Both the position numbers and the translations under genes were made by a program. A DNA stretch of 64,000 bases from Candidatus Latescibacterota bacterium (GTDB lineage Bacteria > Latescibacterota > UBA2968 > GCA-2709665). The stretch is taken from contig CBDDDZ010000005.1 of NCBI GenBank assembly GCA_965226795.1, positions 2,432,001 through 2,496,000 of the forward strand. The letters run 5' to 3'. Position 1 is the first letter of the stretch; every line of letters begins with the position of its first letter. Below are positions 1 to 64,000 of the stretch, piece after piece. The notes beneath the pieces are model-generated. The model saw nothing but the letters and a program-made list of their open reading frames with translations. It was not told the origin of the DNA and did not search any database.

Positions 1-291
1 CTGATCCACGCCAGATCAACCGGCGCAAATCTGCTCCTTGTGGTCCTCGACAACGGCGGCTCACTCACGACCGGAGGCCAACCCACCCCCGATCGAGGCG
101 TCCCGGTCAACGGAAAACCCGGTCCGGTCGTTGGCATCAACGACCTGGCAGCGGCCTGCGGCGTCGACTTGGTCTGGACGGTTGAAGAAACGGATCCTGA
201 GGATCGCATGCGCAGTATCTTCCGTGAAGCCCTGCAGATCGACGGCCTCGGCCTGGTCACGATTCGCAAACGCTGCGAATCGGTGGGCTAA
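1..291 (+). CDS. 3' end of a TPP-binding protein, IorA-like (indolepyruvate:ferredoxin oxidoreductase alpha); 5' part lies outside the window
   Basis: Frame 1 is open from base 1: LIHARSTGANLLLVVLDNGGSLTTGGQPTP, matching the TPP-domain motif VLDN..TA.TGGQP of IorA. Confidence 0.7.
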   Translation: MIHARSTGANLLLVVLDNGGSLTTGGQPTPDRGVPVNGKPGPVVGINDLAAACGVDLVWTVEETDPEDRMRSIFREALQIDGLGLVTIRKRCESVG

Positions 292-503
292 ATTGTCGAC
301 GGGCGAAACGAGAGAACGACCCATCCGACAACGGTGTCCGGAACCCTTGCCCGGGCGATCTCACGCCCCGGGTGTGGCGCGGATTGTTGAGACCTCCGCC
401 AGTGTCTACCCGACTCCCGAAGATAATGCTTCACCGCAAACAGGTGCGTTTTTTCGCCCACACCAGGCAGCGGCCGGAGCAGACCAGAGACGTTACGGAA
501 AGT

Positions 504-549
504 AAAAAAGGCTCGTCCGGGCTAATCAAAAACCCCGGGGGAGCCTTTT
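504..549. terminator. Bidirectional intrinsic terminator
   Basis: AAAAAGGCTC..CCGGG-loop-CCCGG..GAGCCTTTT lies between convergent genes. Confidence 0.65.
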
Positions 550-694
550 GAACGCAGTAAACGCCGAGCGGTCAATGTCCCGGCTGGCGGCAGCGGGGGA
601 ATTCCCGAACAACAATCGAAACGCCCAACCCTCGATTCGCTACGACGTGTAATAAACGCCTCGCGCCTCGATTGCCCCCCTCTGTCGCCTGATT

Positions 695-1276
695 CTATCG
701 GAACTCTATGGAGGACGCAATTGAACGGTATTCATCAACGGGAAAGGCAGCAGACATACCGTTGCCCATCATCAAATAAGCCTTCCGCCCGTCCAACACC
801 ACCGTAACGAAAAACCGGTCCCCCCGTCGACTCAGAAATACAGTCTGAAAAATCCATTCGATGCCTTCGCGCCCCGATATCTGGAACGTGCGCTTCTCCT
901 GAGCCCTGTATCCCAGATAGGTGGATTTGAACTCTTCCTCGAGTTCGGCCGTAACGGTCTGAAGTGTCGCGTTTTCCGAAAGTGCACGAGGCCTCAAGTT
1001 CAACACCGCCACGAATCCGGAAATCGGCTCTCGGTTCATCACCACCTCTACCCTGGGCAATCCGTTCGACTCCCGGGTCTGGAAGTTTGTCTGCGCCGTC
1101 CAACCCCATACATCCGGGACCGAAATCCGGAATCCCCATTCTTCGTTCGAATACACCCGGCTGCCGTCGGAGTCGTCGGTCGGATTGTTGGCGGTATCCT
1201 CCGGGATAGGACCACAACTCAGCGTCGCGACAACAAAAACCAGGCAGGACCAGATAATGGAATGGTGTCTGGACAT
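695..1276 (-). CDS. Putative lipoprotein, PsbP-like fold
   Basis: Hydrophobic signal ending in a lipobox-like TLSC; YSNEEWGFRISVP..W motif; C-terminal IASSIEF. Start moved to ATG 1276. Confidence 0.6.
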   Translation of the reverse strand: MSRHHSIIWSCLVFVVATLSCGPIPEDTANNPTDDSDGSRVYSNEEWGFRISVPDVWGWTAQTNFQTRESNGLPRVEVVMNREPISGFVAVLNLRPRALSENATLQTVTAELEEEFKSTYLGYRAQEKRTFQISGREGIEWIFQTVFLSRRGDRFFVTVVLDGRKAYLMMGNGMSAAFPVDEYRSIASSIEFR

Positions 1277-1584
1277 GGAGCCCACTTTCCTTTGTGCAAG
1301 AAGCATGATCACCACAGATTTCCGGCCATTTATCCGTTGTCACCCCCCGCGGAATCCCGACATCGTTAACCGGAAATGGAGCGATCCGAATTGGCAGGTC
1401 AATGACAACAAATGGAATCCACGGCCAGAACGATAGAAATTGGCTCCCGGCAGGCTGGATTGATTAACGTCGACGTAATAGAAAATCCGGTGTGCAGGCG
1501 TGCTCCGCGAGACCGAATTGCGGGGAAAACAATAAGGCTCTCGGGGCCTGACCACAATTTCCTCCCAAATACCTTCGGAGACGG

Positions 1585-2262
1585 TCAGCGCACAATGCCC
1601 AATCGTCTCCATCGAATCTTTCCGAACGGATTCCAAAGCGGCGCACCGGAATTCCAGGAAAAATAGATCAGCAGCGGATGCGCTTTCACTTTGTCAAGCG
1701 ACACCGGCCCCCAGAACCTGCTGTCGTCACTGTTGTCCCGATTATCTCCCATTACAAATATGTGTCCCGGCGGCACCGTATAAGGTCCGTAATTGTCGCG
1801 TGCACTATACCGTTTGGGCTGCGTCCGCCTGTCCATAAACTTCACGCCAGCGGGATTTACGAACGGCTTGCCGTCTACGTAAACCACCTTGTTTCTGATC
1901 TCTACGGTCTGCCCTCCCACGGCAATACATCGCTTGATGAAATCCCGTGACGGATCCAGCGGAAACTCGAAAATCACCAGATCACCGGGTTTCGGAGAAC
2001 GAAAACCGGGCATCCGAAATGAGGGCAACTTGTAATTCAGGACAGGCAGACGATCCGGAATCTGCGTGCCGAACGTCAGCTTGTCCCCGAGAACATAGTC
2101 GCCCTCCATCAACGTATTTTCCATGGATCCTGAAGGGATATGGTAGGCCTGCACCAGCGTTGCACGGATCAATACAGCCAGAAAAACCGCAAAAAAGATC
2201 GACTTCAGATAATCGACCAGTATCCGTCCGGTACGTGGCCGCCTCGGGTGCTGTGACTTCAT
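1585..2262 (-). CDS. lepB: Signal peptidase I
   Basis: IPSGSMENTL (catalytic Ser), DFIKRC (catalytic Lys), GDNRDNSDDSRFWG. Confidence 0.97.
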   Translation of the reverse strand: MKSQHPRRPRTGRILVDYLKSIFFAVFLAVLIRATLVQAYHIPSGSMENTLMEGDYVLGDKLTFGTQIPDRLPVLNYKLPSFRMPGFRSPKPGDLVIFEFPLDPSRDFIKRCIAVGGQTVEIRNKVVYVDGKPFVNPAGVKFMDRRTQPKRYSARDNYGPYTVPPGHIFVMGDNRDNSDDSRFWGPVSLDKVKAHPLLIYFSWNSGAPLWNPFGKIRWRRLGIVR

Positions 2263-2314
2263 AGGTCAACCTCCAGAACGTTCCACTCGAAAGTATATAT
2301 TAAAACACACATGC

Positions 2315-3342
2315 TTACACGCGGACAGAAGCCGTCGGTTCCCCCGCGCCGGAAGCGCTACTTGAGAAATAGGGCGCTTCGGGCTGGCCGCTGTCGGCCG
2401 ATCTGTTGGCCGCAAGGGTCACGTCGAGTGAACGGACACCGTCCTCGTAGTCCGATAGAACGGCCGATCCGTCGCCCTTGCGAATGGCATTTATAAACAC
2501 CTTGTCAATATCTCCGGAACCGCTCTGAACCGGCCCCGGGTCTGCTGCGGATTCCGGATGCACCACCAGACCTTCCGTTCCGAATTCCGCACGCATGTTC
2601 TTCAACACAAACGACATGAGCCCAGTCCCGCCGCCCTCCCGAAACGTGCACGTGGACGTCAACGAGCCGATTGCCCCCGTCTCAAACTTCAGATTGATCG
2701 CGTGTACATCCGGAATATCCAGGGTTTCTTCGTCATTCAGGGTACGCAATGCATAATAAGCGTGCACTTCCGCCACCTCACCCGCAAGATAGCGAAGCAG
2801 GTCCACCTGGTGGGTGGTCTGCTCGACAATTTGTCCGCCCGATTTCGACATCACTCGCCACCACGGTGTTCCCGGCAGCCCGCCCCATCTGTGGACCGCG
2901 GCCATCCCGATAATTCGACCCTCCAGAAACGCCTTCGCCTGCTGTACGATACCGGAATACCGCAATTGATATCCCACGCATGTCAAAACGCCTGCCTCCC
3001 GCACCGCCTCCAGAATTTCGAGGGCCTTCTCCATTGTGGGTGCTACGGGTTTTTCCACGAACAGATGCACACCCTGCCGCGCCGCAAGAATCTCCGCATC
3101 GGTATGTGCAAACGTGGGGACGCTGACATACAGGGCCGAAAGGCCGCAATCAGTGATTCGCTGTCCAGCATCTTCCGATGGTCGGTATACGCCCTCGCGC
3201 CATATTCGCCGGCCACACGCTCGGCGGTTTCCCCCAACACATCGCAAATCGCCAGAATGTCCACGTCCTCAATCCCCTGCAACACCCGCATATGGGATCT
3301 CGCACGACCCCCTGCGCCCACAAACCCTACCTTAATTGCCAA
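2315..3342 (-). pseudogene. Gfo/Idh/MocA oxidoreductase, frameshifted near 3141-3151
   Basis: N-terminal Rossmann KVGFVGAGGRA is in one frame; ALYVSVP..H..LFVEKP, VGYQLR and GGQIVEQTTHQVD are in another. Confidence 0.85.
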
Positions 3343-3384
3343 AACACCTCCCTGAACGTGTCGTGATTGGATGCAACAGTCCCA

Positions 3385-3414
3385 AAGTTAGCCCGCCAGG
3401 ACATGCGCTGTCAA
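3385..3414 (-). promoter_or_regulatory. Sigma70-type promoter for the Gfo/Idh/MocA gene
   Basis: TTGACA-N18-TAACTT on the minus strand. Confidence 0.5.
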
Positions 3415-3535
3415 GCGAAATCAACGACTCCCGGACGTACGTGTACGTGTTTTTGTCTTTGAATTACAGAGCCTCGGTGTTTAACTTATCCGGGTGAATT
3501 CACATTTCAACACCCGATCAAAGAGGATATGACCC

Positions 3536-4576
3536 ATGCGAATCGAGGACCTGGATACGCCGGCGTTGACCATCGATCTCGACATACTCTCGAAGAATAT
3601 CCACGACCTGGCTGAATCCTGCCGTAAACATGAAATCGACCTGCGCGTACACACCAAAACCCACAAGATTCCGGAAATAGCCCGCCTGCAGCTCAATGCA
3701 GGCGCCATCGGCATTGTCTGCCAGAAGCTGGGGGAAGCGGAAGTCATGGTCGACGCGGGAATCACCGACATCCTCATCCCCTACAATATCGTGGGCGCCA
3801 CGAAGGTGGAACGCCTTGTCCGCCTCCACGAACGGGCAAAGATCACTGTCGCCCTGGATTCCGAAACAACGGCACGCGGCATATCCGAGCAGGCTGGGAA
3901 GCCGGAAATCCCTGTCCTGATCGAACTGGATACCGGCGGCAATCGATGCGGCGTCCAGTCTCCCGAAGCCGCCCTGGAACTGGCACGCAAAGTCGTCGCA
4001 CTACCCGGCCTCCACTTCCAGGGCATCATGACCTATCCCAGCCGGCCCCAGGCAGAACCCTTTCTGACGCGAACACGAACACTGCTGAAGGGCGCGGGCA
4101 TCCCAGTGCCTGTTGTCAGCGGGGGCGGGACCGGAAGCGAAGCCGTCTCGAAACAGATCGGCTGCACCGAAACCCGCATCGGCTCCTACGTTTTCGAGGG
4201 GATGCGCCGCATAAACCACGCCGACAACCCCCCGAACCCCATTACCTGCGCCGAACGCGTGGTCGTGACCGTCGTCAGCACGCCCACCCCCGAGCGCATT
4301 ATTGTGGACGGCGGTCAGAAGACCTTCACAAGCTATCCGCCCAACCCGTATGGACACATCGTGGAACACCCCGACGCCAGAATACACAGCATGTCCGTGG
4401 AACATGGTCATATCGACGTCAGCGCGTGCGACCATACGTTCCAGGTCGGGGAACGCCTTTCGGTCATTCCCCAGCACCAGGGCATGACCACCAACCTGCA
4501 CGACACCGCTTATACCGTAAGAAACGGGATTGTGGAAGCCGTCTGGACCGTCGCCGGCAGGGGTAAGGTGCAATAG
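3536..4576 (+). CDS. DSD1 / D-threonine aldolase family PLP enzyme (fold type III)
   Basis: LDTPAL.IDLD, LRVHTKTHK (PLP Lys), CQKLGEAE, DTGGNRCGV, SVEHG. Confidence 0.9.
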   Translation: MRIEDLDTPALTIDLDILSKNIHDLAESCRKHEIDLRVHTKTHKIPEIARLQLNAGAIGIVCQKLGEAEVMVDAGITDILIPYNIVGATKVERLVRLHERAKITVALDSETTARGISEQAGKPEIPVLIELDTGGNRCGVQSPEAALELARKVVALPGLHFQGIMTYPSRPQAEPFLTRTRTLLKGAGIPVPVVSGGGTGSEAVSKQIGCTETRIGSYVFEGMRRINHADNPPNPITCAERVVVTVVSTPTPERIIVDGGQKTFTSYPPNPYGHIVEHPDARIHSMSVEHGHIDVSACDHTFQVGERLSVIPQHQGMTTNLHDTAYTVRNGIVEAVWTVAGRGKVQ

Positions 4577-4687
4577 TTGCGTGGCACAAGTCGGCAGGCC
4601 CGCTGCCTTAATTACGTCACCGAGTCCGGTTTCGGATTGCCCGATGCGGTCCGCTCCAGTAGACGACTCTTCAAAAGGAGTTTCGAT

Positions 4688-5581
4688 ATGCGCCAGGTAC
4701 AGTGGGAACGGATGTTCCCCGACCAGTTGGAAGCCGCCTATAAAGATTGCCCGCTCGTCTACTTCCCGTACGGCCTTTGCGAACCTCACGGCCCGCACGA
4801 CGCAGTTGGCCTGGATGGACTGAAGGCGCACGGCATTGCCTGCGAGGCCGCCCGCGCGCACGGTGGTATTGTGGCCCCGCCGGACTTCTGGCACATACAC
4901 GAACTCGGCGGGTATGCACATTGGCTGGAGCGCACGGTGGGCCAGGCGGAACGCTCCTGGATGACCTGCATGCCGCCCTGGCAGCATTTCAAAAACATCT
5001 GCTACCACATCCGCATGGCCGACCACCTTCGCTTCCACGCAGCCATGTTTCTTACGGGCCACTACGGCCCCAACTGGAAGGATCTCAAAACGCTTATCGA
5101 CCTGGTGCAACCCCACGTGGGCACCAGGCTTTTTGGCCTGCCGGACCACGAAGCCAACCAGCCCGGATTCGACAACGACGGACAGAGCGGCGGCGACCAT
5201 GCCGGAAAGGTCGAAACCTCGCTTCTCTGGGCGCTGCATCCCGACTGCGTGGACCTTTCCCGGCTTCCGCCCGAAGATGCCCCCGGTCCTCATTTCGCGA
5301 TGGGACCCACGGTCCGGCAATCCGACCGCCGCGTCGGCGAGCGCATGGTGGACGACGAAGTCCGCTGGCTGGGCAAAAAGGCAGGGGAACTGCTCGAGGA
5401 ATACAAAGACACGAACCCGGCCCACAGGCTGCAGACCTACGAAGACGTGGAAATCCTGTGGGAAACCGTGGTCGGCCCCGAACTCTCCGGGTTCGAGACC
5501 ATGCAGGACAGCTGGACAGGCGAAACCCTACCCGGAACCTCCGTCTGGCATCCCAACTGGCGCGTGCCCGATCGGGGATAG
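4688..5581 (+). CDS. Creatininase family amidohydrolase
   Basis: GLCEPHGPH..GLD, TGHYG, GDHAGKVETS; SD AAGGAG precedes ATG 4688. Confidence 0.88.
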   Translation: MRQVQWERMFPDQLEAAYKDCPLVYFPYGLCEPHGPHDAVGLDGLKAHGIACEAARAHGGIVAPPDFWHIHELGGYAHWLERTVGQAERSWMTCMPPWQHFKNICYHIRMADHLRFHAAMFLTGHYGPNWKDLKTLIDLVQPHVGTRLFGLPDHEANQPGFDNDGQSGGDHAGKVETSLLWALHPDCVDLSRLPPEDAPGPHFAMGPTVRQSDRRVGERMVDDEVRWLGKKAGELLEEYKDTNPAHRLQTYEDVEILWETVVGPELSGFETMQDSWTGETLPGTSVWHPNWRVPDRG

Positions 5582-5662
5582 GTCCATCTCCTTCGAATCC
5601 CTTTGACTCGAGCCCGGAAGACGGAAGAAGCGGGTCCGAATGCTACTGGCGCGCTGATCCGT

Positions 5663-6046
5663 TCATTCCTCCCGTTCCAGCAGTTCGATTTCGTAACCGT
5701 CGGGGTCGTCCACAAAGGCCATCTTCCGTCCGCTCGGAAACGTCTCACGCCAATCGTCGGGCCAGATTTCGATGCCCTGGTTCTCCAGACCGTCGCAAAA
5801 CGCGATCAGATCCGGCACGCCGATTGCAAAATGCATCAGATCCTCCGGAACGTTCAGTTCGTAATCGTCCGAAAAGGTCAGTTCGAGCGTATGGGCGTTG
5901 CCCGGCAGTTCCAGGTGCATTATCTGGTTTCCCGCCGGGGACTTCTCCGACCTGCTTTTTACCACGAAACCGAAATGGTCGCAATAGAACGCCGCCGACC
6001 GGTCCAGGTCGCTCACCCGAATCCTGGTATGGAGAAATACCGCCAT
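5663..6046 (-). CDS. VOC / glyoxalase I family protein
   Basis: FLHTRIRVSDLDRSAAFY, HFAIGV, FVDDPDGYEIEL. Confidence 0.92.
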   Translation of the reverse strand: MAVFLHTRIRVSDLDRSAAFYCDHFGFVVKSRSEKSPAGNQIMHLELPGNAHTLELTFSDDYELNVPEDLMHFAIGVPDLIAFCDGLENQGIEIWPDDWRETFPSGRKMAFVDDPDGYEIELLEREE

Positions 6047-6156
6047 CGTAGGTTCCTTTCTTCAAATCGGTATCCGCTGGACCAAAACCCCTGACGGTCC
6101 AACAAAAAAAGACAGCCAGTAGCTGCCCCGTCGCCTGTACCTTTCGTCCCGTAAAT

Positions 6157-6531
6157 CTACGCCTTTAATGGCGAAACAGGATTGCCCCCGTCCTTTCTGA
6201 CCGGCGGCCGGGTTGTTTCCATTTCGACATCCAGCACCTGGCGCACCTGCCGTATCGCCTGAAGGTAATAGTTCCGCACCGTACTCTTGGAGACCGATAG
6301 CAACATCGCGATTTCCGCCATGGATTTACCCTGCGAGCGCAGCAGCAATACCTCGTACTTGCGGCCGGTCAACGTGGACTCAATTGCATTTCTGACGGCA
6401 ACCAGTTTTTCGACGTCGAAATCCGGATTTGCATATGGATCGAGCGAATGCCGGAGAATGAATGAAAGCGGCACGGTCTCCGTTCGGGGATGACACCGTT
6501 CCATCACCGTGTCGTATCGGGGCCCTCGCAT
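6157..6531 (-). CDS. Small LuxR / sigma70 region-4 type HTH protein
   Basis: LTGRKYEVLLLRSQGKSMAEIAMLLSVSKSTVRNY; start codon uncertain. Confidence 0.75.
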   Translation of the reverse strand: MRGPRYDTVMERCHPRTETVPLSFILRHSLDPYANPDFDVEKLVAVRNAIESTLTGRKYEVLLLRSQGKSMAEIAMLLSVSKSTVRNYYLQAIRQVRQVLDVEMETTRPPVRKDGGNPVSPLKA

Positions 6532-6772
6532 ATCGGATCCACGCTCCCTGATTGGCCGTTGGATTCCAGCGCCTTGCTGGACGCATTCTTATACGTCGAC
6601 AATTTAGCCTGTTCCCCTCTGTCAGGCAAGCGAAAACTCGCCCTGCGCGTTTTCCATTTATTCGATCGTTGTAATTCATGGATATACGGAGCAGTTTTCG
6701 CACCGCGACAGCTATCGCTCCATCGCCGGATGGGGCGCACCGGGCATTCCCCGGGGGCGCTGCCTTCGCGGG

Positions 6773-7705
6773 TTACACCAGGGGGCGCCGTGCGAAGCCC
6801 AGCCCGTCCGCAACCTGCAACACCCGCTCATTCAACCTTTCCGCATGCAAAAGCGTCTCGCGATCGGGCGTCAACGCCAGGCTGCGCACCATTGAATGCC
6901 CGATGATACCCCGCGCGGCCAACAACCGCTTCTCCACCACCAGGTACAGCTCCATATCCTGCAGAGAGAAAACGATCTGCGCCAGGATCCCGTCGAACAC
7001 GTCCAGCGCGCCGTCCACATCGCCGGTCGACCCGAGTTCCCAGATCCGATTCATCACATCCGCGTGCCCAAGACCGGGCATTACGCCGGCGACGCCCCAC
7101 TCGAACAGATCCGGCATATACATTCCTCCCCAACCCTCCAGCACTGCCACCTGATCGCACGTTGCCTCCCGAATCCCCCGTAGCTTGGGACCCAGAAGCG
7201 GCTCCTCCAGTTTGATGTACCTGAAATTGTCGCAAGTCTCGCGAAGTCGCCGGCAGAACCTCCCGTCGACTGTCGGACCGCCCGGATTGAAATCCTGTAT
7301 CAATATCGGAACCTCCACCGCGTCGCAGATGGTCCGGCAATAAGCAAGCAGGTCCGCTTCCGTTGTGCCAAACTGCCTTGGGATTGCAAAACTGATGACG
7401 TCGGCGCCGGCATCCGCGTTTACCCGGGCGAAATTCGCCGCCTGGCGGGCCGAAGGGTGGTTCGACTGGCCCACCACCGGAATTCTTCCCGCGGCGGCCG
7501 TCACGGCGGTTCGGACAACCGCAAGCCGCTCTCGTCCGGATTGCTTGTAAAACTCGCTCGCATATGCGGGCAAACACACCGCCCCGATCCCGAATGCCAC
7601 CGCCGCATCCACCTGTCGGCCGATATCTTCGAACACGATTTCTTCCCCGTCATCAAACGGCGTTACCAGCACCGCCACGACCCCGCGGATATCGTCTACG
7701 GCCAT
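6773..7705 (-). CDS. DapA-family lyase resembling L-2-keto-3-deoxyarabonate dehydratase-like members
   Basis: GVVAVLVTPF; PAYASEFY in place of GTTGE; ILIQD in place of the catalytic Tyr; YIKLEE (Schiff-base Lys). Confidence 0.85.
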   Translation of the reverse strand: MAVDDIRGVVAVLVTPFDDGEEIVFEDIGRQVDAAVAFGIGAVCLPAYASEFYKQSGRERLAVVRTAVTAAAGRIPVVGQSNHPSARQAANFARVNADAGADVISFAIPRQFGTTEADLLAYCRTICDAVEVPILIQDFNPGGPTVDGRFCRRLRETCDNFRYIKLEEPLLGPKLRGIREATCDQVAVLEGWGGMYMPDLFEWGVAGVMPGLGHADVMNRIWELGSTGDVDGALDVFDGILAQIVFSLQDMELYLVVEKRLLAARGIIGHSMVRSLALTPDRETLLHAERLNERVLQVADGLGFARRPLV

Positions 7706-7872
7706 GTTGATCCTCCAAGATTTGTAGTTTTGAGCCGCCGAATCCGTCCGGTGGGCTTGGCCGCCAGGAACGGACGAATCTGCCGTGGGGGGAAACGTAA
7801 CACCCGGAAAGAACGCGGTAAACGCGACGCCGATTGCCACGGTTCACAGCCGCCGGTGTTCGCCGGTGGCGG

Positions 7873-7901
7873 TTGACACTGAAACGGGGATATGTTAAAT
7901 T
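7873..7901 (+). promoter_or_regulatory. Sigma70 promoter upstream of rel
   Basis: TTGACA-N17-TAAATT with a TG extended -10. Confidence 0.7.
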
Positions 7902-8178
7902 TTATTCCCGAAAGGTTTTCGCAAAATGACTGCCCGGAATATGTGATACCAACCGGCCTTTACGTTAACACCGGCAACCTTCCGTGGCGTGTCGGATTTC
8001 TGGACGGCGTTGCCCCAATCCCGAAGTCCGGATTCGGGAATGCATGGTAACGCGTTCAGGTGTCAATTCGAACGCCGGCTGGACGGGTCGCCTGCGTCCA
8101 TTGAACGGACAGCCGGTATATGATCTCTGCGGGTCGTACCGCGGGTGTTGACCAATCAAATCCAATGGAGGTGTCTCC

Positions 8179-10383
8179 GTGACGTTGCAAACGGATGGAT
8201 CCAGGACCCTCCCGGCCATTGAAGCCATCGTCGAACGTGAGGCAAATTTCCCCGATCTACAGAACCTGCTCCGGTCTACCATTGACGCTCGTCCGAACCA
8301 GAATCTTCAGCTCATCTCCAAAGCCTACCACTTTGCCGAACTGGCACATCGCGACCGGCGTCGAAAATCGGGCGATCCCGCCGTTTCTCACGCCGTGGCC
8401 GTGTGTCGCATCCTGATCGACCTCGGCCTGGATTCCGCGACCGTGGCCGCAGGCCTGTTACACGACGTTGTCGACGAGACCCGTGTTCCGCTTTCCCAGA
8501 TCGAATCTCATTTCGGGGCGGAAATTGCCGGCCTCGTGGATGGCGTATCCAGAATCAGCGATTTTTCCTTCCGGAGCCCCGAAGCCGAACAGGCCGAGAA
8601 TTTCCGCAAGATGCTGCTCTCCATGGCCCGAGACATCCGCGTGGTTCTCGTCAAACTGGCGGACCGGCTCCACAACATGCGCACCCTGAAATATATGCGT
8701 CCAGAAAGCCAGGAACGCATGGTTTACGAGAGTCGCGATATCTATGCGCCTCTTGCCCACCGGCTGGGCATGTCCCGGATTCGGGCGGAACTGGAAGACC
8801 TCAGCCTCAAGTGGCTGGAACCGAAAGCGTACCGGTATATCCAGGAAAGGATCAACCTCACGAGGGAAGAGCGCGAGGCCTGCATCGAAGCCGTGCAGAG
8901 TCCGCTTACGGATGCCCTCGAAAAAGCGGGGATCCAGGCCGAAATGACGGGCCGTTCGAAGAATTTCAGCAGCATTTACAAGAAAATGAACATGCGTGGA
9001 AGAGCGTTTGATGAAATCTACGATCTTCTGGCGCTTCGTGTTCTGGTCGATACCATACCGGAATGCTACAACGTTCTGGGCCTGGTCCACGCCATGTATC
9101 CGCCGGTCATCGCCCGCTTCAAAGACTTTATCGCCACTCCCAAAAGCAACATGTACCAGTCGCTTCACACCACGATTGTCGGTCCGGAGGGCATGATGCT
9201 GGAGGTGCAGATCCGCACGCGGGAGATGCATCAGACCGCAGAGGTCGGCATTGCCGCCCATTGGCTATATAAGGAGGGAAAGCGTGGCCCCACCGAGATG
9301 GACCGTCATATGGCCTGGTTGCGCAGCCTTCTGGAGTGGCAGCGTGAAACCAGCGATCCACAGGAATTCATGGATGACCTCAAGGTGGATCTCTTTCCAA
9401 ACGAAATCTACGTTTTTACCCCCAAAGGCGACCTGATCCAGCTTCCGGAAGGCGCTACGCCTCTGGACTTTGCATTTTCGGTGCACACCGACGTCGGCTT
9501 GCGTTGTATCGGCAGCCGGGTGGACGATCAGATGGTCTCCCTGTCTACCCCGCTGCAAACGGGCAGTACCGTTGCTGTGATTACTTCACCCCACCAGAGA
9601 CCCAATCGTGACTGGCTCGATTTTGTCAAGAGTACGAAAGCCCGCAGCCGCATCAGGCGCTGGTTACGAGAAGAAGAATTCTCCCAAAGTGTCCGGCTCG
9701 GCCAGGACATGCTGGATCGCGAACTTAAACGACGAAGAAAACGTACGGCCGAAGAGAAACTGGAGGCGGCTGCAGCTCATTTCAAACTAAAGGACGTTGA
9801 ACATCTATACGCCAGCCTGGGCAATGGGACCCTTTCCCTTGAACGGGTCGTACATCAGATTTTTCCCGCTGCCCGCCCAACACCCAGGCGTCAGCGACCG
9901 GAACCCAGAAAAAAGGGTCGCAAGAACCCTGTTGTCATACACAGCCTGAATCACCTGATGATCCAGTTCGCCCGCTGTTGCCAGCCTATATATGGCGATG
10001 CCGTTCTCGGTGTAATCACACGGGGCAAAGGCATATCCGTTCACCGGAGGGACTGTCGTAACATTGAGAACCTTGCGGAAGGTCGCGACCGCCTGATCGA
10101 CGTTGACTGGAATTCGGAAGAGGAGACGGCCTTCAACGTACAGATACGCGTCAACGGCGTCGATCGACCCGATTTCCTCCGGGACGTCAGCCAAGTCATA
10201 TCGGGGCTGGGCATCCCGATTGTGGAGGGAATGCTGAACACAACCGGCGGGCAGGTCGGCAACCGGTTCACCGTAGAGGTCAGAAACGTCGACCAACTCC
10301 GCGACCTGCGGAAAAAAATCCTCTCCGTGCCCGGCGTCTCGTCCGTTCAGCGCATAAACGGCAGTTCCGACAACGTCCTGTAA
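8179..10383 (+). CDS. rel: Long RelA/SpoT homologue (HD, synthetase, TGS, ZFD and ACT domains)
   Basis: VKLADRLHNMRTL, RFKDFIATPKSNMYQSLHT, EVQIRT, VFTPKGD (TGS), ARCCQP, C-terminal ACT. Confidence 0.97.
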   Translation: MTLQTDGSRTLPAIEAIVEREANFPDLQNLLRSTIDARPNQNLQLISKAYHFAELAHRDRRRKSGDPAVSHAVAVCRILIDLGLDSATVAAGLLHDVVDETRVPLSQIESHFGAEIAGLVDGVSRISDFSFRSPEAEQAENFRKMLLSMARDIRVVLVKLADRLHNMRTLKYMRPESQERMVYESRDIYAPLAHRLGMSRIRAELEDLSLKWLEPKAYRYIQERINLTREEREACIEAVQSPLTDALEKAGIQAEMTGRSKNFSSIYKKMNMRGRAFDEIYDLLALRVLVDTIPECYNVLGLVHAMYPPVIARFKDFIATPKSNMYQSLHTTIVGPEGMMLEVQIRTREMHQTAEVGIAAHWLYKEGKRGPTEMDRHMAWLRSLLEWQRETSDPQEFMDDLKVDLFPNEIYVFTPKGDLIQLPEGATPLDFAFSVHTDVGLRCIGSRVDDQMVSLSTPLQTGSTVAVITSPHQRPNRDWLDFVKSTKARSRIRRWLREEEFSQSVRLGQDMLDRELKRRRKRTAEEKLEAAAAHFKLKDVEHLYASLGNGTLSLERVVHQIFPAARPTPRRQRPEPRKKGRKNPVVIHSLNHLMIQFARCCQPIYGDAVLGVITRGKGISVHRRDCRNIENLAEGRDRLIDVDWNSEEETAFNVQIRVNGVDRPDFLRDVSQVISGLGIPIVEGMLNTTGGQVGNRFTVEVRNVDQLRDLRKKILSVPGVSSVQRINGSSDNVL

Positions 10384-10444
10384 ACAACCGGGAAACGAAC
10401 TTAACGGCCAGCGTTCTGTCCCGGAATTTGCGCGTCGCCACGCG

Positions 10445-13087
10445 TCAGCGCCTGTTTTTCCTGTCTTCTATCTCCTTTTTCCACCGATCCAGCACCACCA
10501 GAGCCTCGAGGGGTGTGGTATTGCCCACATCCAGATCGCACAACTCGGTCAGAACCGGATCTTCAGGGGGCCGGTCAAACAGATTCATCTGCCCGTTGGC
10601 GACGCCAGGCTCACGTATCACCGAGGCCTGCGTTTTTCTGCCGGCCGCCGTAAGGTCGTTCTCTTCCAGCCTGCGCAACACTTCGCGGGCCCGTGCGATC
10701 AATTCGCGGGGCATTCCCGCAAGCCGTGCCACCTCGATGCCGTAACTGTGGTCGCATCCACCGGGCACCAGCCGGTGCAGAAACGTCACGTTGTCGCCTT
10801 CCTTCCTGACCGCCACGCTGTAATTCTTCACCCTCGGCAGTAATTCCTCGAGTTCAGTCATTTCATGATAGTGCGTGGCGAACAACGTGCGGGGCTGTAT
10901 AGCCGCTGTGTTATGTAAATATTCCGTCATCGCCCAGGCAATGCTCAGCCCGTCAAATGTACTGGTGCCGCGGCCGATTTCATCCAGAAGCACCAGGCTC
11001 CTGGGGGTGGCGTTGTTCAGGATGTTGGCCGCTTCGTTCATCTCCACAAGAAACGTGGACTCACCCCGGGCGAGGTTGTCAGACGCCCCCACCCGTGTGA
11101 AAATGCGGTCCACCACACCGACACGCGCCGCCGCGGCCGGAACAAAGCTGCCCAGCTGCGCCAGCAGAACAATTAGACCGATTTGCCTCAACATCGTGGA
11201 TTTTCCGGCCATATTGGGGCCTGTAATAATCAGCACCTGGTCGTGTTCGCCATCCACGAAAAAATCGTTGGGCACAAACTTGCCGGTTGGCAGCAACCCT
11301 TCGACAACCGGATGGCGACCCTCCCGAATATCGATTCCCGTGGAATCGTCCACCTCAGGCCGGACGTAGTCGTTCGCCGCGGCCACCTCGGCCAGACAGG
11401 CCAACACGTCCACCACCGCCACGGCGCGCGCCGTGCGTTGCACCTCGTCAACCCAGCCCTCGACTTCGACTCTGAGTTGCTGAAACAACTCCTTTTCCAG
11501 TTCCTTCGCTCGTTCGTCGGCGCCTAGAATCTTTGCTTCCCATTCTTTCAACGCCGGTGTAATGAAGCGCTCCGCGTTCACCAGGGTCTGCTTGCGCAGG
11601 TAGTCATCCGGAGCCTTATCCATATTCGCCTTTGTAATTTCAATATAATACCCGAACGCCTTGTTGTACCCGACCTTGAGCGACGGAATACCGGTACGCT
11701 CCCTCTCTTTGGCCTGCAGTTCAGCCACCCACCGGCGGCCTCCGGACGCCGCGTCGCGGAGTTCGTCCAGTTCCCCGTTATAGCCCTCCCTGATGATGCC
11801 CCCTTCGCTCAACTGAAACGGCGGCTCGTCCACCACCGTACGGCCGATGAGGTCGATCAGGTCGCTCAAATCCGGCATCCCCTGACACCGGGCCTTCACC
11901 AGCAGGTCCGCCGTGGTCTCGTTAAGCGTATCTCGCAGACCGGGTATAGCCTGCAGCGACACCTTAAGCGCCACAAGGTCCCTCGGGCTGCAGCGTCCGC
12001 AGCAGATGCGAGACATCAACCGCTCGAGGTCCCCAACCTGCTTCAGGGCCGAACGCACCGACTCACGCCGTGCGGGATGCTGTATCAGGTCTTCCACGGC
12101 ATCCTGTCTCGCATCGATTCCTGAAATATCCATTAGCGGCTGAGACAGCCATGACCTTAGCGTCCGCGCCCCCATCGCAGTGCATGTGCGGTCCAACAGG
12201 GACAACAGCGTCCCTTCCCGCCGGCCTTCCTGTATTGACGTAATCAGCTCCAGGTTCCGCTGGGTCACGAGGTCCAGCCCCATGTATGCGCCTTCATACT
12301 CCCGGGAGAGGCGCGTGATGTGAGAAACCGAACCCTTCTGGTTCTGCTTCAGATACCCCAACACCGCTCCGGCCGCGCTGATGCCCACCGTCATCTGGTC
12401 GCAACCGAAACCCTTTAACGAATTCACCCGGAAATGTTCCAGCAACAAATCGTGCGCATAGGCGAATCCAAAATGCCAGTCTTCCGCCCGAACGAGGAGC
12501 GTACCCGGCATCCGATACGCCATCGCACCCTCGTTTGCTTCCGCCCATGACTCGGGCGCGAGCACTTCCGCGGGTCCGATTCGCTCCAGCACCTCCCACA
12601 GATCATCCACATCCCGTTCCAGTGTGCGAAAATCACCGGTCGACAGATCCGTTACCGCAGCACCCAGTCGGTTCGACTCCACCCAAAGTCCCAACAGATA
12701 GTTGTTTCGATTCTGATCCAGCAGGTTGTCCGAGAGCGCGGTACCCGGAGACACCACCTGGACGACCTCTCGCCGCACGACCGCCTTGCCTTTCTGCGGC
12801 GGCTCCATCTGTTCGCATATGGCCACCTTCCGACCGGCCTTGATTAACCGGGCAAGGTATGTATCCAGGGCATGATGCGGCACACCGGCCATCGGCACGC
12901 TTTCGCCACCCCGGCCGTTGTTGCGGGAAGTCAGCGTCAGCCCGAGAAGGCCGGACACCTCTTTGGCGTCGTCATAAAACGTTTCATAGAAGTCCCCCAT
13001 TCTGAACAGCAGTACGGCATCTCTGTGTTCGTCCTTGAAACGCAGGAACTGTTCCATTGCCGGGGTGACATCTCTTGGCCTTGCCAT
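10445..13087 (-). CDS. mutS: DNA mismatch repair protein MutS
   Basis: FRMGDFYETF, ITGPNMAGKST, DEIGRGTST, FATHYHE. Confidence 0.99.
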   Translation of the reverse strand: MARPRDVTPAMEQFLRFKDEHRDAVLLFRMGDFYETFYDDAKEVSGLLGLTLTSRNNGRGGESVPMAGVPHHALDTYLARLIKAGRKVAICEQMEPPQKGKAVVRREVVQVVSPGTALSDNLLDQNRNNYLLGLWVESNRLGAAVTDLSTGDFRTLERDVDDLWEVLERIGPAEVLAPESWAEANEGAMAYRMPGTLLVRAEDWHFGFAYAHDLLLEHFRVNSLKGFGCDQMTVGISAAGAVLGYLKQNQKGSVSHITRLSREYEGAYMGLDLVTQRNLELITSIQEGRREGTLLSLLDRTCTAMGARTLRSWLSQPLMDISGIDARQDAVEDLIQHPARRESVRSALKQVGDLERLMSRICCGRCSPRDLVALKVSLQAIPGLRDTLNETTADLLVKARCQGMPDLSDLIDLIGRTVVDEPPFQLSEGGIIREGYNGELDELRDAASGGRRWVAELQAKERERTGIPSLKVGYNKAFGYYIEITKANMDKAPDDYLRKQTLVNAERFITPALKEWEAKILGADERAKELEKELFQQLRVEVEGWVDEVQRTARAVAVVDVLACLAEVAAANDYVRPEVDDSTGIDIREGRHPVVEGLLPTGKFVPNDFFVDGEHDQVLIITGPNMAGKSTMLRQIGLIVLLAQLGSFVPAAAARVGVVDRIFTRVGASDNLARGESTFLVEMNEAANILNNATPRSLVLLDEIGRGTSTFDGLSIAWAMTEYLHNTAAIQPRTLFATHYHEMTELEELLPRVKNYSVAVRKEGDNVTFLHRLVPGGCDHSYGIEVARLAGMPRELIARAREVLRRLEENDLTAAGRKTQASVIREPGVANGQMNLFDRPPEDPVLTELCDLDVGNTTPLEALVVLDRWKKEIEDRKNRR

Positions 13088-13097
13088 CTGACGTTTC

Positions 13098-14003
13098 CTA
13101 GAGTCGTTCAACAATCGTGCAATTCACCACCCCGGCCTCCTTCTCGACGCGGGGCTTTTCCCGTGCCGCCGCGGCCCGGTCGGGAAATGGTCCGACCAGC
13201 AGAATCCGCAATTCGGGAACCGTCGTTGGCTCTTCGCGCACCGGGAACCCTGCTCCGGTCAACCGGACGGAAATGCGCCGCAGGTTTTCCCGGTTCCCGA
13301 AGGCACCCACACGTACCCAGAACTTACCAGCCGTATCCCGACCTCTCAGGAGTTCTCTGAGCACCGCCAGCCGCGCCGCGACCGGAAATGGCGGACGATT
13401 CGCCGACAGCACGTCGGCCTCCCGCTCTGCTTCCTTATTTCGTGCGGCCAGTACAAGCACCTCTATACGGCCGAGGCGGGCGTGAGACGCAATATCGGAA
13501 CCCGGAGACGCATCGAGTATGGTCTGAAATACGGCAAGCGCCGAGTCCGGCCGCTGGGTTATCAGGTAAACGGACCCCAACCGATAGCGCGCCAGGGGCG
13601 CCAGGGGACTTCCGCGGTATTCGTTCAACAACTGCCTGTATCGGTTCTTCGCACTGACGTATCGCCCTGAGGGCCCGGCATAGTCCCCTTCCGCCAGTTC
13701 AAACAGTGCGTCGTCCGCGAGTTTGTGACCGGGATGGACTTTCAGCAACCGTACGAAATATCCCCGTGATTTCGCTTCTTCCAGGGTCAGGCGCCCCAGA
13801 TAATAGAGCGCCTCCGGATTGTCGGGCTCGGCGCTCAGTCGGCGGGCGAACGCCTCTTTGGCCCGGTCAAACCGCCCGTCTCTGAACAGCGTGACCGGGT
13901 CCGCGGGTTCGGAATGCAACGGAATGACCGGCAAACCCAGTAAACAGAGGAAGCTTATGCGCCGGATTCGTGTCAACATCCGGTTGCGCCTATCAGTGCT
14001 CAT
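13098..14003 (-). CDS. Exported TPR plus SPOR-domain protein
   Basis: Signal peptide, TPR-like helices (EALYYLG, ARYRLG), C-terminal FWVRVGAF...VGPFPDR (SPOR). Confidence 0.8.
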   Translation of the reverse strand: MSTDRRNRMLTRIRRISFLCLLGLPVIPLHSEPADPVTLFRDGRFDRAKEAFARRLSAEPDNPEALYYLGRLTLEEAKSRGYFVRLLKVHPGHKLADDALFELAEGDYAGPSGRYVSAKNRYRQLLNEYRGSPLAPLARYRLGSVYLITQRPDSALAVFQTILDASPGSDIASHARLGRIEVLVLAARNKEAEREADVLSANRPPFPVAARLAVLRELLRGRDTAGKFWVRVGAFGNRENLRRISVRLTGAGFPVREEPTTVPELRILLVGPFPDRAAAAREKPRVEKEAGVVNCTIVERL

Positions 14004-14266
14004 ACGGATTCAACGCCATCGCCGGCGTCCGGAAACGGCCTGGATGGAACGCGCCACGGGCGATTGTGATTCCACGATATGCCTTCAGCCGCGAATCCAT
14101 CGTTCATCCGCCTGTGGACGGCGCAGGCCGGGCGGCCCGCTGCCGGGCTTATTGTGGCTCGGGTTGGACGAATGTCGCCAGAGATTCTGGGTCGCACCAG
14201 GTACAACGGCCTGACGGACACACGATCAGGGAAACGTCTCGTACCGGCGGTTCCCAAGGTTGTCAC
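14000..14266 (-). CDS. Hypothetical 88-aa protein (doubtful)
   Basis: Fills the gap with 4-nt overlaps to both neighbours; no recognisable motif. Confidence 0.3.
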   Translation of the reverse strand: MTTLGTAGTRRFPDRVSVRPLYLVRPRISGDIRPTRATISPAAGRPACAVHRRMNDGFAAEGISWNHNRPWRVPSRPFPDAGDGVESV

Positions 14267-15567
14267 ACCAGCCTTCCGATGACCCGGTCGGGATGCACAT
14301 CGAGCAACCGCACAGGCACGATGGTATTCTTCGCGCTTTCAGGGCCCGGGGCGAACACACGGATGTAGTTGTCGGTAACGCCCTGCAGATACCCCGTGCC
14401 CAGCTCGCGCCTGTCCTCGAACAATACGTGCATCGTCCGCCCCGAAAAACGACGGCAGAAGGCTTCTGTTTTCCGCGCGCCAAGACGCCTCAGGAGCGCG
14501 CCTCGCCGCTTCTTCACGGCGGGATCCACCTCACCGCCCATTCGCGCGGCCGCTGTGCCGCTCCGCGGTGAATAGGGAAACACGTGCAGGAACGCCAGTG
14601 GGCCCTTGTCGATCAGGTCAAACGTGTTGGCGAACGCCTCGTCGGTCTCACCCGGGAATCCGACCATTACATCCGCGCCCAGGCCGATTTCTGGAACCCG
14701 GTCCGCCAGCGTCTCGATCAGCGAGAGATATCGCGCCCGGGTATACGGCCTGCGCATCGATCTCAGAATCCCATCGTCTCCGCTCTGCAACGGAATATGC
14801 AGATGCCTGGAGAACCTGGACGAGGTTGAGAAGAAATCGACCATTGCATCGCTTATAAACGACGCTTCGATCGAACTCACTCTAAACCGCCGAAGTTCCT
14901 TTATCTGCTCGATTGCCTCAAACAAGTCGAGCAGAGCGAGGCCATCCAGATCCCCGCCGTAGTCGCCAATATGAACACCTGCAAGTACGACCTCCTGGTA
15001 ACCCACGTCAACCAACCGCCGCACCTGATCGAGACAGCTCTGCAGACCGCGGCTCCGGCTCCGGCCTCTCGCAAACGGAATGATGCAGAAAGAGCAGAAC
15101 TCGTTGCATCCCTCCTGAATCTTAACGAACGCCCGCGCCCTGCCGCCGAAATTAAAGATATCCATTTCCTGAAATTCGGCGGTTCGACGTCGGGTCACGT
15201 AACTTCGACCGATGGAGCAGGTATCGTTGATCAGATCCAGCAGCCGGGTCTTCTCCGCCGTGCCGACAACCAGATCGACTTCCGGCATATCGATCAGTAC
15301 ATCGGGATCGGTCTGCGCATAGCACCCCATGGCCACCACCGTGCCTTCGGGCGATATCCGATGCGCCCGACGCAGCATCTGCCTGGACTGTGCGGCGCCC
15401 TGTCCCGTCACCGTGCAGGTATTCACCACCGTCACATCGGCTGGCCGGCCAAACGCCACCTCCCGGTACCCCGCCTGTCTGAATTGCTCGCGGTACCATT
15501 CCGTATCGTAGGTATTCAACTTGCACCCCAGTGTATAAAACGACACGGTTTTGTCGTTCCCGTTCAT
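14263..15567 (-). CDS. mtaB: tRNA t6A37 methylthiotransferase MtaB
   Basis: TLGCKLN, VNTCTVT, GCYAQ, CNEFCSFC (radical SAM), HVFPYSPRSGT. Confidence 0.93.
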   Translation of the reverse strand: MNGNDKTVSFYTLGCKLNTYDTEWYREQFRQAGYREVAFGRPADVTVVNTCTVTGQGAAQSRQMLRRAHRISPEGTVVAMGCYAQTDPDVLIDMPEVDLVVGTAEKTRLLDLINDTCSIGRSYVTRRRTAEFQEMDIFNFGGRARAFVKIQEGCNEFCSFCIIPFARGRSRSRGLQSCLDQVRRLVDVGYQEVVLAGVHIGDYGGDLDGLALLDLFEAIEQIKELRRFRVSSIEASFISDAMVDFFSTSSRFSRHLHIPLQSGDDGILRSMRRPYTRARYLSLIETLADRVPEIGLGADVMVGFPGETDEAFANTFDLIDKGPLAFLHVFPYSPRSGTAAARMGGEVDPAVKKRRGALLRRLGARKTEAFCRRFSGRTMHVLFEDRRELGTGYLQGVTDNYIRVFAPGPESAKNTIVPVRLLDVHPDRVIGRLV

Positions 15568-15608
15568 CCGTCCGTTTCCTCGTATTCGCCGCGTTGCTTG
15601 CACTGCTT

Positions 15609-15728
15609 GCGCTGAGCTTGTCGAAATGCCCGCGTTTCGCTACCCTTCGACAGGATCTGTGGGCACCGTTTGGCGCTCTTCACTGCCCTTCGCCGACCCT
15701 TCGACAAGCTCAAGGCGACGGCTCAGGA
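15609..15728. repeat. REP-like palindromic repeat cluster
   Basis: Perfect 13-bp inverted repeat TGAGCTTGTCGAA (15613-15625) / TTCGACAAGCTCA (15700-15712), plus further CCCTTCG copies at 15643 and 15686. Confidence 0.75.
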
Positions 15729-15831
15729 TTCAGGCCCAATGTCGTTAGTTTCGGGCGTTGCTTGCGTTGGCCTGTCAAAACGCGCTCGCCGGTCTTGCAC
15801 ACCGAACTCCATGTTGCCGGTTGGGACCATA

Positions 15832-15870
15832 AGACAAAGAGTTGAGGACAACTCCCCAACTCTTTGTTTC
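15832..15870 (-). terminator. Intrinsic terminator after rpsA
   Basis: Stem ACAAAGAGTTG...CAACTCTTTGT just downstream of the rpsA stop. Confidence 0.7.
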
Positions 15871-15894
15871 GAACGAACCGGTTGTTCGAAATTC

Positions 15895-17871
15895 CTAAAC
15901 ATCCGATTTCGACGCGTCCCCCGTCTCATCGGTCGTATCGGAAGTCTCCGCCGAAGGCGGGCTGTCTTCGCCGGCAACGTCTTCCGTAGACTCGGTTTCC
16001 GCCTCGTCCGTGGGCTCTCCGGCGAGGGCTCCGGGATCCACAGACTCGGTTTCCGCCCCGTCCGCGGGCTCTCCGGCGGGGGCTCCGGGATCCACGGCCG
16101 AATCTGCATCCCCAGCCGATTCTTCTGAACCGGCGGCAGCGCCCACCACCTCGCCCACCGTGACGGGTTTCGGCCCGTGGCTTTCAATATAGGCATCGAT
16201 CTCGGCCTGTTCGACGTCGCGTAGATATTCCTTCACGCTCAACACGATCTTGCGTTGCTCTTCATCGAATTCAACGACCTTGATCGGCAACTCGTCCTGT
16301 TCCGAGAAGTGGGTCTGAGGGGTCTGTAGATCCGACAGGCCCAACTGCGAAACCGGAATGAAACCTTCGACGTCGCCTTCCAGGTCGACCACGACCCCGC
16401 GTTCCAACAACCGGGTTATTCTACCGGCTGCAGTCTTGCCTACCGCGTACTGAACGGCCAGTTCGGGCCAGGGGTTTTCGATGGTCTGCTTGTGGCCCAG
16501 TGAGATACGACGACGTCTTTTGTCGATATTGAGGACGACCACGTCGACCTGCTCTCCCTTCTTGACGACGTCGCTGGGATGACGCACACGGCGGGTCCAT
16601 GACATATCGGAAATATGAACCAGGCCGTCGATGCCCTCTTCGATTTCCACAAACGCGCCGAAGTTGACCAGGTTCCGCACCAGGCCCGTCAAGCGTGTAC
16701 CCACGGGATATTTCTCGTCCAGCGAAAGCCAGGGGTCATCGGCTGTCTGCTTCAGGCCAAGCGAAATTTTCTGACCCTCTTTGTCCACGTTTAGAATTAC
16801 GACCTTCAACTGGTCGCCTATGGAAACAAGCTTGGACGGATGGCGGATATGCTGTGTCCAGGACATCTCCGAAATGTGGACCAGGCCCTCCACGCCCTGC
16901 TCCAATTCCACAAACGCTCCGTAGTCTGTGATGCTCACCACTTTGCCGTCCACCCTGGTGCTAACCGGATATTTGTCTTCGACATTCTCCCAGGGATGCG
17001 GCGTAAGTTGCTTCATACCCAGAGAGATCCGCTCGCGCTCCTCGTCGTAGTTGAGAACCTTAACCTGAATATTGTCGCCAATGGACAACACTTCCGAAGG
17101 ATGTCCGATCCGGCCCCAGGAAATATCGGTAATGTGCAACAAACCGTCCAGCCCCCCCAGGTCGATAAACCCACCGAAATCAGTGATGTTCTTCACCGCG
17201 CCTTCTCGAACCTGGCCGACTTCCAGCGTTTCAAGAATCTGTTTGCGCAGGCGCTCCCGCTCAGCTTCCAGCACGACACGCCTGGAAACGACGATATTAC
17301 GCCGGTTCTTGTTGAGTTTGATGATGCGAAAGGGGAAAACCTCGCCAATGAACTGATCGAAATTCTTCACCTGCTTGATATCGATCTGGGATCCGGGCAG
17401 GAAAGCGTCGACTCCGAACAGATCCACCACAATACCGCCCTTGATACGGCGAGCCAGCCGGCCCTCAACGATCTGATCGCTGTCGAAGGCGTCTTTTATA
17501 CGGTCCCACACCCGCATAAAGTCGGCCTTCTGTTTGGACAGCACAATCTGGCCTTCCTGGTCTTCCACATCTTCGAGATAGACCTCGATTTCCTGCCCCA
17601 CCTCGACTTCCGACGGGTCGGCAAACTCGGAAAGCGGTATGGCGCCTTCGGATTTGAATCCGATATCGACGACAACCGAGTTCTCCACGACCGCCAGAAC
17701 GGTCCCGGAGACAATCTCACCCTGGGTGATATTGCTCATCGTATCTTCATACAGACTCATCATCGAGGCGAATTCCTCTTCCGAGTATTCGCGCTCGTCC
17801 AACGCGTCCAGGGCTTCCTCGCTCGAAAGTTGCGAAACGGTCTGGCGTGCGGTGTTGTTTTCTTCCGACAT
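15895..17871 (-). CDS. rpsA: 30S ribosomal protein S1 with acidic C-terminal extension
   Basis: Six S1 repeats (GLLHITDISW, GLVHISEMSW, GLVHISDMSW). Confidence 0.99.
   Translation of the reverse strand: MSEENNTARQTVSQLSSEEALDALDEREYSEEEFASMMSLYEDTMSNITQGEIVSGTVLAVVENSVVVDIGFKSEGAIPLSEFADPSEVEVGQEIEVYLEDVEDQEGQIVLSKQKADFMRVWDRIKDAFDSDQIVEGRLARRIKGGIVVDLFGVDAFLPGSQIDIKQVKNFDQFIGEVFPFRIIKLNKNRRNIVVSRRVVLEAERERLRKQILETLEVGQVREGAVKNITDFGGFIDLGGLDGLLHITDISWGRIGHPSEVLSIGDNIQVKVLNYDEERERISLGMKQLTPHPWENVEDKYPVSTRVDGKVVSITDYGAFVELEQGVEGLVHISEMSWTQHIRHPSKLVSIGDQLKVVILNVDKEGQKISLGLKQTADDPWLSLDEKYPVGTRLTGLVRNLVNFGAFVEIEEGIDGLVHISDMSWTRRVRHPSDVVKKGEQVDVVVLNIDKRRRRISLGHKQTIENPWPELAVQYAVGKTAAGRITRLLERGVVVDLEGDVEGFIPVSQLGLSDLQTPQTHFSEQDELPIKVVEFDEEQRKIVLSVKEYLRDVEQAEIDAYIESHGPKPVTVGEVVGAAAGSEESAGDADSAVDPGAPAGEPADGAETESVDPGALAGEPTDEAETESTEDVAGEDSPPSAETSDTTDETGDASKSDV
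15988..16095 (-). repeat. 2 x 54-bp in-frame tandem repeat in the rpsA tail
   Basis: Encodes VDPGAPAGEPADGAETES then VDPGALAGEPTDEAETES. Confidence 0.95.
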
Positions 17872-17985
17872 GAAACAGCGACCTCCTTGACCGTTCCGCT
17901 AGAGGCTGTTGCCCCGGACTTGCGGTTCGGCGTAAAAATACCGGGAAAAGACGGAGACCGGATCTCCGCAGGGACCTTACCGACG

Positions 17986-18660
17986 CTAAAGCATGGAACC
18001 CATCGCAGGCGGGCCGGTATTGCGCCTGCGCGGCCTCAGGTTACCTATTCTGTGCATCACCTCGCTACTGATGGAATGATACGCGGCCCGCCGCCTGGCG
18101 GGCAACCCGGTTGGAGATACGCAAACCGGTTTACCGAACCGCACCGTCACGCGGTTAAGACCGATCAGACTCGTCCAGATGTTGACCGTACCGGAAATGT
18201 AGACCGGAACCACGGGAACCCGCGCCCGGTAAGCCAACATACCGACGCCGTCCTTGGGCGGCCTCAGTCTGGATGTCTTGTTACGCGTGCCCTCCGGCGA
18301 AATAAACATCGCACCGCCGGCCCTGAGACACTGTTCGATACACCGCAATGCGCCCCGGTCCCCACGAGACCGGTCGATTGGCATCGCGTTCAGCTTCCGA
18401 ATCAGCCAGCCGAGAATCGGAACGGGAAACGCTTCCTGCTTGGTAACATACGAAAGTTCACGGCCCGCCGCAACTCCGATAAATACGGCATCCGCAAAGG
18501 AAGCATGGTTACTCGCCAGAATGACGCCGCCCCGGCGCGGCACAAAATGACCGCCGGCGACACGGAGCCGAAACAGGCAGATGCATGCTCCGGCGCCAAG
18601 CGCCCAGATGAACCGATAGAAGAGATTGCCCGGTCGCCCGGTGTAAATGTCTGTCCGCAT
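17986..18660 (-). CDS. plsC: 1-acyl-sn-glycerol-3-phosphate acyltransferase
   Basis: NHASFAD (HxxxxD), PIDR, PEGTR. Confidence 0.9.
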   Translation of the reverse strand: MRTDIYTGRPGNLFYRFIWALGAGACICLFRLRVAGGHFVPRRGGVILASNHASFADAVFIGVAAGRELSYVTKQEAFPVPILGWLIRKLNAMPIDRSRGDRGALRCIEQCLRAGGAMFISPEGTRNKTSRLRPPKDGVGMLAYRARVPVVPVYISGTVNIWTSLIGLNRVTVRFGKPVCVSPTGLPARRRAAYHSISSEVMHRIGNLRPRRRNTGPPAMGSML

Positions 18661-18679
18661 CGTGAGCCCGTGGATCTCC

Positions 18680-19360
18680 TTAAAGGCCGCGTTCGCGCGC
18701 AAGCTCCACCACGCGGGCGACCTGTGCATCGATACTCAGGCCGGTGGTATCCACCTCTATTGCATCCGAAGCCGGCCACGATCCGGAACGCCGCTGCGTG
18801 GCCCTGTCACGCGCGTCACGCGCGTGAATCTGAGCCGTCAACACATCCAGAGGCGTCCGTTCGCCTCGATCAAGCAAAGCCCGTTGCTGCCGCAGCGCCC
18901 GTTCAGCGACATCCGCGACGAGAAACACTTTCAGATCCGCGCCAGGAAAAACCGCCGTTCCCGTATCCCGGCCTTCAAGCACGATACCTCCGTCGGCGCC
19001 CATCTCCTTCTGGCGCGCCACGAGGATCTCTCGAACCGCGGTGTGCACGGCCACCCGGGAGGCGGCATCGGCAACTTCCGGAGTACGGATCCTGCCGGTC
19101 ACGTCCTCGCCGTCGATCAGAACCCGCTGGCCGCCGTCCTCCAGCCGAAAATCAAATTTCAACGATGCGGCCGTCTCGGACGACGCGGTCGCATCGTCCG
19201 GGCTGACACCCTTACAAATCAGGGTCCATCCCAGCGCGCGGTACATGGCGCCGGTATCCAGATAAAGATATCCCAGCCTGTTGGCGACACACTGAGCCGT
19301 TGTACTCTTGCCCGACCCCGCAGGACCGTCGATGGCAATCACGATTCCCCTTTTGCCCAT
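18680..19360 (-). CDS. cmk: Cytidylate kinase
   Basis: IAIDGPAGSGKST, YLDTGAMYR, EGRDTGT; cmk-plsC-rpsA synteny. Confidence 0.96.
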   Translation of the reverse strand: MGKRGIVIAIDGPAGSGKSTTAQCVANRLGYLYLDTGAMYRALGWTLICKGVSPDDATASSETAASLKFDFRLEDGGQRVLIDGEDVTGRIRTPEVADAASRVAVHTAVREILVARQKEMGADGGIVLEGRDTGTAVFPGADLKVFLVADVAERALRQQRALLDRGERTPLDVLTAQIHARDARDRATQRRSGSWPASDAIEVDTTGLSIDAQVARVVELARERGL

Positions 19361-19382
19361 CACAACCCTCCGCCCTCGATTG

Positions 19383-20132
19383 CTACGGAATCGGTTTCCC
19401 TCCATCCGCGCCGACACGTCGCGCATCCGGCGCTACGCCCGCCCCGCGGGGGTCGGAGACCGTTCCAGACCCGTCTTCGGCGCCGGCACCCGGATTCCCC
19501 GCCTCCCCCTCCGGGCGGACCATCGGTTCCAGGAGACCGCCTGGAGAAGACGCCGCGGCTGCCTTGTCGGTCAGCAACTCATCCAATTCCCGGACCTTTG
19601 GCAGATCCGACAACGTCTTCAGTCCGAAGTGCTTTAAAAAGTCCCGCGTCGTTCCATAAAGCAGCGGCCTTCCGGGGGCGTCCGACCGGCCGGCGATGCG
19701 GATCAATCCCCTCTCGAGCAGGTGCCGCACCACCCCGTCCACCGACACCCCGCGAATGTGTTCCACCTCGGCCTTCATAACCGGCTGCTTGAATACGATG
19801 ATGGCAAGCGTTTCCAGGGCTGCCGACGACAGACGGACGGGCGCCTTTTCTTTCAGAAGTCGCCGTATCCATGCGCCGTATTCCGAATGCACCATGAACT
19901 GGAATCCGCCGGCGATTTCCGAGATTTTAAAGCTGCGCCCGGTCCGGCCGTACTGCTCGTTCAGGTCTTCCACGTACGCACGCACGTCTCCAGGCCGCAG
20001 CCCATCCAGTATCGAAGCTATCTGGCTGGCGCCCAGCGGTCTGTCCGACGCCATCAACAACGCCTCCAGAATACCCTGATTGCGCGCGTCTTCATCCGAC
20101 GCGACCGGGTTTATGCCATACGATTCGCGCAT
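19383..20132 (-). CDS. scpB: SMC-Scp complex subunit ScpB
   Basis: LSSAALETLAII..KQP, EHIRGV, PGRPLLYGTT..FLKHFGL. Confidence 0.97.
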   Translation of the reverse strand: MRESYGINPVASDEDARNQGILEALLMASDRPLGASQIASILDGLRPGDVRAYVEDLNEQYGRTGRSFKISEIAGGFQFMVHSEYGAWIRRLLKEKAPVRLSSAALETLAIIVFKQPVMKAEVEHIRGVSVDGVVRHLLERGLIRIAGRSDAPGRPLLYGTTRDFLKHFGLKTLSDLPKVRELDELLTDKAAAASSPGGLLEPMVRPEGEAGNPGAGAEDGSGTVSDPRGAGVAPDARRVGADGGKPIP

Positions 20133-20216
20133 AGAAAGGATACGAGATTGGATTGAATTCCCAATCGACTGAAGCAGCTTCGGGCCCGTGACGCGCGGCC
20201 GATGGACGTATCACGG

Positions 20217-21020
20217 TCAGTGTTCGGACGCCGATTCCGAACCAGGCTCTGATTTATCCTCATCACGTCCGTAAACCCAGATTTCGCCTTCCGATTCGCT
20301 CTGTCTGGCAAGGGCCCGCCCGGTCTTGATCAGTTCGAGCAGGGCGATGAATGTGACAATGAGGACTATTCGCGGTAGACCGGAGACCAGATCCGAGAAC
20401 TGAACCCGATGCTTTTTTTCCAGTATGTCCAGGACGACCTCCATTCGTTCTTCGGTCGTCACTTCCAGCTGATGAACGTCGTGGTAATCTGCTTTCGGCG
20501 CAGCGATGAGGGCCATTCTGAACGACGCCATCAGATCGAACAGACTCACCGAGCCGCAGGTTGCCAACGGATCCTGTTCGACCTCGTCGATTTCTCCGGT
20601 ATCCAGTGCGGCCCCCCGGTAAAAGCAATCCCGATGCAAATCCTGCTTATCTTCGAGCCAGTTGGCCACTTCTTTGAATTGCTGGTATTCCAGCAGGCGC
20701 CGAACCAGTTCTTCTCTGGGATCCTCTTCCTCCTCGTCCGCATCGGGATCTGCAGGCAGCAACATGCGTGACTTGATCTTCATCAGGGTGGCCGCCATGA
20801 CCAGAAAATCTCCGGCAGGTTCCAGATTGAGCGTCTGCATCACTTCGACAAACTCCAGAAACTGCCGTGTGACATCGGCGATGGGGATATCGTAAACGTC
20901 GATCTCATTCTTGCGAATCAGAAAAAGCAGCAGATCCAGCGGTCCTTCGAAAACATCCAGCTTCACCCCGTAGGCGTCGCCCCCGGCGTTTCCCTGAATT
21001 GCCAGCGATTCGGCACTCAT
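20217..21020 (-). CDS. scpA: Segregation/condensation protein ScpA
   Basis: FEGPLDLLLFLI, FLVMAATL..IKS, TFIALLEL. Confidence 0.97.
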   Translation of the reverse strand: MSAESLAIQGNAGGDAYGVKLDVFEGPLDLLLFLIRKNEIDVYDIPIADVTRQFLEFVEVMQTLNLEPAGDFLVMAATLMKIKSRMLLPADPDADEEEEDPREELVRRLLEYQQFKEVANWLEDKQDLHRDCFYRGAALDTGEIDEVEQDPLATCGSVSLFDLMASFRMALIAAPKADYHDVHQLEVTTEERMEVVLDILEKKHRVQFSDLVSGLPRIVLIVTFIALLELIKTGRALARQSESEGEIWVYGRDEDKSEPGSESASEH

Positions 21021-21124
21021 TGGAGAAATCTCCCCTGACGTTTTGCCGGTTCCCCAACCTGGTCTTTACGCGGGGCGGAGAACTGATGTATCCCCGCGCG
21101 GTTCCGGCTCCTGGAGCCCGCGCT

Positions 21125-21634
21125 TCAATCCATAAACAGATACGGCCGCCACCGACGGTCCGGCACTCCGATCAACTGGCTGATGGAGGTGACCGTGCTG
21201 GGCTTGCGAGGTCGGCGCAACAGATTGATTCCGGCCTGTTCCGGCGTTTGATTGCCCTTGAGATTATTGCAGGGCAGACAGGCACACACCAGATTCTCCC
21301 ACGTGTCCCGTCCGTTTCCGGTACGGGGAACCACATGGTCGACTGTCATTGGACCCTTCCGGGTACCGCAATACTGGCACCGATGTCCATCCCGTTTCAG
21401 GACGTTTTTTTTGGAGAGTGCGAGTTGTTTGGGGGCAACGCGAACGTAAAGCCCGAGGCGTACGACACTGGGCACCGGAAACCGTTCGGAAACCGTTCGG
21501 ACATACAGATCCAACGCTTCAATGACCTCTGCCCGCCCACGAAACACGAGAACAATAGCCCGCCGTACGCTACACACCTGGATGGGTTCGTAACTCTGAT
21601 TCAGAACCAGAACCGGCCGGTTTAGCAATGGCAC
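21125..21634 (-). CDS. HNH endonuclease (McrA/COG1403 type)
   Basis: VLVLNQSYEP, RDGHRCQYCG, TVDHVVP, WENLVCAC..CNN.KG. Confidence 0.92.
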   Translation of the reverse strand: MPLLNRPVLVLNQSYEPIQVCSVRRAIVLVFRGRAEVIEALDLYVRTVSERFPVPSVVRLGLYVRVAPKQLALSKKNVLKRDGHRCQYCGTRKGPMTVDHVVPRTGNGRDTWENLVCACLPCNNLKGNQTPEQAGINLLRRPRKPSTVTSISQLIGVPDRRWRPYLFMD

Positions 21635-21766
21635 ACACCCCCTTTTGCAGCAGCCCGGGGCGAAATAGACTGAACGCCGCTGAAGCCGTCGGCCTGCACT
21701 ACAGATGATCCGTTCCGTCGCCGTCACCAGACCGGCCATGCCCGCAGGATTTCACTTAAAAGAAGA

Positions 21767-21795
21767 AAAATAAAGCCTTTATAATACCATGTCAA
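21767..21795 (-). promoter_or_regulatory. Sigma70 promoter for the HNH-scpA-scpB-cmk-plsC run
   Basis: TTGACA-N17-TATTTT on the minus strand. Confidence 0.6.
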
Positions 21796-21925
21796 GCGTT
21801 TACGACGCACCGGAAATTAAGACCGCCTGGGCACGTCTGCCCCGGATCGGCGACCCGTGGGGCGATCTTGAACACTCGGGTCGTCGAGCCCCCGTCGGTG
21901 ATGGATCGGAGGGCTTAATTGGCTG

Positions 21926-22312
21926 CTATCGCTCTTCGATAAGTTCGCCATAGGCCTGCGGGCTGAGAAGCGATTCGAGTTCGTCACCGTTGGTTATCCG
22001 AACCACGATCATCCAGCCCTCACCGTATGGATCCGAGTTGATCGGAGCCGCATCCTCGCCGAGTTCCTCGTGAACCTCGAGCACTTCGCCCGACACGGGC
22101 GCGAAAAGGTCTTCCACCGTCTTCACCGCCTCGATCGTCCCAAAGGCCTCGCCCTGCTCGATCTGATCTCCCGGTTCCGGCAATTCGGCAAAGACGATAT
22201 CGCCCAACTCACCCTGCGCATAGTCTGTGATGCCAATCGTGCACCGTTCACCCTCGATACGTATCCATTCGTGCTCTGCAGTGTACAGGAGGCCTTCCGG
22301 AATCTCCGACAT
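21926..22312 (-). CDS. gcvH: Glycine cleavage system H protein
   Basis: HEWI, GITDYAQ..LGD, EAVK (lipoyl Lys), DPYGEGW. Confidence 0.97.
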   Translation of the reverse strand: MSEIPEGLLYTAEHEWIRIEGERCTIGITDYAQGELGDIVFAELPEPGDQIEQGEAFGTIEAVKTVEDLFAPVSGEVLEVHEELGEDAAPINSDPYGEGWMIVVRITNGDELESLLSPQAYGELIEER

Positions 22313-22413
22313 GATTCTTGACTCCCGATAATAAAGAATACTGAAAATGTTCCGCGTGGGTCGCTCGCCGTCCCGACTGTTGTTACCTTAATTGTCCGGG
22401 GTCCCCCCGAAGC

Positions 22414-23772
22414 TCAACCTCCATACCCCAACCTGGCCACGAATTCCGTGTCGATCCGACCCTGACGAAAATCGGAATGCCGCATCGCTCTGAGATGAAA
22501 TGGAATGGTTGTAGGGATTCCCTCGATCACGAATTCCTCGAGCGCACGGACCATGCGCACCGTTGCTTCCTCACGGGTGTCTCCATACGCCAGCAACTTG
22601 GCAAGGAGCGAATCATAGTGGGAGGGGACACGATAGCCGGCATATGCATGTGAATCGATCCGGATGCCCGGCCCGCCCGGCGCATGGAAAGTGCTGATTT
22701 CCCCCGCGAACGGTCGGAAGTTGTGGTCGGGATCCTCCGCGTTAATGCGGCATTCGATGGCGTGCCCCGACGGCTGTACGTCTACCTGGGCAAACGGAAG
22801 CGGCTCTCCCGCGGCCACCCGGATCTGGGTCTTCACCAGATCGATTCCCGTTACCATCTCCGTGACCGGATGCTCGACCTGAATGCGGGTATTCATTTCC
22901 ATAAAATAAAAGCGCCCCGAAGCATCCAGCAGGAATTCCACGGTTCCGGCGCCCGAATATCCCACCGCCCTGGCCCCCGCAACGGCTTCTCTTCCCATCC
23001 GCCCGCGCAGGTCCTCGTCGACCACGGGCGAAGGAGACTCCTCGATCAGCTTCTGATGACGCCGCTGGATGGAACACTCACGCTCACCCAGATGAACGAT
23101 GTTGCCGGCCTGGTCGCCCATAACCTGAATTTCTATGTGTCGGGGCGCCACGATTTCCTTTTCCAGATAAAGCGTGCCCGACGTAAACGCGGCGGACGCC
23201 TCGGCCTGCGCCGCATTCCAGGCCCGCTCGAGGCCCTCCGCCGAGTTCACGGTGCGCATGCCCCTTCCGCCACCCCCGGCAACTGCTTTCACGCGAATCG
23301 GGTAACCGATCTCTTCGGCGGACCGCTCCGCCTCGTTAAGTGTGTGCAATACCCCCGTGCCGGGCGCTACCGGCACGTCCGCGGCCAGCATCGTTTCCCG
23401 CGCGACGGCTTTGTCACCCATCCTGCGAATGGCCTCCGGCGACGGTCCAATGAACACAAAGCCGCACGAAGCGCACATCTCGGCAAAATCCGCGTTCTCG
23501 GCCAACGGACCGTACCCGGGGTGAATCGCATCGGCGTTGGTCACTTCCGCGGCGCTCAGAATACGCGGGATGTTCCGATAGCTCTGGTCTCCGGGAGGCG
23601 GCCCGATGCAGACATCCTCGTCGGCAACACCGATATGCAGTGAATTGGCATCGGCCTCGGAATGCACCGCGATTGTCCGGATGCCGAGTTCCTTGCATGC
23701 CCGGATGACACGCACGGCGATTTCGCCCCGGTCGGCAATAAGGATTTTATCGAATAAGGGAGTGGATGACAC
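22414..23772 (-). CDS. accC: Biotin carboxylase
   Basis: [46 protein letters not shown]. Confidence 0.97.
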
Positions 23773-23825
23773 GATTGGTTCGGTGGGAAGGCGGCCGGAA
23801 CCGCCGCAGGGGTGAAAGAAGCGCT

Positions 23826-24299
23826 TTATAGCGGTTCTATTAGGAAAAGAGGTGTATTGTACTCGACGGGATTGCCATTCTCAACAAGGACTCGAACCAC
23901 CCGACCTTTTGCGTCGGCTTCGATTTCGTTCATTATTTTCATGGCTTCGATTATGCAGATGGTCTGTCCGACCGACACGACATCCCCCTCCTCCACAAAG
24001 GCCGGCGAGTCCGGATTGGGAGCACGATAGAACATGCCTACCATGGGCGAACTAATGCTGTGCAACCCTTCAGTCTCGTCCGGTTCGGCGGAAGCGGACT
24101 CATGGTCGGCATCGGCCGGCTGCGAAGCGGTATGAACCTGAGCGACCGGCTGAAACGCGGCTGCATCGATGCCGGCGGCAACGCGTATTTTTCGAAGCCC
24201 CAGAATCCCACGTTCGATTTCAATCTCCCGGACCTTGTCTTCTCCGACCAGTTCGATCAACTGCTGAAGGGTCTCCATGATGTTTTTGGAGAGTTTCAC
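23826..24299 (-). CDS. accB: Biotin carboxyl carrier protein
   Basis: SPMVGMFY and IEAMK biotinylation motif; GTG start after GAAGGAG. Confidence 0.96.
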
Positions 24300-24391
24300 G
24301 CGTGCTCCTTCGAAAAAACAACAGCCGGCAGTATAGGGATCGGGGCGTGCCGGCCGAAGTGCCACCCATCCCGATTCCCGACGTTTCCGTA

Positions 24392-24949
24392 TCAGATTCG
24401 TTCTACGTACGTTTCCGTTCGGGTATCTATTTTCAAAACGTCGCCCCGTTCCACGAAAAGGGGCACCTGGACCGAAGCCCCTGTTTCCAGTACGGCCGGT
24501 TTACTTCCGCCGCTGGCGGTGTCTCCCCGCAGCCCGGGGTCCGTTTCCGTCACCGCCAGTTCGACAAAAATCGGCAACGCCACACTCACAGCGTTTTGCT
24601 CAGCGACCAGAATCTCCAGAATCTCGTTCTCTTTCAAATACTTGACTGCGTTTCCCATCACCTCTGGAGGCAGTTCATACTGATCGTACGTCTCATTATC
24701 CATAAAACAGTAAAGATCGCCGGGCTTGTAGAGGAATTGCATCTTCCGCCGTTCCAGCCGAACATCGTCCACCTTGTCGCCGGAACGAAACGTCCGGTCA
24801 ATCATTGCGCCCGTCTTCACACTCTTGAGACGGGTGCGTACGACGGCCGCGCCCTTGCCGGGTTTAAAGTGTTCGAATTCGACCATAAAATAGAGAACGC
24901 CGTCCAGGCGCAAGACCATACCATTTCTGAACTCAGACGTTGTGACCAT
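24392..24949 (-). CDS. efp: Elongation factor P
   Basis: KPGKG, PGLRGDT, VPLFV; efp-accB-accC synteny. Confidence 0.98.
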   Translation of the reverse strand: MVTTSEFRNGMVLRLDGVLYFMVEFEHFKPGKGAAVVRTRLKSVKTGAMIDRTFRSGDKVDDVRLERRKMQFLYKPGDLYCFMDNETYDQYELPPEVMGNAVKYLKENEILEILVAEQNAVSVALPIFVELAVTETDPGLRGDTASGGSKPAVLETGASVQVPLFVERGDVLKIDTRTETYVERI

Positions 24950-24958
24950 TTTTCGAAA

Positions 24959-25711
24959 TTATCCTCCCGCGCACATTCCATTCATCTGCTGAAGTTCCTT
25001 CAGCCGTTTCTTTATCGGCTCATTCTCGGGTTCACGCTCACAGACTTGCGCCAGGACAGCTACAGCTTCTTCTATCAGTCCTTGCGCCACGTACAGCTCG
25101 GCAAGGGTCGAGGTTGCAATCGGCGCAATTCCAGCGTCGGATTCGGAAGTCGCGGCCGCATCCTTACCCGGGCCGCGTTGGTCCGGAAGGTCCCGCAACA
25201 GGAGGGGAAAATTCTCGCGTTCCGCCCGGGAATCGTTTTTCGCGGCGGTTTCATCTGACGCCAGGCGACCCGGCTCATCGCCGGGCCCGGATTCGGAGGC
25301 CGGTTCGTCTTCTCCCCGGGCAACGGCACCGATCTCGGAAACCAGCACGCGGCTTAACGGATCGACCGTCAGGGCATACCTGAAATACTGAAGCGCCTGT
25401 TCCTCGAAGCCCATCCTTCTTTCGATCTTGCCGAGCAGCCAGTAGGCCGCCGGATTGTCCCGATCCAGCACGAGCGTGTCGTGAAATGCCTGCCGGGCTT
25501 CTACCAACCGTCCGGCCGCCATGTGGCATCTGCCCATGACGAGATGGCCGGTTGGATAAAACGGGCGGTATCTGAGGCCCTTCCGACAGATCTCCGTTGC
25601 CAGGTCCACGTTGCCCGATCGCAGCATCTCATCGGCGAGGCGCGCAAACAGGATAGACGCAGGATTCCTGCTGCAGATTCTCTCGAGCCTTGCAACAGAT
25701 GTGGCCGTCAT
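24959..25711 (-). CDS. Tetratricopeptide repeat protein
   Basis: NPASILFARLAD, TPR helices, C-terminal ATSTLAELYVAQG; start at ATG 25711 chosen. Confidence 0.8.
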   Translation of the reverse strand: MTATSVARLERICSRNPASILFARLADEMLRSGNVDLATEICRKGLRYRPFYPTGHLVMGRCHMAAGRLVEARQAFHDTLVLDRDNPAAYWLLGKIERRMGFEEQALQYFRYALTVDPLSRVLVSEIGAVARGEDEPASESGPGDEPGRLASDETAAKNDSRAERENFPLLLRDLPDQRGPGKDAAATSESDAGIAPIATSTLAELYVAQGLIEEAVAVLAQVCEREPENEPIKKRLKELQQMNGMCAGG

Positions 25712-25729
25712 CGTCTCACCACCCCGTCC

Positions 25730-25847
25730 AGTGTCCCATCCCAGAAATATGTTACCATTCGGCCGCCGATTCATCCCGTCTCGCTGCGTTCCCAGCCGGG
25801 CGACTCGGCGGCCGAATTTCGGCAATCTATTTCCGGGACAGAACACT
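25730..25847. mobile_element. 118-bp MITE-like palindromic element
   Basis: 27-bp imperfect terminal inverted repeats (20/27) and an internal perfect 13-bp inverted repeat; a matching terminus recurs at 50678-50704. Confidence 0.7.
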
Positions 25848-25859
25848 AAACCGGAGGGA

Positions 25860-25888
25860 AGTATAGGAAAAAGCCCAACGCTTGTCAA
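25860..25888 (-). promoter_or_regulatory. Near-consensus sigma70 promoter for TPR-efp-accB-accC
   Basis: TTGACA-N17-TATACT on the minus strand. Confidence 0.8.
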
Positions 25889-26278
25889 GGCCGCCACATA
25901 GCGCCCGTTCGCCGCGTTCCGCGCCGGTCCAATGCCGTCAAATGGTCCCACGTTGGCATTCGTCCGATTCGAACTCCGGAGCCGTTGTACGTAATGTAAA
26001 AAACTCTGCGAAAAATATGCTACGAAATCCTCGCTGCCGCCGGCCGCATTCCATACTCTCCCGAATCGAACGAGTCTCGGATCACATTCGCGGGCAAACC
26101 GGTCTTCCACCCAGCGACACAGGCTTGTTTTCCGGCGCGTCGAGCCTGAAGCCTGCCGGAATCGCCGTCGATACGGCGTTCAGAGTGGTGCTTTCAATCC
26201 CGACACGGATACGTATTCCGCTGCAATCCGTTTCGATTCGACGCCTGACCGCCGGGTCGGAATTTCCCTGGAATTGCC

Positions 26279-26307
26279 TTGTGCGAATATGGGTGATATG
26301 CTATATT
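26279..26307 (+). promoter_or_regulatory. Sigma70 promoter for the chromate transporter-bioB-mnmG run
   Basis: TTGTGC-N17-TATATT with a TG extension. Confidence 0.5.
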
Positions 26308-26352
26308 CTATGCCGTTTCAGGCTCATGCCCAATCCGCTCAGGGAGGCGGTT

Positions 26353-26874
26353 ATGGAACTCGTCAAGTTATTTGTGTCGTTCACAAAGGTCGGTATTTTC
26401 GCTTACGGGGGCGGGCCATCCATGATCCCGCTGGTACAGGAGGAAGTCGTCGACGTACACGGCTGGATGACCATTGAGGAGTTTACCGACGCTCTCGCTA
26501 TGGGATATGCGCTTCCCGGTCCCATTGCCACGAAAATGGCCGCCTATATCGGTTACCAGGTCGCACAGACCCCGGGTCTGATCGTGGCCCTTCTGGGCAC
26601 GGTCTTTCCCTCCCTCATCCTGATGATGACTTTGGGCCTGTTCTTCATGGCGTATAAGGGCGCGCCAGCCGTCCAGGCAATGCTCAAAGCCGTCCGGCCG
26701 GCGGTTGTCGGCCTCCTTCTCGTGGTGGTCTGGCAAATGGCGCCCAAGTCAGTGACTTCATGGCACACGGGCCTGATCGCCCTGGCGGCTTTTGTCGCCA
26801 TCCATTTCCTGAACCTTCATCCGGCCGTCGCGATCGTCAGCACGGCGGTTCTGGGCCTGGCAATCTACCGTTAA
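26353..26874 (+). CDS. Short-chain chromate transporter (CHR family)
   Basis: FTKVGIFAYGGG, EVVD.HGW, ALPGPIAT, GYQVA, RPAVVGL. Confidence 0.9.
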   Translation: MELVKLFVSFTKVGIFAYGGGPSMIPLVQEEVVDVHGWMTIEEFTDALAMGYALPGPIATKMAAYIGYQVAQTPGLIVALLGTVFPSLILMMTLGLFFMAYKGAPAVQAMLKAVRPAVVGLLLVVVWQMAPKSVTSWHTGLIALAAFVAIHFLNLHPAVAIVSTAVLGLAIYR

Positions 26875-26916
26875 TGTGGTGACACCGGCATCACCCTCTC
26901 GGGAGCTTGAGTTCGA

Positions 26917-27930
26917 ATGAAGGACTACTTGATACTTGAACGCAAAGCGCTGAAAAACAATCCCTTAACAACGCTGGAGATGCTGGCGGTGCTCAATACG
27001 CCAAACGAAGACCTGCTCCGGCTGATCCACGCGGCATATAGGGTCCGCCATCGTTATTTTGGAAACAGAGTGCGCCTGCACGTTTTACAGAACGCCAAGA
27101 GCGGACTGTGTCCGGAAGACTGCGCCTACTGTTCCCAATCTTCAGTGTCGACCGCGGACATCAGTAAATATCCGCTGTTGCCACGAGAACGAATCCTCGA
27201 CGGCGCCAGAAAGGCCAAGGCGGGAAGGGCCCTCCGCTATTGCATCGTCACCAGCGGAAGAGGCCCCAACCGCAGAGAGGTGGAAACCGTTGCCGACATC
27301 GTACGTGAAGTCAAACAAACCGTCGATATCGACATCTGCTGCTGTATGGGGCTGCTGGACGAAGCACAGGCCAGAACGTTGAAAGCAGCCGGTGTCGACC
27401 GGATCAATCACAACCTGAACACCAGTGCCCGGCACCATCCCAAGATCTGTACCACCCACACCTACACGGACCGGCTGAATACGCTTCAGGCGGTCAAGGC
27501 TGCCGGTCTCGAGACCTGTTGCGGGGGAATCATCGGGATGGGAGAGTCCCGGCAGGATATCGTCGACCTGGCCATGGCCGTCCGGAAACTGGACATCGAT
27601 TCGATCCCTGTCAACTTTCTGCACCCCGTAGAAGGCACGCCCCTCGCCGGGTGTGAACCGACGACGCCGCAGGATGGCCTGAAGGCCCTTTGCCTGTTCC
27701 GCTTTGTCAACCCGAACAAAGAAATCCGGATTGCCGGCGGGCGGGAACACACGCTCCGATCCCTCCAGGGCCTGGCCCTCTATCCGGCGAACTCCGTCTT
27801 TATGGAAGGCTATCTGACTACCGGGGGACAGTCCACTTCGGAAACCCATCGTCTGATCGAGGATATGGGATTCGAAGTCGAAGAGAAGCGGAAGACAGAG
27901 GGCAAATCAAATGTGCTGGTTTGCGATTAA
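26917..27930 (+). CDS. bioB: Biotin synthase
   Basis: [43 protein letters not shown]. Confidence 0.97.
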
Positions 27931-27959
27931 AAGCGCACTCGCGACACCTACGTCAACTT

Positions 27960-29840
27960 ATGTGGACCTACGATAAACACTACGATATCATTGTTGTGGG
28001 CGCTGGACACGCTGGAGCCGAAGCCGCCCTGGCAGGCGCCCGCATGGGGTGCAAGACCCTGCTGCTGACGATGAATCTGGACACGGTCGCCCAGATGTCC
28101 TGCAATCCCGCGGTGGGAGGCATTGCCAAAGGCCACATGGTGCGCGAAATCGATGCGTTGGGCGGCGAAATGGCGCAGAACATCGATGTGACGGGACTGC
28201 AATTCCGCCTGCTCAACCGGAGTAAGGGGCCGGCAGTGCAGGCCCCTCGGGCACAGGCCGACAAAAAAGCGTATCAATTTCGCATGAAATATGTTGTGGA
28301 AAGCCAGACGAACCTGGATCTCAAGCAGGGCCTGATCGAAGATCTGCTGGTTGACGACGGGCGAATCAGGGGCATCGTCACCAAGTCCCGCACGATCTTC
28401 CTGGGTCAGACGGTCATCCTGACAACCGGCACTTTTCTCAGGGGCCTCGTCCACGTGGGCAACCGATCTTACAGTGCCGGGCGCGCCGGCGAGCAATCCG
28501 CCGAACGGGCATCCGGCGACCTGCGGCGGTTGGGCTTTGAACTGGGGAGGTTGAAAACGGGGACGCCACCGCGGATCAATTCCCGCAGCGTCGATTACAG
28601 TGTGATGGAAATCCAGCCCGGTGACGAGCAGCCGTGCCCCTTCTCCTACCGCACCGAGACCATCACACAGGAACAACTAAACTGCCACATCACCTACACC
28701 ACGCCAGAAACCCACGATCTCATACGTCGGAACCTGGATCGTTCGGCAATGTACAGCGGCCGTATCCAGTCCGTGGGTCCACGGTACTGTCCTTCGATCG
28801 AAGACAAAGTCGTCAAATTTGCAGATAGGCAAAAGCATCAGTTGTTTGTGGAGCCGGAAGGCTACAACACGTTCGAAGTCTACCTCAACGGTCTGTCAAT
28901 GAGCCTGCCTGAAGACGTGCAGGTCGAGGTCGTCCGCAGCGTTCCCGGCCTTGAAAACGCCGAAATCATGCGGCCGGGTTACGCCATTGAATACGACTAT
29001 GTCCCTCCGACCCAGATCCTTCCCACGCTGGAAACCAAACCGGTCCGCGGCCTGTTTTTCGCGGGGCAAATCAACGGCACCACGGGCTACGAAGAAGCGG
29101 CCGGACAGGGCCTGATGGCGGGCATCAATGCCGCATTGCAGGTCCGGAACGAAGACGCGTTAATTCTGGACCGCGCCCAGGCTTATATCGGCGTACTGAT
29201 CGACGATCTCACAACGAAAGGTACGGAAGAGCCTTACCGCATGTTTACCGCATTGGCGGAATACCGTCTGTTGTTGCGGCACGACAACGCCGACCTGCGC
29301 CTGACCGAAATCGGTCGCAGGATCGGGCTGGTTTCAGACAGCGCCTACGAATGTTTTCAGCGTCGGACGGCAGCAATTGCCGCCGAACAACGCCGTCTGA
29401 GAAAGATAAAAGTCACGCCCTCAGACCGGGTTCAGCAGTACCTTCGCACAGCGGGCACCTCCCCTCTCGCACAGTCCGCACCTCTGATCGATCTGTTGCG
29501 CAGGCCCCAACTCGACTACCGCTTTGTACAGGAAGTCGCGCCACCTCCGGAACCGCTGCGTCCAGATGTATGCCAATCCGTTGAGGTCGAACTCAAATAC
29601 GAAGGTTATATCCAGCGCCAGAAAGCGCAGGTGGCCAGGTTTCAGGATCTGGAGACAAAGCGCCTTCCGGACAACATCGACTACATGGAACTTCCCGCCA
29701 TCTCCCGCGAGGCCGCCGAGAAGCTCTCGCAGGTACGCCCTCGCTCACTGGGCCAGGCTTCCCGAATTCCAGGCGTTTCACCCGCGGACATCTCGGCCCT
29801 AATGGTCCTCCTGAGAGCCCGTGGCCGGGGTACGGCATGA
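27960..29840 (+). CDS. mnmG: tRNA uridine-34 modification enzyme MnmG (GidA)
   Basis: [44 protein letters not shown]. Confidence 0.99.
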
Positions 29841-30697
29841 ATGTTAGCGCGAAACAGATACAGGCCATTGTCTCGCTCCTGGACGACCGTAACGCCGATA
29901 TCTTAGACATCGTGCGGGGCAAGCTGTTCACAATGGGCGAGCCGGTCGTCCGCAAGATCCAGGATGCCGCGTCCGGGGGGTCGCCAGCGCAACGGGAGGC
30001 CGGCCGGATCCTGTTGTGCCTCAAGGAACCCCCGCTGGAAACGCAGTTCCAAAAACTACAGGAGAACCCCACCGGCGACATCGACCTGGAAACAGCGTCG
30101 TTTACCCTGGCCAAGCTCGAATATCCGACCCTCAACATTCATCGTTACAGAAGTCAGCTCAACAGGATGGCCGGGGACCTGGCCCCCTCCATTGCTCCAG
30201 ACGACCATCCGCTCAGAATAATCCAGACCCTGAACCACTACCTTTTCGATACACAGGGTTTCCGGGGGCAAAGAAACGACCCGATCGTTCCGGCCGCCAG
30301 CTATATGAACCGGGTTCTGGATTGCAAGACAGGTCTGCCCATTTCGATTTCAGCGCTTTTCATTTTTCTGGGCCGCCGGCTCGATCTGCCCATTCTCGGC
30401 GTCGGGATGCCCTTTCACTTTATTACCAAGTACAAGACAACGGACGGCATGGAGTTCCTTTTCGACCCCTTTAACAGGGGCCAACTCTTGACAGCGAATG
30501 AATGCCGGGAATATCTCTCCCGGTTCGACATGGAGTTTGAGCCGTCCATGCTGCGCCAATCATCCGACCGGCAAATACTCACCCGCATGATGTTCAACCT
30601 TTGTGCCGCCTACCGTAATCAGAAGGGTGCGCGAAAGGTCGACACCCTCGATCGTCTGCTTAGGATCCTACTCAAGCACTCACCGTTACAGGAGTAA
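29837..30697 (+). CDS. SirB1 / transglutaminase-like domain protein
   Basis: LNHYLF...GFRG, SYMNRVL....[20 protein letters not shown]. Confidence 0.85.
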
Positions 30698-30918
30698 CCG
30701 GTACGTTTCGTTCTGAGAACCTCGGCCAGGGGTCGGCGCTTGCCTTCCGGCGCGCTGCATGACCGCCGCAACTTCAGAATCCGGCACCGGCCACATTCCG
30801 CATCCCGTTCCGGGTCGGCGCAATGAACTGTGTTTCCGTGCACGCAGGATCACCGACTGCCAGGCTTCCCCGCGTTCTCCAAGCCAGGTAAGCCCTCGTC
30901 TGTCGCCGTGCTCAAGCC

Positions 30919-31392
30919 ATGGCTGATAACATCAAAATCGTAGTGCAGAACCGAAAAGCCCGGCGGGACTTTTTTCTTGTCGACGCCTACGAAGCCGGCC
31001 TCGAACTCAAAGGCACGGAGGTGAAATCACTACGCCTTGGCAACGCAAATATGGCAGACTGCTATGCCCGCGTGGAAAACAACGAAGTCTTCCTGCATAA
31101 CCTCCACATTGGTGAATACACCGAGGCCAACCGCTTCAATCATGATCCGGTTCGCAAACGCCGGCTGTTGCTACACAGAAACGAAATCGATCGGCTAAGG
31201 GTACGTACGGAAGAAAAGGGACTCACGCTCGTTGCTCTGAAGCTCTATTTCAAACGCGGCAGAGCCAAGGTCGAACTGGCCGTCGCCCGGGGTAAACGCG
31301 AATACGACCGGCGCCACGACATCGCCAAACGTGACGCTCAACGTGAAATGCAGCGGGAACTCAAGGTGCGGGGAACGAGATCTGGTATCTAG
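30919..31392 (+). CDS. smpB: SsrA-binding protein SmpB
   Basis: NRKARRDF, AGLELKGTEVKSLR, RKRRLLLH, GKREYDRR. Confidence 0.98.
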   Translation: MADNIKIVVQNRKARRDFFLVDAYEAGLELKGTEVKSLRLGNANMADCYARVENNEVFLHNLHIGEYTEANRFNHDPVRKRRLLLHRNEIDRLRVRTEEKGLTLVALKLYFKRGRAKVELAVARGKREYDRRHDIAKRDAQREMQRELKVRGTRSGI

Positions 31393-31451
31393 TGTCCGCG
31401 GCGACTCGAATCCGATCCCGATTCACCATCTCCATCCTGTCGAGAAGGTCC

Positions 31452-32663
31452 ATGGAAAATGAGAAAAGGCGCCAGGCCTTTTTCCCGGCCTGCGTACTGG
31501 GTGCCTTTATCGTGCTGTCGCTGTTTTGTTCTTCCGCGAACGCAGGAAAAGCCGGCGCGCCCGTTCTCATTCCCACGTCGAGAATCGGCGAGGGCGCCTA
31601 CGTGTCTCTGGATGACCTGGCCAGGATTCTGGGCGGCCGACTCCATCCCTATCCATCGAAGGGAAAAATCGCCTTGCGGAAGGGTGGAAATTCGATTGTC
31701 TTTACCCCGTTTTCCTCCGTTGTTACCGTAAACGACGTCGGATACAGGCTGCCGCTGGAAACGCGATACCACGACAGCGAGGCCTTATGGGTTCCGTCTG
31801 ATGCGATCCTGTCGTTGCTGGCTCGAACCCTTGCCGGTTATCCCCGGATGACAGCGGTTGAAACACCCGTCGATGCTGCCCGCGCGTCCGTTCGGGAAAC
31901 CCGGCAGCCTGCTGGACGAACACCGGTACCGCGGGCGAAAGTCGACCCCAAACGCTGGACGATCGACACCATCATCATAGACCCCGGGCACGGCGGCAGG
32001 GATCCGGGCGCCATGGGAAAACGCGGCACGAGGGAGAAGGACATTGTATTAAAGGTTTCCATACGCCTGAAAAAGCTGCTCGAAGAGCGGCTTCGCGTAA
32101 GAGCCGTGTTAACGCGCAGTACGGACACGTTCGTTACGCTCGGACAACGCGCCCGCAATGCCAGGAAGAATCAGGGCAAACTTTTTGTGAGCCTTCACTG
32201 CAACGCGAGCAGAAATCGCCGTGCGCGCGGCTTAGAGGTCTACTTTCTTTCCGAGGCCAAGACGGACGAAGCCGCCGAAGTGGCACGGCGGGAAAACGCC
32301 GTCCTCCGCCTGGAAGAACAGGATGATGCGGTGACCATGGATGAAGTCGAAGGTATACAGTTCGGCCTTCTCTCTACTCAGTTTCTGAAAGAAAGCCAGG
32401 ATCTGGCGGCCGATATTCGCGCCGAGGTCATAGAAAACCTGAGGCCAATGCCCGACCGCGGCGTACGGCAGGCCAACTTCTACGTGATGAGAGGTACGAT
32501 GGGGCACATGCCTTCGGTTCTTGTGGAAATGGGCTTTATCTCCAACCCCGGAGAAGAAAGTCAGATGCGAAAGTGGACGTTTCAACGTGAAATGGCCGAA
32601 GCCATCTTCAGCGGTATCCGAAATTTCAAACAACGATATGAACGACAACTCACCCAAAACTGA
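31452..32663 (+). CDS. N-acetylmuramoyl-L-alanine amidase (Amidase_3)
   Basis: Signal peptide, IIIDPGHGGRDPGA, EKD, FVSLHCNA, SVLVEMGFISN. Confidence 0.94.
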   Translation: MENEKRRQAFFPACVLGAFIVLSLFCSSANAGKAGAPVLIPTSRIGEGAYVSLDDLARILGGRLHPYPSKGKIALRKGGNSIVFTPFSSVVTVNDVGYRLPLETRYHDSEALWVPSDAILSLLARTLAGYPRMTAVETPVDAARASVRETRQPAGRTPVPRAKVDPKRWTIDTIIIDPGHGGRDPGAMGKRGTREKDIVLKVSIRLKKLLEERLRVRAVLTRSTDTFVTLGQRARNARKNQGKLFVSLHCNASRNRRARGLEVYFLSEAKTDEAAEVARRENAVLRLEEQDDAVTMDEVEGIQFGLLSTQFLKESQDLAADIRAEVIENLRPMPDRGVRQANFYVMRGTMGHMPSVLVEMGFISNPGEESQMRKWTFQREMAEAIFSGIRNFKQRYERQLTQN

Positions 32664-33531
32664 TCGTCCGTTGCGGATCGACCTTCCCGGCGGCGATCCG
32701 GGATACTATTACGATCCCCGGGTTACGGCCGGTCTGCATGGCGAAATCAGACTCTCACCCAGGGTCGAAAGATATTGCCGATGCGGCGGCAAGCCGCCTT
32801 ATCAGATTTTCCAACGGTCGGATGCCGAACCGGCCTGGTGCCCGTGTCGACGCTACCGGCTGAAGACACACGAGATCCACCGGCTCATCAGAAACTCCGG
32901 CATCCCCGGTCCGTTTCGATACAAATTCCTGGACGATTTCTACGAAAAATACGAAGGAAAACCAATCGGCGGCGCAGACCAGCTCAAACGCCATCTCGGC
33001 AACCTGATCGAAAAAGCCCGCAAGCTGAACGCCTCGCACGGGCCCGGCGCAAAAGCAGCCGCTCCCCTCACGATTAGAGGATACTTTCTGTCGGGCAAAC
33101 CCGGTGTGGGCAAGACCTACTTCTCCTACGTCGCGCTCAACGAACTCATCTTCCACTCGGGGCGTCCCGGAAAATTCATCAGCCTGTCAAAGGCATTCTT
33201 CCAGACACTGCGATTCGCGTTTGACGAAAACAGTCCGATGCATGGTAAATCCGAGGCCTTTTTGCGCGACCTCGGCAACGTCCCGTACCTTGTCATCGAC
33301 GACTTTGGCGTGCAGCGGAATACGGAATGGGAGCTGGAAATGCTTTACAACCTGGTGGATACAAGATACGCCAGCCGGCGTTTCACGATTTTCACCACCA
33401 ACCAGGACATTGAAAACGTGAAAGACCTGGCGGAGGGCAGGCTCTATTCGAGGTTTATTGAAATGTGTTATATCATCCGCATCCGGGCATCGGACTTCCG
33501 GGAACACGCCAGGAAGGAATATGAAATATGA
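32638..33531 (+). CDS. DnaC/IstB-like AAA+ ATPase with N-terminal Cys cluster
   Basis: Walker A GKPGVGKT, Walker B LVIDDFG, YNLVDTRY, IFTTN, RLYSRF.EMC, DFR; N-terminal CRCGG...WCPC. Confidence 0.88.
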   Translation: MNDNSPKTDRPLRIDLPGGDPGYYYDPRVTAGLHGEIRLSPRVERYCRCGGKPPYQIFQRSDAEPAWCPCRRYRLKTHEIHRLIRNSGIPGPFRYKFLDDFYEKYEGKPIGGADQLKRHLGNLIEKARKLNASHGPGAKAAAPLTIRGYFLSGKPGVGKTYFSYVALNELIFHSGRPGKFISLSKAFFQTLRFAFDENSPMHGKSEAFLRDLGNVPYLVIDDFGVQRNTEWELEMLYNLVDTRYASRRFTIFTTNQDIENVKDLAEGRLYSRFIEMCYIIRIRASDFREHARKEYEI

Positions 33532-33616
33532 GATCCGGGTTCAGATGAGGGCGAGTTCCACTATTCCAATTCGCTTCTTCGGTTCTAAACGATTCACCGC
33601 CATTTGCAGGTTTCCC

Positions 33617-34207
33617 ATGTCGTCTCTTGTGGCAGCCACGAAAAATCCCGGCAAGCTCAGAGAGATCCGGGAAATACTGGGTTCGGAAGTCAGGGTCCGT
33701 TCTCTGGCCGACTTCCCCAACATCGGGGATATAGTGGAGGACGGCAGGACGTTCGAGGCCAACGCCATCAAAAAAGCGCTTTCCGTATCCTTCCATACCG
33801 GCCACGTGTCCCTGGCCGATGACTCCGGCCTGGAGGTGGACGCGCTCGACGGAGCGCCGGGTGTTTGTTCGGCGCGATTCGCGGGCGAAAACGCCACCGA
33901 CGAACAGAACAACCGCAAGCTTCTCCGGCTCCTCGAAGATATCCCTGGCGCAGAACGGACGGCCCGATTTCGCTGCGTGATTGCCATCGGCGCACCCGAC
34001 GGCTCGGTACAGACGGCCGAGGGCAGAGCGGAGGGCCTGATCCTGTGCAGCCCGCGGGGAACGGGCGGGTTCGGCTACGACCCCCTATTTCTGGTGCCCG
34101 GCATCCGGTGTACGTTTGCCGAACTCTCGCCCCGGGAAAAAAACAGACTCAGCCATCGGGGTAAAGCCCTGCGCTCCATGTTCCCACTGCTGCGCAAGTT
34201 TCTTTGA
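33617..34207 (+). CDS. rdgB: Non-canonical purine NTP pyrophosphatase
   Basis: ATKNPGKLRE, ADDSGL, GFGYDPLF, KNRLSHRGKA. Confidence 0.97.
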   Translation: MSSLVAATKNPGKLREIREILGSEVRVRSLADFPNIGDIVEDGRTFEANAIKKALSVSFHTGHVSLADDSGLEVDALDGAPGVCSARFAGENATDEQNNRKLLRLLEDIPGAERTARFRCVIAIGAPDGSVQTAEGRAEGLILCSPRGTGGFGYDPLFLVPGIRCTFAELSPREKNRLSHRGKALRSMFPLLRKFL

Positions 34208-34260
34208 TCCGTGTGTTACGCCGCCCAGGCATTACCTGCACCCGGTGCCTTTCCGGCTGC

Positions 34261-34476
34261 TCAATCCGTCTTGGAATCGCCCGCGTCCGCACGGCGTTGA
34301 TACCGCCTCATCCGCCTCGCAAAGATCCAGATCAATCCCGCCACCGCCAGGTATTTCAACACCTCCCACACCCACCCCTCCCATCCCAGAATCACTGGCC
34401 AAAGCGCAAATAGCGACAGCAGGATGAACAAATCCTCCAACGCAACCCAGATGCGGCGTTCATTGCCTTTTGACAT
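34261..34476 (-). CDS. Small two-TM membrane protein
   Basis: Two hydrophobic segments and a basic tail; SD GAGG before the ATG. Confidence 0.7.
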   Translation of the reverse strand: MSKGNERRIWVALEDLFILLSLFALWPVILGWEGWVWEVLKYLAVAGLIWIFARRMRRYQRRADAGDSKTD

Positions 34477-34691
34477 GGATCTATCCTCTCCCCTCGGGCC
34501 TGCCTGGTTTTACGACCGTTCCGGAACTGCCTGCGGATTCCGATTCCCGGATGGGCTGATTGAAATCTCCGCCCCGGAAGCATAGGCAGAATGCCTGAAT
34601 GCAATTCGCGACCACCCGCTGCAAAAACACCTGGCCTCCGGTCGTTTCTACACGGGCGCACGGCGTCAGGGTTGGCAACGTCGCCAGTGGT

Positions 34692-36872
34692 TCATCTCCC
34701 CGAGTCCGTCTCCTGCTGCAGATACGAATACACCTGATAATTCCGATACACGAGCTTCACGTAATTGCGCGTCTCCCGATACGGTATGCTCTCTACGAAC
34801 TCATCCACGTCGTGCGCCGGGAGCCGACTCGACCATTTCCGCGCCACATCCAACCCTGCGTTGTAGGCCGATAATGCCAGGCCGAGCCGTCTGTCTTTAC
34901 TGCTCCTGAAATACCGGAAATGATCGGCCAGATGCCTGGCGCCCAGCCGAATGGACGTCTGTGGATTCCACAGATCTTCCGTAGAGATACCTCTGAGACG
35001 CAGTTTGCGCGCCATCTGGCGTCCCGTGGCCGGCATCACCTGCATTAATCCGCGTGCGCCCGCCCGGGACAATGCCATTTCATCAAACGCACTTTCCTGG
35101 CGGATAATTGCAAGTACCAGATTGGGGTCGAGCCCGAAATCCTGAGCGGTCCGGCTGATCTCGCCCAAGTAATAGGTAGGGTACAGTCTGCGAAACGATG
35201 TGAGCGTAACCGGCATCCCCCGTTCGCGTTCCAGATTGACGATCAGGCCGGCTATCCGGAGCGCCTGGTTCATCGCTCCAATGCGTTCAAATCGCCGCTG
35301 CAATTCACTCAGGGCGTAGATCTCACTTCTATGCGCCCATCCTGCGTGTCTGTATTCCTGTTCCGCTTCATCGTAAAGTCCCAGGTCCGCCAACCTGTCT
35401 CCTTTCAACAGGTAGGGCGACGGTTCATATGGCGGATGACGTCCGTTGACCCCCTGAGATGTCGGCGCTGGAGGGCAGGCCCTGTCCTTCAATGCCAGAA
35501 TCGCCCGCGCCCGGGCAGCATAGTACGAGGTTGGAAATCCGGCTGCGGCCCGACGAATCCAATTGGCGCCCAACTCCTTACGGCCTGCCCGCTGATAGGA
35601 CTTGCCAGCCCAGTAGTAGCCCTGGTCTCTCATGTAATTCTCGGTCGTCCGGTCCGCCAGCTTCAGAAAGACCCGCGCGGCCTCCTCGAACCGGTCCATT
35701 ACGTAGAGTGCATAACCCGCACGCCACCTGGCGCGGTCGGCCAGTTGACTTCCGGGATAACGAGCGGCCAGATTCAAAAACACTTCGCGTGCCTTTGCGC
35801 GCCTTCCCCGCCTCTCATACGCCATTGCGGCCTGCCAGAGCGCCTCGGCAGCCCCCGGCGTTGCAGGATACTTACGCGCGAACGATTGAAACCGCCCGGC
35901 CGCCTTTAAATCGTGCCCCAATTTCACAGAACAGCGGCCCAGATGAAATAATGCCTTCGGTACCCGGTACCGGCGATGGGCCTCCTGGAACGCGCGTTCC
36001 GCCGTACGGTAGTCCTTTCGTTTGTAGTGGGTCAGCCCCAGTTCCTGTTGCGCCCGACCCTGCCAGGCGATATCACCGGACTCCTTTACGATCTGTCGAA
36101 ACATCCGAACCGCTTCTCGAAACCGCCGGTGGCTTGAATAAGCGACCGCCCCGTAAAACCGTTCCTGTACCGTTCGCAATTGGCCCAGCGAACCCAACGC
36201 GTCAAATGCCTCCGGCGACTCCGGATGATCCCGCACGAGGCGTAGCCGAATTCGCTGCGCCTCCGTGGAATCCCCCGAGACCTCCAACGCACCTGAAAGG
36301 CCCGCCAGCGCCTGGACCTCCTGCTGGCTCCCATCGGACAGCCGCCGGTACATCAGGGCAGCCTCCCGTGCCCGTCCCGCCCGCATCTGGTGCTCGGCCG
36401 CCTGGAGTGCCGCGTCCTCCAACAGCCTGCCCGATGGCCGCGTGTCCACAACCCGCGCAAAATACACCAACGCGCTGTCCGCCCGCCCAAGCCCCTCGTG
36501 ACATTCCGCCTGCCAGAAATCCATGTAATCGCTAATTCCCGCAGACGCCTTCTCCAAAGCGCGGAATCCGTTCAATGCGTCTTCAAAGCGCCCGAGCGCC
36601 TTCAAACACAGCGCCTGCTGAAGCCGTGCCCTGCGAATCGCCCAATCATCCAACCCGGTCAAATCCATTCGAGTCAGCATGTGCAACGCGTTCCGGTACG
36701 CGGCACGAGCAATCAGCGTCTCTGCCCGGGACAGCGGGTCCAGGCGCTCGCCTCTCCCCAACCTCCCCGGGACCGTCAGAACAGCCGCCGTCACAAGCGC
36801 CAGGGTAATTCCGGCAAGCCAGACCTCCCCTAACCTGACGCCGACAAGGACATTCACGGAATGGGATTTCAT
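34692..36872 (-). CDS. TPR-containing soluble lytic transglycosylase
   Basis: IIRQESAF (catalytic Glu), GARGLMQVMP, AYNAG, IPYRETRNYV; N-terminal TM segment and TPRs. Confidence 0.93.
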   Translation of the reverse strand: MKSHSVNVLVGVRLGEVWLAGITLALVTAAVLTVPGRLGRGERLDPLSRAETLIARAAYRNALHMLTRMDLTGLDDWAIRRARLQQALCLKALGRFEDALNGFRALEKASAGISDYMDFWQAECHEGLGRADSALVYFARVVDTRPSGRLLEDAALQAAEHQMRAGRAREAALMYRRLSDGSQQEVQALAGLSGALEVSGDSTEAQRIRLRLVRDHPESPEAFDALGSLGQLRTVQERFYGAVAYSSHRRFREAVRMFRQIVKESGDIAWQGRAQQELGLTHYKRKDYRTAERAFQEAHRRYRVPKALFHLGRCSVKLGHDLKAAGRFQSFARKYPATPGAAEALWQAAMAYERRGRRAKAREVFLNLAARYPGSQLADRARWRAGYALYVMDRFEEAARVFLKLADRTTENYMRDQGYYWAGKSYQRAGRKELGANWIRRAAAGFPTSYYAARARAILALKDRACPPAPTSQGVNGRHPPYEPSPYLLKGDRLADLGLYDEAEQEYRHAGWAHRSEIYALSELQRRFERIGAMNQALRIAGLIVNLERERGMPVTLTSFRRLYPTYYLGEISRTAQDFGLDPNLVLAIIRQESAFDEMALSRAGARGLMQVMPATGRQMARKLRLRGISTEDLWNPQTSIRLGARHLADHFRYFRSSKDRRLGLALSAYNAGLDVARKWSSRLPAHDVDEFVESIPYRETRNYVKLVYRNYQVYSYLQQETDSGR

Positions 36873-37043
36873 GGCTGGTAGACAATCGATGGCATCTGAA
36901 GTTCGGGCACGGGTGTCGATGTGTCGGGTACAGGTGTCGAGTATAATCGCGGGGGGATGGGATACGAAACGTCAAGGCCGGTCAGAACCTGGCTTATCCG
37001 TCGTCCGAGGGACAATTCACGCCGACACTTCGCGTTGCCGTCG

Positions 37044-37411
37044 CTATTGGAATAGCGGCTCTAAATCCTCAATGACGGCCAGTACGCCAAGGCAGGTGAA
37101 CACCAGTCCGCAAACGATATTCAGCGTGACGAGGAAAGAACCCATCCTGAACGGTCTGGGCAGATATTTGCGATCGGTCCATACCATGGCAAAGCACCAG
37201 GGTCCGGCCAACAGAACCCCTGTAATATGCAGCGGAATCATCATCATTGAAATCGGGTTCCAACCCACGCCCACACCGTTTCTCCGCTTCCAGTCGTTAC
37301 CGACGCGATGACGGCCCCGGGTCCGAAGAACTTCAGGAAGTCCAGGGCTCGCCGGGAGCGCAACTCCGGCGCCAATTCCGGAAAACGCTGCTTCTCTTCC
37401 TCAGGATTCAC
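37044..37411 (-). pseudogene. Nramp/MntH-like transporter remnant with large internal deletion
   Basis: 37411-37244 reads ...FLKFFGPGAVIASVTTGSGETVW (family N-terminal motif); 37274-37044 reads ...WTDRKYLPRPFRM plus a final TM segment (C-terminus) in another frame. Confidence 0.75.
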
Positions 37412-37507
37412 AATAGGCCCCTGCAGGTCTATGCTCTCGCGCTCGATATTGACCCGGCTTCTATTCCCGGCGCGAACGCCGGAGTCCGTGGTCGGTTCGG
37501 GAGTGTA

Positions 37508-38473
37508 CTACCTGATTGCGAACGGATTTCCCGGCGATCCGGTGGCGCCCTTGAGCCTCAGCGGCGCAAAGACGAACGCGAACTCAAACACGCCGTCTGC
37601 CGCCAGTTCGTCCAGGTCGAGATTCTCCAGAATATATACGCCGTTACGCTGGATCAGCAACTCGTGGACCTCGAACGCCCCGTCCGGATCTTCTCCGGGC
37701 ACGGCCTCGACCGCCCACGTATCGGCGCCGACCATGACGATTTTCTTTTTCAGCAGCCACCGCGCGGCTTCCAGCCCGATACCCGGCTGACCCGAGTTGT
37801 AAGTCTCGTTGTCCACTTTCCATAAACTTCCATGGCCGGTACGAAACAGTACGACATCCCCTTCCGTGACCTCTACACCCTGTTTTTTCAAGGCCCTTTC
37901 AATGTCAGCTGCGGTAATCACATAACCCACATCCAACCGCGCCAGCCCCTTGTGGCCCACCACGTCGACCAGAACGCCCCGGGTGAAAAACACACCCACG
38001 TTTTCAACGCCCAGTTTCTCCAGTCCGTAGGCGGTGCCAATCTCCGAACGCCTGAATCCATTGTAAAAGATGTCCTCATTGCCCTTGCGCGTACCGATGT
38101 GCCCCAATCCATCGAATTGGGTTCCCACCTGTCCGATCTCGCCGCTGAACATTTCGTCGTGCCAGATCAGCTGGTTCTCTCCGACAGGTCCTCCGGTTGG
38201 CGAACCGGGAATGGTCAGACTGTAATGCCGGTTGCCGAAGAGCGGAATTCCCGGCTCATAAACCCGTCCAAGCTGGTATGTCTTGCCCGCCTGGATCAAT
38301 CTCGCGGCCCCCAATACCTTCTGCGGGGTCAGCCGGTTCATTGCCCCTCTCTGATCTCCCGCCCCCCACTCGGACGGCCACCATTTATCGCCGCCGGCCC
38401 CTTCCTGTCCGAGGGCTGGAGTCATCACGATCAGGCATCCTGCAAACAACGCACATGCAAATCGATTTCGCAT
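37508..38473 (-). CDS. Secreted cyclase-family metal-dependent hydrolase
   Basis: Signal peptide, WGAGDQRGAMN, GTQFDGLGH, FRTG, ILENL, GATGSPGNP. Confidence 0.9.
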   Translation of the reverse strand: MRNRFACALFAGCLIVMTPALGQEGAGGDKWWPSEWGAGDQRGAMNRLTPQKVLGAARLIQAGKTYQLGRVYEPGIPLFGNRHYSLTIPGSPTGGPVGENQLIWHDEMFSGEIGQVGTQFDGLGHIGTRKGNEDIFYNGFRRSEIGTAYGLEKLGVENVGVFFTRGVLVDVVGHKGLARLDVGYVITAADIERALKKQGVEVTEGDVVLFRTGHGSLWKVDNETYNSGQPGIGLEAARWLLKKKIVMVGADTWAVEAVPGEDPDGAFEVHELLIQRNGVYILENLDLDELAADGVFEFAFVFAPLRLKGATGSPGNPFAIR

Positions 38474-38684
38474 TCCGGCCTCCTCTCGGGGTTTGGGTCG
38501 ACACTGTATCGGAACGCACCGGGATTATGATAATACCTCCAAAGTTCAAAGGCAAGCGCGGAATGCCCATATATCCCCAACGTACAGAAGGGTATTGCGC
38601 CTGGACCATGCACATGCTATTTTAGAAGCCGCCCGCCTGGCGGGGTACCGTTTCCGCACTCTGCATCTTTTTCGAGGCCCTCCA

Positions 38685-39708
38685 ATGAAGACCAAAACGC
38701 TAGGGAGGACCGGCCTGGAGATCCCCATTGTGGGTCTGGGTACCGGCTTTATCGGAATCGCGGATCCCAACCGCGCGGCATCGGAATACGAGTTCATGGA
38801 TGCGTGGACCACGGGTCGGCCGAGACCTTCCGGCGAAGGTGCCGGGCAGTCCAGCCATATGGATATCGAATTGGGAGTTGCAACGGTGCACGCGGCGATC
38901 GAAGCGGGCTCTACGCTGATCGATACCGCGCCGCTGTACGGTTCGGGCAACAGCGAATCCATTATTGGCCGGGCCCTCAGGCGACGTCCCGACCTCGCAA
39001 AACGATGCGCGGTTACCACAAAGGTCGGGCAGACGGCCGACGGACGGAACTATTCCTACGACGCCGTTATGCGGCAGGTAGAGGGAAGCCAGGACCGGCT
39101 GGGCATCGACGCCTTCGAAGTTCTCTACATCCGTGGACGACGCCATGGACATACCCGTAAAAGACGTTATGGGAAAGAATCGCGCCCTCGGCGCCCTTCG
39201 AAAACTGCAGGACACGGGCGTCACACGTTGTGTCGGCACCGCCGCCAACGACCCCCGCACCAACGCCTGGTACATCGAAACGGGGGAATTCGATGCCGCC
39301 GTCGTTCCGGAAGCGCTCAGCCTCATCAATCAGCTTGCCGCCGATCGAATCCTGCCGGCGGCGGTCAGACACAACGTGGGCCTCCTGATCGCCACACCCG
39401 TAGAACGGGGGCTGCTTGCCACCGGTCCTGTAGACGGCATCAACTACCTCGCCCGGAAATTCAGCCAGACCTGCCTGGACCACGTGGCGAGAATCCAGGA
39501 CCTTTGCACGAGCCACGGCGTCCCCATGGTTGCGGCAGCCCTTCAATGGTGCACACGACATCCACAGGTTGCCGCCACCATCCCCGGCGCCCGTGTTCCG
39601 TCCGAGGCCCGTGCCAATGCCAACGCCGGAGCCGTTGATATACCTGAAGCATTCTGGATAGATCTCGGCCACCTCATCCGCCACTTTGAAGTCGACGTGG
39701 ACCGGTAG
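38685..39708 (+). pseudogene. Aldo/keto reductase, frameshifted at 39133-39136
   Basis: LGRTGL...GLGT, IDTAPLYG, TTKVG, then a frame change at LYI(H)D; downstream AALQW..RHP, TIPGA. Confidence 0.88.
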
Positions 39709-39762
39709 GCCCGAATCGCGCCGGGCACCGCACGCAATTGAAGTATCAGGGCTCTCCATCTT

Positions 39763-40653
39763 ATGTCTTTAAAACTGACCCTCCTGGGCACCGGAACTCC
39801 CACCCCTCTTTTCCACCGCGCAGGTTCCGGCTACCTCGTCACCTTCGACGAGGAAGTCCTGCTGTTCGACTGCGGCCCGGGTGTCGCACGACGCCTCCTC
39901 GAAGCGGCGGTCCCTCCCCAGGCGTTGACGCGCCTCTTCCTTACCCACCTCCACTACGACCACTGCGTGGACTACGCATGTATCGTACTCACCCGCTGGG
40001 ATCAGGGTGCGGGAAAGATCCCGGAGCTTGAGGTATTCGGTCCGGCTCCTTTGAAACGCATGACCGAACGGCTCCTCGGATCCGACGGCGCCTTCGGTCC
40101 CGACCTCGACGCCCGGACACGGCACCCCGGCAGCGAGTTCGTTTACGAACGGCGGGGCGGAATTCTGCCCCGGAAACGCCCCGACCCCCTCGTCACCGAA
40201 GTTGCGGACGGCTCATGCATTCAGGGTGGTAACTGGCGAGTCGAAACCGCCGAAGTCATCCATGTCCAACCGCAGCTCACTTGCCTGGCCTTCCGGCTGG
40301 ACACACCCTACGGGACGATTGTTTTCGGAGGAGACACGGCGCCGACCCGCCGCCTGACGGACCTGGCGCGGGATGCGGACGTCCTCATCCACATGTGCCA
40401 CTTGATCAACGACGTTGAACTCGACCCGCGAATCACAGGTTGCTGTTCCGGACACCTCGACGCCGCCCGGACCGCCTCGGAAGCGGACGTCGGCACCCTT
40501 GTCCTGACTCACGTCACCGAACAACTGGAACCACCCGGCGTCCGTGAACGCCTCGTGGCCGAAGCCGCGCGCATTTTCGGCGGCCACATCGTCTTCGCGG
40601 AAGATCTCATGGAAGTGCCCGTGGGTCCCATCGATCCGAAGCCCATTCAGTAG
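39763..40653 (+). CDS. MBL-fold hydrolase (RNase Z / AtsA-like)
   Basis: LLGTGTP, FDCGPG, THLHYDH, GDT, LTH. Confidence 0.9.
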   Translation: MSLKLTLLGTGTPTPLFHRAGSGYLVTFDEEVLLFDCGPGVARRLLEAAVPPQALTRLFLTHLHYDHCVDYACIVLTRWDQGAGKIPELEVFGPAPLKRMTERLLGSDGAFGPDLDARTRHPGSEFVYERRGGILPRKRPDPLVTEVADGSCIQGGNWRVETAEVIHVQPQLTCLAFRLDTPYGTIVFGGDTAPTRRLTDLARDADVLIHMCHLINDVELDPRITGCCSGHLDAARTASEADVGTLVLTHVTEQLEPPGVRERLVAEAARIFGGHIVFAEDLMEVPVGPIDPKPIQ

Positions 40654-40734
40654 CCTGTATGGGGCGCACTGCGTCCGCCCTGTTTCGCGATTTCCTTTTT
40701 TCAATCCCACGACTCATATGTCAGGAGTTTCCAG

Positions 40735-42099
40735 ATGAGGGCCCTCATCCTGGCCGCCGGAAAAGGCGACCGATTCTATCCCTTCAACCACTATCGTCCC
40801 AAGCCCATGTTTCCCGTATGCAACCGGCCCCTGCTGGAGTGGATCGTCGAACGCATCGTTGGCGCGGGCATCACGGACGTGGGCATCGTCGTCGGCCATC
40901 GACAGGGTCGCATACGAAACCATTTTTCCGACGGCGACAGGTTCGGATGCAGGATTACCTTTATTGAACAGGGGGAACAACTCGGCACGGCCCACGCCGT
41001 CTGCGCCGCGGCAGGCTTCATCGGCAACGACGACTTTCTGGTCGTCTACGGCGACGTCTTCTTCGAGCCGATCATCCTTTCGCAACTCCTTGATGCATTC
41101 TCCGACCGTTCCGTTGCCGCGGTACACCATAGCGAGCAGCTCAACCGGCGCATTCGCGTGGAAACCGATACCCGTGAAAACATCGTCAACTACACCTGGA
41201 AGCCCCGGTCATCCACCGGCACCGCGCTGTCGGGCCTTTTCATATTCAGGAACGGCGCGCTTCAGGATCTTGCCAGTACGTCGGATTTTGTATCGAATGT
41301 ACAAAACGGCGTCACGCCGCCCGAGGGCCACGAAATCGCCGATGCCCTGCCGCTCATGTTCCGGGAAGGCCGGCCCGCCGCCGCCGTCCGCACGGAAGGT
41401 ACGTGCTTCGACATGGACATGCCGTGGGAACCCCTGGCCGTCTGTCGTCTGGCCTTGCGTGAAATGGCCAGGGACCTGCAGGACTCTCAGACAGCGGCAA
41501 CGGCGCGGATCGATCCCGGCGCGCACATCGACGGCCCGGTGTTTGTCGACGATGGCGCGACAATCTCAGCCGGCGCACGTATCAGCGGACCGGCCTGGAT
41601 CGGCAGAAACACGCATGTTTTCGAAGGTTCCCAGATTGCGTCGGGCACCGTTATCGGAGACGACTGCCGGATAGGGCCCTTCGCGAAGGTCTCTGGTTTT
41701 GTTGACCGCAACAACCACATCACCTTTCTCGGCGAGTTCAGTGGCGTCATTCTGGCCGGCGGTCGAATCACCCACCAGATGCAAATTGCCGGTATCTATG
41801 GCGAAGGCGCGGAATTCGGCGCCGGCACCCAGGTGGGTACGCTCCGATTCGACGATGGACCCACGCAGGTTGAAGTGAAAGGAATCCGTCGTCCCGCGCC
41901 AGGATTCTCCGGCGCCCTCTTCGGCGACTACGCGCGCACCGGCGTGGGAACCATCCTCATGCCCGGCCGCATTGCCGGCCCCGGCGCCATGGTCGGTCCC
42001 GGCGTCGTTCTGATGAAAAACGCGCCAGCTCACAAGGCCGTTATTCTGAAGCAGGAGCATCAGGAAATAGACTGGGGGCCGGAAATCTACGATCGTTAA
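40735..42099 (+). CDS. Sugar-1-phosphate nucleotidylyltransferase with left-handed beta-helix (GlmU/GCD1-like)
   Basis: ALILAAGKG.R..P....PKP, LGTAHA, VYGD, hexapeptide repeats. Confidence 0.88.
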   Translation: MRALILAAGKGDRFYPFNHYRPKPMFPVCNRPLLEWIVERIVGAGITDVGIVVGHRQGRIRNHFSDGDRFGCRITFIEQGEQLGTAHAVCAAAGFIGNDDFLVVYGDVFFEPIILSQLLDAFSDRSVAAVHHSEQLNRRIRVETDTRENIVNYTWKPRSSTGTALSGLFIFRNGALQDLASTSDFVSNVQNGVTPPEGHEIADALPLMFREGRPAAAVRTEGTCFDMDMPWEPLAVCRLALREMARDLQDSQTAATARIDPGAHIDGPVFVDDGATISAGARISGPAWIGRNTHVFEGSQIASGTVIGDDCRIGPFAKVSGFVDRNNHITFLGEFSGVILAGGRITHQMQIAGIYGEGAEFGAGTQVGTLRFDDGPTQVEVKGIRRPAPGFSGALFGDYARTGVGTILMPGRIAGPGAMVGPGVVLMKNAPAHKAVILKQEHQEIDWGPEIYDR

Positions 42100-42218
42100 G
42101 ATTCTACTCTAAATCCCCGGTGCGTTCCCGAGCACGAGCGAAAACGTATCGGTCGACGCCTTTCCAGCCGCGCGAAGACCGCTGGGGGTGTTAAGACAGC
42201 TTCCAAGACGGAGGGTCG

Positions 42219-43970
42219 ATGCAACGCGACCATATCGTAACCGAGATTCGCCGGCGCGCCGATCGCTACAGACCCCAGACCCATCTGATTGCCGACTATT
42301 ACAGGATTCGGCGGAAAATCGCTTACCCCCTTCCGATCCGCAGGATTGATCTGCCCGGTCTGCCGGTACCCGGCATCAATGCGTATCCCTGGGCCATATG
42401 GATGACCTGGAGCCTGGAAGAGCGAGTCCTCAGCCTCGGGTGGGCGGGGTCCTGGTTCCGCGACGAACAGGCGCGCCGGTTGGCCGTCGCCGACTTGGAC
42501 GCTCTGGCCGAATGGCCGTGCTACCGCCAGTTTCCGATGCCCGACCTGAGTTCGGGTCATGCGCTGCGCATCCTCTGGCTGGCCTACACCCGGTGGGACT
42601 GGCTGCCCGGGAGCCTGTCGGGAAAGATCGAACGGGCGTTTCACCGCCACATTGAAGACACGCTCCCGTTGTCCGACGCCAGACACGGTGCGTTTCAGAG
42701 CAAGGACGATATCCTCGCCCTGGACGAACCCCACACCGTGCTGCACAACATCCCGTTCATCGGCACGGTCGGCCTCGCCCTGGCCGCCAACTGCATTGCG
42801 CATCCCGCCGCAGACACATTGAACCGCAGGCTGGAGGCGCTCCTTGGCGCGATCCTGGATCTGCGCAAGACCGGTCATTCGGAGGGGATCGGTTACGACG
42901 GGTACATCCTGGACTTCGCCGCCGATTGGCTAGGGACACTCTCCAGGACCAGACGCACGGCCCTGCTGGACCATCCGCGCTTTGGCGACGTCCTGGATGA
43001 GTCCATCGCGCTCGGGGCGCCCGGCAACATCGCGAATATTGCCCAGTTAAGCGATGCGGAACCCCGGGAGATGCCGTTCCACGTATCCTGCCACGCCAAA
43101 CTCTACCAGTACCGGCCCTCGCCGCGTACGGGCTGGTACCTGAAACGCTGCCCCCTGCGCTGGTTGCGCGCCGACGCCCTGGGTGCGCTCCACGAGGTAG
43201 CCGAGGATCTTAAATGTGAGCCGCCCGAAGCCGGGGCTATCGATGCGCACTATGCGGTCGTGCTCAGGAGCGGATGGGAATCTGACGACCTGGCGGTGGC
43301 CATTGCGGCGAGCAACTCGAAGATGAGCCACATCCACAACGACAACGGCTCCATCGTCGTCGGCGCCGGAGGCCGCTGGCCGATATCCGACCCCGGCTAT
43401 CAACAATATATGAAGAAAAGAGAACGTGAATTCACCCTGGGGCTCACGGCACACAATGCGCCTGTCATCAACGGTATGGCGCAGACGGTGAAGCCGGAAA
43501 TCCGCCGGGTCGCCCTGCGGCGGCGCGATGAAACGACGTATATGGCCGAATTGGACCTGACGGCATGTTATCCCGCCGGACTGGCGTTGAAACGGGTCGT
43601 TCGAACGCTCTGGCTTTCGCAAAAGAACCTGGTTGTCCTCGCCGACCGCGTTCGCGGCGCCGCTGTCGAAACCATCACCTATCACTGGCACGGGCACCCC
43701 GACGCGGCCTGGTGGGTACAGGACGACATGGCCCGGATCTACGCGCCCGACCTAACGCTATGGATTGGCTCGCCCCAGGCACGGATCACAGACGGGAACG
43801 TAGACCGGCTTCTCGGTTCCAGAGGCCACCTTACACTCAGCGCGAGTGCAGATTCATCAGCGCCGTTCGTCTGGTGGATATTCGCGAAAGGCGATGCGCG
43901 GCCCGCCGTGACTGTACACGAACGGGGGTACGGGATACGCGTCGACGGTCGCAGTTTTCGGATTCAATGA
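42219..43970 (+). CDS. Heparinase II/III-like protein
   Basis: EG..Y..Y, VLRSGW, H.HNDNGS, DPGY, AHN..VING. Confidence 0.75.
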   Translation: MQRDHIVTEIRRRADRYRPQTHLIADYYRIRRKIAYPLPIRRIDLPGLPVPGINAYPWAIWMTWSLEERVLSLGWAGSWFRDEQARRLAVADLDALAEWPCYRQFPMPDLSSGHALRILWLAYTRWDWLPGSLSGKIERAFHRHIEDTLPLSDARHGAFQSKDDILALDEPHTVLHNIPFIGTVGLALAANCIAHPAADTLNRRLEALLGAILDLRKTGHSEGIGYDGYILDFAADWLGTLSRTRRTALLDHPRFGDVLDESIALGAPGNIANIAQLSDAEPREMPFHVSCHAKLYQYRPSPRTGWYLKRCPLRWLRADALGALHEVAEDLKCEPPEAGAIDAHYAVVLRSGWESDDLAVAIAASNSKMSHIHNDNGSIVVGAGGRWPISDPGYQQYMKKREREFTLGLTAHNAPVINGMAQTVKPEIRRVALRRRDETTYMAELDLTACYPAGLALKRVVRTLWLSQKNLVVLADRVRGAAVETITYHWHGHPDAAWWVQDDMARIYAPDLTLWIGSPQARITDGNVDRLLGSRGHLTLSASADSSAPFVWWIFAKGDARPAVTVHERGYGIRVDGRSFRIQ

Positions 43971-44031
43971 ACCTACACATCGGACGGACATCCATGGCCG
44001 CCGTCAGCGATCGAAGAGCAGGAACTTCCGA

Positions 44032-45963
44032 ATGAAAGCTTCCAAAATCTGCGACGTCCCTTTCCTGGCGCCCTCCAATTCCCCGGGGGAACTCATATTC
44101 GACCCCAAACTCGGCCGCCGGGTGCTCTACCAGTCCATGTTCTCCGCGGTTCCGGGGCGTCCACCCGCCCTGGTACGCACCGACTTCGAACGCCACGAAT
44201 ATGCGTCCTTTGCCCAGCCGGACGGCCGCGGGACCTGGAAGGTCCGACTCCTGTCCGATAATAAAATCTGGTTCGGCATGAACGGCCCGGGGCAACTCGC
44301 CTGTTTCAACCCGATCACCGAGTCCTACGAAGACATCCCGCCCCATAGCCCGACAACGAAAAACTCTCACCTCACGGATGTCGTCGAAGGATCGGACGGA
44401 CGGCTGTACATGCCAGGCTTCCCCTCCGGCGACTGTGTGGCCTACGACCGGGATACCGGCGAATACAGAGAAGTCGCGGTCGAGGAGAGAAACCACCAGC
44501 TCTTCGCCGCATGTCTCACCGACGGTGGGCACATCGGCATTCTCAACGGCCTTCAGCACGGGGTCTACGCCCTCGACCCGCGCAGCGACGAAGTTAACGT
44601 GGTGTCGCCGCCCCACCTTACCGGTCGGCCGGACGCCTACAGCGGCTTCCTGCGCCTCGGGGACCAGTTCCTGGTCACGCTCGGCCACCCCGACGGCGGT
44701 ATTGAAATCTGTCGTTTCTCCGCGCTCGACCTCAGCTTTCTCGGTTCCTTCGTTGTCACGACCGCGGTTACCTCCGGACGAAACCTGATGGCCTCGCCGG
44801 ACGGCCGCGTTTTTATGAGCGTGGACGACGGCTACATTTACGCCATTGACCTGGAAATGGAAACCGCCGAACTGGCCTGCCGTATCCGTGGCGTTCCCAG
44901 CCGGGGCCACTACCACTTTCTGGACGAGAATCGGGTTATCTTCGCCGGCCATTCACAGTATTACGGCATTTGCGACATCCGAACCGCCGAACTAGACCTC
45001 CGCCGGACCGAGATCGAAAACCCCCGTATCGGCATCTTTTCCATCCTTCCGGTCTCGTCCGGAAATATGTACTGCTCGGCCCATCTGGGCCTTTCCCTCT
45101 CACGCGTGGATCCGAAGTCGGGACGGGCAGATATATTGGGCCTGACGTACAATGGCTCCGGCGAAATCTACGGCAGCGCCGAAGCCCACGGCAATATCTA
45201 CAGCATCGCCTACACCCACAACGTCCTTACCGTATACGACCCGAATCGACCCTGGCGGCCCGGCCCCGCGGAGGGCGACAACCCCCGGAATCTGGGCCCG
45301 ATGGGAGAAGAGCAGTACCGCCCTGTAACCGGCATTATCAATGGGCCAGGAGACAGACTCTACATCGGATCCATGCCGGACTATGGGGCCCGGGGTGGCG
45401 CACTTACCGTCATCGATCCTGCAGATAACAGTCACAAATCCTACCGCCACCTGATCCCCGACCATTCCATTTTGGGCCTGACCGTCGGCCCCGAACACGT
45501 GTATCTCGGCACCAGCATCATCGCGGACGGCTATATCCGGCCTTCCGAAGGCGACGCCTGTTTTCTGATTTTCGATCCCGATCGTGAAAACGTCCTGTTC
45601 GAACAGGAAATCGAGGGCGCCCGCAGCCTTATAACCATGGGATGTGGCGCCGACAGTGTCTTTTTCTGGACCGACGACCACGCGGGCGGCAACCGCTTTT
45701 TCGTCTGCCGCCTTGCTGACCGCGCCTTCCACACCCTCAGCACCTCGCTCACCAGCGGCAGACCTCACAACCGGCCCATGGTCACCGGCGCGGACGGCAA
45801 CCTCTACTTCACCCACGGTAACCGCATTGTTCGACTCGATCCCCGAACCGAAGAACTCGCCATTGCCCACACCGCGGACTCTCGCGAGACGCCGATTCTG
45901 GCCGCCACAGGCAACGGTATCCTGTTCTCCCAACGCCACGAACTCTGGCTTGGTACTATATAG
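44032..45963 (+). CDS. Hypothetical beta-propeller protein
   Basis: Recurring GxDGRLY and YDP blade motifs; DNPRNLG...QYRP; PDYG..GGAL. Confidence 0.7.
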   Translation: MKASKICDVPFLAPSNSPGELIFDPKLGRRVLYQSMFSAVPGRPPALVRTDFERHEYASFAQPDGRGTWKVRLLSDNKIWFGMNGPGQLACFNPITESYEDIPPHSPTTKNSHLTDVVEGSDGRLYMPGFPSGDCVAYDRDTGEYREVAVEERNHQLFAACLTDGGHIGILNGLQHGVYALDPRSDEVNVVSPPHLTGRPDAYSGFLRLGDQFLVTLGHPDGGIEICRFSALDLSFLGSFVVTTAVTSGRNLMASPDGRVFMSVDDGYIYAIDLEMETAELACRIRGVPSRGHYHFLDENRVIFAGHSQYYGICDIRTAELDLRRTEIENPRIGIFSILPVSSGNMYCSAHLGLSLSRVDPKSGRADILGLTYNGSGEIYGSAEAHGNIYSIAYTHNVLTVYDPNRPWRPGPAEGDNPRNLGPMGEEQYRPVTGIINGPGDRLYIGSMPDYGARGGALTVIDPADNSHKSYRHLIPDHSILGLTVGPEHVYLGTSIIADGYIRPSEGDACFLIFDPDRENVLFEQEIEGARSLITMGCGADSVFFWTDDHAGGNRFFVCRLADRAFHTLSTSLTSGRPHNRPMVTGADGNLYFTHGNRIVRLDPRTEELAIAHTADSRETPILAATGNGILFSQRHELWLGTI

Positions 45964-46004
45964 GTTGGGTCACACGCACCGTACTCTCAATAACGGAACC
46001 CGAC

Positions 46005-48131
46005 GTGAAAGTCAATCCCCATTGGAAAAACCGGATACGCCCCGACCACCCCCGGCTGTTCCTCAACCGCGACACGCTGCCGGCAATCCGCGCCCGCGCG
46101 TTGAGGGTCTGCAACGACCACTACCTCAAGGTCAAGTCGTTCGCCGAGGCGTCTCCACCCGACCTCGAATGGGCCGTTGTCAACCGTCCTCCGCCGCTGC
46201 CGGACGGCACCGAAGTGCGCGATTGGGGCCACCGGATAATGGGCTCGGCCATCGTTTATCTCGTGGAACCCACCGTGGAACGTCTCGTCCGACTCGTGTC
46301 CGAACTGCGCGCAAGCGCGGAATACTACCACGCCTGTTACGCCGAAAACGAATCCGTCAATTGGTACGCCGCCAGTCGCGCCGCCTGCCTGGTTGCCCTG
46401 GACTGGGTCTGGAACGACCTATCCGTCGAAGTCCGCCGCGAGATCGGCCTGCGCCTCCTCGACCACGTGGACGAAGCCCTTCATAAGCCCGGCATCCGTC
46501 GCCGCAACGGTTCCGACCACCGCAGCGGATTCTACGGCGCGCCCAGCCTGGCCTGGTTCGCGGGGCTCCTGCTCCACGGGGAAGGTATCGACGATATGAG
46601 GGCGGCTCGTTTTCTCGAACGGGGCTACGACGACCACGTAAAGCTGCTGGTTCACCGGGCGTCCACGTGCGGGGACGACGGCGGCGAAGCCTCTCCCACG
46701 CTCGGGTACGCGTTCGGCGAATACCCGCTGGCGCAATGGAACTTCATCCACACCCTTCGATCGTCAACCGGTCAAGACATTTCCGGGAATTGGCCGCACA
46801 TCCGGATGTTCCCAAACTACGTTATCTGGAACTGGCTGCCGGGCGACCTTGAGTTCGGTTACGGCGACAACGCACACGTCGACAACAGGATGCGGACAAA
46901 CTGGATGTACACCCATATGTCCCACATCATGCACTTTTTCGGTCAAACCCATCCCGAGTGGGCCGGACTCGCGCGTTTTATCCGCGGCATGGCCGGCGGC
47001 GCCTTTCCGCGGGACAAATGGCCCATCTACCCGTTTCTGCTTGACGGGATCGACAACACGCCACCGGCTCGTGGCCCCGGCATCCTGCCGCCTGCCCGTC
47101 ATTTCGAAGACCTGGGTCAGATCTTCATGCGCTCCGGCTCCGGAGACGACGACACGTATGCCCTTTTTTGCGGTGGCGGCAGCCTTAAAAGCCACCGCCA
47201 TTACGACGCCACCCACTTTACCATCTTCAAGAAGGGTTTCCTTGCCCTCGACAGCGGCACCCGGCAGGGAAACACCGACAACCTGCAGAACTACTACGCG
47301 CAGACCGTCGCCCACAACTGCGTCCTGATCAAGATGCCCGGCGAAGCACCTTCACCATACTGGAACGGCGACGTCTTCGGGCAGGCCGGCGGCCAGAACA
47401 AGACGATCGGCTCCGAAATTACCGCCTTCGAAACCAACCCCCATTTCACCTACATCGCCGCCGACGCCACCCCGGTCTACAACCGCGAAAAATGCGCGCT
47501 CATGGTTCGCCAGTTTATCTTCCTGCCGCCGGACCATTTTGTCGTGTTCGACCGGGTCACGTCCACCCGCGCCGGGTACGCCAAAACCTGGCTCCTGCAC
47601 CATGCCAACGAGCCCCTCGTTGAGGGCAACACCTGGCGGTCGGATCAGGGCAAGGGGCGCATATTTGCCCGCACGCTCCTACCCGAAGATGCTGTTCTCG
47701 ACAAGGTCGGCGGTCCCGGCAAAGAGTTCCTTGCCGACGGGGTCAACTATGGGATCGACGCCGGTCCTTCCCGGCTTATCATAGAGAACAAATATCCCAT
47801 AGGGAGAATTCAATACGACGATATCCCCGAGCTGATGGGACGATGGCGAATGGAAGTGAGACCGGCGACGGCCCGGAAGGAAGACCTCTTCCTGCATCTC
47901 ATACAGGTCGTGGATCAATCCCTATGTGGGATGAGCGACGCCAGCGTTACCGTGACCGGGGCCAACGTTGAACTCAGCTTCAGCGGAACCGATGAAGCTG
48001 TCTTCGTTTCGTTCGCAGCCGTGGGAGAGATAGGCGGTCACATCACCCGCATCCGGAACGGAAAACGGATCGTCGAAAAGGATCTCGCCCGGGATGTCCA
48101 GGCCCAGGCCGGTCTCGCCATACCCGCATAG
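46005..48131 (+). CDS. Heparinase II/III family lyase
   Basis: DHPRLF, GYGD, FMRSG, HRHYDATHFTIFKKGFLALDSG, QTVAHN, VVFDRV. Confidence 0.85.
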   Translation: MKVNPHWKNRIRPDHPRLFLNRDTLPAIRARALRVCNDHYLKVKSFAEASPPDLEWAVVNRPPPLPDGTEVRDWGHRIMGSAIVYLVEPTVERLVRLVSELRASAEYYHACYAENESVNWYAASRAACLVALDWVWNDLSVEVRREIGLRLLDHVDEALHKPGIRRRNGSDHRSGFYGAPSLAWFAGLLLHGEGIDDMRAARFLERGYDDHVKLLVHRASTCGDDGGEASPTLGYAFGEYPLAQWNFIHTLRSSTGQDISGNWPHIRMFPNYVIWNWLPGDLEFGYGDNAHVDNRMRTNWMYTHMSHIMHFFGQTHPEWAGLARFIRGMAGGAFPRDKWPIYPFLLDGIDNTPPARGPGILPPARHFEDLGQIFMRSGSGDDDTYALFCGGGSLKSHRHYDATHFTIFKKGFLALDSGTRQGNTDNLQNYYAQTVAHNCVLIKMPGEAPSPYWNGDVFGQAGGQNKTIGSEITAFETNPHFTYIAADATPVYNREKCALMVRQFIFLPPDHFVVFDRVTSTRAGYAKTWLLHHANEPLVEGNTWRSDQGKGRIFARTLLPEDAVLDKVGGPGKEFLADGVNYGIDAGPSRLIIENKYPIGRIQYDDIPELMGRWRMEVRPATARKEDLFLHLIQVVDQSLCGMSDASVTVTGANVELSFSGTDEAVFVSFAAVGEIGGHITRIRNGKRIVEKDLARDVQAQAGLAIPA

Positions 48132-48191
48132 GTTCCTTCACGCGTGTGACGGACGGATTCCCGTTTTTTTATTCTAACGGAGAGACATCAA

Positions 48192-49094
48192 ATGAACGAA
48201 TTCCGCGGCATCTATCCCGCGTTGATCACACCGATGACACCTGAAGGAGACTTTAACGAAGAGGCCTTCCGTCGGCTTGTGGAATACAATGTAAGATCGG
48301 GCGCCCACGGTTTCTGGGTTGCGGGCGGCGCCGGTGAAAGCGTCCTCCTGGAAGACGAAGAAAATGCCCGCATCGCCGAAGCCGCCGCCGAACAGGCCGC
48401 CGGCCGCGCGAAAATCATCATGCACGTGGGGGCGGCCACCACCGTACGTGCCGCCAGGATGGCCGAGAACGCCGCAAAGGCCGGGGTTGAAGCCATCTGC
48501 GCCGTACCTCCCTTCTTTTACCGGACCGGACCGGACGAAATCGCCGAACACTACCGGGTCGTGGGCGCGGCGGCAAACCTTCCCCTATTCATCTATAATC
48601 TTCCAAATGCCACCGGTGTGGAAATCACCCTCGAACTGGCGGAGAAAATCCGGGGGCGCGTTCCGCAACTCACCGGCCTGAAACATTCGGCGCCCGCATT
48701 CGCAAACACACGTCATTTCGCCAAAATGGGCCTCTCGTGCCTCATCGGCAGCGCCGCGCTTCTTCTTCCCGCGCTCACCATCGGTGCTTCAGGCTGCGTG
48801 GACGGGCCGCTTTCGTTGTCACCGGACGTGTGGGTCAACATTTGGACAGCGTACCACAGCGGAAATATCGAGGTTGCGGAAGCCGAACAGGACCGCGCCG
48901 CCGAACTCTATACGATCTTCCGCCGCGTCGGTTACATCGCGTCCCTGAAGGCCCTGCTCTCCGAGAAACTCGGCATCGACTGCGGCGACCCCCGCCCCCC
49001 GCAACGTCCGCTCACCGGCGAGGAGAGAGCCTTTGTCATCCGGACGGCGACGGCACTGGGGATGATGGAGATCGAAAGTCAGGGTGGCCGCTGA
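48192..49094 (+). CDS. DapA/NanA-family aldolase
   Basis: GIYPALITP, GGAGES, FIYNLP, GLKHS. Confidence 0.9.
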   Translation: MNEFRGIYPALITPMTPEGDFNEEAFRRLVEYNVRSGAHGFWVAGGAGESVLLEDEENARIAEAAAEQAAGRAKIIMHVGAATTVRAARMAENAAKAGVEAICAVPPFFYRTGPDEIAEHYRVVGAAANLPLFIYNLPNATGVEITLELAEKIRGRVPQLTGLKHSAPAFANTRHFAKMGLSCLIGSAALLLPALTIGASGCVDGPLSLSPDVWVNIWTAYHSGNIEVAEAEQDRAAELYTIFRRVGYIASLKALLSEKLGIDCGDPRPPQRPLTGEERAFVIRTATALGMMEIESQGGR

Positions 49095-49171
49095 CCGTTC
49101 CGGTCCATGCCGATATCCTTTGCCCGCGCTTTGCGCGGCTACTTTAAACCCTTTTAACGGAGAACGCCCGT

Positions 49172-50101
49172 ATGATCCCCCTGCTCAGCAGCCTTTGCTA
49201 CGGACCGCTTGAAGTCTGTCAACTCCCCCGGACCTGGTGGAAAGTCCTGCTTCGAAACGCGGGCCTGCTCGATGAAGAATACCCCGACGTCAGCGAAGGC
49301 CTGGATAAATCCGTCCTTGAAGTGCTGAACCTGGACAGAGAAACAACCCTGGCGTACTTGCGGGAGAACATGCCCGACTACCTCCAGTTTGAAGCCTGGG
49401 TCCTCGAACAAAACGACGGAAAGTTCGAACGAAAAGCAATCGAAAGCTGGAATGAATCCGTGCGTACCCGGGTTCACACCCGGCCCGATAAGCTGCAGGA
49501 AACCACGAGTGACATCGGCATTCCCAACGACGGCGCGATCACGTCAGCCGTGATCCTCAACAGCCTCCAGGACGGGTCGCTTTTCTTCAGACGGGACCTG
49601 ACGGAGGGATTTTCGGCCCTGGGCGGTCGCGTCGTGCCCCTCGTCTCCAGCCTGGACTACGGACCGCTCAACGTCTGCCAACTCCCGCGTACCTGGCTGA
49701 AAATACTGCTCAGATCCCGGAACCTGCTTCATCCCGACTATCCCGACATGACCGAAAACGGCCTGGACCCCCGTGTTCTGCGCGCCGTGAACATCCAGCC
49801 GAACGACGCCGTTTGTTTCATCCGGGACAACGCGCCTATGTATCTTGACTTCGAAGCCTGGATTCTGCGACAAAACGACGGAACCGTCGACCCCGGCGCC
49901 GTCGACGAATGGAACAAATTCGTGCGAACCCGAATCCATTCAAATGAGAAAATCGCGGACATTCACAATACCCTCGGCCTGGAAAACGACGGCAGCCTGA
50001 CCTCCGCCGTCGTCCTGAACCACGTTGAAGACTGGCACTTCGCGCACGCGGACCTGACGGGCACGGGCGACCGTTCGTCGCGACCGGCAGAGGCCGTCTG
50101 A
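49172..50101 (+). CDS. Protein of two tandem DUF5069-like domains
   Basis: Halves begin IPLLSSLCYGPLEVCQLPRTWWK and VPLVSSLDYGPLNVCQLPRTWLK; both contain YL.FEAW.L.QNDG and TSAV.LN. Confidence 0.75.
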   Translation: MIPLLSSLCYGPLEVCQLPRTWWKVLLRNAGLLDEEYPDVSEGLDKSVLEVLNLDRETTLAYLRENMPDYLQFEAWVLEQNDGKFERKAIESWNESVRTRVHTRPDKLQETTSDIGIPNDGAITSAVILNSLQDGSLFFRRDLTEGFSALGGRVVPLVSSLDYGPLNVCQLPRTWLKILLRSRNLLHPDYPDMTENGLDPRVLRAVNIQPNDAVCFIRDNAPMYLDFEAWILRQNDGTVDPGAVDEWNKFVRTRIHSNEKIADIHNTLGLENDGSLTSAVVLNHVEDWHFAHADLTGTGDRSSRPAEAV

Positions 50102-50242
50102 AAATCCTGAAGCTGCCCCGCGCGCCGCAACAAACCGGAACCCACCCGTATCGGCTGGGTTTTTTGGCATGATAATGGAGATTATCGACGGACGTCTATG
50201 TCGCCATCTCATCAATCCTCCATTTTGGCCTTCAAGTCATTG

Positions 50243-50271
50243 TTGACTTCACTCGTACTACGGATTAAATT
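50243..50271 (+). promoter_or_regulatory. Sigma70 promoter with no adjacent protein-coding gene
   Basis: TTGACT-N17-TAAATT in an AT-rich patch. Confidence 0.65.
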
Positions 50272-50277
50272 ACTACT

Positions 50278-50612
50278 AAATTTACGTATTAGTCTACTTT
50301 ACCCGTAAATAGAACCGGCAGGGCAGATCTTCCATGTGGAGCCAGGAGCCCCAACGCCACCCGGGGTCACGGGAAGTCGCCTCGCTTTGAATAAGCCGCA
50401 GGCGATAATCGGCTGTACAAGTAGCTAACGCCGTTCAAAGATCTGTTCGCGTTCGGAAAGGAGGTGATACTGGAATCCACGTCGCTAAACGTTTCGCTGC
50501 TGTACATCTACGTGAGAAACTGTAGTTCGAGGCAAGTGCTGAAATGACACGTTTCGCTGTGTGAGTGATCGAGCGATGCCGCCGAAAAATGCACACCAGG
50601 TCTCTTCATTTC
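50278..50612 (+). ncRNA. Unidentified structured RNA or small-peptide mRNA
   Basis: Lies downstream of the promoter; several nested stems with G-U pairs; contains GAAAGGAGGTGAT. Family not recognised. Confidence 0.45.
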
Positions 50613-50641
50613 GCTATCACACCCTCCAGGTCAATCCCTAA

Positions 50642-50824
50642 CCGTCCGTTGATAATGTCGCTCTGCAGGCGAGGCCCAGTGTCCCGTCCCGGAAATAGAT
50701 TGCCATTGTGAACGACGACAAGGCGCGCGACCGAGTCGAATAGGTGGATTCGGGGAGGGCGCGCAACGCAGTAATTCGGCCACAAGAGCCGGCCGCAGCC
50801 CGGATGGACTTTTTCAACGGCCTG
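50642..50824. mobile_element. Degenerate nested MITE remnants
   Basis: Terminus at 50678-50704 is 25/27 identical to the 25821-25847 end; outer imperfect inverted repeat 50642-50659 / 50807-50824 (14/18). Confidence 0.55.
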
Positions 50825-50864
50825 CCAAGTTCCATCAAGCACAGTCTCTTCATACGGTTCATTC

Positions 50865-51170
50865 ACAGTTAATCACCCCGTAATCGCGTGAATCACAGTC
50901 CGTGGTACGGCTGGGTGGCGCTCCCTGCGCCTTAGTCTCAGTCAGTCACGGTAATCACGCAAGCCGCAGTCCGGGGTGTGGTTGAGCGACGTGCCTTCCG
51001 CTTTAATTTCCCAGTTAATCACCGCAATCATATGAATCACAGTCCGGGTGTGGTTGGCCGGCGGGCTTTGCCGTTTAATCACAGTCCCGGGGTGTGGTTT
51101 GGCGACGTGCCTTCCGATTTAATCGCAGTTTATCCGTCTAATCACAGTTAATCATAGTCTGGGGGTGTAC
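50865..51170 (+). repeat. Degenerate direct-repeat array (core AATCACAGTCCGGGGTGTGGTT)
   Basis: Five core copies near 50891, 50962, 51035, 51077 and 51150, interleaved with TAATCAC motifs. Confidence 0.8.
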
Positions 51171-51172
51171 AG

Positions 51173-52083
51173 ATGAAAAAGTTAACAATTTTGAGCCTCA
51201 TTCTTCTTTTGACGGCTGTTTTGTTCGCACAGGATTACACTCGCTGGGGACTTCCCGAAGGGGCCCTCTTGCGGATGGGCAAAGGAGACGTGCGCGCCGT
51301 GGCCTGGTCGCCGGACGGCACGCGTCTGGCCGTGGGGGCACCGCCGGGATCTGGCTCTACGATGCCCGCACCGGGGCGGAAGTTTCCCTGATCACAGGCC
51401 ATACGAGGAGAGTCAATTCGATGGTGTATTCGCCGGATGGGATGACCCTGGCAAGCCGCAGTTTCGACAATACGGTGCGGGTGTGGGACGTGGAAACGGG
51501 GCAGGAGAAAAGCACCCTCACCCTCACAGGGCATACCCGTGAAGTATTTTCGGTGGCGTATTCGCCGGATGGGACGATGCTGGCAAGCGCCAGTCGGGAC
51601 AGTACCGTGCGGCTGTGGGACCTGGCCACAGGACAGGAAATACACACCCTCACGCGGGCGGCTACCGGCGGGTCCAGTATAGCGTTTTCGCCGGATGGGA
51701 CGATGCTGACAAGCACCAAGTGGGACCATACGGTGCGGTTGTGGGACGTGGAGACTGGACAGCAAAAATACAGCCTGACAGGACATACGGACAACGTCAC
51801 TTCGATGGTGTTTTCTCCGGATGGGACGATGCTTGCAAGCGGAAGTCACGACGGCACGATTCTGCTGTGGGATGTGGCGCCGTATGTCGCACCTCAACCC
51901 CTAGCTGCCGACTTCGACGGCGACGGGACCGTGGATTTTCCCGACTTTCTGCAGTTCGCGGCGCAGGTCGGGCTGAGCCAGGGCGAGGCAGGGTATGAAG
52001 CGCGCTTCGACCTGGACGGCGACGGCACCGTCGGGTTCAGCGATTTTGTAATCTTTGCACGCAACTTCGGCCAGGGCGGGTGA
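51173..52083 (+). pseudogene. Secreted WD40-repeat protein with C-terminal dockerin/EF-hand-like domain; -1 frameshift in a G5 tract (51334-51338)
   Basis: Signal peptide, WGLPEGA..R.GKG, repeats of GHT..V.S.A.SPDG.MLAS...D.TVRLWD, ADFDGDGTVDFPDF...FDLDGDG. Confidence 0.85.
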
Positions 52084-52132
52084 GGCGCCGGCGCCGTGCT
52101 GCGCCAGCAACCCTCACCGGGTATACCCTCAC

Positions 52133-52163
52133 AAAAAAGGCGCCCGAGATTCCGGGCGCCTTT
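52133..52163. terminator. Bidirectional intrinsic terminator
   Basis: AAAAAAGGCGCCCG-loop-CGGGCGCCTTT between convergent genes. Confidence 0.8.
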
Positions 52164-52188
52164 GACGTCTTTTCCTTTTTCGGCACGT

Positions 52189-52962
52189 TCAATCGTGATG
52201 TCCGCTCCGATGAAACGCAACGAAGAAGTCGGACACCCCGCGTATGATAATATCCAACATGGACCGCCCTTCCTCGGCGGTGGCATCCGCCGGATTGTCC
52301 GTGTAACCCACGCCCGACTGCCATTCACCGTGAACCTGGACCACGGCGCCCGAGAGGCCCACGTCCAGGCCCGCATCGTCGTGCACCTGACCGCTCATTG
52401 CGTCCAACGCCTCCCTGTTCACCAGGTCCGGTCGAACCGCCATTATCAGCGCGGCCTCGAATCGCCCGGCATGGCCCGGTATAAGCTTGGACGGCATGAC
52501 ATCGGTGAGTGCCTCGCGCGCAATATTCCAGTAATCGCCTGTAGCCACGGCGGCCGGATTGCCCAGGCGGTTCACGAAATCCTGCCCCGCGAGTCCGTTC
52601 GGGTTGGAATTTCCCCCGTGGCCGTTCAACACCACGAGCCGCTTGAATCCGCTTCGCACAAGGCCTTCGAGAACGTCAGTCACGGCGCCAACGAAAGTGG
52701 TGGTCTTGAGAGACAATACGCCTGGAAACGGATAGTGATGATGGGAATTGCCGAATTGCAGTGTGGGGGCCACGACCACACGCGCGTGTTCGTTCGCTCG
52801 GGCCGCGGCCTGGCGCGCAACCGTCTCGCAAAGAACGGTATCCGTACACACCGGCAGGTGGGGACCGTGCTGCTCAATGGCCGCTGTGGGCAGGACCGCC
52901 GTGGCCGAGGGCGCAACCTGTCGAATCTCCTCCCGGGTCATTTCTGCAAATAGAAAAGACAC
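52189..52962 (-). CDS. Creatininase family amidohydrolase
   Basis: AIEQHGPHLP..TD, NGHGGN, GHAGRFE, A.AEEG. Confidence 0.93.
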   Translation of the reverse strand: MSFLFAEMTREEIRQVAPSATAVLPTAAIEQHGPHLPVCTDTVLCETVARQAAARANEHARVVVAPTLQFGNSHHHYPFPGVLSLKTTTFVGAVTDVLEGLVRSGFKRLVVLNGHGGNSNPNGLAGQDFVNRLGNPAAVATGDYWNIAREALTDVMPSKLIPGHAGRFEAALIMAVRPDLVNREALDAMSGQVHDDAGLDVGLSGAVVQVHGEWQSGVGYTDNPADATAEEGRSMLDIIIRGVSDFFVAFHRSGHHD

Positions 52963-53018
52963 GGACTATCCTCCTGACGTCGCGGTAGTCGATCGGAACC
53001 GAACTCTGGGACTGGGAA

Positions 53019-54500
53019 CTAATTCTCCTGGATCTCTTCGAACGGATACAAGGGCCGCCTGCGATGGCGGAACTCGAACTTGCGCATGTCCGCCGCCGTT
53101 GCGCCGGGCGTATCCACGCGTATCAGGCGCTTGCACACGGGCGCGTAGGCCGCCACCGGCGCATGCACCCCCTTGGCGACAATGACGTCGAACGCGTCCG
53201 GACGCAAATCGCAACTGGTCATCAGACCCAGACTCACCGGTACGACCCGCCGGGACGTGAGGCTGACTGTCAGGCCCGTATCCGTGTCCACAACCACCGT
53301 CCGGCCCATGTCGAACGCCGTCCGCCCGCCATGCCGAATCTCGGGCTCCCGAAATCGACCGCTGTAAATGCCCCGAACCCTGACCATAGCCTCAAGAGGC
53401 GGGCCGTGCGATTCGTCGGTCTTTCCACCCATACGGAGCGTCACACTGTTGCCCACCCCCACCGTAGCCGCTTTCGATACGGATTCGCTGTCGTACAGAC
53501 ACACGAATGCCCGCGCATTGCGACGCCGATGCAATTCGTGCGCAAGCATCGTCCCATCCGCGGCAGACCCGCCTCCCACATTGTCCCCCATGTCCAGCAG
53601 GCAGACCGGGCCCTGTGTGGCCAGTGCCATGTCCACCGCCGCGTCGATGCCGATAAACTCACCCCTGAAGTCTCTCCGAAAGGTGTGGAGATGATCCGCG
53701 AGTTCTCCGGCAACGGCTTCCGCGAGGCCCGGATTTCCATCCGTCACCGCAATCATCGCAGTACCCATCTCCGGAACATCGGCGTAGGGGAATCCAAGCA
53801 CGATGCTATTCGACAACATGCCCGGCCGGTTCAGGAGGTCATCGGCCAGCTCGTACAGTTCCCTGCACGGTGACGATTCGGTCGATTGCCGTTCAATATT
53901 GATGGCAATCGGCGGAAACACGGCTGCCTGCGTGGGCTTGACTTCGCCTCGAAGCGTCCGCGCCATCAACCGCGACGCCTGCAGACCCACCTCCTTTTGA
54001 TCCAGGTGCGGGTTGCTGCGATAGGCAATGGTCGCATTACAGGCCGCAACCATTCTTTCCGACAGATTCGCGTGCGGATCGATCGTACAGATTATGGGCG
54101 TCTCTTCTCCAACCAGGCGACGCAGGCGGGACAGCCAGTATCCATCCAGGTCCCAATAATCGTCTCCCGCACCCACGTTCGCTCCGTGGGGCGCCACAAG
54201 CCATCCATCCAGTTTCCCGGCGTGTGCGACCTGTTCAAACATCATCCGCATGAGCGCGTCGCACGTCTCGTTCGTAATCCGGCCGGACGGCTCGGTGCTG
54301 GCGCAAAATAGCGGTACCGCTTCGATACCCGACTCGGCCAGACCGGCGAGGAAACCGCTGACCTCGTTCAACCCGTCCTTGAATGCCACCGCCACCTCAT
54401 CTCCGATCAGGATCCGACCTGACCTGAACATCTCCAGTGTGGTGGGGGTACAGATAAACGTATTGGACTCGTGTATCAAAGAAAGAATGCCGACGCGCAT
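53019..54500 (-). CDS. M81 family metallopeptidase (MlrC-like)
   Basis: HESNTF, HGA, DPHAN, YRSNPHLD, GFPYAD, DNVGGG, IRVDTPG. Confidence 0.93.
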   Translation of the reverse strand: MRVGILSLIHESNTFICTPTTLEMFRSGRILIGDEVAVAFKDGLNEVSGFLAGLAESGIEAVPLFCASTEPSGRITNETCDALMRMMFEQVAHAGKLDGWLVAPHGANVGAGDDYWDLDGYWLSRLRRLVGEETPIICTIDPHANLSERMVAACNATIAYRSNPHLDQKEVGLQASRLMARTLRGEVKPTQAAVFPPIAINIERQSTESSPCRELYELADDLLNRPGMLSNSIVLGFPYADVPEMGTAMIAVTDGNPGLAEAVAGELADHLHTFRRDFRGEFIGIDAAVDMALATQGPVCLLDMGDNVGGGSAADGTMLAHELHRRRNARAFVCLYDSESVSKAATVGVGNSVTLRMGGKTDESHGPPLEAMVRVRGIYSGRFREPEIRHGGRTAFDMGRTVVVDTDTGLTVSLTSRRVVPVSLGLMTSCDLRPDAFDVIVAKGVHAPVAAYAPVCKRLIRVDTPGATAADMRKFEFRHRRRPLYPFEEIQEN

Positions 54501-54645
54501 TTCGAATTTCCCCGGCCGTGCCAGATGGCGAAACATCGGATATCGATAGCCGACAGCGGCTTGCCACGATCAGGTCGGGTTCCGCCGGAACGTTCGATTC
54601 ATCCTTGCAAAAATCGACGGCGCCAGTACCTGGAATTCCCACTGC

Positions 54646-54674
54646 AATATAGAAGCAAATTCGCCAGGAATCAA
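54646..54674 (-). promoter_or_regulatory. Sigma70 promoter for MlrC-creatininase
   Basis: TTGATT-N17-TATATT on the minus strand. Confidence 0.55.
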
Positions 54675-54832
54675 ATGGTTCTTGATCCGCACTCGACGCA
54701 TCGCGGAGGCACTTATCCAATCTATCCTAACCAGGTGATTCAGATCTCCTTATGGATCTGCATCCTAAACGTTACTTTAAACAAGTATATAGTATTGAGG
54801 CGACTTAAACAAAAATAGCTAAAGTATTCGTC

Positions 54833-54861
54833 TTGCCATTGCAACCCGAATGCTTTATATT
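54833..54861 (+). promoter_or_regulatory. Sigma70 promoter for CBS-korA-korB
   Basis: TTGCCA-N17-TATATT. Confidence 0.65.
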
Positions 54862-55005
54862 AAACCCAAATAAGATAAGCCCGGCTTATTGTTGAGCGCG
54901 GGATCCGGAAACGACTGCCGAGCGGGAACAACGCATCCTGCGTACCGGAAGCTGGCCGCAAAACCGGACGACCTGGTGGGGCGTATCGATTCCGGGAGGA
55001 GCCAG

Positions 55006-55473
55006 ATGGAACTGAAAGTGAATATTCGGACCGCTCTGATAACCCAGGTCGACCTTTCGTATTACGTCGAGACCGAAAAAGGCACGCGAGCCGGAGATGT
55101 ACTCGAAAAGATGAAGGCCAGTCATCGGAAATGCGCCCTGGTGATGGACCACGGCCGGCTGGTCGGCATCTTCACTGAGCGAGATATCATGAAAAAGATG
55201 GCAGGTAACCCGCAGAGCAGCGATGCGCCGATCGACAACCTGATGACGCCCAACCCTGAAACAATCGACGCGGACACGAACATCCTGGATGCCACCAGGG
55301 TGATCGCCTCGAACCGCTACCGGTACATGCCGGTTACCAATGAGACGGGCAAGGTCCTGGGTACATTGACCTATTATGCCATTATCAAATACATCTGCGA
55401 CTATTTTCCGCAGGAAATTTACAACCAGCCGCCCGTGCCGGACGTGTTTGCCAAAGCCCGTGCCGGCGCTTAA
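55006..55473 (+). CDS. Stand-alone CBS-pair protein
   Basis: LVGIFTERDI, LMTPNP, YRYMPV; SD GGAGGAG. Confidence 0.9.
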   Translation: MELKVNIRTALITQVDLSYYVETEKGTRAGDVLEKMKASHRKCALVMDHGRLVGIFTERDIMKKMAGNPQSSDAPIDNLMTPNPETIDADTNILDATRVIASNRYRYMPVTNETGKVLGTLTYYAIIKYICDYFPQEIYNQPPVPDVFAKARAGA

Positions 55474-55529
55474 CCGGTAAATACTTTTTCTCCAGAGCCG
55501 TAGCATAAAAAACCGGGAGGTTGATCCAG

Positions 55530-57404
55530 ATGGCCGAAACAGCCGTCGAAGAGATTGACGCAGAGGGTGATTTACTGGACGAATTGACCGAGGTCGAGTC
55601 CATTGCGGTCCGATTTGCCGGCGACTCCGGCGATGGCAGCCAGTTTATTGGCGGGGAATTTGCAAACACATCCGCCATAGTGGGCAACGACATCAGCACC
55701 ATGCCGGACTTCCCCGCCGAAATCCGCGCTCCCGCAGGCACATTGCCGGGAATCAGCGGGTTCCAGGTCCGCATTTCCAGCGAAGACATTTTCACTCCCG
55801 GAGACGAGCCGCAGGTGCTTGTTGCCATGAACCCGGCCGCATTGAAGTCCAACCTCCCGGATCTGCCGCGCGGGGGAGTGGTCATCACCAATACGAATAG
55901 CTTTACACGAAACAACCTGCGCAAGGCCGGCTACCAGACCGACCCGCTGGAAGACGGATCGCTGCAGGATTATCGCGTTTGCAAGGTGCCTTTAACAGCC
56001 CTGCACAAGAGAGCTGTAGCCAACATTGATGGCCTGTCCAACCGGCAGATCGGTATGATGAAAAACTGCTTCGCACTCGGCCTTGCCTATTGGATCTTCG
56101 ACCGTCCGCTGGAACCAACGGTCCGCATGCTGGAAGAGAAATTCGCCAGCCGTCCCAATGTCGTCGAAGGCAACGTAACGACCTTGAAGGCCGGATACAA
56201 CTACGGTGAAACGACCGAACAATTCCAGTTCAGGTACAAGGTGTCCAAGGCCGTGGTCGAACCCGGCACCTATCGGACCGTTACCGGCGCACAGGCCACG
56301 GCAATGGGTTTCGTCACCGCGGCCCATAAGGCCGGCAAGACCCTCTTTTACGGCAGCTACCCCATCACCCCCGCCAGTGCCCTGCTCGAAGCGTTGGCCG
56401 CCTTGAAGAACTTCGACGTGCGCACCTTTCAGGCCGAAGACGAAATTGCAGCCATCGGTTCCGTCATCGGCGCCGCATTCGGGGGCGCTTTTGCCGCAAC
56501 CGGCACCAGCGGACCCGGCGTCGCACTCAAGAGCGAGGCCATCAACCTGGCCCTGGTCCTGGAATTGCCCCTGGTGATCGCCAACTTTCAACGGGGCGGG
56601 CCCAGCACGGGGCTTCCCACGAAAACGGAACAGTCCGACCTGCTCCAATGTATGTTCGGCCGTAACGGCGAAAGCCCGGTCCCCATTGTCGCGCCGGCCA
56701 CATCCTCCGACTGCTTCTACCTGGGCATCGAGGCCTTTCGTATCGCGGTTGAAAGCATGTCGCCGGTCTTCTTTCTTTCCGACGGCTATCTCAACAACAG
56801 TTCCGAACCCTGGAAATTGCCGAACCCGGACGACATTGACACCATCGTCGTCGAACATCGAACGGATCCAGAGAATTTCCAGCCATATATGAGGAATGCG
56901 CAGACCCTCGCACGTCCCTGGGCCCTCCCGGGCACACCCGGCCTGGAACACCGCATCGGCGGGCTCGGTAAACAGGACGGCACCGGAAACGTGTCATACG
57001 ATCCGAAAGACCATGAATACATGGTGAAGATCCGCGCCGAAAAGGTCGCGCGTATCGCCAATCGGATTCCGAAGCAGGATGTTTACGGCCCTCTCGCAGG
57101 CGACCTGCTTGTTATCGGCTGGGGCAGCACGTACGGCGCCATCAGGTCCGCGGTTCGCAAGGCGGTTTCCAACGGCCGATCTGTCGCCCACGCCCACGTG
57201 CGATATCTGAACCCGTTTCCGGCTAACCTGGGCAACCTGCTTCTGCGCTATCGCAAAATCCTGGTTCCCGAAATTAACGGTGGGCAGCTATCAATGTTGC
57301 TCAATGCCAAGTACCCTCTGCGTGTCATCAGCTATCCCAAAGTTCAGGGACAGCCCTTTAAGATTTCTGAAATCCTTAACAAAATCCACGAGTTGCTCGA
57401 TTAG
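55530..57404 (+). CDS. korA: 2-oxoacid:acceptor oxidoreductase alpha subunit
   Basis: RFAGDSGDG, FPAEIRAP, SYPITPAS, QAEDEIA, QRGGPSTGLPTK. Confidence 0.95.
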   Translation: MAETAVEEIDAEGDLLDELTEVESIAVRFAGDSGDGSQFIGGEFANTSAIVGNDISTMPDFPAEIRAPAGTLPGISGFQVRISSEDIFTPGDEPQVLVAMNPAALKSNLPDLPRGGVVITNTNSFTRNNLRKAGYQTDPLEDGSLQDYRVCKVPLTALHKRAVANIDGLSNRQIGMMKNCFALGLAYWIFDRPLEPTVRMLEEKFASRPNVVEGNVTTLKAGYNYGETTEQFQFRYKVSKAVVEPGTYRTVTGAQATAMGFVTAAHKAGKTLFYGSYPITPASALLEALAALKNFDVRTFQAEDEIAAIGSVIGAAFGGAFAATGTSGPGVALKSEAINLALVLELPLVIANFQRGGPSTGLPTKTEQSDLLQCMFGRNGESPVPIVAPATSSDCFYLGIEAFRIAVESMSPVFFLSDGYLNNSSEPWKLPNPDDIDTIVVEHRTDPENFQPYMRNAQTLARPWALPGTPGLEHRIGGLGKQDGTGNVSYDPKDHEYMVKIRAEKVARIANRIPKQDVYGPLAGDLLVIGWGSTYGAIRSAVRKAVSNGRSVAHAHVRYLNPFPANLGNLLLRYRKILVPEINGGQLSMLLNAKYPLRVISYPKVQGQPFKISEILNKIHELLD

Positions 57405-57432
57405 CCCTACGCCTGAATCGGGAGATACTTCC

Positions 57433-58992
57433 ATGGCCGAAGCCATATTGGAATCCCAACAATTGACCCGCAAAGACTTTGTATCGGACCAGGAAGTCCG
57501 CTGGTGTCCAGGCTGCGGGGACTACGCCATTCTGGCACAGATGCAAAGGGTGCTTCCCGAACTCGGCATTCCCAGGGAACAGATCGTCTTCATCTCCGGG
57601 ATCGGTTGTTCCAGCCGTTTTCCGTATTATATGAACACCTATGGCGTGCACTCGATCCACGGGCGTGCGCCAACCCTCGCCTCGGGCCTGAAGGTAGCCA
57701 ACCCGGACCTGCATGTGTGGGTCATCACCGGTGACGGGGATGGGCTCTCCATCGGCGGCAACCATCTGCTGCATATTCTGCGCAGAAACGTGAACGTGAA
57801 CATTATCCTCTTCAACAATCGCATCTATGGGCTCACCAAGGGGCAGTACTCCCCAACGTCGTTGCCTGGACACAAGACCTACTCGTCGCCCATGGGCTCC
57901 ATCGAACAGTCCTTCAATCCCATCTCCGTAGCCATCGGCGCCGAGGCCACCTTCGTCGCGCGTTCGGTAGACAGGAACACCAAGCACCTTGCCGAAATGC
58001 TCCGCCGGGCGGCCGCGCACAAGGGCACCTCGTTTGTCGAAATCTATCAGAACTGCAATATTTACAACGATGGCGCATGGTTCCACATCACCGAAGCGGA
58101 CGTGAAAGACAACAATACGTTAATTGTCGAACACGGTCAGCCGATGATATTCGGCAAGGACCACGACAAAGGCATCCGGTTGAACGGTCTGTGTCCGGAA
58201 GTCGTGACGCTTGGCAATGGCACATCCGAAAACGCCCTGCTGGTACACGACGAAACCGTGGATCCGCCCGCGCTGGCTTACATGTTGAGCCGCATGGAAC
58301 ATCCCGATTTTCCAGTTCCGTTGGGCGTTCTCCGCTGTGTGGAACGACCCGTTTACGAAGATCAGATTCTCGCCCAAGGGCGTGAGGCCGTCGAACTGCT
58401 TGGGGACGCCGATTTGTCCACACTCTATCAGGCCGCGGATACATGGATTGTATCTGAAGAGGACAGCGTACCTACAGAACGGGACGTCGTCGAGGAGGAA
58501 ATCAAGACAGATATCCCCGAAATCATACCGGGAATCGGCGACGAGGATCCGCTGGCGCCAAAGTCCGAATTCCAACATCTCGTTATCGATCCGATTTCGA
58601 CCGTAAAACTCCATATCCCGGAATTCATCGCGCCGGGAGCCTCAATGCTGGAAGCCATGGCGCTGATGGAGGAGAAAGACGCCGGCTGTCTACTGGTTTC
58701 CGAAGACGGCGCCACCCTTAAGGGCATTCTGGCCGAAGGCGACTTTTTTGTAAAAGTCGTGGGTAACAACATAGATCTGGCTTCTACGCCCGTCGAAGAT
58801 GTGATGACACCCAATCCCATAACCATGAGGTTGTCAGACCCGATCGGATACGCATTGCATCTGATGGACCTGCACGGCTACCGACATATCCCGGTTGTCG
58901 ACCACGCCGGACGGGCCGTGAAGGTGGTTTCGTTCCGGGCGGCTCTGGAGTTCTTCACTCAACTCTACGACAACGGCACATCCGGAAACTGA
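57433..58992 (+). CDS. korB: 2-oxoacid:ferredoxin oxidoreductase beta subunit fused to a C-terminal CBS pair
   Basis: WCPGCGD, SGIGCSS, GDGD...NNRIYGLTKGQ; after an acidic linker GCLLV...GILAEGD, VMTPNP, YRHIPVVD. Confidence 0.92.
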   Translation: MAEAILESQQLTRKDFVSDQEVRWCPGCGDYAILAQMQRVLPELGIPREQIVFISGIGCSSRFPYYMNTYGVHSIHGRAPTLASGLKVANPDLHVWVITGDGDGLSIGGNHLLHILRRNVNVNIILFNNRIYGLTKGQYSPTSLPGHKTYSSPMGSIEQSFNPISVAIGAEATFVARSVDRNTKHLAEMLRRAAAHKGTSFVEIYQNCNIYNDGAWFHITEADVKDNNTLIVEHGQPMIFGKDHDKGIRLNGLCPEVVTLGNGTSENALLVHDETVDPPALAYMLSRMEHPDFPVPLGVLRCVERPVYEDQILAQGREAVELLGDADLSTLYQAADTWIVSEEDSVPTERDVVEEEIKTDIPEIIPGIGDEDPLAPKSEFQHLVIDPISTVKLHIPEFIAPGASMLEAMALMEEKDAGCLLVSEDGATLKGILAEGDFFVKVVGNNIDLASTPVEDVMTPNPITMRLSDPIGYALHLMDLHGYRHIPVVDHAGRAVKVVSFRAALEFFTQLYDNGTSGN

Positions 58993-59005
58993 TTCAAACC
59001 GAGCG

Positions 59006-59044
59006 AAAAAAAGCCCCGGACGTACATGTCCGGGGCTTTTTTTT
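59006..59044. terminator. Bidirectional intrinsic terminator
   Basis: A7-GCCCCGGAC-loop-GTCCGGGGC-T8. Confidence 0.92.
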
Positions 59045-59086
59045 ATTGGAATGGGACTCGGTTGACCGGCAGAACCACGAATATGT

Positions 59087-59596
59087 CTATCGATTGGCCG
59101 CACACAGTCCGCCGACACCCCTTGCGCGTCCCTCAGCCCTCGGCGGCCGCACGAATATCACCTCCGCCACCAGATCCTGTGGAAATTCATCCATCCTTTC
59201 CGGCCCCAGCCGCTCCACCTCCGCCAGCCCATGCTCGATTTTCTGTTTGAGGACGCCTACATCCACACCCAGAAACCGGCGGGGAAACTGTTTCAGCTTG
59301 AAATATGAGTTGTTGTAGTGCTTTACCGTCCCGTGATAGATCCCTCGTTGAAGTTGATGATACGCCGCGGCGAGTTGGATCAGGCCCTGAAAGAATATCC
59401 GGCTCGGCTCGGTATGTCGCCGCCACACCTGCTCCCAGGCCTCGTGGCTCTCCCAGTGCTCCCGGCTGTTGAAGAGCCTCACGCCTTTCTCAAAGTCCAT
59501 CCAATCCTCGACCGACATCGCTGGCTCTACAACATCCGCCGTGCTGATGCGGTAAGCCCGCTTCATCCGCGCCGATTTCAGGTCGGGTTTTCCCAC
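59087..59596 (-). CDS. DUF309 domain protein
   Basis: GVRLFN..E.WESHEAWE..W, FFQGLIQ.AAA.H. Confidence 0.9.
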   Translation of the reverse strand: MGKPDLKSARMKRAYRISTADVVEPAMSVEDWMDFEKGVRLFNSREHWESHEAWEQVWRRHTEPSRIFFQGLIQLAAAYHQLQRGIYHGTVKHYNNSYFKLKQFPRRFLGVDVGVLKQKIEHGLAEVERLGPERMDEFPQDLVAEVIFVRPPRAEGRARGVGGLCAANR

Positions 59597-59599
59597 GCG

Positions 59600-60337
59600 C
59601 TATCCTCCGGCGTGAACTTCAAGCATCGACTCCAGCGCGACAAGATGCGCACGAACTCGCACGTCCATCGCCATCGCCGACGGCGTCTCAGACGTAATCA
59701 GACGATCCGTATATGCAAGCTTGAAAAGCGCAATCGGCACGCCTCCGCCAAGACGCCGCTTTTCCACCTGCAGGTCCGGAAATATCACGCCGTTTACCGC
59801 AGTTTCACCCTCGATCTCCGATTGTGTATTCAGCGGACAGACCCCGGACACCTGCTGAGCAATCGGAGGTCCCGCGGGCGTCAATCCGCGAACCTGCTCG
59901 TAAAGATAGTACCCCGGGCTCTCCCAATCTTCATGCAGATCCATTATGGCTGCAAACTTTCTCCCGCGAATAAACCGCTTGATAACGTCGATCTCCGGCA
60001 CGTCGTTCCGCAAAAACGCCCAGTTGATGTCCACTTCCCGGGCGTTCAACCGGGTGTTACGGGCGTAACCGTATGGATTCAGGCAGGGTATTACGTGGAA
60101 TTGGAACCGATCCAGCCACTTCTCCGGCGGCGCCTCGAGGAATGCCAGCGCCCCTTCCGTCCCGGCCGGTTCGTCGCCATGTGTTCCGCCGTTGATGTAT
60201 ATCGCCGGTAGCGACGGATCAGCGCAAAGGGATGCACAATAAACAGGATACCCGCTTATCCGCTCCAGCACGTCGACACAGGCACCCCGGCGCGTAAGCG
60301 CCTCGGTGCGTTTAACCACCTCATTGTAGTCGCGCAT
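59600..60337 (-). CDS. M14-family metallopeptidase (AstE/AspA-like)
   Basis: GTHGDEPAG, NPYG...TR.N, DINW, DLHED, SETP. Confidence 0.88.
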   Translation of the reverse strand: MRDYNEVVKRTEALTRRGACVDVLERISGYPVYCASLCADPSLPAIYINGGTHGDEPAGTEGALAFLEAPPEKWLDRFQFHVIPCLNPYGYARNTRLNAREVDINWAFLRNDVPEIDVIKRFIRGRKFAAIMDLHEDWESPGYYLYEQVRGLTPAGPPIAQQVSGVCPLNTQSEIEGETAVNGVIFPDLQVEKRRLGGGVPIALFKLAYTDRLITSETPSAMAMDVRVRAHLVALESMLEVHAGG

Positions 60338-60439
60338 GAAGACTTATCCTGTGCCCTGTTTCCCCTTCGCGCCTGCCCTATTTCATATTTTTTCCGAAAA
60401 CTCCGGCTGTATTGCCTGCCAGCCGAACCATTGCGCGAC

Positions 60440-61759
60440 TCAAGCAAACATCTCCTTACCGAGTGTAATGCCGTGCGCTACTACCGGGTCTTCGGTTCGT
60501 CCGCCTCGCGCCAACCGGCGGGATAACTCCGAGGCCAGCATTTCACCCATTTCCCGTGTTATCTCCGGCATCTCCCGCGCCAGGTTGTGCCGCTCTCCGG
60601 GATCGCCGTTCAAGTCATACAGTTCCCGCATAGGATTACCGTAAAAATCCGGCTCCCGGGCGACAATCAGCTTCCATCCCCCTTCACAAACAGCCCATTT
60701 GGCCATCCACGTACACTCCTGTGTGAGCAGCAGTTCCCCGTCCCCCTTGTCCGGCTCCCCGCGAATGAAGGGAAGCATCGAACGCCCATCCATCTTGTGA
60801 GGGACCGGCAGACCGGCGCCCTCGAGAACAGTCGGCGCCAGATCCGTGTGTTGAACCAGTGACCGGACGCGGGTTCCATTGAAGTCGACGCCCGGCCAGC
60901 GCACAATTAACGGCACGTGGATGTCACTCTCGTACAATCCATGGTGATCGAAGTAGATGCCATGCTCACCCAATTCCTCACCGTGGTCGCCAAAAATGAA
61001 CACCGCTGTCTCTTCCGCGATACCCAACTCATCAAGCACCCCCAGCAACTCCTGAATTCCATCGTCCACGCACCTCACTTCGGCATCGTATTGACTGCGC
61101 ACAAATTCGATATCGGTTATCTGTGCGCCTGCTGCATCCGGCCACTCGGACGCCATCTGCCCGAGCCATCCGGACGTCCACCACTTTCTAAGGGGCCGCC
61201 GGTAAAAGCCGTCCAGGCTGCCCCTGTTTTCAACCGTCGGGTCGCCGGAATAAAAGAGGTCTCTATACCGGCGGGGAGGCATATAGGGCGTGTGGGGATC
61301 CCAATAATGCACGAAGAGAAAAAACGGCTCGCGGCCGCGGGCTTTCAGCCACTCGATGGCAAGTTCGTTAAACCGAAAACAATCGGGATACGTTCCCGAC
61401 TCCCGCGGATTCAGACAGACATCGAATCCTCTGGAAAACCAGGGTTTGTGATGCACTGCCAGATTGTCCACCGCCGCGGTGGCGTACCCGGCCCGTTGCA
61501 GAAATTCCGGCAGGAACGGCGCGTTCCCTCCTAAAGACCAGCGGCCCCGGTGCGCCACAATCCCATGCGAGGTCGGCCACTGTCCGGTGAACATGGTCGT
61601 AAACGAGGGCTGCGTTGGAATCGAAGGCGCATAACAGTTCTCGAACACCGCCGAGTGCCCTGCAAAGGTATCGATAAACGGGGTGGTTGGCCGGGCGTAC
61701 CCATAGCATCCGAGGCGATCGGCCCGCAGGCTGTCGACGGCAATCATCAAGAATTTCAT
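60440..61759 (-). CDS. Sulfatase-like hydrolase (alkaline phosphatase superfamily)
   Basis: VDSLRADRLGCYGY..PTTP, HYWDPHTPY, GDHGE, HVPLI. Confidence 0.9.
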   Translation of the reverse strand: MKFLMIAVDSLRADRLGCYGYARPTTPFIDTFAGHSAVFENCYAPSIPTQPSFTTMFTGQWPTSHGIVAHRGRWSLGGNAPFLPEFLQRAGYATAAVDNLAVHHKPWFSRGFDVCLNPRESGTYPDCFRFNELAIEWLKARGREPFFLFVHYWDPHTPYMPPRRYRDLFYSGDPTVENRGSLDGFYRRPLRKWWTSGWLGQMASEWPDAAGAQITDIEFVRSQYDAEVRCVDDGIQELLGVLDELGIAEETAVFIFGDHGEELGEHGIYFDHHGLYESDIHVPLIVRWPGVDFNGTRVRSLVQHTDLAPTVLEGAGLPVPHKMDGRSMLPFIRGEPDKGDGELLLTQECTWMAKWAVCEGGWKLIVAREPDFYGNPMRELYDLNGDPGERHNLAREMPEITREMGEMLASELSRRLARGGRTEDPVVAHGITLGKEMFA

Positions 61760-61802
61760 CCGCACACCTTCACTATGCATCCACACGGCCGGTGTCGCCA
61801 AC

Positions 61803-62696
61803 TCATTCCGCCGCGGTTTCTCCCGCCCGATCCACCCAATCCTCGAATTTCAACCCTTCGGACAGACGCCAGGCCGTGAAGTAAAGCGATGCCGTAAACT
61901 TCGCCGCCTCCCGCGCACGTTCCAAACCAAAGGCCGCCACACCGGGAACCGGGGTCCACGCGCCGTCACCCGCCGACGGCAGTCGATCCTCCAGGCCGTA
62001 CACGGCATCGATTAAAGACCTGCTGTTCTCGATCTGCGCAACAATACCAGCCATCAGGCTATCCAACACCACCGGCTTCTGTCCCCGAGCCAGGTCGCCG
62101 GGTGTCGGGTTAAGCCTGCGGATCAGGTCGTCCACTCTGGCATGTATGCCGGTCGGTTGCAAGGAGCCATCCGGGCCGGGCCGACCGTCATAGTACATCG
62201 TTACATGCAGCGGCTGGCACAGATCCTGGGCGTAATGCGCAATAAAACCCGCATACATCAGACACTTCGCCCTGATGAAGGGATTGTCCGGCCAGCGCCG
62301 GTGCTCTGCGAATGCCACCGCCAGCCTCTGCGTCCATTCAGCTACCGAAAAAGGGAGAAAACCCACCTTGTCCGGCGCGATGCCCTGGCTTGCGCATAAC
62401 TTCATAAACCCGTTCCGATCGCCCGGAAGCGACGGGTCCTTCAACCGTTCCGGATTGAAATAGTGCTCCGGACCCTCCGCATGGCGCACAATCGGCGTGC
62501 CGCGATTCCTCGCCAGGTCGGGGTCCCACGCGTAGTGCGCGATAGCGTCTCTGCCAGCCCGAAAGAAGCCCGGCATCTGCTCCGGCAGCGAGGCTACGGC
62601 CGCTTTGCTGACAATACTGTGCCCGCGGACCCACCAGCCACGGGCCTCGCCGTTTTGTAAAACGACCAGCATCAGGACACCAAGCCATCTTGCCAT
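61803..62696 (-). CDS. Secreted S1/P1 nuclease or Zn-phospholipase C-like protein
   Basis: Signal peptide followed by W...GH, PD, HY, HYAQD..QPLH, IH...D. Confidence 0.8.
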   Translation of the reverse strand: MARWLGVLMLVVLQNGEARGWWVRGHSIVSKAAVASLPEQMPGFFRAGRDAIAHYAWDPDLARNRGTPIVRHAEGPEHYFNPERLKDPSLPGDRNGFMKLCASQGIAPDKVGFLPFSVAEWTQRLAVAFAEHRRWPDNPFIRAKCLMYAGFIAHYAQDLCQPLHVTMYYDGRPGPDGSLQPTGIHARVDDLIRRLNPTPGDLARGQKPVVLDSLMAGIVAQIENSRSLIDAVYGLEDRLPSAGDGAWTPVPGVAAFGLERAREAAKFTASLYFTAWRLSEGLKFEDWVDRAGETAAE

Positions 62697-62768
62697 ATAG
62701 AACCCCTTGTAGCTGCATCAACTCTTTGCAGGCTGTCGGGAACACGCCTATTCGGAATTCCGGATCCG

Positions 62769-62797
62769 AAGTTACATCGGAGCGTCTTTTTTGTCAA
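62769..62797 (-). promoter_or_regulatory. Sigma70 promoter for the nuclease-sulfatase run
   Basis: TTGACA-N17-TAACTT on the minus strand. Confidence 0.65.
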
Positions 62798-62810
62798 CGA
62801 CTCGTTAACA

Positions 62811-62842
62811 GAAGCGGAGGCCCCGTGTGAGACCTCCGCTTC
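62811..62842 (-). terminator. Hairpin downstream of selC
   Basis: Stem GAAGCGGAGG...CCTCCGCTTC. Confidence 0.65.
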
Positions 62843-62848
62843 CGATAA

Positions 62849-62946
62849 TGGCGGGAATGTGTGGGAATCGAACCCACCCAGCGCGTGATTAGCACGCCGC
62901 AACGGGTTTGAAGCCCGCGAGGGCCACCAGTGCCCCATCCACTCCC
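62849..62946 (-). tRNA. selC: tRNA-Sec (anticodon UCA)
   Basis: GGGAGTGG...GCGGGC-TTCAAA-CCCGT, long variable arm, GGTTCGATTCC, encoded CCA; 98 nt; follows selB. Confidence 0.96.
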
Positions 62947-63075
62947 GCACAAAGTGCAGGCTGCCGGCGATCATGGCATCCTGTCTGATGTACGGCAGAG
63001 ACATCTACAGCGACCGAAATCCTGCCGGAATCCAAAATGCGGCAAGCGATTCGATTCCTGAATCGACCCACGCAT

Positions 63076-64000
63076 CTATCCGGCAAGCACCCTGACGTCC
63101 CCCTTCCTCATTGTGACGCCCTTATTGTCGAAATAGTTCAACAACGGAACGGCATATTTGCGCGTAGTGCCGACCAGATCGCGGAAGGCCGAAACACTCA
63201 TTTCTCGGTTTCGCTGCAGATAACCCACGAGCCCCTGCTCAATCTCCTCCAGCGTGCGTGGAGGAAACATCAGGTTCTCGTCGAGCCTCACAATCTCCCC
63301 CATGGACTGCATGGCGGCTGCGACAGCCTGAACTTCGGCAGATTTTTCCGCCAAGTGTGTGCCAATTTCATTCAAATCGGGAGGCGCCGCCCGGCCTGCC
63401 TGCAGATGCACCAGAATTTTCTCTCTGATCCGGTCCTGTTCCCCTGAAAACTGGATCCGATGATCGGCCATACGCAACAGAGGACCCGCGGGCATCAACA
63501 CCTTCTGCGAGAGCAGACAGTCGATTGCATACTCAAATAGACCAGCCGGCGGCTTTCCGACCACCTGCAGGCGAAGTTCGCTGTGTGAAACCCCCGCCTT
63601 GAGGGGGTTGGCCCGATGGTAGGTCGACAACGCGTCCTTTATAAGCTGCAGTAGCGACTGCCACGAGTCCGTATGGACGTAGTTGGCCTCTCCCGCGTGG
63701 CGAAAGCCGAATGCCTCTCCATCCGCCAGCAGACCCTTCAGCCGATCGTTTGTCTCGGACAGAGACAGGCCCAACGCCGCCGAAAGGTCTCTGGCAGAAA
63801 GGGCGCGAAATCCCGCCGCCTTCAGCCGAAGGCTCAATACCCGGGTCGGATCCTCGACCTCGAACCCACGCAGCCTTTCCAGTGTTTCCTCTCGGAAACG
63901 GCGATGCTTCACCGGCTGTACATCCAGCACCACCCCGCCCCCCAGCGTCTGTACGGGAGAATAACGTCGGATCACATAACGGTCTCCCCGGGCGGCCACC
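63076..64000 (-). CDS. selB: Selenocysteine-specific elongation factor SelB, 3' part
   Basis: GDRYVIR.YSP..TLGGG, YH..NPL..G, FRDLVGTTRKYAVPLL.YFD (winged helix 4). Confidence 0.95.
   Translation of the reverse strand, partial: VAARGDRYVIRRYSPVQTLGGGVVLDVQPVKHRRFREETLERLRGFEVEDPTRVLSLRLKAAGFRALSARDLSAALGLSLSETNDRLKGLLADGEAFGFRHAGEANYVHTDSWQSLLQLIKDALSTYHRANPLKAGVSHSELRLQVVGKPPAGLFEYAIDCLLSQKVLMPAGPLLRMADHRIQFSGEQDRIREKILVHLQAGRAAPPDLNEIGTHLAEKSAEVQAVAAAMQSMGEIVRLDENLMFPPRTLEEIEQGLVGYLQRNREMSVSAFRDLVGTTRKYAVPLLNYFDNKGVTMRKGDVRVLAG

Follow-up and report, generated by a model that had tools for sequence, protein, structure and literature searches.

A long untranslated leader with a conserved head and a complementary array unit before WD40-repeat genes of one Latescibacterota genus

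What is the segment at 50243-50612 of the window, a 64,000-nt stretch from a Candidatus Latescibacterota genome of 5.4 Mb (completeness 95.9%)? An earlier note, made from the sequence alone, read it as an orphan promoter driving a discrete, multi-domain structured RNA of ~330 nt, made up of a 5' hairpin and two domains. The promoter proved real, and the conserved non-coding stretch behind it, which matches no Rfam family, is present in RNA libraries; the orphan status and the discrete structured RNA did not hold. The segment makes up the first third of an untranslated leader of ~900 nt before a WD40-repeat gene, in one Latescibacterota genus, and sequence comparison indicated that it is a patchwork of duplicated leader modules and a genome-wide repeat (Table 1).

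Table 1. Features of the leader and its surroundings, in window positions.
Feature	Position	Strand	Basis or remark
Terminator-like hairpin and T run, end of upstream operon	50144..50168	+	sequence
Sigma-70-type promoter TTGACT-17-TAAATT	50243..50271	+	predicted start ~50278
Palindrome CTAA-N9-TTAG over predicted start, candidate operator	50276..50292		visible in 14/14 promoters
Variable 5' leader (claimed 5' hairpin and domain 1)	50278..50452	+	identity 0.54 and 0.51, 91 genome pairs
Conserved head	50453..50533	+	identity ~0.83 (0.82-0.84), 91 genome pairs
13-nt perfect complement of host 16S rRNA 3' tail	50456..50468	+	16S end at C5:1061965
Predicted local 6-bp hairpin	50463..50486	+	consensus fold of 14 first leaders; alternative to long-range pairing
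Head tract complementary to anti-head array units	50472..50490	+	sequence comparison
Dispersed repeat (~130 nt), first part; 3' strand of claimed domain 2	50579..50641	+	28 genome matches
MITE-like element, terminal inverted repeats, within dispersed repeat	50638..50825		25 genome matches
Dispersed repeat, second part	50825..50902	+	same ~130-nt repeat as 50579..50641
Tandem array, degenerate 70-74-nt units	50870..51160	+	4 units here
Anti-head unit 1	50981..50999	+	16/19 complementary to head
Anti-head unit 2	51097..51115	+	16/19 complementary to head
WD40-repeat gene, hydrophobic N-terminus	51173..52083	+	frameshift; pieces 51173-51391 and 51421-52083

The promoter was found as described, and its pattern was kept in the first leaders of all 14 genomes of the genus that have the locus. 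Three promoter-like sites occurred in 4 kb, compared with 1.4 +/- 1.2 by chance; the match is therefore unremarkable alone, and its conservation makes the case. RNA contigs also began just 3' of it, at 50287 (libraries X1 and X3, identical contigs) and 50300 (X4), which is 9-22 bases past the predicted start. The promoter is not an orphan, as it heads the leader of a WD40 gene that belongs, in relatives, to an array of up to 12 genes. Two further observations of the earlier note were borne out. The longest plus-strand open reading frame before 51173 had 57 codons, so that none of 60 codons or more occurs on that strand for about 900 bp, and the GC content was 49.5%, compared with 58.9% and 60.4% in the flanking genes. 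The palindrome over the predicted start had 13 loose matches in the genome and is a possible operator, judging from its sequence and position. No intrinsic terminator was found within the leader, nor after the array.

RNA-library contigs covered the segment and passed its proposed 3' end at 50612; the 452-nt contigs of X1 and X2, without differences, ran unbroken from 50339 to 50790. Read depth over the unique leader was 9-15 in X1-X3 as against 2-4 over the gene, and 6.9 in X4 as against 2.2-6.3 on the adjoining pieces and 47 in the neighbouring operon; X1-X4 belong to one study, their contigs show neither strand nor ends, and RNA libraries may contain DNA. These depths are in line with a leader that is transcribed modestly rather than with an abundant RNA. 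The gap in cover at 50918-51060 in X1-X3 and the lack of unique cover in X6 carry no weight. The minus-strand genes at 52163-54200 lay on one deep X4 contig, with a depth of 47, far above that of the leader.

The operon 5' of the leader ended at 50101. A 309-aa protein with an internal duplication, encoded at 49172-50101, had no Pfam match; its closest relatives (83-91% identical) came mostly from Latescibacterota-titled genomes, and further ones (61-65%) from Poribacteria-titled genomes. On the other side of the leader, the frameshift in the WD40 gene was crossed without a gap by the X2 and X3 RNA contigs and is therefore not an assembly error. The C-terminal tail of the WD40 protein presumably resembles a dockerin or EF-hand repeat, and neither was among the Pfam matches listed for it.

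Homologues of the element were present in 13 of the 14 other genomes of the genus, always in the same place, before the WD40 array. The one genus genome without a match (G005) is assembled in 320 contigs. Outside the genus, none was found in 46 genomes by BLAST, in 125 by model search, or in 5 further genomes that included Poribacteria-titled ones. Twenty metagenome matches and one viral match to a search pattern were rejected as chance, with zero similarity beyond the pattern. In the stretches fetched (L039-L055), the array held 0 to 12 WD40 genes among 14 species. It also contained broken members and inserted open reading frames that are presumably transposase-like.

A 60-nt head occurred in 72 copies in the 14 regions, 24 of which headed a ~116-nt module (d1') and 48 a ~180-nt module (d2) that equals the claimed domain 2. 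Their mean identity was 66%. The identity, single-copy folding and Shine-Dalgarno (SD)-tract comparisons excluded four truncated d2 copies of G002, and the leader-peptide analysis excluded three of these; one module comparison omitted a duplicate G013 copy. A head lay within 1400 nt of 41 of the 63 WD40-family genes in the fetched stretches; the other 22 had none nearby. Modules were often deleted, and some internal ones kept a decayed promoter. Because of these decayed promoters and the 22 genes without a head, the modules between array genes are best read as duplicated, partly deleted copies of the first leader, which recombination spread while the array gained and lost genes. The first leader itself outlasted genes: it preceded a different gene in G001, where the WD40 genes were gone, and in G006 and G014 the first WD40 gene was deleted and the promoter, head and tandem array retained. 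In six genomes a ~395-aa protein without Pfam match closed the array (L051:6494-7687 and orthologues in G003, G004, G006, G007 and G014). Its ribosome site is the end of a d1' module, and its gene is the likely source of that module. An unlinked, decayed promoter and leader preceded another WD40 gene in G008 (L151:4560-7907), interrupted by a transposase-like fragment.

The dispersed repeat flanked a GxxExxY (PF13366) gene on both sides (G000:C1:4894-6290, L176), and its 28 copies genome-wide suggest a mobile unit. This AT-rich repeat also formed a 46-nt tandem array near that gene. The MITE-like family (~170 nt) had 23 strong copies in the genome (E<1e-5), and the window's copy carried extra bases inside. 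Its insertion at the leader was found in only 4 of the 14 genomes, namely G000 (the window's genome), G003, G008 and G013; G014 had a family member in another intergenic region. The array varied from 4 to 11 units per leader, with 100 units in the 14 genomes, and folding 60 of the 83 ordinary units gave no consensus fold at default settings.

Does the segment fold as proposed? Each of the named complementary stretches was present, and the helix closing domain 2 had the 15 of 18 pairs claimed, with one bulge. The pairings were, however, no more than expected by chance. The plus strand folded with z = +1.11, and 85 of 100 shuffles folded equally well; no 120-nt window inside 50271-50630 fell below z = -0.8. 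Positions 50329-50331 and 50438-50440 were each claimed by two helices. Mean pairing probabilities were 0.84, 0.56, 0.46, 0.40 and 0.35 for five helices and 0.12, 0.06, 0.02, 0.01 and 0.00 for the other five, and the best fold holding the proposed pairs reached -83.2 as against -95.6 kcal/mol. Abundant G-U pairing had been taken as a sign of RNA structure, but only 7 of the 63 compatible pairs were G-U.

The homologues gave the same answer, with 26-31% of pair cells broken and no excess of compensatory changes. In 43 d2 copies, the three proposed helices were 74.0% paired compared with 72.7% in shuffles, with 10 double-change pairs compared with 11.2; in the 14 orthologous leaders the figure was 69.1%, with 17 double-change pairs compared with 16.2. 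Among these leaders the 5' hairpin was 50.5% paired, and with most domain-1 helices it fell in the range of 44-54%. Single module copies folded like shuffles (z < -2 in 1 of 44 d2 and 0 of 24 d1'), no consensus fold was obtained at default settings among 48 d2 and 24 d1' copies, and the top mutual-information pairs of the modules were mostly non-canonical. The domains were not units either. Domain 1 is a chimera and was halved or replaced in most relatives. Only its second half is part of d1', the ~116-nt module that recurs between the array genes of relatives and whose tail is 50397-50466. The strand said to close domain 2 is the genome-dispersed repeat, which occurs without its partner. The real promoter, the presence in RNA libraries and the conservation within the genus would all suit a discrete RNA of ~330 nt. 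Percent paired and the covariation score also exceeded most shuffles (equalled by 1 and 23 of 500 for the d2 copies and 0 of 500 for the leaders), an excess that relatedness alone can cause. Given the folding results and the contigs that run through 50612, this model is largely refuted and has almost no chance of being correct.

The earlier note saw no match to tmRNA, RNase P, SRP or the common riboswitches, and the Rfam covariance-model scan agreed, with no match above noise. Scans at gathering and E-value thresholds, which covered the window together with six homologous loci and a long leader, gave nothing for the element. The window's only Rfam match was tRNA-Sec at 62853-62946 on the minus strand. 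The head resembles a tmRNA 5' end, but ARAGORN found no tmRNA at the locus, and the genome's own lies on contig C3.

The head is the part of the leader under selection. Over 91 genome pairs its identity stood well above that of four-fold sites (0.65-0.68) and of four further intergenic regions compared in the same pairs (0.65-0.71). Identity fell to 0.74 in mid-d2 and 0.64 at the d2 end, and the variable 5' part (0.51-0.54) lay below four-fold sites. One other promoter region of these genomes was also indel-poor and conserved. The predicted local hairpin in the head was paired in 83 of 84 cells, with zero double changes. As a motif, the head had no site above the training minimum elsewhere in the genome; the top scores of 30.3, 29.6 and 25.3 belonged to this locus and the next was 21.0, which gave no sign of a regulon.

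Within the head lies an SD-like tract, the 16S-tail complement, whose 12-mer occurred 5 times in the genome. It was kept at 94% in the internal copies. Its central A (50462) was T in 6 of the 16 array-bearing heads, and also in a close strain (run X10). The tract might start a leader peptide of 24-25 codons, as the consensus frame was open for 25 codons in d2 and 24 in d1', and stop-bearing copies were fewer than simulated (13 of 45 vs 20 +/- 3.4, and 6 of 24 vs 12.9 +/- 2.5), although the copies are not independent. However, the tract was followed by an acceptable start triplet in 1 of the 16 array-bearing heads and in 15 of the 29 internal ones, pN/pS was 0.84-0.91 and no lower than in other frames, and codon periodicity was absent. 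A leader peptide is thus highly improbable, and a leader-peptide attenuator was rejected, as neither a conserved start codon nor selection at the protein level was seen. An anti-anti-SD (decoy) switch, in which the anti-head would pair with the gene's ribosome site and the head would free it, was also rejected. When the tract was shuffled, the energy needed to open that ribosome site changed by 0.35 kcal/mol, compared with 0.69 for a control window; the comparison covered 21 of the 32 internal copies, and for 3 others no start was found. The anti-head paired with the site with a probability of at most 0.19 in 11 of 12 leaders.

What distinguishes the head is a partner in the array. Each array holds one head-complementary unit, or two in the window's array. 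This anti-head unit was 84.5% identical across genomes and was the head's best-binding unit in 15 of 16 leaders. Across 29 pairs, 92.9% of 463 cells were paired (97.1% in the central helix), compared with 31-48% in slid controls, and in a comparison with 120 random windows, made for 5 of the 14 genomes, the complementarity was the stronger in 120, 119, 118, 115 and 109 cases. One-sided changes mostly kept pairing via G-U, and three changed G-U to G-C. The continuous core is 9 bp and its 9 nt were invariant on both sides. Complementarity was thus conserved in the sequences, and pairing in the cell is inferred from it. Whole-leader folds predicted the core helix with a probability of at least 0.44 in 12 of 16 leaders. 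It failed in G000, G001, G002 and G006, where short local pairings won; in the window's own genome (G000) the long-range helix had probabilities of 0.0 and 0.1. Covariation was at shuffle level: a single pair had a double change, a count equalled in 280 of 500 shuffles, as variation was absent from most columns (12 of 29 pairs were constant). All 16 array-bearing heads had an intact core, compared with 10 of the 32 that lacked an array, a contrast that amounts to one event, since the array-bearing heads form nearly one clade (2 changes). Conservation covered the whole head, not the paired part alone, and a neighbouring array unit was conserved too. Head and anti-head may descend from one sequence that was copied in inverted orientation long ago. 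An invertible DNA segment was rejected, with all 16 leaders in one orientation, and no strand-changing joints appeared in two likely DNA runs, whose contigs drop rare forms.

Taken together, we propose an untranslated leader whose head pairs with an array unit 390-890 nt downstream, probably exerting post-initiation control on read-through into the WD40 genes, and give this reading a probability of about 0.45. In the nascent RNA, the head would first fold into its local 6-bp hairpin. When the anti-head unit emerges, a ~20-bp interrupted duplex could replace the hairpin and close a loop that holds a C-rich, G-poor tract (24 C vs 8 G at 50591-50650). Most likely, the switch would control whether Rho ends transcription within the untranslated leader; the next candidate is cleavage of the duplex by RNase III. 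The genome encodes Rho, RNase III and RNase E/G. At a completeness of 95.9%, it gave neither RNase J nor CsrA, and this speaks against a STAB-SD or a sponge role; there was a single NusG and thus no dedicated antitermination paralogue. In its widest form, the proposal describes a new class of cis-regulatory leader, in which a head complementary to the 16S tail alternates between its local hairpin and a duplex with a single specialised 72-nt array unit up to 900 nt away; the tandem array would have been recruited from a mobile GxxExxY-linked repeat, and the switch would govern a hypervariable set of arrayed genes for secreted, eukaryote-like WD40 proteins in a symbiont of sponges. We regard that wider claim as doubtful.

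The same complementarity would arise if head and anti-head were inverted DNA sites of one protein acting by looping or roadblock repression, with RNA pairing as a by-product. The shared core is invariant on both sides, the head has a 14-bp palindrome around AAACGTTT that presumably resembles LacI-family operators, the binding energies on both strands are often similar, and another promoter region is likewise conserved and poor in indels. This is nonetheless unlikely: the motif scored above its training minimum nowhere else in the genome, conserved G-U pairs lengthen the match at the RNA level only, the spacing varies from 389 to 890 nt, and 80 contiguous conserved bases are long for an operator. 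It could also be that the promoter alone matters. The leader would then be a mosaic of repeats under weak constraint, and the complementarity would be a relic of an old inversion. Half of the leader came from dispersed repeats and the MITE-like element, neither modules nor array units had a consensus fold, modules were often deleted, and the downstream gene is broken in the window's genome. The excess of head identity over the intergenic regions and the retention of head and anti-head in all 14 genomes, despite 4 to 11 array units, make such a relic rather improbable.

If promoter, head and array instead formed a stand-alone RNA of 700-1100 nt, closed by the head/anti-head stem and acting as a repeat-based protein sponge, it would explain why the unit persists without the WD40 genes (G001) or the first of them (G006, G014), and why the leader was deeper than the gene in X1-X3. 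But a depth of 7-15 is modest compared with 47 for the next operon, the array was the part least covered by RNA contigs, and CsrA, a consensus fold of the array units and a terminator after the array were all missing from what we found. A sponge RNA is thus very unlikely.

The proposed leader, controlled after initiation, appears to work like known long regulatory 5' leaders, of which its head and array architecture would be an undescribed variant confined to one genus. Rho-dependent attenuation occurs in the long leaders of E. coli rpoS and of Salmonella mgtA and corA. The present leader is likewise long, untranslated and co-oriented with its gene, and has alternative pairings, a C-rich, G-poor tract, an encoded Rho and no intrinsic terminator. 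It differs in that the pairing partner is 390-890 nt off, inside a tandem array, and termination is presumed. RNase III cuts stems formed by distant segments, as in rRNA stalks and the E. coli pnp and adhE leaders. The long-range interrupted duplex, insertion-tolerant loop and encoded RNase III would be alike here, but the continuous core has only 9 bp and the cleavage is presumed. Repeat-array RNAs include CRISPR, type III antitoxins and CsrB/RsmZ. A promoter followed by a tandem array with a CRISPR-like period of 70-74 nt recalls these, but here whole units are homologous and degenerate and the next gene encodes a WD40 protein. A CRISPR array was rejected, as the near-identical repeats with unique spacers were missing, and a CsrB/RsmZ-type sponge was rejected as CsrA was not found.

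In the STAB-SD of Bacillus thuringiensis cry3Aa, 30S binding is proposed to block ribonuclease access (PMC12970973). There too a strong SD-like tract lies far from a start codon in a long leader. Here the tract also lacks a start codon, but the 5'-3' enzyme RNase J, which would have to be blocked, was not found, the tract is predicted to be paired in both states, and its central A is replaced in the heads mentioned above. The repeat that flanks the GxxExxY gene also supplies the last third of domain 2 and the tail of the leader, but here it is embedded in a leader and amplified into the array. Our literature search found nothing on these flanking repeats, on a Latescibacter noncoding-RNA motif or on an anti-anti-Shine-Dalgarno leader, and no description of the element, which published supplementary motif tables could hold.

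Eukaryote-like repeat proteins, WD40 included, are abundant in sponge-associated Latescibacterota (PMC12993501). Single proteins of this kind were reported to alter uptake by sponge cells, in a study whose text does not mention WD40 (PMC13747020). No literature on the regulation of such protein arrays was found. What the leader offers is a promoter at a defined place, a candidate operator and a single pairing open to experiment. Its study also illustrates that a hand-folded 'orphan' RNA needs homologues: with them, the proposed fold dissolved and a different, longer-range element emerged. An identical 158-nt piece of the element was present in a run labelled as sponge metagenome.
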